A stretch of DNA of 64,000 nt from Octopus vulgaris (Eukaryota), in assembly GCA_951406725.2 (NCBI GenBank), contig OX597827.1, positions 29,512,001 through 29,576,000 of the forward strand, read 5' to 3'. Made by a program: the position numbers and the translations under genes. This document shows, in pieces, positions 1-64,000 of this stretch (its first letter is position 1; each line of letters begins with the position of its first letter). The notes beneath the pieces were generated by a model that worked only from the letters and a program-made list of their open reading frames with translations, was not told the origin of the DNA and ran no database searches.

Positions 1-281
1 TTGCACCCTCTGATTTTCACCTCTTTCCATCCATGAAGTTGTTTTTGAAAGGAAAGCGTTTCCCAGATGATGCAGCCTTGATTTCTGAAGTCACGTTGAG
101 GCTGGAGGACCAAGCTGTGTTCTTCTACAAAAACGGTCTCCAGAGCCGCATCAAACGATGGGAGAAATGCGTAACTCTGGGTGGTTCCTATGTAGAGAAA
201 GACTAATAACTGTACAAAGTTTCGTTGTTCTACTGCTATGGGAAGTGGGTCAGGGGCATTACTTATTGAACGCCCCTCGTA
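1..281 (+). mobile_element. Mariner transposon 3' end (transposase C-terminus plus right TIR)
   Basis: Frame from nt 3 reads APSDFHLFPSMKLFLKGKRF...KRWEKCVTLGGSYVEKD* (stop 204-206), the mariner YSPDLAPSD C-terminal region. It ends in a TIR (...ATTACTTATTGAACGCCCCTCG) plus TA at 280-281, whose reverse complement matches the left TIR at 30628. Confidence 0.9.
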
Positions 282-425
282 AGTTGGTACCAAGCACCTG
301 TTATTTATCGATACATCTGGCATAGAGGCCAGTGAAAGTTATGGGCTACCTTGTCGTACCTGGGCTTGTACTCTTTCTGCGCAAGATTTTCACAAGCATT
401 AATAATGTGAGTCATGTCTTTGACC
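282..425 (-). mobile_element. Small R4/Dong-like LINE fragment (zinc-knuckle region)
   Basis: Minus translation THIINACENLAQKEYKPRYDKVAHNFHWPLC matches the HxxxxC...RHD..HW motif seen in the other RLE LINEs of this window. Confidence 0.7.
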
Positions 426-441
426 TTATTATTCTTATTAT

Positions 442-2370
442 CATATGGTTGATTTTTGCTTTGTATTTGTACAAGTTGACTCCAATTCTCACCCAGAGAC
501 CTCAAGAGACAAGTTGGAAGTTCAAGTTGGTGTTATGCCTAGGGTGTCATATATTTGGTTTTGCACATAGTATTGTTCAAGAGAATGTTTAAGAAAACAT
601 AAGAAAATTATAAGTTTGTTTTAAAATTTAAGATTACATAGAAAGTATTTTACGTAGGATATGGGCAGTTCCCACGAGCACTATCTTTTGAATTAATTTC
701 TGCCATTTGGGGGTTTCCTGATATCTGAGCTAGGTAGGAACCAACCCCTTTTACTATCATTCCTAGGGCACCTATGACAACAGGTATTGTTTTAATCTTC
801 AAGTTCCTTTGTTAGCCAATTTCTATTTCAAGATCTTTATATTTGCTCAGTTTTTGGTAGGTCTTGACAGATATATTTATGTCGATTGGGACAGTCATAT
901 CAATGAGGCAGCATGATTTTTGTCTGAAGTCTTTCAATATATTCTCTTGCTTTTTGCATCTATCTTTCGGTCAGTTTGAACGGTGACGTTCCAGAGGAGT
1001 GAAATGTGATCATTCTCAAGCACTTTTATCATGTGGCAGGTCCAAGTTTTTGAAAATTACCCAGTGAATATACTGTGCTGCTCTATCATGCCTCTTGAGA
1101 TACTCTGTAGGCGCAAGAAGACTGCACTTGGAGACAACATGATCAATGATTTCATTTTGTTGTTGACATACACGACATGTTGGGCTACTGCCGTTCTTTA
1201 ATATGTCGGCCTGGTAGTTCCTTGTAGGTAGGCATTGACCTTGAGCTGCTATGATAAACCCTTCTGTTTCAGATTTTAAGCCAGAGACCATTAGCCATTG
1301 ATGGGTAAGGGCTTTGTCAACATCTACATTATTTGTTCTCTTTGGGTATTTGCCATTGAGAGGTTTTTCTTGCCATTTATCATTCAGAATATCTAAGGCG
1401 GCAGTTTTAGCACGGGTTTTCATGCGCTTAGCTTTTTCTGTGCTTATTTCTTGTATATCTAATTCCGAAATTTGTTGTATTCGGAATTCACTTAGATATT
1501 CCTTTGCCTGTTTTGTTACTGATTATGATGCTTTCTTGTTTTCATGCTTTAAGACAGGTTTTAACATCCAGTCCTCAGAGTTTTTCAGGTAGGTGTCTAG
1601 GCCAATTGTGGCAATCTTCATTGTTAATTCCAGTAGTAAAAGTCCACGGCCACCCTCTTTTCTTGGCAGATAAAGTCGTTCTATATCTGCCTTAGGGTGG
1701 TGCAGTCTATGCGTTGTCAACAATTTTCGTGTTTTACTGTCAAGATTGCATATTTCATTAATTGACCAGTTAATGATATTGAAACTGTAAGTCACGACTG
1801 GTTTGGCTAAAGTATTGATCGCTTCGATCCTTTTTCTTTCTTTTTTTTGCATTCAGCTGTCTTGAGTATTGCTCTCACCCCGCGATAACATTCTCTTCTG
1901 ATCCTTTCCCTCATCATTGAATGTTTGATTCCATAACCTTCAACTACCACTAGCTATTTGTAGCTCTCCGCTGGCTCTAATTCCTTTATGACATTCTGCT
2001 GGTCAAGGTTAACGTTAGATGTTTCTGTCAATTTTCCTTTGATAAAGGTCGCCTTTGCACATTTATCGAGGCCAAATTGCATCCTCATGTCATCACAGAA
2101 TTGCTAGTAAGCCCTGTAATTGTTGGTCACTTTTTGCAAATAATAATCCATGTCAAATAGATTATTTATATTTTTATCATACATTTTACAGCCATACTGT
2201 ATATCATCGAGCAATTTCGAGAAAGGTATTAAGGCTAGACATAAGAGCATTGTTGAGAGAGAGTTACTCTGGAAAACGCCACATGAAATTCTTACAACTC
2301 CAGCATTCAGAGATTCATTGCCACTGATCAAAGTCAGTGTGGTTCTCCATGATCTCATACTTACAGACAA
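442..2370 (-). mobile_element. R4/Dong-like RLE LINE, family A, 5'-truncated and decayed
   Basis: Fragmented ORFs give RT motifs (degenerate GVFQSNSLS, FDMD), RLYLPRKEGGRGL, ETEGFIIAAQ, CRVC...HVVSKC (CCHC), and the endonuclease C-terminus ending GTAHILRKILSM* at 634. A 3'UTR runs into an (AAT)n tail. RT segment matches 63820-64000; 3'UTR matches 45082-45236 and 59925-60110. Confidence 0.9.
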
Positions 2371-2409
2371 GAGGTCTCAGAGGGTTTCTTTCCAAAATTA
2401 TTATTATTA

Positions 2410-2620
2410 GCGGTGAACTAGTAGAATTGCTAGCAAGCTGGACGAAATGCTTAGCAGTATTTCGCCTGTCGCTATGTTCTGAGTTCAATTTCTGCTGAGG
2501 TTGACTTTACCCTTCATCCTTTCAAGGTCGATAAAATAAGTACCAGTTGAACACTGGGGTCGATGTAATCTACTTAACCCGTCCCCAAAAGTTTCTGCCC
2601 TACTGGAAAAATTTGGACCC
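2410..2620 (+). mobile_element. tRNA-derived SINE family S1 (Meta-domain-like core)
   Basis: Head with B-box-like GAGTTCAATTTC and core CTTCATCCTTTCAAGGTCGATAAAATAAGTACCAG, present in many copies across the window. Confidence 0.75.
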
Positions 2621-2691
<71 letters not shown>

Positions 2692-2714
2692 CATTATTAT
2701 TATTATTATTATTA

Positions 2715-3260
2715 CTGAGTGGGAGAGCAGCGCATGTCATCAAGGTATATATAAACGAAGCCCAATATACCCATCATTACTACCCGTCTGATAAGAGTTC
2801 ACCAGGCACATATAGCACAACAATATGTGCGTGACATGGTGGTCTCATATCAAGATAAACAGCATATGACCTCGCAGGAGGGGCCCAATTAGAATTTTCT
2901 TCAGGTGAATAGCCCATTCCTCTCAAAAGGTCCCTGAATAAGGATTGTTTAAGGATGTTGAACGAACCACCCATGTTTCCAAAGGTGAGTTATCTAAACA
3001 CCAAAAATTCCTCTCAACACATGGCTATGATGCTTCCCCACTACTTCTGCTTGTGATCAGAGATGCACATATTGTCAGCCACCAAGGGACGTGCTCAACT
3101 GGTTAAGGTCAAACAACTGACAAGCAAATCCGTGGTATTGAGCAGAATATTTGCTGTAGCCCATCTTTTATACCAAGACAAAACAATGTACATGATAACA
3201 CTTCCAATCAGTTAAGATCAGAAGCTATGAGACCCACCGTCTTGTATTGCACCAGGACAT
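2715..3260 (-). mobile_element. ~550-bp non-coding (AAT)n-associated element (SINE-like), full length
   Basis: Homologous to 4379-4931, 7705-8115, 55769-55836 and 60309-60857. Flanked by (TTA)n on both sides, with no credible ORF. Confidence 0.8.
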
Positions 3261-3288
3261 ATGATTATTACTATTATTATTATTACTA

Positions 3289-3431
<143 letters not shown>

Positions 3432-3464
3432 CATCATCATCATCATCATCATCATTATTATTAT

Positions 3465-4355
3465 TTTCTTTCTCACTTCAAATTTTCTTCCATTTCTCGC
3501 GAAGTGTTTTCCGTACACCTAGGGCAGAGAAGCTCATTGTATGCATTCCCAGATTACACACGCAAATTCACAGGTAAAATATGTATTTAAAAATTAATAA
3601 ATAAATAAATTCATGAATGGATGTTGTTTTCACAACGATAAATGATCTTCTCAGTACATGAGTCGTTCCAGTTAACACGATTTTTTGCACTTCCTGTAGG
3701 GATGGTAAGCCTGGTATCATTTTCAAACAGGTTTCAGTACTTTTTTTTTTATCATTCCTAGAGATCCTACATGCCACATTTTTTATCATTCATAGAAATC
3801 CTACATGCCACATTTTTTTCAATTTCTATATGCTAGTCTTTATATTTACTTATCTTGTCAAATTTTTTCGCCTCTATATTGTGATCACAAGGAATACTCA
3901 TGTCAATTAATAAACACCCCTTTTTGTCTGATCTTCTATAATAATATCCGGTTTATTAGCTTTTATAGATTTGTAGGTATGTACGGGGATGTCCCAGAGA
4001 ATCGGCACATTCAGGATGGGTGTTTATACACAGCTTCAGGATGGGTGTTTATACCATTTGTCAGCGGTTTTGATTTTATAATGCCGACATATTGTCCAGT
4101 ATAAATATTGGCCGATTCTGTCATGTCTTGCTTTATATTCTACAGGTGCTAAGACTCTACACCCTGAGATTAGGTGGTCTATAATTTCAATCTCATCGTT
4201 ACAGAATCGGAATTTTGGGTCAGCTCCGTTTCTTTTCACATTGGCTTGGTAGTTCCGGGCTAATAAGCTTTGGTCTTGAGTAGCTAATATGAAATCTTCA
4301 CTCTCTGTTTTTAGCCCTGAGCTTCGTAACCATTGATGCGTGTGTTTCTGGTCGA
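3465..4355 (-). mobile_element. R4/Dong-like RLE LINE, family C, 3' fragment
   Basis: HQWLRSSGLKTESEDFILATQDQSL, DHLISGC...RHDRIGQYLYW, PSLQEVQKIVLTGTTHVLRR. 3'UTR matches 59655-59728. Bounded by (TTA)n. Confidence 0.85.
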
Positions 4356-4378
4356 TTATTATCATTATTATTATTATT

Positions 4379-4931
4379 AGAGAGCAGTGCATGCCATCAA
4401 AGTGACACTGGGGTAAAATATACGAAGCCCAATATACCCATCATGACTACCCGTCTGATAAAGGTACACCAGGCACATGCATCACAACCATATGTGCGCG
4501 ACATGGTGATCACATATCAAGATAAACAGCACATGACCTTGCAGGTGGGGCCCAGTTAGAATTTTCTTCAGGTTGAGTAGCCCATCCCGCTCAAACGGTC
4601 CCTGAATAAGGGTTGTTTAAGGATGTTGAAAAAACCACCCATGTTTCCAGAGGTGAATTATTCAAACCCCAAAGAATCCCTCTCAACACATGGCTATGAT
4701 GCTCCCCCACTACTTCTGCTCGTGATCAGAGATGCACATATCGTCAGCCACTAAGGGACATGCTCAACTGGTTACGGTCAAACAACTGACAAGCAAATCT
4801 GTGGTATTGAGCAGAATATTTGCTGTAGCCCATCTTTTATACCAAGACAAAACAATGTACATGATAACACTTCCAATCAGTTAAGATCAGAAGCCATGAG
4901 AGCCACTGCCTGGTACTGCATCAGGGCATTT
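4379..4931 (-). mobile_element. ~550-bp non-coding (AAT)n-associated element, full length
   Basis: 5' end AAATGCCCTGATGCAGTACCAGG, 3' end ...GGCATGCACTGCTCTCT followed by (AAT)n. Flanked by microsatellite on both sides. Confidence 0.85.
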
Positions 4932-4947
4932 ATTATTATTATTCTTA

Positions 4948-5043
<96 letters not shown>

Positions 5044-5959
5044 ATTATGATAGCTGGCAGAATACTTAGCACGCCGAAGTCGATTTTGTTTTTCATCCTG
5101 TCGGGGTTTATAAATTTAGTACCAGTGAAACACTGGGGTCGATTAGTCCCCTCCCCCAAAATTTCGGGCCTTGTATCTTTAACTGAAAGGATTGTTGTTA
5201 TTGTTGTTGTTGTGGTAGTGGTGGTGATGGTGGTTTCAATTCGGGCCGAGGCCAGCTTTGCTTTTCCTACCGTATCGATAAGAATATCAGTTAATATCCC
5301 CACCCCTCAAAATTGCCGGCCTCGAGCTAAAATTCGAAAGAATTATTATTAATGTTGTTGATGGTGTTGTTGTTGTTGTTTTTATCATCCTTATCGCCGT
5401 TACGTATCATATGCGCTTACAATTGTAGCTTCTGACTTTTTGTTAACTTCGAACCAAATTTCTTGCTTCTTTACAGAATGAAAGAATGGGTGGGCGAATT
5501 TGCCAAAGAAAAGAAAAGAAAGAAAGAAAGAAAGAGACAACCAAACAAAAAATAATAAATAATCCAAAGCGAGAATTCTCTCGAATTAATAAAATATTAT
5601 ATTTTCATGTTGATTTGTGCCAAAGTTGTTAGTAGGAAATGGCCCACAATGCTGGACTGTGTCACTCTAAGCGTCTTGAGACAACAAATTTTTGGCTCCC
5701 GTTATAAGTACAGTTATTTGTAGATTTCCGGAAAAGATATTTTCCGTGCCAAACAGGTGACAGATGGATTCTATAAATCTTTTTCGATGACAACACTTTC
5801 TAAAAAGCTAATTAAATTAAGAAAATAATATTTTTTTGATTATCTGTCGCACGCGCTTCTGAGTAACGCGTTTACCTTCGTTTTATATTTTTGTTCTTTT
5901 TTTAAAACATTTGTTAAGTGTTGTAGCATAGTGAATACTATAAACAATTTTGACTAATA

Positions 5960-6843
5960 CGAGGTCTGATCAATAAGTATCCGGGCTGTTGCCATAGTAA
6001 CGAAGCTAAAGCACGCAGAGTAAAGCTGCTTGGCAAAAATTGACCTTAATCTCTGCGGTGCATGCGCACAAAAATTTAACTCTCTAACTTACTTCTGCTG
6101 TTTACAGCAGTACTTGGAAGGAAGATGTGTCGCGTGTGATCATCGCATTGACCATGCCAGAGAAAGTTGTCATGGCGATACCTGCTCAGAGGCCTAAACA
6201 AAGTAACAGAAAATGTATGAAGAGGAGTGTATGAGCTACACACAAGTGAACACGAGGTTCAGACGTTACCAAAATGGCCGAAAAAATGTCGATATTGACG
6301 AACGTTCTGAGAGACACGCAACCAATAGAACTGAGAAAAATATCACAGATGTGTGTGCAGCTGTGAGAGGAAATCATCCGTGAGTTATATGAGTGTGTGC
6401 AGATTAGTTACGGCTCAGTTTTGTCCATTATCACTGAAGATTTGGGTATGAGACGCGTGTCTGCCAAGTTTATGCTAAAACTGCTTTCAGCTGACCAAAA
6501 AGACACTCAGATTTCAGTTGCACAAGATCTCCTTGATTGCGTCAAGAACGATGAAAACTTTTTGAAAACTTTGTGTCGCCCTCTGAGCAGGTATCTCCAA
6601 GCTTTTGGCAAAATGTGATCCAGATTCTCTGCTCAACGTTCTCTGCCACGGTCAATGCGACGATCACACGCTACACATCTTCCTTCGAAGCAGTGTTGTA
6701 AGCATCGGAAGTGAGCTAGGACGTTAAAACTTAGTGCAAAGGCACAGCAAAATTCACGGTCAATCTGTGCCAAGCGGTTTCACTCTACATGCTTTAGCAT
6801 CATTATTATGACAACAGTCCGGATATTTATTGATTAGACCACG
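5960..6843 (+). mobile_element. Non-autonomous mariner derivative with long (~230 bp) terminal inverted repeats
   Basis: TA|CGAGGTCTGATCAATAAGTATCCGG ... CCGGATATTTATTGATTAGACCACG|TA. Internal remnant EDLGMRRVSAKFMLKLLSADQK...NDENFLKTL is the mariner linker (WVPxxL-equivalent) region. Confidence 0.85.
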
Positions 6844-7704
6844 TACATGAACGTGCAAACCTCTAGTATATGGACACATGCATTCCTGCATACATATAAA
6901 TTAGATAGATGATGGAAAAATGGAATGAACGACATTTTGTATTCAAAATCACTACAATTGTTTTCACTCATTTTTACACCCGTAGTGCATTGGTGAAATG
7001 TGTTACCATTATCAGGTATCTAAAATTACAAAATGCGCCTTCTCGAGTGATTGTTTAGATAAGTCATTTGTTTGATCCTGACGTCATTTTACTCAGTGTG
7101 AGAATGTATACTCAAAATGGAGTGTCATTTTAAGCAGTTTAGAAACAAGGCTAAACCCATTGATATGGCGACAGACAAAATATAAAATATATAAATAAAT
7201 AAATTGACTATAAATTATAGTTGACTATAAATTATAATTCTATCTTCATGGCCAGATTATAAGAAAGAAAGGGCAAAACGGAATTAAGAATAAAACGAAG
7301 AAAAAATTAAGCATTTAGAGATAATAAGGTGATAAAGTGCTTACGGCTGACCATTTCAGTACTTATCAACTGTTTCTTTGTTTCTGTGAATGATCTAAAT
7401 TACCCTCTGGTTCTCACCACAAAATAGATATGCAATGTATATGTATATGTGTGTGGGTTTGTGTATGTATGTATACACGATGGGTTTCTTCCAGTTCCCG
7501 TCTACAAAATTCACTCACAAGGCTTTGATCGGGTCGGAGTTATAGTATCAGGTCATCCAATAAGTTCTGTCCGGTTTTACCTTTTTTTAAATTGAATGAA
7601 ATTTAATAGTATTTTAAAATGTCTAATGGAATTAAAAATTATTTTTATTCATTTGTGTACATTTAAACTAATTAATTATTTTACAGAATAATAGAATTAA
7701 AATT

Positions 7705-8115
7705 GCTGCAGCAAATATTCTGCTCAATACCACGGATTTGCTTGTCAGTTGTTTGACCTTAACCAGTTGACTATGTCCCTTAGTGGCTGACGGTATGTGC
7801 ATCTCTGATCATGACCAGAAGTAGTGGGGGAGCATCATAGCCGTGTGTTGAAAGGAATTCTTAGAGGTTTGGATAATTCACATCTGGAAACATGGGTGTT
7901 TTGTACATCCTTAAACAATCCTTATCCAGGGACCTTTTGAGAGGGATGGGTTACTCGACCCGCAAGGTCATGTGCTACTTATCTTGATATGAGATCAGCA
8001 TGTCGCGCACATATGGTTGTGATGCATGTGCCTAGTGTACCCTTATCAGACGGATAGTCATGATGGGTATACTGGGCTTCGTATATTTTACCCCAGTGTC
8101 GCTTTGATGACACTC
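7705..8115 (+). mobile_element. 5'-truncated copy of the ~550-bp (AAT)n-associated element
   Basis: Homologous to 60412-60857 and followed by a degenerate AAT tail. Confidence 0.8.
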
Positions 8116-8844
8116 AATAATCATAACAATAATGATTATAATTATAATGCAAGGGGAGATGAAAATGTTAAATTGTTGATAGACCTGAAGAAGAGTCTGT
8201 TTGAAAGCTTGATGGGGTAAGCATTTAGAGTCAGCTTCAAATATGTGTGTGTATATATAAATATATATGTGGATATATGTATATGTATGTATATATACAG
8301 ACACACATACTCACACACACTAATATAGTACAGAACATCTATCGTGTTTGCCTTTAATGCACATGTGTGTATAAATACACACATATATATGGACACGTGC
8401 ATACATACATATATATTTACATGCACTTATACATACATATATACATACATACTTACATGCACACATACATGCACGCATATACACACACATACATACATAC
8501 ATACATACATACATACATACATACATACATACATACATACATACATACACACTCGAGTATGTGTAGTGTGTATAATATACGTTTGAAAATCGAAAAAGAA
8601 AAATATTTCAAACGAAGGAGAGAAGGGGTTGGAGGTGAGACTATCGGCGTGACAGACAGACTGAATGGCAAGGGATGGGTGGGGTTTGGGACGAGCTATA
8701 GCGATTGAAGAGTGTGTGAGAGAAATAAACGAGACGTGGAAGCTTGAGATAAGAACTTTAAGGATTGAATACGACTTGAAAGGCTGCAGCAGACGGTCAC
8801 TTTGCTTAGGGCTAAATACAAATGGTGGATATGAAGGATTAGGG

Positions 8845-9620
8845 AAGGGGCCGGGGGGCCGGGGGGCAGCGAAATAGACAGATGCAGAGGTTGATACTGA
8901 TGATGAGGATGAGGGTGGTAGTGGGGTGGGGGAGTGGGATGGAGTGGGGTGGAGGGTGGGAGGGGTGGGAGGGGTTGATAATGATGATGGTAGCGGTGGT
9001 GGTGGTGGTGGCTGCGGTGGTAGTGGTGGTGGTTGTGGTGATGGTAGTGATGGTGGTGGTTGCATCAACGGAGAAGATAAAGGAGAAGTAGGAGGAGGAG
9101 GAGGCAGAGGAGGATGAATGTAATATAGGAAAATGTGGTCTTTGTGGTAGTTTGTCGTCGGGAAGGCTGAGTTGAATTAATTAGTGGTGGAGGTGGTGGT
9201 GTTCATGGCGGTGGTGGTGTTCATGGCGGTGGTGGTGATGGTGGTGGTGGTGGATGCGACATCAGTGGTGGCGAAGACAAGGTGACCGTAGCAGTGGTGA
9301 TCGTGATGTTGCTGATAATGATGGTGTTGATGATGGTGATGGTGGTGGTGGTGGTGGTGGTGGTGGTGGTGATGGTATGCGATGGTGATGGTGATGGTGA
9401 TGGTGATTGTGATGGTAGCGCTGGTGGAGAGTGGTACTGCTGCTGCTGTTGGGGGGAGTAGTGGTTGTTGTTGTGGGGGGGGGGTGTTGGTAGTGGTGTC
9501 GTTTTGGAGACTGTGAAGTGCATGTGATTAAAAGAAGTACATAGAGAAGATATTGCATATTAAAAAGGGAGGAGGAGGAGGAGGAGGAGGGGTGAAGTAT
9601 GACGGGGTAGGAGGGGGAAG
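8845..9620 (+). repeat. G-rich low-complexity tract ((GGT)n, (GGA)n, G-runs) with G-quadruplex potential
   Basis: Clusters of G>=3 runs, e.g. GGGAAGGGGCCGGGGGGCCGGGGGG and GGGGTGGGGGAGTGGGATGGAGTGGGGTGGAGGGTGGGAGGGGTGGGAGGGG. Confidence 0.8.
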
Positions 9621-10184
9621 GAACAGAGCCGAAATGGTGCCGCAGACAACTCATAAATACTTCATTATTTGATGTTCTTCAAGATAACAGCGCATGCGCG
9701 CAAATGCGCACGTGTGTGTGTATGCATACGTGTATGCATGAGTATGTGTGTGTATGTATGTGTTAGTGTGTGTGTGTGTTAGTGTGTGTGTGTGAAAGAG
9801 AAAGAGTAGCCGACATAAAGTGTTGGAGGAGGAGAGGGGAGGAGAACGATGGAAGTCATAGACGGAGACAAACGGACAGACACATAGACGCTCACTTACA
9901 TACAGGCATACATATGCATACATACATATACAAACATACATACATGCATTTATACATACACACACATACATACCCACACACACATGCATACATACATATA
10001 TGCATACACACACATATATGCATGCGTACATACATACATACATACATACATACATACATACATACATACATACATACATACATACAAACGTACACAAGTG
10101 CATTCATAAATGTAGAAGGAACATGGACAAGTTTACAGTCACATACACTCTCAAAACACCACTACATACATACATATATCTAGG

Positions 10185-10241
<57 letters not shown>

Positions 10242-10283
10242 TGACAGACAAACAGGTAGATAGATGCATACATACATATATAT

Positions 10284-10343
<60 letters not shown>

Positions 10344-10349
10344 CGGGCA

Positions 10350-10386
<37 letters not shown>

Positions 10387-10574
10387 GCAAAAGGACTTCC
10401 CACTGCAATGAACTCTAGCGAGCGATTATGACTACAGTGAATGATCGCAAACGGTAATAACTGCAGTGGACTCCAGGCACGGTAATAACTATAGTGAACT
10501 GTAGCAAAAGAAATAACAGCAGTGAACAAACAGTAATAACTGCTGTAAATTGTTCTTTCCACAATAAATACTCT

Positions 10575-11565
10575 CGAGGCTGGTATTTATTTCAACGAAC
10601 CCGAAAGAATGGAAAGCAAGGTCGATCTCGTCCAATTTAAACTGAGAATGTAAAAACCAGAAGAAATACCGTGAAGCATTTTGTCCGATGTTCCAACGAT
10701 TCTGCCAGCTTGTCTGCTGCCTTATTTACAGTAATTAATGATTTCAATTTTAATTAATTAATAATTTCAAATTTTAGCACAAGGCCAGCAAATTCGAGAA
10801 AGTCGACTACATTGACTCTAGTTGGTGCTCATTTTATCGACCCAGAAGGAGTGAAAGGCAAAATCGACCACGGTGGGATTTGAACTCAGAATGGACGAGA
10901 TATCGCTAAGCATTTCGCCCAGCGTGCTAACGATTCTTTTTTACTTTAGGGACAAGGCCTGAAATTTGGGGGTAGCGTTCCAGTCGATTAGATTGACCCC
11001 AGTACGCAACTGATACTTAATTTATCGACCCTGATAACGGTTCTGCCAGCTCGCCGCTTTAACTACGGTGAATAATGACTTTGGTAAAAACTATAATGAG
11101 GTATAGAAACGTATAGTACTAGTTGCGTACTGGGGTCAATCGACTGTCCCCCACCACAAAAATTTGGGGCCTTGTACCTAGCTAGAGTAGAAAAGCGGCG
11201 AGCTGGCAGAAACGCTTGCATGCCAGGCGAAATGCGTAGCTGTATTTTGTCTGCCGCCACGTTCTGAGTTCAAATTCCGTTGAGGTCGACTTTGCCTTTC
11301 ATCCTTTCGGGGTCGATTAAATAAGTGCCAGTTACGCACTGGGGTCGATGTAATCGTCTTAATCCGTTTGTCTGTCCTTGTTTGTCCTCTGTGTTTAGCC
11401 CTTGTGGGTAGTAAAGAAATAGGTATTTCGTATGCAGGCTACGTTCTGAGTTCAAATTCCACCGAGGTCGACTTTGCCTTTCATCCTTTCGGGGTCAATA
11501 AATTAAGTACCAGTTGCATACTGGAGTCGGTCTAATCGACTGGCCTCTTGCCCCAGAAATTTGGT
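10575..11565. mobile_element. Cluster of S1 SINE copies in both orientations
   Basis: Minus copies at ~10575-10720 and ~10770-11060. Plus copies from 11195 (GCGGCGAGCTGGCAGAAACG...GAGTTCAAATTCC...CATCCTTTCGGGGTCGA), with the core repeated at 11430-11560. Confidence 0.8.
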
Positions 11566-12032
11566 AGACGGTTTAAAATAGTTTTAAATATCTTTATTCC
11601 GTGAATTTGTTAACAATATTGAATGAGTTGAGCCGTTCTTTAGTTCTTTATGTTTGAAGATCATGAATTCATCTGAAGAATATAGTTTCTTTATAATGAT
11701 GTTAAGTTCTCATTAATCAATTAAAGGAGTCGTTGGAAACGGCCGTAAGGAATTGACACGTGTACCTCTTTGTTATACAAATTTTATTCACCTATCCTAG
11801 AATCTACGCTTCGTAAATATTATAGACAGTATTTTTAATATAAAGTACATGTCTGAATAGCTAAGAGCAGAGTTCTTCACTCGGTTGGGTCTTATTATCT
11901 GCAGACACTGCAAGAACCCCATGTGGCCGGCCCTTATGCACCAAATCTGATATTCACTGAACATTGCTGAGTATACATGTTACTCAGACCTAATAAGTGC
12001 CTTAATTTAAGAACCTAATTCAACTGACTCTC

Positions 12033-12080
<48 letters not shown>

Positions 12081-12082
12081 TC

Positions 12083-12123
<41 letters not shown>

Positions 12124-12237
12124 CAGAAATGTGTATGTATGTGTGTGTGTGTTCGCGTGCGTGCGCGAAAATAATCATTTTACACATTTGCACATTCGCC
12201 GACAACGTAAGTCTTCTCTAACGGCCTAAGGTAGGAC

Positions 12238-12309
<72 letters not shown>

Positions 12310-13159
12310 CGACAGCAGCGACAATAACAACAACAACAGCAACAGCTGCAATAGCAACAACAACAGCAACAGCTGCAATAGCAACAACAAGCCATTGCCT
12401 AACGAAACGATACTCTGTGAAATGGATTTCTCTTAGCTCCGTCATACTTCGACACAATTTACAGCAGTAGCAGCAGAACCAGCTCCAGCAGTAGATTACT
12501 TTAGTAATTACCAATTCTCTAACAAGATCTCCATTGTTCTCGTTCGCTACGTGATCCTCAATATAGATTGGAAATATGACAGACATATTCATTCATCAAA
12601 TTGAAGAACAAATGATGGCGTACATGTTGGGTAATCGACTTTAAAAATGTCAGCGTTCTTTTTTTAATTGCAAATTATACATGTCAGCGTTCTTTTTTTA
12701 ATTGCAAATTATACATGTCAGCGTAGGCAATTAGTTGACACATTATCATGACATAACCAACCTATAACATAGTTGTATTCTGGCAGCCAAACTTTCATTT
12801 TGTCTTATCTTTCAGCTGTTAAGATTTGCCGAGAGAATGAAGACAACTGACACTAGCTAAGGTCGTAAAAGTGACGTAAGATAACGCAGCGAAATCTGCA
12901 AAGCGTAGGAACAGAAGCTATCCCATAAAACCTCCAGCTTTGTTCCTGTAAAAGTATCATGCTCCGGCTTCGTGAAATGTTAGATTTTTATCATCCAGTA
13001 TTCTTTACGTCCGCCTTATACTCGTTTTTCATTGAACCACAAGCTTTTGCTTCGACCACGGCGACAACATCTACCACCAACACCACCGTCTTCCACTTCA
13101 CCAGCTCTCTTCTTTCCTTATTACCTATTCTTCACTCTCTAAACTATTTAATGTATCCG

Positions 13160-13770
<611 letters not shown>

Positions 13771-13810
13771 CTGGCATAGATGTGGCAACATTTGAAATTT
13801 TGTCTAGGTA

Positions 13811-13883
13811 AGTGCAGCTGATGAAGACTAATCAAATCTACGTTGTCAAACGTATTTGAAGAGTCTGAAACCGGTTCTGCATT
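13811..13883 (+). ncRNA. Type I hammerhead ribozyme motif (PLE-type)
   Basis: Stem I AGTGCAG/CTGCATT, core CTGATGA (13818-13824), stem II AGACT/AGTCT with an extended hairpin, GAAA (13867-13870), palindromic CCGG stem III, GUU cleavage triplet (cut after 13876). Confidence 0.8.
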
Positions 13884-14065
13884 ATCCGATTCTAGGTTTT
13901 CCATTTATCAGATGTTCTTCCTAGAGGTAAGACAAATTTTTTTCATGTTTGTTGCACACACGCGTCTTTGCTAGTATATACGCAGTGAAGCTATACAATA
14001 GCGTCGTATTTATTACGATTGCTATTTTCCAGTAAATATCGGTGCCTCGTTGTACCATTTATTTA

Positions 14066-14121
<56 letters not shown>

Positions 14122-14125
<4 letters not shown>

Positions 14126-14390
14126 GGACGCATGGCCTGGTGTTTAGGGTGTTTCACTCACGATCGCGTGATCTTGGTTTCAGTTCCTACACCTGGTGGT
14201 GCTTCGTGTTCTTGAGTAAAACACTTCATCTCACGTTACTCGGTGATCACTTCGACACCTGACACGTGGAACACCATGCACCTGTTCAGGTAAACGTCGA
14301 TTTGATGGAGTTAATGTACAGCATATAAACAATAAACAAATCATTTGTGCAGGCAAAAGTTGAACGCACAAGCGCCGTCTTCGACAGGAG
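14122..14390 (+). mobile_element. tRNA-derived SINE (third family)
   Basis: A-box-like TGGCCTGGTGTT, B-box-like GGTTTCAGTTCC, core GTGTTCTTGAGTAAAACACTT. A related core lies on the minus strand at 18810-18845. Confidence 0.55.
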
Positions 14391-14392
14391 AG

Positions 14393-14464
<72 letters not shown>

Positions 14465-14529
14465 TATGTGTATGTATGTATATATATATGTATGTGTGAG
14501 TGCATGTATGCATATACATATATTCCTAA

Positions 14530-14581
<52 letters not shown>

Positions 14582-14628
14582 ATATGTGTAAATAGAGTGT
14601 GTATGTTTACATACGTATGTGTGTGCGT

Positions 14629-14665
<37 letters not shown>

Positions 14666-15697
14666 TCAATTTTCATGGCTTAAGGTCCAGACAGTTGTGT
14701 CAAGTTGATGAATATCCTTCTGAAGAAATTGTGCCGAAGCCTATCATATGGCTTTACAGTCCAAGAGTACATAATTCTCATTCTCCACCACCACCGCCCC
14801 ATTTTTTCTCTTTTCTTTTCAGGAATTTTCAAACTTCCACCTTTAACCTTCCACTTTCTTCTCGTCTATCCTCGTAATTTCTGTTATTTTATCGTCCTGT
14901 TTTAGGTTTTATATGTCATGTGGGCAAACTCTGAGGATTGCCGAAGGCACCAGACGTGTTATAAAATGCCGAGTCGTTATCATCGCGTGAAACTATTGGT
15001 TGTTCATAAAAATATATATGGTGTTTATTAAGCAATTATACACGTGCGCGCTCACAGACACACACACCTGGGATATCTTTAATTGTCGGTCAGCAGAATC
15101 AAAGATAGCCTAGGGTTAAACAACAACAGCAGCAACAACGGCAGCGGAAACTACACACCTGCCTATTGTATCTTCTGCAGAAATGGCACCTGATCTTATG
15201 CAGTAACACAGATGTTTTGTTGTTCGATTACTCTTATTGTACTCTTGTTATTTGCATTTTCTTTTCATTTAGTTTACGCATTTAGTATGACAAGAATGGA
15301 ACAGCGTTGGACTGAGATAAGTTCCAACGTTTTTCTATGTCTTTCTATGCTCCCTTTCCATGTTCTATCGAAATTTAGGTTGGCATTCTGTATCATAGAG
15401 ACGTTCAGATAAATACCCGTGTATGGAGGATTAATTCATAGACACAGACACACACATATATACATATATGTGTGTGTATACATATTTATATATGAATGAA
15501 TATAGAGAGAGAGGAGAGAGAGAGAGAGGAAGGATGGAGGGAGAGATAGAGAGAGTGATACATATACAAGCACAAACATATATAAATATACACAAATTTA
15601 TATATGTATATATACATGTGTGTATCTGTGCATGCATGTATGGTCATTTCTCTCTCTCCCCCTCTCTCTCTCTCTCTCGCTCTTTCTCTCTCTCTCG

Positions 15698-15741
<44 letters not shown>

Positions 15742-15917
15742 ATACACACACACACATATACATGTATATACACATATATATAACTCTCCATCTGTTTGTT
15801 GATCTACTTAGCTAGCTATATGGCTATTTATTCATTTTTTCATTCATTTATTTACTTATACCTACGTTACTTCTACATCTATCTATCTATCTATCTATAT
15901 ATATATATATATATATA

Positions 15918-15990
<73 letters not shown>

Positions 15991-16297
15991 GTCTGTCTGT
16001 CTGTTTGTCTCTCTATTTAACTATCTATCTATCTATCTATCTATCTACCTGTCTCTCTACCTGTCTATCTATCTATCTCTTTCTCTCTGTCTGTCCATCT
16101 TTATATCTATGTGTCCATCAATTAACTTCCCATATAGCTATTCCCTTATTTATTTACCAGTGTCTATACTTCGCTTTCCCTCCCTCTATTTCTCTCTGCC
16201 TTTCTCTCAATCTTTTTACCTATCTCTCCATCAGCTTAGCTCTCTTTCTCTACCAATATATTAAGTTATCTATTTTCCCTCTCTGATCTTCTTTCTT

Positions 16298-16330
<33 letters not shown>

Positions 16331-16390
16331 ATATATATATATATATATATTAATCTATCTACCTATCTATTAATCTCTCTATATATATGC

Positions 16391-16431
<41 letters not shown>

Positions 16432-16637
16432 TTTATACATATGTGTGTGTGTGTATAAATGTATATATATATATCTTTTTCTTTCTCTCTTTGTCTGTCA
16501 TCCCCTTTCTCTCTCTGTCTTTTTCTTCATATACGTACATATAAATACATACATACATCCTCACACATGTGTACACACATACACACATACACACACACAC
16601 ACACGCACGCACGCACGCACACAGACACACACACACG

Positions 16638-16676
<39 letters not shown>

Positions 16677-16929
16677 ATTTATTTACTCTCACTTATTCAC
16701 CAAATTGACATTAAATTAAGGAGGTTTGTTGATAGGTTCATCACCGTTGACATTTACCGTATGGATGTGGCAGCAGCAAAACTAATTCTTTCATTCTTCT
16801 TCGTTTTCTTCACTTCTTTTTGTTTTTAAATTTTCTTCTCTTTCTTTTTTCTTTTTATTTTTTTCTGCGCAACCATCACTTTTATCAGCATCAACACCGC
16901 AACCACTAGAAGCATAACCACAATATTGT

Positions 16930-16972
16930 CATCATACCACCTCCACCACTACAACAACAACAACATTAACTG

Positions 16973-17028
<56 letters not shown>

Positions 17029-18200
17029 GTTGCAGAAACACCATGAACTACGTCAATCGATACTTGCACAACCGCAACCACCACTTAATGTCACAACCAA
17101 CAGCAGCGGCACCATCAAGGCCTAGACTAGCAGCTAACAAGAGTGGAAACCGCTACCATTAACAATACACCCCACCCCAGCCCCACCATGATCTGTTAGC
17201 CAACATAAGCTCCAAGATCGCACAACCAACAATACCACCGTCACCACCACCAACATCACCACTACTACCACTACCACCGCCTCTATTCCCATTACCATCA
17301 CCGCCATCACCACCGCCACCACCGCCACCACCGCCACCACCGCCACCGCCGCCACCACCACTACCACTACCGCCATTTCCACTACCACCGCCATCACCAC
17401 CACCGCCATCACCACTACTACCACCATCACCACCACTGCCATCACCACCACCGCCATCACCACCACCACAACCACCACCTCCATCACTACTACTACCACC
17501 ACAACCACCACCGCCATCACCACTACCACCAGCATCACCACCACCAACACAACCACTATCAACACTGTCATTATAACCACCACCACCGTCACCACTGTCA
17601 CCACCACCACTGCCGCCACACCAAAACCACCACCACAACCATCACTACCGTCACCCTCGACAGAGAAGCCGACATTAATAGCACCAACAACCATTTCGAA
17701 TGCAACCATTATCAGAAATACTAACACTCCAGCATCATCATCCTCACCAAATGCCACCACCATCATCATCATCGCCAATGCCACCGCCATGATCAACTAC
17801 GCTACTGTCATCCCCACAATTACCACCCGTGCCAACGCTATCACCACCACCATCAGCAAACGCTACTAACCTCCTCCACCATCATCGCCATCACCAACGC
17901 TACTACCACCACCACCGTCACCTACACTCTCGACCGCCAACAGTACTAACGCCACCGCCACCGTCCATCCATCATCACCGAAACACGGCCATTTTTAACA
18001 CCATCGCCATCACCAATACCACCACCACTACCACCACCACCACCATTTTCACCATCCATCCACTGAAACGCTATCATTTATTCTACCAATTCCATTGCAA
18101 TACCATCAACAAAAGCCCCGACACCATTGCCAACAACATCAACGAAAACATCGACAATGCAAACATCACCACCACCACACGAACCACCACCACCATCTGT
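16930..18200. repeat. (CCA)n/(CTA)n/(CAT)n degenerate trinucleotide low-complexity region
   Basis: Seen directly. Poly-T/P/H/V/G translations in all frames, with no domain. Confidence 0.85.
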
Positions 18201-18619
18201 TCATAGAAACATTACCATTAAACATTACCAACACATCTAGCACCATCGGCATCAGCTTTGCCGGAATCACCATCGTCAACACCAGCATCATTCCCATGAA
18301 GCATCACTATGTTGGTATAAAGACTATAATCAACAACGTGGAGTATGTTGGCGACAAAAGGCAAAGCATTTTGGGAAAACAGATTTATTTCTCTGCATCA
18401 ATAATGTTGTTTGTGTGTGTGCGTGTGTGCGTGTGTGTGCGTGTGTAACCCCAACCATCATTCCCCCCCATACCCAGGCTATTCTGCGCTACAACGTTTC
18501 CGACCATCAACAAATTAGGTGCCTCGGTTTAGTCGAATTTGTTTGGTTGCTTACTTGCTTACTCTTTCTTTGTAGACTGACTGATGTAATGTTCGCTCTT
18601 ACATTTTTGACACTGAACT

Positions 18620-18872
18620 GAACTGGTACTCGGTCGGTTAACACGACGAGTATTCCAGTTTTAATCCGATCAACAGAACAGCCTGCTCGTGAAGTTAACA
18701 CACAAGTGGCTGAGCACTCCACAGACACGCATATCCTTAATACAGTTCAAGGCTAGTCCTTTGAAATACATATACAACTCATTTTTAACAACTGGGTGAA
18801 CTAGGGCAACGTGAAATAAAGTGTCTTGCTCAAGAACACAATGCACCGCCAAGAATCGAACCCATGACCTAC
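18620..18872 (-). mobile_element. tRNA-derived SINE
   Basis: Minus strand has B-box GGGTTCGATTC followed by GTGTTCTTGAGCAAGACACTTTATTTCACGTTGC. Its tail is also seen at 30572-30622. Confidence 0.6.
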
Positions 18873-19399
18873 AGTCATGATTTTAGCTAGTACTGTGTGT
18901 ATAGACATGAATAATCTTTGTATTCTGATATTTTCTTGCACAGAAAGAGTTACGGGGATGCAAGCGAACCAACGCCGATTGTCAAGCAGTGCTGAGGGCC
19001 AAACAAAAGCAAGACACATGCACATAAATATATACATATATGTGTGTGTATGTATGTGTGTGTGTGCACGACGGGCTTCTTTCAGTTTCCGTCTACCAAA
19101 TCCTCTCACGAGATACTTACCCAAGGTGCTACGCAGCGGAACTGAACCAGTAATAATGTGGTTGGAAAACCATCTTCTTACAACAAAAGTAAGCCTCTTG
19201 ATTTTGTTTCTTGGGGAGTTTTAAGGGTATGTGATTAGCTTCCAAGAAGACAGAAGAACCGTCCTAACAGTATTGCTTATTTGAGGGCGATTTGAAAGTA
19301 TGTGCTGAGAGGGGAATAGCCCGTGGCTTTGACCTCAATAAGATGCAAGAAAAGTTATTGCTTGCAGAAATAGAAATCAGTCGCCCGAAAGATGTGGAC

Positions 19400-19770
19400 G
19401 CGCAGGGGTGGCAGTGTGGTAAGTAGCTTGCTTCCCACCCACATGGTTCCGGGTCCAATCCCCACCTTGGGCAAGTGTCTTCTACTACAGCCTCGGGCGG
19501 ACCAAAGCCTTGTGAGCAGATTTGGTAGACGGAAACTGAAAGAAACCCGTCGTATATATGTTTGTATGTTTGTGTGTGTGTTTGTCCCCCACCATCGCCT
19601 GACAACCGATGCTAGTGTGGTTACGTCCCCGTAACTAAGCGGTTCAGCAAAAGTGACCGATAGAGTAAGTACTAGGCGTACAAAAAATAAGTCCTGGGGG
19701 GTCGATTCGTTGGACTAAAGACGGTGCTCCAGCATGGCTGCAGGCAAATGAGTGAAACAAAAAAAGAATA
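19400..19770 (+). mobile_element. tRNA-derived SINE family S2 with composite tail
   Basis: GCAGGGGTGGCAGTGTGGTAAGTAGCTTG...CCTTGGGCAAGTGTCTT...GGTAGACGGAAACTGAAAGAA. Other copies or parts at 7478-7548, 19068-19185, 27705-27810, 28680-28870, 30343-30505 (minus) and 35545-35710, 44856-45020 (plus). Confidence 0.8.
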
Positions 19771-20731
19771 AAAGAACAACCTTAATCGGTTTTCGGATCT
19801 TATTGAACTGTCATCAGAGGCGGCTACATCAGTTCGACCAATCCCAGAGAAACATGCAGCCAATCTTTTTATATATTCAACAACTACTGTAGCTACACAA
19901 AACTAGAGCTACTAATTTGCAATTCGCAAGTGTTTACATTTTATCTTTAAGTATCAGGAAACTGCCAACAGGGATCGTAGTCACTCTGTATCAAGGTATG
20001 ATATAAAGTATGTAACCTATAAAGTGTATTCATGGATAGGGCTACGCACACGTAACAAAGTACCTCAGTACCTAAGTGCAATCGAAGTTGGGTTTCGCAT
20101 AACTTGAAAGAAGGCATTCCAGTAGTAATTACAGCTATAAGCCATTAAAAAAGATTGTGAGAATGTGCATACACTCGCGTAGACATGCAAACATATGAAA
20201 GGATAAAAGTAAAGAAGTGGAAACGGAGTTTGTATTCAAGCAGTGGTACCCATACTTATTCATATGTATTTGTGTGCATAGAAGTATATAGAACTCATTA
20301 GATGATTGTGTACATGCATACATGTGTGCGTGCGTTTTTGAATTCCAGTGGGAGAATTTGGATTCTGGATTAGAAACCGAGCCCCCGACTTTAGTGGGGA
20401 AATACGTAAAAATAGAAGCACCTGCGTACATACACATATTCCATTGTAGATCTATACATATAGACATACATACATGCATGCATACGTGCGTGCATATCCT
20501 ATAAATGTGCAGACACAGCTATACAAATACACACACACGCGCACACACGTGTATATGTATGTCCGTATGTATGTATGTATGTATACATGCTTTGTGTTTA
20601 AAACTCATTGAGCAAAATCGTGCGCACAATAGGTGTGATGTTAAATACATACATACATACATACATACATACATGCTTGTAAATATATACGTACAGTCAT
20701 ATATATATATACATACACGCCCATACATGTT

Positions 20732-20792
<61 letters not shown>

Positions 20793-21020
20793 TATTATAT
20801 ATATGTATATTTGCTTGTATGTTTATGTGTCTGTGTGTATGCACGTATGCATTATGCGTCCCCCTATATGTGTGTATATGCACGTATGCATGTGTGTGTA
20901 TGTGCGTGTGCGCGTGTGTGTGTGTGTGTTTGTGTATGTGTGTGTATGTATATATATATATTTATGTAGCTATGTATTTGCGTTTCGGTTTGTTATATGC
21001 GTGTGTAGGCAAGTATGCGC

Positions 21021-21140
<120 letters not shown>

Positions 21141-21355
21141 CCTGTGCTTGTGTATGGCAGAGAAAGACTGCGTTAAAATAAAAATGCCACAATTTGTTCA
21201 ATGCACGTAATTTTCTCGTTTATCTCGCTTGTCTCAAGTTAAGATGAGAAAACTTGCAGCAATTACCCCAGCTAGCAACTTATGTTTCAATAAATGTTGC
21301 CATCTCGGAGAAATTTTAACATATATTTCTTATAACTCCGAGGCAGAGGAGTTAA

Positions 21356-21420
21356 GGGGCGGGGTGGCTGCATGCCGATATATAAAACAATAACATACGT
21401 ACCCTGGGATTTGCTCAGCA
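21356..21420 (+). promoter_or_regulatory. Candidate Pol II core promoter (GC box plus TATA box)
   Basis: GGGGCGGGG at 21356-21364 and TATATAAAA at 21379-21387, in a short unique island between microsatellites. Confidence 0.35.
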
Positions 21421-21590
21421 GCGGAGTTTGAATTATGAAACACGAACAATGATAACAAGCATGAGAAATTGGTTAGATTGGGTGGAACATCGTCATGTTT
21501 TATGGACGAATGTACATACATATCCATACGTACACACATACATATACACATACACACATACATACACACATACATACATACATTCATACA

Positions 21591-21622
<32 letters not shown>

Positions 21623-21663
21623 CATATATATATATACACACACGCACACATATATATATATAT

Positions 21664-21746
<83 letters not shown>

Positions 21747-21749
21747 TAT

Positions 21750-21811
<62 letters not shown>

Positions 21812-21840
21812 ATAAGGGTTGTGTGTATAGATAGAGAGAT

Positions 21841-21910
<70 letters not shown>

Positions 21911-22159
21911 GTATATATGATGGTAGTGCAGAAAAGTGAGGAGAGCGAGAAATAAAGAGGGGGCAGTGTGAGGATGTTTGTTGACGGACGTTAGAAGGCA
22001 TGTACGCTCTATTCATACAGGTACGCATACTCAAATGCATATATATATACATACGGATTGAAGGATATATAAGCATGCGCATGTATGTATTCATGTATCT
22101 GTATGCACACACACACACACACATATATACATCTGTGTGTTTGTGTGTGTATGAATATG

Positions 22160-22204
<45 letters not shown>

Positions 22205-22386
22205 GTAAATGTATGTATATATATACATGCATATATATACATATGAAATATATAATATATATATATATACAGACATACATATATACATTACATATAAATA
22301 TATATACAGAATATATTTATATACAATATATATATATATATATATATACGTATATATATATATATATATATATATATACGCACACA

Positions 22387-22425
<39 letters not shown>

Positions 22426-22611
22426 TATGTATGTATACAATGTATTTATATATATACGTATATATATGCAAGTGTGTGTCTGTTTATCTGCCTGTGTGCG
22501 TGTATGTGTGTGTCAGTGTGAGTGTGTGTGTGTGTTTACGTGTGTGTGTATAGAGAGAGTGAGGCTAATGAGAGATAGAGACGGGGACAGCGGATCTCTT
22601 GCAACATCTAC

Positions 22612-22658
<47 letters not shown>

Positions 22659-22849
22659 CACCCATACATCATACGCATGTTCCAATTATGAGTTTCTGTG
22701 AAGGAAGAAGGTGAAGGCTGGAAATCAATCTGAGGAATGAAACCAATAATTTACAGTGCATTATGGGATAACTATAAGTCATTGATGCCTGCTGAGCAGC
22801 ACCTCATTTAATCGTTCGTTCGGAGTTTTTGTCTTTTTTTAAACTCATT

Positions 22850-23673
<824 letters not shown>

Positions 23674-23678
23674 TATGT

Positions 23679-24219
23679 ATACATGGGTACAGGATGTCAC
23701 CAACAGTAAACAACATGAAATATGAAAACAAATGATTGCAGTACGCAAACAACGAGAGAAACAAATGGAAAACATGTCAAGTAACATAAAGAACGATCCT
23801 TCATCAGTTGTCGGCTCTCTGTCTGCTCCTCATTTCGAGCATTGAACGACAACATGAGTTTTCGAAGAGAGTTACACTCATAAGTACCAAAATAAAATTT
23901 AGGATTTATGGATGGTCAAAGTTGGGAACAAAAAGACGACAATGTAGGCATACAAGGAAACCGAACGAAAACAAACGCGGAGGGTCGTTAGACCAGAACG
24001 AGGGTAAACTAGCGAACGCTGGAGAAATATTTCCTTTGACATGAGAAAAGATAGAAGAGAGAAATAGGATACGTCCGATCTTTAGGACAGCGCTGAGAGC
24101 AGGGTCGTTCTTTATGCTACTTATCCTATTTTCCATTTGTTTCTCTCCTTGTTTGTGCATTGAACTCATTTGTTTTCGTTTTTCATGTTGTTTACTGTTG
24201 GTGACGTCCTGTACCCATG

Positions 24220-24222
<3 letters not shown>
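23679..24222. mobile_element. Foldback cassette with ~120-bp inverted arms in (TA)n (probable PLE-type pLTR)
   Basis: Arm 23679-23800 is the imperfect reverse complement of 24101-24222. (TA)n lies on both sides. Confidence 0.65.
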
Positions 24223-24310
<88 letters not shown>

Positions 24311-24629
24311 CCACACATATATGAATATTCAACTTCAACGGTTTGGCTGAAGTGATGGCGACGGAATCTGAAATATCTTCCTATTTTATCAATTCTGAAA
24401 AGAAGCTGAGGAATGGGTCAATCGGTAGAGTGCTGGATAAACTGTCTGGTAGTATTCAGTTCCAGTAGTTTGCCTTTCTGGGTTCAACTCTGTCCGACAT
24501 CGACTTTTATGTTTCGTCATTTCAATAAAGTGCCGCTGAATTAATGGTATTAATCAGTACAGTGTTTTGAAAATCTTAATTATGGTATAAATTCCAAGAT
24601 TTAATATGTCTTTAATATTCTGCTACAGA

Positions 24630-25899
24630 GGACGGTGAAATGGCAGAATCGTTAGCAGGCCTGGCGAAATACTTAGCGGCATTGTGTCTGTCTTTAGCAT
24701 TTGAGTTCAAATTCCGTTGAGATCTGCTTTATCTTTTTTTTTTCAGGGTCGATAACTTAAGTTTCAGTCGAACAATGGCGTCGATCTAATCAACTTGCTG
24801 TCTCCCTCGAACTCGCTGGCTTAGTACCATAATCATTCTGCTACTGTTTCAAATACGTTGATACAGTTTTAAGAAATCTGTTAAAGAGAATTAAACAGCA
24901 ACGATGCTTTGTCCGCATGCAGAATCTGCAAGAGTTAGACTGAGATATTGCGAACTAATCTCTTTTTCTACTGCTGAATTAAGGCCATCTTGGGGCTGGA
25001 AACACTTCCGTATCTTCAGTATCTATCTGACGGCCATAAGCGTTTCAACCCTTGTCCTGTTCGCTGCGCCTAAGTAGGACAGCGGGGACTGGTTTAGTCT
25101 TCGTCTGCCGGAAGATATCTTCTATTGTCTTTCGTCAACCACTAGAACCTTTAGCTGATTTCAGCTGCTGTGCTTATCTCCTTGGTTGTAGTGAAACGTT
25201 TATCGATTACACCATCCCCAGTATTTCATAGATACTTATCTTTTTTACCACCTCGAAAGATGAAATGCAAAGTCGACCTCAGCGTGATTTGAACTCAGAA
25301 CTTAAAGACAGATCAAATACCGCTAAGCATTGTGTTCTGTATGGTAACAACTCTACCTGATAGCCACCTTATTCTTTCTAGTGTAGGTACACAGCCTGGG
25401 ATTTTGGGAGGATGGGGGCAGTCGATTACAGCGACCCCCTGTGCTCAGCTAGCATTTATTTTATCGACTCCGAAGGGATGAAAGGCAAAGTCGACCTCAG
25501 TGGGATTTGGACTCATAACATCAAGAGCCGGAAGATATGCAGCGCGGAATTTTGTACGCCGTGGGGTATGCCGTATCCCTATTCAGGCAACGTCGATTAG
25601 ATTGTCGGAATGAGCTGTTGTACAGTACAGACTTTTGGTCACGATTAACAAATCATTTGCGCAGGTTGCTCAGCAAGAAATTGCAGAAACGTCTTTCTCG
25701 GACTAACACACACACACACACACATTAGTAGTATTTCGTCTGTCTTTACGTTCTGAGTTCAAGTTCCGCCGAGATCTACTTTGCCTTTCATCCTTTCGGG
25801 GTCGATAAATTAAGTACCAGTTACATACTGGGGTCGATCTAATCGACTGAACCCCTCCCCCAATAATTCAATATTTCGGGCCTTGTGCCTAGAGTTGAG

Positions 25900-25955
<56 letters not shown>

Positions 25956-26780
25956 CCCATTTAACTTAGAGGCAGAGTCTGTCTGATAGGTTTCAGCACA
26001 GTCACCGTCTTCCGAATTTTAATCACAACTCGAGGTCATACATGCCACAAAGCGGAGTGCTCCAGCATGGCTGTAGCTCTCGAACTGAAACTAAAGATTT
26101 AAAAAATTAATAATGCGCCTACACAGATGTGCGTTTATTTATGTGTATGTGTGTCGATGTTTTGGGGTTTATATATATAAATGTATATGACTGTATTTTA
26201 TTATTTTTATCAACCAGATTTCCGTCGGAGAAACACATCTTCACCTTCCATCGCATTAATGTATATAAAATACGAGCAACATTCCCAATCTTATTGAAAT
26301 GATGGCATTTATCCGCAATAAAATCTGCAACCCAACGACAACCAAGAAAGTAAATCGAAATAATAAATAAATAAAAGGTAAGTAACTCAGATAAGATTTT
26401 TAAGAGTTACTTCCCCTGAAAACTGTTTGTTTTCACTACTATATTGGAGTTGGATTACCTCAGAAATATATAAATTGTCTTCTTATGTATTGACGTACAT
26501 TTCTGGTTTTCTTTAAGATGTCAGGTTTTTAACTTCAGCTTAACGCTATCAAATTCTTGGTAATCTTTTCTAATATAGCCATAGGCCCTAGAATTTGAGG
26601 TGAAGGTGATAGTCGAACATATCAACACCAGTGCTCGCCTGGTACTGAATTGATCGACCCCGAAAGGATGAAAGGTAAAGCCGACCTCGTCGGAATTTGA
26701 ACTCAGAACATAAAGACTGACGAAATGCCGTGAAGCATTTCGCTCGGCGTGCTTAACGATTCTGCCAGCTCGCCGTCTTA
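24630..26780. mobile_element. Region with several S1 SINE copies
   Basis: Copies at ~24632-24830 (+), 25200-25370 (-), 25380-25540 (-), 25730-25895 (+) and 26575-26780 (-), all sharing the GAGTTCAAATTCC / CATCCTTTCGGGGTCGA core. Confidence 0.75.
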
Positions 26781-27108
26781 ATTCTTGGTAATAATGCTAA
26801 TATATTGCGGTTATTTCATGTTATTTCATGCAACTGGTTATTGAAAAGACCGTTTATTGAAAAGACCTAAGAAACAAAGCCATTTTCAAATGTGTATCTA
26901 TCAAAATAATTGTATATTTCTGCATATAACTTGATCTTGCTCCATTCTAAATAAAACTGTCCGACGAACGAGAACGGGAAACTCCGAGTAACAGTTTTGT
27001 GATATTTTTGCTGCTTTTTAATAAAACATATTACTCTACCTGCGGTATTCGAGTACTACTTTTTTCTACCTTGTTTCGCATTTATGAGCTTACTCTGGTA
27101 TATATATA

Positions 27109-27671
27109 TTGGGTTGTCCGGAAAGTTCGTGCCGATTTTTAAAGGAAAGAAAAAGGTCAATAAATACTTGCCATTACATTTTTAATCAACCAAATATGAA
27201 CCATTCTGTTGCACAATGCGTCTCCATCTTTCCTTTGACTTGGAAATACCCTCTTCTCAGAACTGAGGTGGTTTCATGGCAAAGAATTCATCAAAGTATC
27301 TTTTTACCTCATCCAAGGAATTGAAATTTTTACCATTAAGACTATTCTGCTGAGACCTGAATAAGTGGAAATCCGAAGGAGCAATATCTGGTGAATATGG
27401 ATGGTGATGTAACACATACCAGCCGAGCTGCAGCAATTTTTGTCTGGTTCCCAATGCATCAAGTGCTGAAAATGAACTTTATCTTCCATTTTAAAGGGTT
27501 ACAGAATTAACACAGGTTATAGGGACATAAACCTTCTTCCACGAAAAGATAGCTTAAACTGTACTCTAAATGGAGGTGTAGTCAAATCCTATTTTATGGA
27601 CTCAACCATGTTCTAAAATAAGTCGAAAGGTAAGCTACTATAAATCGGCACGAACTTTCCGGACAACCCAA
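27109..27671 (-). mobile_element. Internally deleted mariner element
   Basis: Perfect 30-bp TIR TTGGGTTGTCCGGAAAGTTCGTGCCGATTT flanked by TA. Minus remnant TRQKLLQLGWYVLHHHPYSPDIAPSDFHLFRSQQNSLNGKNF. Confidence 0.92.
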
Positions 27672-28945
27672 TATATATGTATATATATAAACATATACAT
27701 ATACACGACCTGCTTCAGCCAGTTTCCGTCTACCAAATCCACTCTCAAAACGCTTTGGTTGGCGCCAGACTATAGTAGAAGACAATTGCTGAAGGTGTCA
27801 CGCCTGCGCCTATATAGTATAAAGACACAGTGTCACACATTTTGGAGGCGTTGATATCTAATTTGAATTTATGCTGTGAAGGATATTCATTCGTCAATAT
27901 ACAGGATGAATGGATCGTTCACATTTTTTGTTGAGAAAGTCAGAAAGAGCGAAATACAAGAGCGACAGCGAAGGAGTAGAGTACAAACGGAATCATCAAA
28001 CCGTGTGTACAATATTTTCCCCTAAGGTCTGGTCATGCAAAAGATAAAGCGCAGTGAATGGACTTTGTCGTTCGTGAGTCGGATTAAATATTTTGCGGTA
28101 TTTTTCCAGGTATTTTACCAAAAGGTAAAATTTGGTATCTAAATCCCGGAGGTTCATACATAAAATACCAGTCCATTCCAATGGATTGAAGGAATTGTTA
28201 GAATGTCAAATGAGATACCTTACGATATTTGTCCGAATTTTTGCACTCCGATTTGAAATTCTGGCTCCATTCTCTGACCACCTCTTAGAGAGGAAACAGG
28301 AAATAGTGTTAGGGAAACGCTTTCGAGAAAGGCCTCTAATGTCAGACAAATCGACGAGTCAGCAGGACCATTAGGCTAGTCGCATCAGTACAAAATCGAG
28401 TGAATCCTACACTTCCTACACTAAAGTGGGAGGAAAACTTTGAAGGGAAAAGACTTGACGAGGAAGCGAAGCGCATAACATTTGAAAGAGCTTCTAAGAC
28501 TGGTGAGATGAACGAGGCGGATGTACGGTTCAATAATAAGGCTTTTTACTATTTTCTTCGGGAATAAGTTTGGCGGAAAGTGAAACGCTGAGTGGCTGAC
28601 TTTCTGAGTAAGATGGAATAGTGACGCTGGTTAATGTGGAGCTTGGCAGAGATGTGCACTGCAGGAATGAGGGAGGGGTATTCTTTTATTTGTGTCAGTC
28701 ATTTGACTGCGGCCATGCTAGAGTACCGCCTTTAGTCGAGCAAATCGACCCCAGGACTTATTCTTTGTAAGCCTAGTACTTTTTCTATGGGTCTCTTTTG
28801 CAGAACCGATAAGTTACGGGGACGTAAACACACCAACGTTGGTTGTCAAGCGATGGTGTGGGGAACAAACACAGACACACAAACATACATACATACATAC
28901 ATACATACATACATACATACATACATACATACATACATACATACA

Positions 28946-28978
<33 letters not shown>

Positions 28979-29057
28979 GCATGCATGGATATATAAAAAT
29001 AACTCACACAGGTATAGAGGGAAAAATAATGAAAGATCATACGTACATAAGATTACC

Positions 29058-29117
29058 TGAGAACGGCCGTTTCTGGATTAGTTGAATATAAAGATCAACA
29101 TTTCCTTCGTCAGCTCA
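29058..29117 (-). ncRNA. Type I hammerhead motif
   Basis: Minus: TGAG-CTGACGA-aGGA..GTTGA/TCAAC..TCCa-GAAA-CGGCCG-TT^CTCA. Confidence 0.7.
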
Positions 29118-29777
29118 AATATTTCTTTTTATTTGGATTTGAGAGCACTAAAAATCGCACATACCCGTCTGATATGAGTAATCCCAGACAGACCATCTTC
29201 GACCGCCAGTACCAACGAATTCAAAAATACAAATGAGGCCTCGCATTCTTCCCCTTCCTCCCACGTGAGTTACAGAGCGATACATTCCTACAGAGAGAAC
29301 TGTAGTTTAATTTCAGGGAGAGAGAATTATATTGTCAATAATAAAAGGGTAAAACTAATTAATTATTAATTAATTTTACCAAGTAGTATTCAGTATGTAA
29401 AAAGACCATTTACGGTATATTTTAAACATTACCTTATATAATTAGGGTTCAGTAAAATAATTTACTTTACCACACACCGAACTTTTAGAAACAGAAGCCA
29501 AAAAATCTTAGCTATTTCTTCTACTATAAGAAAAATCTCCCAGACAATGCATACTCAAAAATAACTCACACAGGTACAGAGGGAAAAATAACGAAAGATC
29601 ATACGTACATACTCGTAAGATTACCTGAGAACGGCCGTTTCTGGATTAGTTGAATATAAAGATCAACAATTTTTGAATTCGTTGGTACTGACGGTCGAAG
29701 ATGGTTTGTCTGGGATTACTCATATCAAACGGGTATTCGACTTTTAGTGCTCTCAAATCCAAATCAAAAGAAATCTT

Positions 29778-29837
29778 TGAGCTGACGAAGGAAATGTTGA
29801 TTTTTATATTCAACTAATCCAGAAACGGCCGTTCTCA
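29778..29837 (+). ncRNA. Type I hammerhead motif (inverted-arm copy)
   Basis: TGAG (29778), CTGACGA (29782-29788), GAAA (29822-29825), CGGCCG, TT^CTCA. Confidence 0.7.
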
Positions 29838-30246
29838 GGTAATCTTATGTACGTATGATCTTTCATTATTTTTCCCTCTATACCTGTGTGAGTTATTTTT
29901 GAGTATGCATTGCCTGGGAGATTTTTCTTATAGTAGAAGAAATAGCTAAGATTTTTTGGCTGCTATTTCTAAAGGTTCGGTGTGTGGTAAAGTAAATTAT
30001 TTTACTGAACCCTAATTATATAAGGTAATGTTTAAAATATACCGTAAATGGTCTTTTTACATACTGAACAATACTTGGTACAATTAATTAATAATTAATT
30101 AGTTTTACCCTTTTATTATTGACTATACACATATATATATATATATACATAGTAAATCCCAAAAAGGGAAGAACAAACAAAAAAAACGACAATGCGAGGA
30201 CGTGGTACGTGTAAAATATTAGCAGACGCTCTGGGAAGGAAAGGTG

Positions 30247-30281
30247 GCTTAACGTTTTGAGCAGAGCTCTTCTTCAGAAAC
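30247..30281 (-). ncRNA. Minimal hammerhead motif, degenerate (GAAA changed to AAAA)
   Basis: Minus: GTTT-CTGAAGA-A-GAGC-TCT-GCTC-AAAA-CG-TT-AAGC. Same family as 33416-33450. Confidence 0.5.
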
Positions 30282-30627
30282 AGAGGAAAGTCTAATAGGA
30301 AAGGAAGACGGATGAAAATCGCCAACGATTCACATGTGGTTACGGGCTTCTTTCAGTTTCCGTCTACCAAATCCACTCACAAGGCTTTGGTCGGCCCGAG
30401 GCTATAGTAGAAGACACTTGCCCAATGCGCCACGCAGTGGGATTGAACCCGGAACCATGTGGTTGGTAAGCAAGCTACTTACCACACAACCATGCCTGCG
30501 CCTATATAAACGGGCAAAAACAAAAATACAGCCATAGTAAACATAAATTAAATAGTATAGCCGTAAAAAATTGGTACTCCGTTGGTTACGACGACGAGGG
30601 TTCCGACGAGTTGATCGGATCAAAGTA

Positions 30628-30932
30628 CGAGGGGCGTTCAATAAGTAATGCTCCTGACCCACTTGTAGTTTTTGATCTAGCTGAAATTTTGTATGTGCAA
30701 TTATTTATATCTCTATAGATTAAGTTGCAAATTACAGCTCTGAACTAATTGTGGTTTCCGATTTACAGGTGTTTGAACTGAGTCAAGTGTGAAATGGAGC
30801 ATGTTGAGTGTCGAGCAGTGATCCGGTTTTTGTATTTGAAAGGACGCACACCACGGGAGACTTTTGCTGAAATGAAAGTAACTTATGGTGATGATGCCCC
30901 ATCATATGACCTTGTAAAACGCTGGCATCGAG
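30628..30932 (+). mobile_element. Mariner 5' end (left TIR plus transposase N-terminal HTH), same family as 1-281
   Basis: TA|CGAGGGGCGTTCAATAAGTAATGCTCCTGACCCACTT. ATG at 30794 gives MEHVECRAVIRFLYLKGRTPRETFAEMKVTYGDDAPSYDLVKRWHR. Confidence 0.88.
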
Positions 30933-30934
30933 TA

Positions 30935-31214
30935 TGGTAGAAGAAGGGTTGCTCTTCCTTCCGTAGAAGATAAAATTCAAATCGGACCATGTTAACACCA
31001 AAAATTATTTACATCAACAAGGTGCTTTTTTTATGAAAGTCCCTATTTTTTACGATTTTTTCACTGCTGTGTCGCTACTTTTCGGTGTATTTCAGCCAGA
31101 AAAATGTTCACTTGAAGAGAATTACAAGCGACATAATGCAAAATTTTTACTTTTCAAAAATTCCAATTCCAGCGGGTCGAAACAAACCCGAGCAACGCCG
31201 GGCAATACTGCTAG
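30935..31214 (+). mobile_element. Helitron-like non-autonomous 3' end
   Basis: Subterminal hairpin CCCGAGCAACGCCGGG (31187-31202) followed by CTAG|T at 31211-31215. The 5' boundary is uncertain. Confidence 0.55.
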
Positions 31215-31569
31215 TATGTATATATATGTATGTATATTTCTATTATTGAAAACAAGTGGATGTATTCCACTGAAACTAGGTAAATATAAACCTTCGAACA
31301 GAGACGTCAGTGGCGACACCTGCGGGTCTGACTGTAGCTGTCGGACTGGCAGTGTGAAGCGGGCTGACCTCCCTTGTTCGAAGGTTATAATGGATACAGA
31401 TCGTGTATCAATAGCTATCTTGATGGCGGTGGCCTCATGGAGCTGACCATGGCAGCGATTATTCTTATATCTATAAGAATGCCATATTAATATGGCGATA
31501 ACAATTAATTTCCAGTAAACGCTGCCATAATCTCTTTTATAGAGACTTAGTAATTTTAATATTTCTATT

Positions 31570-31684
31570 ATATGTATATATATATATATATATATACACA
31601 TACATACACACACATACATACTATACACACATACACATACACATATACATACATACACACACGCGTACATATACATACATACAT

Positions 31685-31718
<34 letters not shown>

Positions 31719-32082
31719 TTACACACATATACCCGTACATACATACATACACACACATACATACATACTTACACACATACACACATACATACATACACAC
31801 ACGCATACATATACATACACACATACATACATATATACACACATACATACACACATACATACATAGATACATACATACACAAACATACATATACATACAT
31901 ACACACACACATACACACAGACATACACACACACGCACGGACACATACATACATACACGCACATACATACACACACACGTACATACATACATACATACAT
32001 ACACACACACACAGTTACACACATACACACATACATACACACACATACATACATACATACATACATACATACATACATACAT

Positions 32083-32122
<40 letters not shown>

Positions 32123-32232
32123 ACATACATACGCACATACATACACACACATATACACACATACAGACACACATACACACATACACGCATGCACACATAC
32201 ATACACACACACATACACACATACACGCATGC

Positions 32233-32263
<31 letters not shown>

Positions 32264-33075
32264 TACATACACTACATACATACACTACATACATAGATAC
32301 ATACATACATACACACACATACATATACATACATATGTACACACACGCACATACACACATACACACATACACACATACGTACATACATACATACATACAT
32401 ACACACACACACTTACACACATACACACACACATACATACATACGTACGTACATACATACACACACACATACATACACACACACATACATACATACATAC
32501 ATACATACATACATACATACACACATACACACATACACACATACATACATACACACACGCATACATATACATATACATACACATACACACACATACACAC
32601 ATACACACATACATACACACACACACATATAAACATATAAACACACATATAAGCCTCTACATTGTACACACACGCACACATATATACATACATTCACTCG
32701 CACGCACGTACACACACACGCACACACACACACATTTACATACATACACATACATGTATATACTATACACTCACACACACATACACACGTACAAACACAC
32801 ACAAACTCACATACACACCGACAGATATACATACACAATATACACCTTCCGCGCACGCACACATACACACAAACACATACAAACGCACACATACACGCAC
32901 ACACATACACGTACATACATACACACTCACACAAATGAACCCACACATACATCCCTACACACACACACGTACAAGCACACACGCACACATACACTAGGCT
33001 AAGCAGTTACTCGCCACACACACTCACACTCTACGCATACACACACGAACACACACATGCACACACACACACTCC
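31570..33075. repeat. ~1.5-kb degenerate (CA)/(CATA) microsatellite
   Basis: Seen directly; source of the 476-aa HTY pseudo-ORF. Confidence 0.95.
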
Positions 33076-33415
33076 AAACAACACCCATACATGATACATA
33101 TACCCCTTTGTTTTTTGACCTGGCTTTGACCTGGCTGGATACAAACAAGCTAGCTGTCATAAAGGAGTGCCTTATGACAGCTAACTTGCCATTGCTTATT
33201 ATTCACCACACATACACACACACACACACGCACGCACAAACACACTTGTCATCCTTGCACACACACACATTCCTTTTTTTTTAAACTCTCTTGCTTTTAA
33301 AAATCATGATTCGTCTACCTCTCAACTTCTGTTCTTTCAACATGTGATCTCTTGAGCACCACCAGAAAAATATTTTTTCCTCTGTCTTCCCTCCTTGGGA
33401 TCTTTCCTTCTCCTT

Positions 33416-33450
33416 GTTTCCGACGAAGAGCTCCGCTCGAAACGTTAAAC
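33416..33450 (+). ncRNA. Minimal hammerhead motif (core U to C change)
   Basis: GTTT-CCGACGA-A-GAGC-TCC-GCTC-GAAA-CG-TT-AAAC, inside a ~280-bp element ending at (TA)n. Confidence 0.55.
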
Positions 33451-33555
33451 CCTCCTTCCCTTCTTTCCTGAGCGTCACTAATACTTTAATTGTTCCACGT
33501 CCTCGCGTTGCTGTGTTTTTTTCTCTTTTTTTCTGTGTTTTCTTGTTTGGATTAT

Positions 33556-33635
<80 letters not shown>

Positions 33636-33637
<2 letters not shown>

Positions 33638-33797
33638 CATTACTCAATAGTCAAGAGAAAACTCTGAGTTTCAGATGCCGAAGTGGAAATCCACAGCACC
33701 ATTTCTTCGGTTCTGGCTATAACCGAAGAGATGGTGCTGTGAATTTTCACTTCGGCATCTGAAACTCAGAGTTTTATCTTGACTATTGAGTAATGTA
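33636..33797. repeat. Near-perfect palindrome with ~77-bp arms inside a (TA)n-flanked cassette
   Basis: TACATTACTCAATAGTCAAGA...CTTCGGTT / AACCGAAG...TCTTGACTATTGAGTAATGTA, with a short loop. Confidence 0.85.
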
Positions 33798-33878
33798 ACA
33801 TATTGTTTTATAGATAAATTTCCTCTATTTACATAATATTGAGGTCTCTTTCTTTCTTTTGTTATCTTACCGTTTTTA

Positions 33879-33926
<48 letters not shown>

Positions 33927-33935
<9 letters not shown>

Positions 33936-35300
33936 ATTAAATATTAGGGAATAAATCCAAACTTACAGGGAAAAATCAGATTTAGGATTAAATCCAATTT
34001 TATAGTAAAATATATTATATTATATTATATTAAATTAGAGATAAAACCACTATTAGGCAAATCAAACAATGAAAAACATAAGCCAATACATAAAATTAAT
34101 TAATTTATATTATTTTAAATATATATCAAAAGTATTAAAAGTTTAATAAAAGATAAAGAGTAAAACACTACGATCGTTTCATGGCTGTACAATTCGTAAT
34201 AATTCGAGTTATGGTTACAGTCAATTTCAGGTTAACTGAAATATCTAAAATATAATCAGAAATATTTAAACAATATTTTAAAGTTATAAATAATATAATA
34301 ATTTTACTTATAATAAACTCTATTATAAAACTAGAAACATAAAACTTAACAATTATGATTATATCAAAATCGATAATAATGTTAAATATTAATTTTAATT
34401 TATAATGTAGGAAACCCACCAATAATCTAATATCGGTATTAGTCTATATCTAATTACATAAATATTTTAAAATGACAAATATATATAAATTATCAATGAA
34501 AATATATAAATGTATCTAAATATTATAATTAAGATCTAAAATAATCTATATAAATAAATATATATGCACATATAATAACACCTAATAAATTAATTTTTCA
34601 TATTTAAAGATGAAATAGTTAATTTCAAAATACAAATAAACAAACTTAAACGAACTTTCGGAAATCTTACGTAAAATACTTATAGTATCAATTCGTAGTA
34701 ATATAGTATCGAATAAATACTATAAATACTATAAATATAATTATCAATGGGAATAACTAGCGAATATCAATTTAAAGAAATAACTAAGTTATGCTATTAA
34801 ATTAGACATGGCCTGGACCAATCTTTAGTCGAAACATCTAAGTTTATCAAAGTTTATCTAATTTAATTATAAATTTAAAACTACAATTAATACTATTAAA
34901 ACATGTATATACAAAAGCCTAACTTAATACACCTCGTATGCTTGCTATCAAATAACAAATCTATCGCTAAGTAGTATCTTATGAATAAACTTAAATTTAA
35001 TATCTAATTATATAGAAAATTACGATAATTAGATCATTACATAAAAAACGATATTTACATAAGAAAAATATTATTACACCAAAGACTTATAAAATATTAA
35101 AATTTACAATTTAAAGATCTTAAATAAATACACACTTATCTTAGCGAGGTTTAGCAATTAACTAAAATTTTGAATCGGAAAACGTCTTTACAGCGTTTAT
35201 AACAATACTCGTGGAATTACGTTATTAGCAAAAACAAGAATAAATTGTTGAAGAATTCATTAAGCGTGAGGAACCTACGCTTTATTAATGAGATTGTGAA
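33927..35300. mobile_element. Very AT-rich cassette between (TA)n tracts (probable decayed PLE) with a degenerate hammerhead at 34166-34233 (-)
   Basis: Minus: AAC-CTGAAAT-TGACTGTA...TACAGCCAT-GAAA-CGATCG-TA^GTG. Confidence 0.45.
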
Positions 35301-35328
35301 TGTATATATGTATATATGTATATATGTA

Positions 35329-35442
<114 letters not shown>

Positions 35443-35734
35443 ATGTATATATATATATATGTATGTATGTATATATATAAACATATAAATGCGTATATAT
35501 ATATATATATATATACACACACATGCATGCATATATATATGTTTGGGGACGTAAACACATCAACATCGGTTGATGTATGTATATATGTATGTATATATGC
35601 ATGTATTTGCGTGTGTGTGTGTGTGTGTGTGTGTGTCCCCTCCGCCATCGTTTGACAACCGATGTTGATGTGTTTACGTCCCCCAGCGGTTCAACAAAGA
35701 AGAATAAGCTCATTATTATTCCCCGCAGAATAGG

Positions 35735-36165
35735 GGCGGGGCGAACTGGCAGAATCGGTTATCGCACCGGGCGAATGTCTTAGCATACGTTCTGAGTTTA
35801 AATTCCGCCGAGGTCGACTTTATCTTTCATGCTCTCGTGGGGGTCGATGAGATACGGACCAGTTACGCACTGGGATCGATGTCATCGACTTTATCCCTTT
35901 GTCTCTCCTTGTTTGTCCCCTCTATGTTTAGCAATAAAGACATAAATACTGTGGGCAATAAAGACATAAATATTATAATACTTATTTAGGCGACGGGCAA
36001 GTAGAATCGTTAGCGCGCCGGGCGAACTGCTTTGCGTATGTTTTGAGTTCAAATTCCGCCGAGGTGGGTCGATGAAATAACTACCAGTTACGCACTGGTG
36101 TCGATGTAATCGACTAGCTCCCTTCTCCCCAAAGAAATTTTCAAAGCCTTGAGCCTAGAGTAAAA
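35735..36165 (+). mobile_element. Two tandem S1 SINE copies
   Basis: GGCGAACTGGCAGAATCG...GAGTTTAAATTCCGCCGAGGTCGAC and a second copy from ~35988. Confidence 0.75.
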
Positions 36166-36292
36166 ATAATTATTATCAACTGCTTGCATATTCATCTATA
36201 CACATAACAATGCTTCCTGTATCTGCACGGTTTTGATTAGTGAACAGTAGAACCATACGTTTCACAACGGGAGAAGTACTGCAGTATTATAT

Positions 36293-36960
36293 ACAACAAT
36301 AGCACTACAGAGAGCGTAAACCTCCGCCAAGGCAACACCAAAGTCCTCTCAACGATTAGCCAGAGATGATTTTTAAAATGAGAATATCCGAAACAAGAGC
36401 ATTCGGAGAGCGCAAACCTCCGCCAAGGCAACGCCAACGTCCTCTCAACGATTAGCCAGAGATGATTTTTAAAATGAGAATATCCGAAATAAGAGCATTC
36501 GGAGAGCGCAAACCTCCGCCAAGGCAACGCCAACGTCCTCTCAACGATTAGCCAGAGATGATTTTTAAAATGAGAATATCCGTAACAAGAGCATTCGGAG
36601 AGAGCAAACCTCTGCAAAGGCAACACCAACGTCCTCTCAACTATTAGTCAGAGATAATTTTTGGAAATGAGAATATCTGAAAAAAACTCAACTGCTCTCA
36701 CAAACAGGAATACTAAAAATGAACCTGACTGCTCTCAAAAATTAAGTAAAAAAACAGGAGAAATAATCCAGAATCCTTGTCCGGTACCGGATCGATCGCA
36801 AAATCTAATCAATGCGTGCCAGTCAAGAGACCAAACATCCCTGAAAGCTTCATCCGAATCCATCTAATGGTTCTTAAGATATTGTGTCCACGGACAAACA
36901 ACTAGCAAACAAACACGATTGAAAAACAATACCTCTGCCTTCGCTAAGATGGAGGTAATA
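36293..36960 (+). mobile_element. Helentron-associated (HINE-like) non-autonomous element with ~3.8 x 96-bp tandem 5' repeat
   Basis: 96-bp unit containing AAACCTCCGCCAAGGC; 3' hairpin ACCTCTGCCTTCGCTAAGATGGAGGT. Partial homologues at 49874-50075 and ~51630-51822. Confidence 0.6.
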
Positions 36961-38261
36961 AATCCATTATTACATACTGTACACTCGTGTATACACATGT
37001 ACACGCGTAAGTATACATTTTGTATCTCTACATCTTTGCCTTCATTGCTTAATCAGTCTCTGTCTATGTGTGGCTGTTGAACCCTTGATGCTTCAATGGT
37101 ATGAAACACTTAGACACTGTAAACTATAATTCCATTATTATAAGCTGCTTGCATTCTCATCCATCCTTACAAGTATAAACTGTATGTTTGTATGTATTTG
37201 CACTCCTTATAAAGAGCCCTTCGAAGCTCTCTTAGAAGCTCAGGAGGTTTTTGTGTTTTGCTGTAGCCTCCATCTTTAGTCCAGCGGAGCAGGAAACGTT
37301 GTAGTTTAAGAAAAAGACACAGAGAAGATTGAATTCTTCCATGAGGAAACACCAGATGTGATATGTCAGTAAGTGAGGGTTTCCTATTACTTGGGGGTCT
37401 CCTAATAATGGGGGTAGATTTGGATGTACTGTAGAATGCTTAAGGTGAAGATGCGCAAGCGTACATATGTTTGCATATGGGTATATATTCATGTAAGTGT
37501 GTGCATGTATGTATGTGTGTATGTGTGTGCGCGCGCGTTTGTGTGTATGTGTGCGTGAGTGTATATGTATGTGCGTGTGTATCTAGTAGTAGTGTGTGTA
37601 TGTGTGTGTGTGTGTGGAGTAGCGTCTTCAACTTATCCTTATAATGTAGCATTGCATCACATCATTGTTTAAACAGAACGGTGAGTGCAGTGAAAATGAT
37701 AAATAAGAACGATTGCTAATCAATAATTACTAATTATGTTAGAAAAGATGAAAATTTAATCTGTTCGATCAGATTTGAATAAATGCAAAGGAATGAAGCG
37801 GACACCAAAGTCAAGGGAAATAATAACATAAAATATTTTCGGAGTTATCTCCCATAAAACATTTAACATTTAACGTGACAACATACGAGCGGTTGAATCT
37901 ATCTGTCTATTTGTCTGTCCTGTCTGTCTGTCTCTTTGTCTCCTTGTTTATCTGTTTCTCTGTCTGTCTCTATGGTTTTCTGTCTGCCTGTCTGGAAAAA
38001 TGTTTCTCTTCTATTCTGTTTTACTTACAAAGGTGCGATCATGCTGCAGCAGCACCTAGAAAGGTTTAGGACGAACGAAACGACCACAGGACCTTCTGGC
38101 TTTTCTTCGTTGTTTTTGTTGTTGTTGTTGGGGATGTGTGTTTTTTCTGAAGGTCTGGAATTCATTCCACGGTCTCTGGTCGAACCGCAACGTTTTAGGG
38201 ACGTAAACAAATTAACAACCAAGTTGTGGGGAGAGAAAAACAACAAACACACACACATATT

Positions 38262-38323
<62 letters not shown>

Positions 38324-38487
38324 TGAGGGGTTTAGTTCACTGGTGATCTAAACGAATAGAGTACTTGCTATGATTGGTCATCCATTAAGTTCTTCAAAGT
38401 TCACAGCTGAGGTTGGAGCTAAGGATCCGTAGCAGGCTTCCCTGTTGGCAGGTATATATTATATTAGAGGGAAAAGGAGAACAAGAG

Positions 38488-38792
38488 ACAAGGCAAAACG
38501 AGTATCTCAAGTCATTTAGATTAATTTAATAAAGGTAAGGTGAATCTGAAATCTTACAGTTGTTTTGGGGATATCCCAAGTGATAGGCTAACATGTTCGT
38601 ACACTGGGTAGTCTGTGAATTTCCCTGTCTAAAACTCTCATACATATTCACTTTGTCTCTGATGACGGAATACCCAGTGTACGGACATGTTAGCCTATTA
38701 CTTGGGATATCCCAGAAACAACTGTAAGGCTTCAAATTCACCTTACTCTAATTAAACTATTCTAAATGACTTGAAGTACTCGTCCTGCCTTA
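38488..38792. mobile_element. Foldback PLE-type cassette (~120-bp inverted arms) with a hammerhead
   Basis: ~38490-38610 is the imperfect reverse complement of ~38671-38792. Confidence 0.65.
38655..38730 (+). ncRNA. Type I hammerhead motif
   Basis: GTCT-CTGATGA (38659-38665), long imperfect stem II, GAAA (38715-38718), CAACTG, TA^AGGC (GUA triplet, cut after 38726). Confidence 0.7.
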
Positions 38793-40173
38793 GTTTTTGG
38801 TGTCTTTTTTCCCCAAATATAATATACATAGACACATGTACACACATATATATATACATATACATACATACATACATACACACACACACATATATATATA
38901 CATATATATATATATATATGCCTGTTGTTACACATGAGTATACTTATGGGCATGTAGATGTGAGTGTAATTCTATTAGTTCGTTGGTAAGGGTTTTGATA
39001 GATAAATATTAGTATTATAATAACATTGGATTTATTACGTAGAGATAATATCTATTTATGCTATAAGGAGTTATTTTGTTTGTTTATATATCCTAGAATA
39101 TTAGCGTATTTTGACTTCTTACAATTAATCTCTTATAATTTAATTATTATAAACCGATGTCAACTTAGTATATGTATATTTCTATGTCTTTTGATAGTCA
39201 AACGGAAATGTTTAATCTATACTTTATAATTTAGCGTATGTTTGAATATAACATATAGCGGTTAAGTTAGTAGATGTTTAGTTATAAAATACTATGGCTA
39301 CGGAAAATACGGAGTCATATGAATTATGTACCTTATGAAAAATTACATTCTATGTCTTGATATGATTATATGTATCTTTGCAATTAATGTTTTATCGAAA
39401 TATGTGAGTGGATCTTCTTAGTTAATACCGCGGCCTTGATGTCGTTTTGGGGGTGCTGGATGTATGCATGCATGTATGTGCATTCGGTTGGGTTTCTCTG
39501 TTTTTTCCATGTATATAGTTACGATTATACCTCTTATATTATTTATTTATTTATTCATGATTTGGCTGTGTATGTGGCTATGTATGTGTATGGGTGTATG
39601 TGTGTGGGTATACATATAATTATGTATGTATGTGCGCTGGATCTGTGGATGTGCGTGTGTGTATGTGCGTTTCTTGACTAACTAACCGTAAGATTTCCAT
39701 TGTGATTCAAATTTAAAACTATAAGCCAATCGAATCTATCTAGAATAATCAATATCAAGCGGACAAATGAATTAGACTTATTGATATGTAGATGTCCACT
39801 TGCTGTACATGGTACAATCATGGTTGTTATTATTATTATTATCATTATTATTATTAATATCAATATTAATTCTATTGACTTTTTGTAGGGTTATACATTT
39901 TAAGGAACTGAACTGTGGTTTTTTATATATATATATGTCTGCTTTAAATTTAAATGTGAGTGTACATGTATTTCCTTGATGTTAGTTATGGAACTAGGAG
40001 TCCAATATGGAAAATAACTGTGTTTGTTAATGTATACCGATATATTTTGTTTATATTGTATTATTGTATTAATGTGTATATATATATGTGTAGAATTATG
40101 AGTGTCTATGCACACATTTTTATATTTTATATTTTTATATTTATATGTAAATTTTTCCACACTTATATTAAAT

Positions 40174-40284
40174 TCTCTGAAGAGGCCGTGAGACATCCTT
40201 GTTAATGTCTCATTTATACCTGCTTTATATGGCTAATAGGTTAAATGAGACATATTTGTCCTCACGGCCGAAACAGCTGTCAGA
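40174..40284 (+). ncRNA. Type I hammerhead motif with long stem II
   Basis: TCT-CTGAAGA (40177-40183), GGCCGTGAG/CTCACGGCC stem II with inner ATGTCTCATTTA/TAAATGAGACAT, GAAA (40270-40273), CAGCTG palindrome, GUC^AGA (cut after 40281). Confidence 0.8.
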
Positions 40285-40451
40285 TATGATGTAATTGTAT
40301 TTTATATTTCTATTTCCATGTCTAGTTATATTTACAATATATTATGTATAATGTCTTTGCTGTTATGTAATGGTGTAATAAAGAATTGATTGGGTATTAT
40401 CTGATGGTTGATGATTGATTGATTTAAGTATGTTTCTCCATTTTCTCATTT

Positions 40452-40609
<158 letters not shown>

Positions 40610-40689
40610 TACATATATATATAACCTAATAGCACCACCTGGCGAAGTCATTCAAATCAGGAATCGGACAACATGGCCCACTTGAGTTG

Positions 40690-41230
40690 CGAGTTATTGT
40701 TTACGGAGACATATCCAGATGTAGATTTATCCGGGATTTTTTGAAGAAATTTGTCCAAAGACTTCTGAGACTTTATGGGGTCTTTTCTGCTTTAATATAT
40801 TTTGGTGTAATGTTAAAGAGAGCGGGACCAATTGGGGTGAGGTAATTGTATCGTATTGTTGTCATGAGATATGAGTATGATTTGTGTTGTGGGTGGATAA
40901 CACGAGGCCCAAGTCTTGAACGTATCTTAAAGGTGATGCCAACATCATTTGGGCAATGCTGATGGAATGTTTTAAAAATCATGCAGATGATGTAGCGCTT
41001 ACGGCGACGCTGGAGAGAATAAAACTAGTCGACCCCAATAGTCCAGGCCTGTCATGCCATCTATCTTTTTCTCATAATTGACCTTTGAAGTGCTTCAACT
41101 TTCATCATACTTTGTTTCGTGTGAAGAGACCACAGTGGACAACAGTATTCAAGGTGGGGTTGGGAAAAAGTGGAGAACAGACGGATTATGGTGTGGATAT
41201 TTCTCGACTGGAAATTTCTGAGCATCCAGA
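40690..41230 (-). mobile_element. CR1/L2-group LINE 3' fragment
   Basis: Minus: PHLEYCCPLWS...KVEALQR...LDYWGRL...SLQRRRKRYIICMIFK...GPALFN, the post-RT motifs typical of CR1-group LINEs. Confidence 0.7.
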
Positions 41231-42920
41231 AATAGAAAACAAGTTATTTTATTCCACACACCAAGTAATATAGGAAAAATAGAAATGCACGGAAAACTAT
41301 AAACTATAAACTGAAAACTTTAAATACATTTTTCATAAATGTATTTAAAGATTTAACCGGTTTCACAGTTTACACGGATTTTCAAAGAGTTCATGGCTCA
41401 AATTAGTATATTTTTTGAATAGGATTTGATTAGTAGAGGATAGTCACATGACTAGAAATTTTTGTAGGTTACCCGCTACGTCCATGTGTTAGTATCAAGG
41501 GAAATCTTTGGAGTCGTACGTTAAGGGTGACACGGTTGACTGAACATGTCTAGTGACAGTACAAAACAATCAATGTTCTGAATGTTTTCTGTCAAGTGTT
41601 TATAGAGAATGAATTTTTTGTACGCTTCCTGCAACGTCCGTGCGTTAGTGTCACGTGACAATATATTTTGCGCCTACAATGAAGACCGACACGGTTTCAA
41701 TCAAGGCACTTTCAATTTAATCTGCTTGGTGGGAGAGTGGATAGGAGCAGTTTGCATGTAGTCCAGTGGCTAAAGTTTAGGTTGTTAGCAGTGTAGGTTC
41801 CCCAAGATAAGTGGCAGATGAGTTTTTGTGTGAATATTTATTTGTGTATATACTCTCTTAAAGTTTGTTAAGTCTTGGTTTGTACTTTTGTATGAAATTA
41901 TTTTCTTTATTTATCCGTGCTTCATCTGTGGTAAGACCTGGAATTTGGGGGTCCTATTTTTTACACATATGTCTATGTGTCCACTCAGTGGAATCTGTCT
42001 AGTACAGGGGTCTTGTAATTGTTGTCGGTGAATGGTCAGTCTGTTTCTTAGACTAAGCTTTATTTGACCTACGTAATCTTCATTATAGCATTGACATTTA
42101 ATGGAGTAAATTAGATTCCTTGAATAACACGTAAAATGATTTTTTACGGTAAATATCTGTCTTGGTTTGAATTTGTATGTTGTGTCTTCAATAAGGTTGA
42201 TGCAAGTCCCGCAATTGGGGCGTCCACAATTTTTTACTGTCGGTGTGGAAATTGTAGAAGGTAATTTAGCACTTGTGAAGAATTTTTTTTTGGGGGGGGG
42301 GGAGCTTAGATTGTTTTTTTTACATTAGATTATTTTGTGTATTTCGAATGCTTGGGTCTTGGGTCTTGTCTAAGTAGTGGGATGTTCTGGTGGATAATAT
42401 TGTAAGCCTCTGTGTTTCTTGGGTTGTGTATTGTAATATAGAGGAGAGTATTGGGTGTATCTGGAGCATTTTTCGTAGTTCTTGGATATTATTCCATTGT
42501 CTATCAACATTAACATACATTGTCTTTTATGTAGTATTTGATTTAGTTCCTGGAGTTTCAGGGTTTCAGACAATTGTGTAGATTCATTTTGCTATATTAA
42601 ATGGAATATTATTCTTCGTGTGTTTGCGATGGCTTGAGGAGAACAGTAGGTATTGTTTAGAATCTGTTTGCTTGTAGTGAACGTCCGTTTCAATATTTTT
42701 ATTTCTTTTGATGATTAGTATATCCAGGAATGGTAGTTGAGTCCTACTGCATTCCATGATGATCAAATATGTGACTATCCTCTACCAATCAAATCCTATT
42801 CGAAACATATACTAAAACCCATAAACACTTTTCGAAAATCAGTGTAAACCGGTTAAATCTTTAAATATAGTAATAAAAAAATATTTTAACTATTCTAAGG
42901 GCATTTTCAACTTCTATTTT
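41228..42920 (-). mobile_element. Penelope-like element (Neptune-type), 5'-truncated, with pLTR and inverted pLTR piece
   Basis: Coding remnant 41858-42766 (-): RT end LPFLDILII...TDVHYKQTDSKQYLLFSSSH, Cys-rich linker CGRPNCGTC, and GIY-YIG NLIYSIKC...YVGQ...RLTIHRQQ...HIDIC. 42767-42865 is an inverted copy of ~41345-41450. Confidence 0.88.
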
Positions 42921-43111
42921 TCATATATATATATTTCCATGCTACAACATCCTTGGCTTTATGCGATTAGAGGTTGTGTTAACCCCATGAAGGATGGTTT
43001 CATCGAATGAAATACTATTTCAATACCTAGTATTTTGGGGAATTAATATTCTTAAAATAATTGGTATTTATATAAAAACCTATAGTTTATAATCGTATAA
43101 AAGAATAAAAA

Positions 43112-43486
43112 GAAAATGGAGATTGGGAAGTTAATAATTGTTTATTATTAACAACAAATTAATCATCAACCCCTACAGCTGTTTCAATTAATACTCAGTA
43201 AATATTAAATTTATATGACCTGAGCATAATATCGTCAGAGGGAAAAAATATACCCTTGGATGTTTTATATGTGTTTATAGATCCATTAAAGCAAACTGAA
43301 TGAATCCATTATGCTATAATGAATCCTTAAACACAAATAAAACATCCAAGGGTATCTCTTTTTCCCTCTGAAGATATTATGCTCAGCTCATTTAAATTTA
43401 ATATTTACTGAGCATTAATTGAAACAGATGATGATTAATTTGCTGTTAATAATGAACAATTATTCACTTCCCAATCTCCATTTTCA
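43112..43486. mobile_element. Foldback PLE-type cassette with ~150-bp inverted arms
   Basis: 43112-43266 is the reverse complement of 43338-43486. Each arm carries a hammerhead core. Confidence 0.75.
43170..43242 (-). ncRNA. Type I hammerhead motif
   Basis: Minus: CCCT-CTGACGA-tATTATGCTCAG...CTGAGTATTAATt-GAAA-CAGCTG-TA^GGGG. Confidence 0.7.
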
Positions 43487-43813
43487 TTTTCTTCTTACAC
43501 ACACACATACACACATACATACACGCTCGTAAAAGCTCTCTTTGTCCACCTTTACTGAGTGTCAAGCTAATACCTCCTATATGTACGTCTTTTTTGTTAT
43601 TTTGAATGTCCAAGTTGACTATATATATACATACCTATGAGGGATTCTCCCGTCGTGGACAATAAATCTGGGATCAGCAGAAGAAAGTGGTAATTATGTT
43701 CTATTGACACGTGACTCTTGAGGCCTGTTGGTGCTTTGCAAACCATTTGGCAAATGGAACAAGTTGAGGACTCAGTTTCTTTCTTTTTATTCTCTGTTTA
43801 TTTCCTCGTGTTC

Positions 43814-43849
43814 CTTTCTATCGAAGAGCGTAGGCTCGAAACGTAAAAG
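43814..43849 (+). ncRNA. Minimal hammerhead-like motif, degenerate core
   Basis: CTTT-CTATCGA-A-GAGC-GTAG-GCTC-GAAA-CG-TA-AAAG. Confidence 0.45.
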
Positions 43850-43993
43850 ACTCTCTCACCTTCCCGAGCGTCAGACTAATACACCTGTCTTCGTCTTTTG
43901 TTTTGCTGTAAATTTCAACTACAGATACATACATACATACATGCATGCATGCATGCATACATACATACATACATACATACATACATACATACA

Positions 43994-44027
<34 letters not shown>

Positions 44028-44249
44028 CATTTATACACATATGTACGTATGCTTTGTATATATTTATAGACTGACAGACAGAGTGCAAGAGGGAGACAGA
44101 CATGGAATATAAGAATAATGTAAAAATTATATAAAAATAACGATCGTTATACAACAAAAGACTGCACCACACCCCATTAAAAAGAAACTGACGATATACA
44201 ATACCGATAAGAGTTTGCACACTCCCAACAACATAAAAGAATACACAAT

Positions 44250-44852
44250 GCTGCATACATTCAGGAGCTGTTATCGGCCTTTGTCAACGCTCCGCCTCCG
44301 AAGCCGGGAGCTGATGTAATCCGTCGAGGTAGGAAGTGAAAAGCCGCACACATCTGTTTGGGTTTGATTATTGTTTACCAGTCGTCGTCTGGCAAGAATC
44401 GGATCGTGGATTTATTTCCTCGTCGTGCCTCTGCCACTCGGGCCCTCGTGTTTCGCGTTGAAGAATTGGTCGTATTCCAATCTCACTGCGAGCAAGTCGG
44501 GTGCGATGCTTTTTCTAGAAGCCTCATGAAACTTCCTGACTAGCTCTGCCTCTGCTCCTTTTCTTTCTACTGCTAAGTCCTTTGTTAAACCTTGTCGATT
44601 CTGTTCTAATCACCCGTTTCAAAGCGAACTACTATTTGCTGTTGACGAGTGGTCCCGTCAAAGCCCGCTTAACTAATTCACTAATCCCGTCCCTGAAAAC
44701 TTTTCACGCCGGTAAGGACGCGTTCAGCTCCCAGTAACTGGGTCTCTGTCTATGGAGCCTATCTAAGTCGACCGTACAGATCACAAATTTGTGGTCTGTG
44801 TAACTGACCACTTTAAATTGTGGACAAGCTATGCTATCCTTTTCTTCTCTAC
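44250..44852 (-). mobile_element. Tx1/L1-clade LINE fragment (APE end and linker)
   Basis: Minus: FKVVSYTDHKFVICTV...RPSYWELNASL, matching the (S/T)DH and W.LN motifs of L1/Tx1 ORF2. Confidence 0.6.
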
Positions 44853-44855
44853 AGA

Positions 44856-45020
44856 AGGCGCAGGATTGGCTGTGTGGTAAGTAGCTAGGCGCAGGAGTGG
44901 CTGTGTGGTAAGTAGCTAGGCGCAGGAGTGGCTGTATGGTAAGTAGCTTGTTTACCAACCACATGGTTCCAGATTCAGTCTCACTGCGTGGCACCTTTGG
45001 GAACTGTCTTCTACTATATA
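44856..45020 (+). mobile_element. S2 SINE with triplicated 31-bp 5' head
   Basis: AGGCGCAGGA(T/G)TGGCTGT(G/A)TGGTAAGTAGCT x3 at 44856, 44887 and 44918. Confidence 0.85.
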
Positions 45021-45081
45021 TTTCTTTACTGCCCACAAGGGGCTAAACATAGAGGGGACACTTTTTTTTTAATAAATTTAT

Positions 45082-45236
45082 TTATTAGACATTCACTAGT
45101 ACAACACCAAAAAACCCCCAAAATATATGGCACACTAGGCATAACAACAACGTGAACTTCCAACCTGTTGTCTCTTGAGGTCTCTGGGTGAGACTTGGAG
45201 CCAACTTGTACAAACATAAAGCAAAATTCAAACATA
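45082..45236 (+). mobile_element. LINE family A 3'UTR fragment
   Basis: Matches 59960-60110 and the reverse complement of 442-590. Followed by ~330 bp of (AAT)n. Confidence 0.8.
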
Positions 45237-45311
<75 letters not shown>

Positions 45312-45355
45312 TAATAATAAACAATAATAATAATAATGATAACAACAACAACAAC

Positions 45356-45416
<61 letters not shown>

Positions 45417-45449
45417 GTAATAATAATAATGATGATGATGATAATAATG

Positions 45450-46848
<1,399 letters not shown>

Positions 46849-46888
46849 AAGAAGAAGAAGAAGAAGAAGAAGAAGAAGAAGAAGAAGA

Positions 46889-50075
<3,187 letters not shown>

Positions 50076-51382
50076 TGGTAGTCATGGAATGTGAAAATGG
50101 CTGTAGAAAATTTAGTAACAGTAATATATAGTTTATCCTTATCTAATACGAATCAAAGACCTTTTGGTTTTCTCTTCTCTTAAATTCTGGCCTTCCTTTA
50201 GTATTCCTGTAGTTTTAGATTGATGTATATATGTAAGTATACTGTAAAGTGTTAATATTGTTGTGAATGGTTCAGCTGGTACAGTACTTCTTGACCTACT
50301 TTGCTTGGCTTGGAGACTGAAAGTCTACAATGCAAAGTTATAGTCCTTTGTTTTGGGAAGAGTAATGAGCTTTTAGGGGACCTTTGGCCTTGTGCCGGTC
50401 AGGGAAACTCCCCGACCCTGTCAGGTGAATTAGAGTTCAGTTTGTGAGAGACAGTGAGAGAAATGTTGAGGGGCTGAGGAAGACAGATTAAGGAATCTGC
50501 GGAGCTGACCAGCGAGAGAATGATAGAGAATGTGAGAGAGGAAGACAGAGAGAGAGTATTACAGAGCTAAGAGAGAAGGAGATTACGACAGAGAGATTGG
50601 GGTAGTGACAAGGCAGTCGAGGACAGAGCAAGTGAGGATTTAGCAGTCGGTATTTGGGAGTCAAGGCGAGCAGTTGGCAGTTGGATTTAGCAGTGAGGAT
50701 TTGGTATTCGAGGTAAGCGGTTGGCGTTTGGATTTAGCGGTTGGCAGTTGGATTTAGCAGTGCTAAGAGAGATGAACTACAATGTGAGACATTGGCTGAT
50801 GTAACGGTACGTGAATTGTTGTATTGATATGTGAATTGAGTAAAGGACTTGTCGATGTGTTATAAAGGCTGGAAAAGAAATGAGACAGTAAAAAGAACAA
50901 TGTGAACTGTGTTGATATGTGTTACAGAACTGTTAAAGCAAGAGAGAGACTCTGTTGTAGTCTTTAATGAACATTGAACTGTATATGCCTTTAATGTCTT
51001 TTGAACTGTAACGTTAATGTGATTTGAAACAGAACTGTTGTCTCCGGACTGTATAATGTATTGACTTGTTGTTTAATTCGACGTGTACTCTTTAAATGTT
51101 GTTGTTATTGCATTTGATGTGTTGTTACTTGCATGTATTTCCTCTTTGATGTATCTGATATGCATTTGATGTTGTAACAATTATAAAGTGTTATAAACTA
51201 GTACGTTAAATGTAAGCCAATTGCCTTCTTTGTCTCTCTCTCGATTGCCTCTGTGTCTCCTGCAGCTGTTGTTGTAGATGTTATCTCTCTCCTCTCCGAG
51301 TTTCCGTAGCGAACCTTCTCTGATCGATCGGGCCTGTGTGAGGGATTCCGTAACAGCTTTCGTTCGAGGGAGTCCCGTAGCA
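50076..51382 (-). mobile_element. Possible solo LTR (~1.3 kb)
   Basis: TG...CA boundaries (TGGTAG...GTAGCA), non-coding, with internal short repeats (GCAGTTGGATTTAGC). No clear target-site duplication. Confidence 0.35.
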
Positions 51383-51849
51383 ATATGTATGTATAATATA
51401 TAATATATATATATTATAAATATATGTTAGTGTTATTTAATTTCTGAACGGTTTTGCTGCCGTTTGTTGATGTAGTTTTGGTTTCTTTATCCATCAGTTT
51501 CTGCTAGGATAAGATGCAGGCAAAATTAACAATAGAGAAACGGAAATAAAACTTTGGAAACAGCCGAAAGGGAGATAATTGAGAAAGACTTGAAAGTGAA
51601 CGTAAGATCGTAATCATGTAAAGTAAATATAACAAACAATCCAGAAAACCTGCCCGGGACTGAATCGATCCCAAAATTTAATCATTTCGTGCCAGTCAAG
51701 AGGCCAAACATCCCTAAAAGTTTCATCCGAATCCATCCAGCGGTTCTTGAGATATCTTCTCCAGGAACAAACAAACACGACTGAAAGCAGTAGCTCAACC
51801 TTCACTAAGACGGAGGTAATAATGATTTCAAATTTTTTCTACAAATTTT

Positions 51850-52025
51850 TTGGGATGAATTGATTACATTGACCCCAGTGTTCAAGTAGTACTTATCTTA
51901 TCGACCACAAAAGGATAGAAAGCAAAGTCGATCGCAGCGGAATTTGAAATCAAAAAGTAGCGACGGGCGAAATACCGCTAAACATTTCGTTTGGCGTGCT
52001 AACGATTCTGCTAGCTCACCGTCTT
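51850..52025 (-). mobile_element. S1 SINE copy
   Basis: Reverse complement of the GGTGAGCTAGCAGAATCGTTAGCACGCC...TTCAAATTCC core. Confidence 0.7.
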
Positions 52026-52085
52026 GTAAGAAGAAGAGAAGAAGAAGAAGAAGAAGAAGAAGAAGAAGAAGAAGAAGAAGAAGAA

Positions 52086-52132
<47 letters not shown>

Positions 52133-52284
52133 AGAAGAAGAAGAAGAAGCTTTGACAAAGTCCAATAAACAATGGCAACAGCATCACCATCATCCGGGAT
52201 ACGCGTCACCAATTCTTCCACTACCAGTAAGTTGGTCAAGTTGGTCAAGTTGGTCAAGTTGGTCAAACACACTCAATACAGTAA

Positions 52285-52628
52285 AAATAAGAGCATCACA
52301 ACAAATCACAGCACATACCCAAGGCACACACGGTAGTGTAGTGAAAGCACGTGATAAAAATAAAACTACTGAACAACAACAACAACAATAACAACAAGAA
52401 TATGAATTACAGAGACTATGGAAAGTGCGACTAAAATGTATCCCAGTAGTTATAGGTGCATTGAGAACTATCCCTGAAGGTCTGAACTGATGGATAGAGG
52501 AAATAGGCATAAAACTCAGTTTAGTACAGCTCCAGAAAACAGTGTTATTAGGGACAGCAAGAATTATCAGTAGGGATCTAAGCACTTGAAACACTGCTGA
52601 AAACGTGTGGATACCTAAGGTTACAGGT
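52285..52628 (+). mobile_element. Family B 3'UTR remnant followed by the 3' end of another R4-like LINE
   Basis: AGCATCACAACAAATCACAGC...AAAACTACTG, then (AAC)n, then ELQRLWKVRLKCIPVVIGAL...QLQKTVLLGTARII. Confidence 0.75.
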
Positions 52629-52864
52629 AAAGAGCTTAGACCCATGGACAGGACGTACACTTAACTACACACACATACACATTCACATATGTGTGTGTAA
52701 GTAGTTAAGTGGACGTCTCGTCCATGAGGCTAGGCGTTTTATGGATGCGAAATAATTGGTCACTCTATGACTGGACAAGGTAATTTTTAACGGGCTTTTA
52801 TTTATAAGAATTTTTTCCTTTCATCTTTATTTCATTCATTGTTAGCAACGTTCTCTCTCTGTCT

Positions 52865-52964
<100 letters not shown>

Positions 52965-53352
52965 CTCTGTAATATAAACATTCACACTGTCTCTGTAATA
53001 TAAATACACACACACTCCAGGTTTGATTTCCTTATTGCACAAATATCACATTAGAATTTTGCAATTCAGCTTGGAACGTCCCAAAAAATATGCGACTGTA
53101 CACTTTTCTCACTAAGCTACAGAATCACTCCAACCCAATGGATTGGCAAAATTTGTGTTCAAATTCCGCCGAGGTCGACATTGCCTTTTATTCTTTCGAG
53201 ATGAATAAAATAAGTACCAGTTAAACACTGGGCTCGATGTAATCGACTCCACCGATATTGCAGGCCTTGCCTTGTGCCAAAATTTGAAACCAACATTTCG
53301 TAGAACAGAGTGACGCAAATGCCAAGAGTTACGTGCGGTAGATAGGTATAAG

Positions 53353-53404
<52 letters not shown>

Positions 53405-53445
53405 TATGCATATGTACATACATATACATACATACATAATACATA

Positions 53446-53478
<33 letters not shown>

Positions 53479-53544
53479 CATCAGCATCAACATCATCATT
53501 ATTATTATTCAGTTCTATATTTAAGAGATGAGAAATTATGTACA

Positions 53545-53716
<172 letters not shown>

Positions 53717-53754
53717 TAATAATAAAAATAATAATAATAATATAATAATAATAA

Positions 53755-53804
<50 letters not shown>

Positions 53805-53807
<3 letters not shown>

Positions 53808-55730
53808 GATCCTCGAAACACTAGCCATTAACAAAGTAGCACCAATAATCATAAAATTCATAGAGGACTCTATGAATAAATGGCAAACAGTCCTGCACCT
53901 CCAAACAAAAGAGGGACTCATGAAAACTAAAGACATCCCCATTAGAAGAGGAATATTCCAGGGAGACACGCTCTCTCCACTCCTTTTCTGCTTGGCACTG
54001 TCACCTCTATCTGATATGCTAAATAGAACTGGATGCGGATATAAATGTTACGGCAAAACGATCAGCCACCTTTTATATATGGATGACCTAAAACTATACG
54101 CTGCAAATGACAAACAGCTGGAAACACTATTAAACACAGTTCATGGATTTACCAAAGAAATAGATATGAAATTTGGATTAGAAAAATGCGCCAAAGTAAC
54201 CATGAAAAGAGGAAAACTAGTTAAGAGTAACAACATCACACTAGATAAAACCAATGAAATAAAAGAATTAGACCAAAGCCAAACTTACAAATACTTAGGA
54301 ATCCATGAACTAGATAAAACACAACACACACAAATGAAAGAGAAAATAAAAAAAGAATATTATAGACGAGTTAGATCAATACTAAACACAGAGCTCAATG
54401 CTGAAAACAAGATAATAGGTATCAACACTTTAGCTGTCCCAGTTATAAGTTACAGCTAAAATATCCTTAACTGGACACGAAATGAACTGACCAAAATAGA
54501 TAGGAAAACAAGAAAAATAATGACAGGATCTAGGATGCATCACCCAAAATCTGACATAGAAAGACTATATATACAACGTATAGAAGGTGGTAGAGGCCTT
54601 ATACAGCTGGAAAACTACTATAAAATAACCACCATAGGACTGCAAAAATATCTACTTCAGAAGGAAGGAAAACTGATCCAGATAGCGGCAAAACACGAGC
54701 AAAACAAAAAACTGTTCTCAGTATTTAAGGAAGCTGACAAATACAAACAAGAATTCATACCACCTAATAAACATGAAGAAGAAGAAGAAGATGAAGAAAC
54801 AACAAAAGCTATAAAACAAATGAAATCCAAACTAAAAATAGAACAGCAACGAACCATGATAAAACGATGGCAAGAAAAGCCCCTTCATGGTAAATACTGG
54901 ACTAAACTAAACGCAAAAGAAATAGACAAAGAAAAATCCCAGCAATGGTTGAGAAGCTCAGGACTCAAAGCAGAAACAGAGGGATTTTTAATTGCAGCAC
55001 AAGACCAAAGCCTCCCCACCAGAAATTACCAAAAACATGTAATGAAAAGAAATATTACAAGTAACTGCAGAATATGTAGAGATGGACAAGAAACAATAAA
55101 TCATATTATCTCTAGCTGCCCAGTCCTGGCTAAGAAGGAATATATTCACAGACATGACAGAGTTGGAACCTACATACATTGGAAGCTATGCCAACATTAT
55201 GGAATAACAACAGAAAAAAGATGGTATAGGCACACACCAGAAAAGGTCACAGAAAACGAGAAAGCAACCATACTCTGGGATATGTCGATACACACAGACA
55301 GAGAAATTAAGGCCAACAGACCAGATATAGTTGTCAGAGACCATGAAGAAAAAAATGCTTTCTAATTGATGTATCAATACCGGCAGATGACAACGTGTCT
55401 CTAAAAGAAATGGAGAAACTCTCAAAATACAAAGACCTGCAAATAGAGATAACTAGAATGTGGAATCTGAAAACAGAAACAATTCCTATCATAGTAGGTG
55501 CATTAGGCATGATAAAAAATATTCAGACAAATACATAACAAAAACACCAGGACTTACAAACACATATAGCATACAGAAAATTGCACTACTAGGCACTGCA
55601 CACATCCTAAGCAGAACACTTTCCATACAATAACCATCAAAGCATCACAACAAATCACAGCACATACCCAAGGCACACAGAGCTGCGCTCGGTAGTGAAG
55701 TGAAAGCACGTTATAAAAATAAAACTACTG
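53805..55730 (+). mobile_element. R4/Dong-like RLE LINE, family B, copy 2
   Basis: Highly similar to 47649-49666 (ORFs 53872-54459 and 54520-55365). (AAT)n lies on both sides. Confidence 0.95.
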
Positions 55731-55768
55731 AATAATAATAATAATAATAAAAATAATAATAATAATAA

Positions 55769-55836
55769 ATGGGTATATTGGGCTTCGAATATTTTACCCC
55801 AGTGTCACTTTGATGGCATGCACTGCTCTCTCACAC
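55769..55836 (+). mobile_element. Extreme 3' fragment of the ~550-bp (AAT)n-associated element
   Basis: ATGGGTATATTGGGCTTCG...GGCATGCACTGCTCTCTCACAC followed by (AAT)n, inside the tail of family B copy 2. Confidence 0.85.
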
Positions 55837-57181
<1,345 letters not shown>

Positions 57182-57797
57182 TTATTATTATACCTCTATA
57201 TACAATATTAACGGCCCACACTTTTCATTGTATACTGCGGATACTTATATTTTATATATTATATATACTTATATATTATATATATTATATATTATATATA
57301 AACCCCACACTTTATGTCTGTCTTTAGACTGTCCCCCTCATCATTCACCCATGTGGCATATAACTGAAGTCCTCCTCATCATCATCATCATCTTTCAATT
57401 TTGTTTCCATTTCTTACCGAGTGTCTTCCAAACACCTGGGCCAAAGAATGCGCAGTTTCGGGGAAGTGAAAGGGAAATTCGAGAGATCAAAGCCTATTAG
57501 ATTAAAAAAAAGAAAGTGCTTGAAAATGGCGCCCTCTACACTTTTGACAATAGCCACAGCTGCTGATTCTACACTTTTATCTGATCTCCAAACAATTGTT
57601 ACACACAGATCCGTATTTAGTTCAAAAACATTCGGGATGTATATTACATTTAATGATCGGATGAGTTCTTAGAAAACTTACTATAAAATGTTATAAAACA
57701 GGTTTTTTATTGTTCTGTAAATCGGAAATGTTTGTTTAGGTTGGACAATAAGTAAATAACATTTACGTCAACTAGTAGACATCGGTCACATTCAGAC

Positions 57798-57854
<57 letters not shown>

Positions 57855-58032
57855 CAACAACAACAACAACAACAATAATAAAATAATATTTTAAAAGAAT
57901 AGACGTAACTCTTGGCAAAGGTAAACAGTCAACACACTCTTCGTCTTGACTAATGATGATGATGATGATGATAACAATAATACTAATAATAATAATAACA
58001 ACAACAACAACAACAACAGCAACAACAACAAC

Positions 58033-59728
<1,696 letters not shown>

Positions 59729-59761
59729 TAATAATAATAATAATAATAATAATAATGTTAA

Positions 59762-60110
59762 TAATAAGACTAAAACAATACCTGTTGTCATATCATGGGA
59801 ATGATAGCAAAAGGGGGCTGACCGCTACCTAACTCAGAAACCAGGAAACTCCAAAATGGCAGAAATTCAAAAGATAGTGCTCATGGGAACTGCTCATATC
59901 CTACGCAACATACTTTCTATGTAATCTCAAGTTTTAAAACATACATAATTTTTTTTTCTTAAGGCATTCACTAGTACAACACTAAATACAATATCAAATA
60001 TATGGCACACTAGGCATAACAACAATACGAACTTCCAACCTGTTGTCTCTTGAGATCTCTGGGTGAGACTTGGAGCCAACTTGTACAAATATAAAGCAAA
60101 AGTCAAACAT
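59762..60110 (+). mobile_element. LINE family A 3' fragment
   Basis: AEIQKIVLMGTAHILRNILSM* plus a 3'UTR matching 442-636 (reverse complement). Flanked by (AAT)n. Confidence 0.85.
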
Positions 60111-60119
60111 ATAATAATG

Positions 60120-60216
<97 letters not shown>

Positions 60217-60230
60217 TGATGATGATGATG

Positions 60231-60306
<76 letters not shown>

Positions 60307-60308
60307 TA

Positions 60309-60857
60309 AAATGCCCTGATGCAGTACCAGACAGTGGCTCTCATGACTTCTGATCTTAACTGATTGCAAGTGTTATTATGTACATTGTTTTGTCTTGGCA
60401 TAAAAGATGGGCCACAGCAAATATTCTGCTCAATACCACAGATTTGCTTGTCAGTTGTTTGACCATAACCGCTTGAGCATGTCCCTCAGTGGCTGATGAT
60501 ATGTGCATCTCTGATCATAAGCAGAAGTAGTGGGGGAGCATCATAGCCGTGTGTTGAAAGAAATTCTGGATAATTCCCCTTTGGAAACCTGAGTGCTTCG
60601 TTCAGCATCCTTAAACAACCCTTATTCAGAGACCTTTTGAGCGGGATGGGTTACTCGACCTGAAGAAAATCCCAACTGGACCCCACCTGCAAGGTCATGT
60701 GCTGTTTATCTTGATATAAGATCACCATGTCATGCACATACGCTTGTGATGTATGTGCCTGGTGTACCCTTATCAGACGGGTAGTGATGATGGGTATACT
60801 GGGCTTCGTATATTTTACCCCAATGTCACTTTGATGGCATGCACTGCTCTCTCAGTC
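60309..60857 (+). mobile_element. ~550-bp non-coding (AAT)n-associated element, full length
   Basis: Same 5' end (AAATGCCCTGATGCAGTACC) and 3' end as 4379-4931. (AAT)n lies on both sides. Confidence 0.85.
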
Positions 60858-60921
<64 letters not shown>

Positions 60922-61829
60922 TAATAATAATAATAAGTGAGTAATTTGAATTTCCCTCAAAATAAGTTAAGGAACTTACATATCTACAGCTCATACGTAC
61001 ACCTAACAAGAAAAATTAGAAACATAATATCTCCAATTTTGTGTGAACATTTAGTCGTCTCTCATGACTATAAGAATGTGTAAAATTGCCTTTTATTGTA
61101 ACAACACTATTAAATGCATGATAAAAAATTATGGAATTAAGCACCTGCTAATATATACATACAACTGAATTCAGAAATTTAAAAGATATATACATAACAT
61201 TGAATTCAGAAATTTAAAAAATCCTCGACGTGAACATCAGATAATATGTGTGTGAGTATACATATACATATACATATGTATGTGGAAAGGAAGAAAAGAG
61301 AAAGGAAAAAAAATAATAAATGTAAACAGGTTTGACCTTTTACTGACCATTAATGTCCTTTGCTATTCGGCTATCTCTCCATCATCTGCTGAATCTATTT
61401 ATAGACACATAGAACATGACCTCTTTAACTAACTATTCCCCCACACAATGGCAGTAGTGGTGATGATGGCGAAAATGATAGGAACAAAAATAACAATAAT
61501 AAGATACTGCTGTGACTGCACATACAACAATATCATTGATGATGATGATGGTGATGGTGATGTTGATTATGATGATGATGGTGATGGTGATAGTAATAAC
61601 AATAATAACTGACAGATCCCTTTTTTTTTCTCCGTATTTTATTCTCATTATTTCGAACTAATACAGGCAGAGTGAGCCTTTTATAAATTTAAAAGAGGAA
61701 GGGAAAAGAAGGAAGGAAAAAGGGGAAGAAGGAGAAAGAGAGAAAGAGAGAGGAAAAAAGGAAGAGAAGGAGAAAAAAATGTTCGAAGATAAAACTATCA
61801 ACAAAAAAAATACAGACGAATACAGACTG

Positions 61830-64000
61830 CTAGTCTTAAGAAGCTGCGCTACGAGCAATGCTTACGTGTAGAGAACCCTAAACTGACAGATCCATCTCCT
61901 AATGTAATAATGGAAGCTCGTCATGCTTCAATGTCAACAAATCAAACTGTAAACCGCATTGGTCGTCGCGCGGATTACAAAAGACCACGTACCCGAAAAT
62001 TGAACCAAATTCTGATTGAAAAATCAGCTTCTGGATCAAATATTCCCAACACAGGAGCTGGAAGTACCCCACAACCGGAATATTCCAACAGATGGCCATC
62101 TATGTTCGTTTCCAAATAATCAAAAGAAAAAGAAGGAAAAATGGTCTAGGGAAGCTAATAAAGAAGTTCTTGCGGCCTTCTACCATGCCATATATTTCCC
62201 CACAGATAAATCTAACACTGTAAAAACATACTTAAACTGGAGACAGAAACACCCTGAAGTAAGACCCTACATAGACAGCAACAAACTTGCCAACGTCAGA
62301 AGAAACATTAAAAAAAAAAAATTACTGACTGAAGTAGAGATTGATCAAGTTAGACAAGCAATATCGGATAAAATGAACGAAGCTGCAGCTAGAGAAGATA
62401 ATACAGAGGAAATAATTATAGACCAGCCCAGGGCTGATAAAAACGAAGTAAGGATTGAAAGAGTTAGTATAAGTGATAGGCAAAGTGAAATACTCCCTGA
62501 ACCAATCATAAACACTAAGACAGATGAACATCAAATAGATAAAGAAAGTCACAGAAATATTGACCCAACAGAACTACATGAGCTAAAACATCAAATCATG
62601 ATTGAATGGCTGAAAATTAAAGAAACCAGCATGGATGAACGTGATACACTCCCTAAAATCCGCAACTCTAACCAAAACATAAAATAATTGGTAAAATCCG
62701 GCTTGCACTTAAGGATATAATTTCAGCTAATGATGTTGATATCACAAATCTCAACCACCTATACTATGCATCCGCGAAAATCTCAACGATCCTATGTGGT
62801 GTAAAGATCAGAAAACGGCAACATTCCCACAAAAAGCCTTCTTGGCAAGAGCGTTTGCAACAACAAATTAAACTATTTAGATCTGATATTGAATATTTGA
62901 AAAACCTTAAGGTTCACAAGACTACCAAACCTACAAAAACCCAAAAATTACTGAAAAAATACAATATGAAAACTATACTTGATATTGATGCCACCATAGA
63001 AACCATCAAACAAAAGGTATCTGCCAAAGCTGCCCGCATAGCGAGGTATGAAAAGCGTGTTAGATTTTTCAAGGACAACAACATGTTCAAAAATAACCCC
63101 AAGAATTTTTACAGGAAGATAGGAAAAACAGCGTTTACTGCAAGGTCTGTACCATCAAAAGAAGTGCAGGGATTTTGGAATAAAATTTGGGCAGAAGAAA
63201 AAACACACAACGAAAAGGCCCCCTGGATTGACAGAATATCTACAGAACTGGACCCCTTAGAAGAGCAAAAGTGGAAGGGTGTCAAGGTAGAAGATATAAG
63301 ATCTGCTCTCAGGAGGTCAAGCAAATGGAAGTCTCCAAGAAAGGATAAAATTCCTAACTTCTGGCTGAATGCCTTCCCAGAGAACCATGAACTGCGAACA
63401 GAACTGTACAATGATGTTTTGCAACACCCTAGTAGGATGCCTCTTGGCTAGTTAATGGGTTAACATTCCTGGTCCCTAAAAGTGAAGAAACAAATGAACC
63501 AAAAAACTATAGACCCATAACCTGCTTAACAACTATGTATAAAACGCTAACATCTGTCCTGACGGAATATACTTATAGCTTTTTAACAGACAGCAGCATA
63601 TTCCCTAATGAACAGAAAAGATGTAAACGTGGATCCTGCGTCTGTAAAGATCAACTACTCATCAATAAGATGATCTTAGAAGATTGTCACAAACGACACA
63701 AAAACTTATCAATAGTCTGGATGGACTATGAAAAGGCCTTTGATAGCCTACCACATAGCTGGATTAGGAAATGCCTGGAAATGTATAAGATAGCACCTAC
63801 TCTGCGAAACATTTTGACTGTAAGTATGAGATCATGGAGAACCACACTAACTCTGAACAGTGACAATGAATCCCTAAATGCTGGTGATGTAAAAATTTCG
63901 TGTGGAATTTTCCAGGGTGACTCACTGTCACCACTCCTCTTTTGTTTAGCCTTAATACCTCTCTCAAAACTGCTCAATGACGCGCAGTACGGGTATAAAT
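61830..64000 (+). mobile_element. R4/Dong-like RLE LINE family A, 5' half including N-terminal domain (runs off the window)
   Basis: KWSREANKEVLAAFY...LANVRRNIKKKKLLTEVEID (Myb-like N-terminus typical of the R4 clade), WKSPRKDKIPNFWL, YRPITCL, WMDYEKAFDS, GIFQGDSLSP. Interrupted by frameshifts; the 5' boundary is approximate. Confidence 0.9.

Follow-up and report, generated by a model that had tools for sequence, protein, structure and literature searches.

A discrete non-coding repeat in AAT microsatellites of Octopus vulgaris, a candidate non-autonomous partner of Dong/R4-type LINEs

Introduction

The closest described counterparts of the element reported here are EhSINE1 (with its LINE, EhLINE1), EdSINE1, and R4-N1_ED of Entamoeba, which belong to the R4 clade and which, like the octopus element, are 500-600 bp long, non-coding, without a small-RNA precursor, and with no more than weak A- and B-like words; EhSINE1 and its relatives are described as partners of R4-type LINEs (PMC2996970, PMC3747384). 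Unlike the octopus element, EhSINE1 has about 70 bp of its 3' end in common with its LINE and is polyadenylated, and its sites are T-rich and non-specific (PMC2996970), whereas the octopus element has an AAT tail and a microsatellite target. The R2 SIDEs of Drosophila are, like the octopus element, short, site-specific, and non-autonomous, with an RLE LINE as partner and read-through transcription as proposed here, but they join a 5' HDV-like ribozyme to a LINE 3'UTR and target 28S rDNA (PMC3414825); neither a ribozyme nor a LINE-derived part was detected in the octopus element. SINEU-3 of crocodilians is likewise short and target-specific, with an internal oligo-T but without a recognised promoter, and its helper was assigned through a common target; on the other hand, its head is of the U1/U2 kind, its helper is a Tx1 (APE) element, and its insertions are targeted to Mariner (PMC4494074), whereas the octopus element shows no snRNA match and lies in a microsatellite. 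The Chlamydomonas elements SINEX-1/2/4_CR, partners of RandI/Dualen, resemble the octopus element in the entries given for them, with a head of unknown origin and simple-repeat tails, but their host is an alga and their (ATT)n or (CTTT)n tails match a known partner (PMC3747384). Dong elements of Bombyx mori, Anopheles, and Biomphalaria share the TAA microsatellite target (PMC3812793), but Dong is autonomous, and cleavage has been demonstrated for its 5' HDV-like ribozyme (PMC3774820).

According to the published listing, SINE-like partners of R4-clade LINEs are confined to Entamoeba (PMC3747384), and the partners reported for bivalve SINEs are CR1, CR1-Zenon, L2, and Nimb. An abundant, microsatellite-targeted R4 partner in an animal would lengthen the list of known partners. 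Here, we analysed a 64-kb stretch of Octopus vulgaris DNA (contig OX597827.1, positions 29,512,001 to 29,576,000; hereafter the window) that carries an element of about 550 nt at 60309-60857. By comparison with these systems, it would seem to work most like EhSINE1/R4-N1, combined with the site specificity of the R2 SIDEs and the promoter puzzle of SINEU.

Results

The element is a real, non-random repeat. With 60309-60857 as query, blastn found exactly four further copies and no other similarity to the element within the window, giving the five copies in 64 kb that a sequence-only reading of this DNA had counted. Full-length copy 1 (60309..60857, plus strand, 549 nt) is bracketed by AAT arrays at 60122-60304 and 60858-60934, the upstream one forming the tail of a LINE 3' fragment from family A. 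Full-length copy 2 (4379..4931, minus strand, 553 nt, 90% by blastn) has six private substitutions, the lowest number; its upstream array lies next to a tRNA-type SINE-like repeat, and its AAT tail also flanks a LINE fragment of family B on the 5' side. Full-length copy 3 (2712..3262, minus strand, 85% over the blastn match 3260-2717) has a 10-nt deletion close to its 3' end and is embedded in AAT repeats that form the tail of a LINE fragment of family B. A 5'-truncated copy (7709..8122, plus strand, 82% over the blastn match 7709-8112, which starts at query position 107) starts from about element position 105, lacks a clean upstream array, and has internal deletions and a degenerate AAT tail preceded by a short deletion. 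Finally, a 68-nt 3' stub (55769..55837, plus strand, with 55769-55833 95% identical to query positions 482-546) occupies the tail of a LINE of family C and has AAT arrays at either side. Because their flanks are unrelated, the copies represent separate insertions. Pairwise substitution among them is 8-13%, with transitions in excess, and 2:2 splits fall at 4, 6, and 5 sites, so that no subfamilies emerge from these copies. At 0.0036 per My, the rate used in PMC13282606, we infer that a divergence of 4-7% from a master would correspond to roughly 11-18 My.

The 5' starts of the three long copies agree to 2-3 nt, each at an AAT array. Over the upstream 24 nt, the match to (AAT)n is 0.96, 0.88, 0.88, and 0.96 in four of the five copies and 0.58 for copy 7709, against a background in which 1.5% of window positions score at least 0.8. 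On array coverage, the binomial probability of four or more of five copies is about 3e-7 (5e-6 without regard to strand), values that overstate the significance because the window was picked post hoc and many of its arrays are the tails of these same elements, and because of clustering. The AAT at the 5' junction has equal polarity in four of the five element copies and in six neighbouring RLE-type LINE copies. Both truncated copies (7709 and 55769) lose the 5' side, so that polarity by truncation rests on two cases, and a fixed 3' end with 5' truncation in two of five copies is a TPRT signature; target site duplications are not readable within the AAT arrays. Blastn and alignment thus bear out the earlier claims of a common 5' end in three copies, of 5' truncation with the 3' end kept in two, and of four copies placed in (AAT)n with the polarity of the LINEs. 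The statement that all copies end in AAT tails applies to most of them; the tail of copy 7709 is degenerate, and copy 4931 is short of the last ~5 nt.

The longest stop-free frame in the three full copies is at most 69 aa, as expected from the earlier observation that there is no ORF. Inspection of one frame by eye had hinted at RLE motifs, but a coding relic of this kind was rejected after a profile HMM built from 88 RLE C-termini was run against 24 frames and all 15 reported frames scored below 0 bits. ARAGORN gave no tRNA match in the element and Rfam no match at the gathering threshold in the window, both programs also missing the tRNA-type SINE-like repeats of the window, so that a very decayed head could escape them. 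Around the copies, Rfam at E up to 10 gave sub-threshold matches alone (CrcZ on an AAT run, mir-1246 at E 0.86, and others), which were rejected as far below the gathering scores. With consensus patterns that are also quoted in PMC2996970, no A box was found at one mismatch and the B box was represented by one-mismatch words alone, and the earlier remark that there is no clear B-box holds in this form. A T4 run at element position 80 (60388..60391, plus strand), a potential Pol III terminator, is present in all three full copies, and because of it Pol III transcription of the element appears unlikely. Such runs are expected by chance and are not depleted in the element, since random sequence would carry them (they are absent from 3% of shuffles). 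A TATAAAAG word lies at element position 91 in two of the three full copies (chance 0.05). Hammerhead and HDV-like descriptors, run without a positive control, gave no match common to the copies.

Measured against the strict definition, the element is a short non-coding interspersed repeat with a simple-repeat tail but has no small-RNA head (tRNA, 5S, 7SL, or snRNA). The missing head, the lack of A and B boxes, and the T4 run inside each of the three full copies set it apart from canonical SINEs. Of its earlier description as a target-specific SINE of RLE LINEs, the discrete non-coding retroposon, the TPRT-type truncation, and the target and polarity of the LINEs were retained, whereas the term SINE in its strict sense had to be given up.

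One predicted structure recurs, a hairpin with a 13-bp stem at 60757..60804 (60757-60769 with 60792-60804, plus strand), about 55-100 nt from the 3' end, in which 51 of 52 cells are paired as against 27-48% in slid controls. Changes are one-sided at four pairs and two-sided at none, the folding z values in four copies are -2.7, -1.1, +0.4, and -4.3, and the MFE fold of copy 3262 is a different one. The hairpin is a candidate RT recognition signal, for which the fold predictions are suggestive only.

Many 5'-truncated LINEs bearing RVT_1 and zf-RVT crowd the window; they fall into about five families, lettered A-E for this analysis. Immediately 5' of copy 1, a 3' fragment of family A spans 59766..60121 (plus strand), with further family A copies at about 2396-445 (minus strand), 45077-45237, and about 61880-64000. 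RLE-type fragments with AAT on either side belong to family B (3' fragment, 58806..59729, plus strand, with a related copy at 4353-3466 on the minus strand), family C (5'-truncated, 53806..55730, plus strand, with further copies at 46890-49666 and 58175-58597), which is a candidate helper clade, and family D (3' fragment, 45574..46752, plus strand). The array directly upstream of the element is the tail of family A at 60309, of family B at 3262, and of family C at 55769, and lies beside the SINE-like repeat at 4931. Among 13 LINE 5' junctions compared with (AAT)n, six match in the same polarity at 0.92-1.0, four are intermediate (0.62-0.71), and three show no match. The database protein P0121 is 98% identical to family C and has a zinc knuckle and a PD..D region, and its best PDB match is the R2 protein (E 6.6e-29); a LINE protein search otherwise named relatives at about 47-51% in Penaeus, Exaiptasia, Asterias, and Clytia. 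By their sequence, the candidate helper LINEs are of the RLE type. We take the window families to be Dong/R4-like, a label for the putative helpers that draws on motif patterns and on the literature. At 57799-60934, families C, B, and A and then the element form a Russian-doll series in one AAT tract and in a single orientation, and a comparable chain occupies 445-5007 on the minus strand. A distinct, presumably Tx1-like LINE is represented at 55888-57075 by a 3' fragment that carries zf-RVT, ends in (ATC)n, and starts within the AAT repeats trailing the 55769 stub.

A possible partner was sought by local alignment of the element to 19 window sequences in 114 tests, of which three were flagged at p 0.007-0.02 and one more had p 0.013; after correction, none of them stayed significant. 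No 3' tail common to the element and the window LINEs was found, the best match of the last 120 nt having p=0.02 among 114 tests; this is a weak test, since none of 28 LINE-versus-LINE controls fell below p=0.03. The resemblances that were rejected as chance level in 114 tests involve the last 35 nt of family D and the 3' region of the element (p 0.02), the family A 3'UTR and the AT-rich first 150 nt, away from the tail (p 0.007), and a SINE-like repeat (p 0.02). Homology to the family A 5' region reached p 0.08 or more, the 5' ends of families B-E being absent from the window, and with the RLE HMM below 0 bits, the homology to LINE 5' or 3' ends or to an ORF that characterizes a SIDE was not found. 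Within the power of this alignment, the element does not match the 3'UTRs of the window LINEs, as had been noted from the sequence.

Two antisense pseudo-peptides of the element matched 13 distinct database proteins; as all 13 map to the element, we regard them as spurious translations of an Octopus repeat. Seven are named uncharacterised proteins of Octopus bimaculoides in UniRef, which puts the family in that species too, and to this extent the element contaminates octopus gene models. The 5' antisense frame gave eight proteins with phmmer and no candidate in an earlier word-based protein search. Five of the 13 proteins reach the 5' boundary: two of them end there, one returns into the element, and two (P0128 and P0129) continue as Y or L runs, which AAT repeats encode in antisense. 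At the 3' boundary, P0131 and P0134 carry runs of L or I. In these four, a small sample and indirect evidence, the simple repeat at the boundary has the polarity seen in the window. Because the two proteins with Y/L runs are just 38-45% identical, diverged relatives appear to keep the 5' boundary of the element. Separately, the gene model P0124 (window 60511-60312, minus strand) is Popeye-domain-like (PF04831 at E 0.001, below cutoff), and its last ~67 residues translate the antisense strand of the element, reflecting exonisation or mis-annotation. A 25-nt motif of the element had no match in GTDB genomes, and no account of the element was found in the open-licence literature, where a motif search of paper text gave no matches.

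Discussion

Our results suggest that the element is a discrete, non-coding retroposon of ~550 nt, likely non-autonomous, and probably copied in trans by the proteins of a Dong/R4-type RLE LINE. This reading follows from the target, polarity, AAT tail, and 5' truncation that are observed, and the identity of the helper is proposed on the grounds that Dong has a TAA microsatellite target and that O. vulgaris has 51 Dong-R4 families, five of them recently active (PMC13282606). It is weakened in that no tail shared with the window LINEs was found, in a test of low power, whereas known R4 partners have about 70 nt in common with theirs (PMC2996970).

Under this proposal, the RNA of the element would come from Pol II read-through out of flanking LINEs or host genes and not from Pol III, for which there is a precedent in SINEU, a target-specific family with an internal oligo-T for which flanking transcription has been proposed (PMC4494074). 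The structured 3' end and the AAT tail would be bound by the helper protein, the (AAT)n array would be nicked by the RLE, and reverse transcription would be primed there. The cDNA, on reaching the upstream AAT repeats of its template, would anneal to the target array, so that new copies would be flush at one point with no need for a promoter or ribozyme head, and early stops would give truncated copies. That annealing of cDNA and target sets the 5' end is the least certain step and is put forward tentatively; we favour it because R2 RNAs carrying upstream target (28S) sequence set a precedent, giving uniform 5' junctions for which annealing has been proposed and supported (PMC3774820). An internal Pol II start, hinted at by the TATAAAAG word, is a possible alternative for this step, as is a 5' ribozyme escaping detection, given that Bombyx Dong forms its 5' end by an HDV-like ribozyme self-cleaving at the junction (PMC3774820) and that our descriptor lacked a positive control. 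The broader notion of a headless animal retroposon, in which a passenger RNA parasitic on Dong/R4 LINEs would owe its priming tail and, through annealing of cDNA to the target, its precise 5' end to the microsatellite on either side, with no promoter, ribozyme, or LINE-derived tail, is rather doubtful, but if true it would reveal a route to SINE-like families without a small-RNA head.

The main rival explanation is that the sequence belongs to an unsampled LINE family as its distal 3'UTR; roughly 550 nt before its end, this family would carry an internal AAT array (or a hot spot of truncation), and truncation through annealing there would yield copies that pass for a discrete element. Such a UTR would account for the lack of a detected head and promoter, for the LINE tail directly upstream in three of the five copies, and for the internal T4 runs, which suit a Pol II UTR, and there is room for it among the 51 Dong-R4 families of the species (PMC13282606), of which about five are sampled in the window. 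We nevertheless consider it unlikely, as the upstream neighbours of the three full copies are unrelated (family A, family B, and a SINE-like repeat), no longer copy is present among the five, none of the five database proteins at the 5' boundary continues into a common sequence, and the 3'UTRs of the window LINEs measure just about 70-190 nt. Extension upstream into an RLE ORF, which the sequence-only reading had named as the finding that would reduce the element to a long 3'UTR, is not seen in the window, where the RLE profile stays below 0 bits. Less probable still is a non-autonomous retroposon moved by another AAT-using clade, Hero/CRE (RLE) or Tx1/RTE (APE). No 3' homology of the element to families A-E was found, some HERO (PMC4640811) and Tx1 (PMC4494074) families are reported to target microsatellites, and O. 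vulgaris has 14 Hero, 8 CRE, and 80 L1-Tx1 families (PMC13282606); yet every LINE copy scored with AAT on both sides is of the R4-like type, and the distinct zf-RVT fragment at 55888-57075, which might speak for such a helper, ends in (ATC)n and has no similarity to the element.

DNA-level or LTR-type mobility is far less plausible. A solo LTR, TRIM, or MITE preferring TAA repeats would be compatible with the TG...CA ends that can be drawn in most copies and with the TATAAAAG word, but an integrase or transposase should yield both orientations, whereas all five copies and at least three database copies have a single polarity to the array; both partial copies lose the 5' side, the element has no poly(A) signal, and terminal inverted repeats are absent from the three full copies, which together largely refute this explanation. 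A Penelope-like pseudo-LTR or a retrozyme-type element is similarly remote: Penelope-like elements make up 6.8% of the O. vulgaris genome (PMC13282606) and a CTGANGA...GAAA word pair occurs in two of four copies, but in the other two the hammerhead core is mutated, the pair lies mid-element with stems unconvincing by eye, and Rfam has no hammerhead match at E up to 10.

As a probable partner of Dong/R4-type LINEs, the element would offer a natural minimal RNA from which to learn what Dong/R4 proteins recognise and would test whether target homology alone fixes the 5' end of a retroposon. Some of the O. vulgaris families recorded as unclassified SINE (1279) or unknown (1102) in PMC13282606 may also correspond to this element.

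Other features of the window

Within the family A 5' region, HDV-like pieces (short paired segments, GG, and a hairpin) can be made out by eye at 61883-61945, where the descriptor made no call, and a 12-nt word of this region recurs at about 61609. The family C ORF includes a poly-Glu (GAA)n run of 38 units at 48618-48731, as against about 6 units in the 53806 copy. At 53447-53806, ATT and AAT arrays lie tail-to-tail with a 41-nt stub (53510-53550, minus strand) that ends like the family C terminus. Four 96-bp tandem units, presumably of the Helentron-associated type, and related dispersed copies, one of them directly behind an AAT array, occupy 36295-36685, 49874-50075, and 51634-51822. At 44856-44948, a 31-bp 5' end, presumably of a tRNA-type SINE-like repeat, is present in three tandem copies and was detected by neither ARAGORN nor Rfam. 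The AAT arrays at 12239 and 57799 stand behind short unassigned sequences that are possibly 3' ends of further elements.
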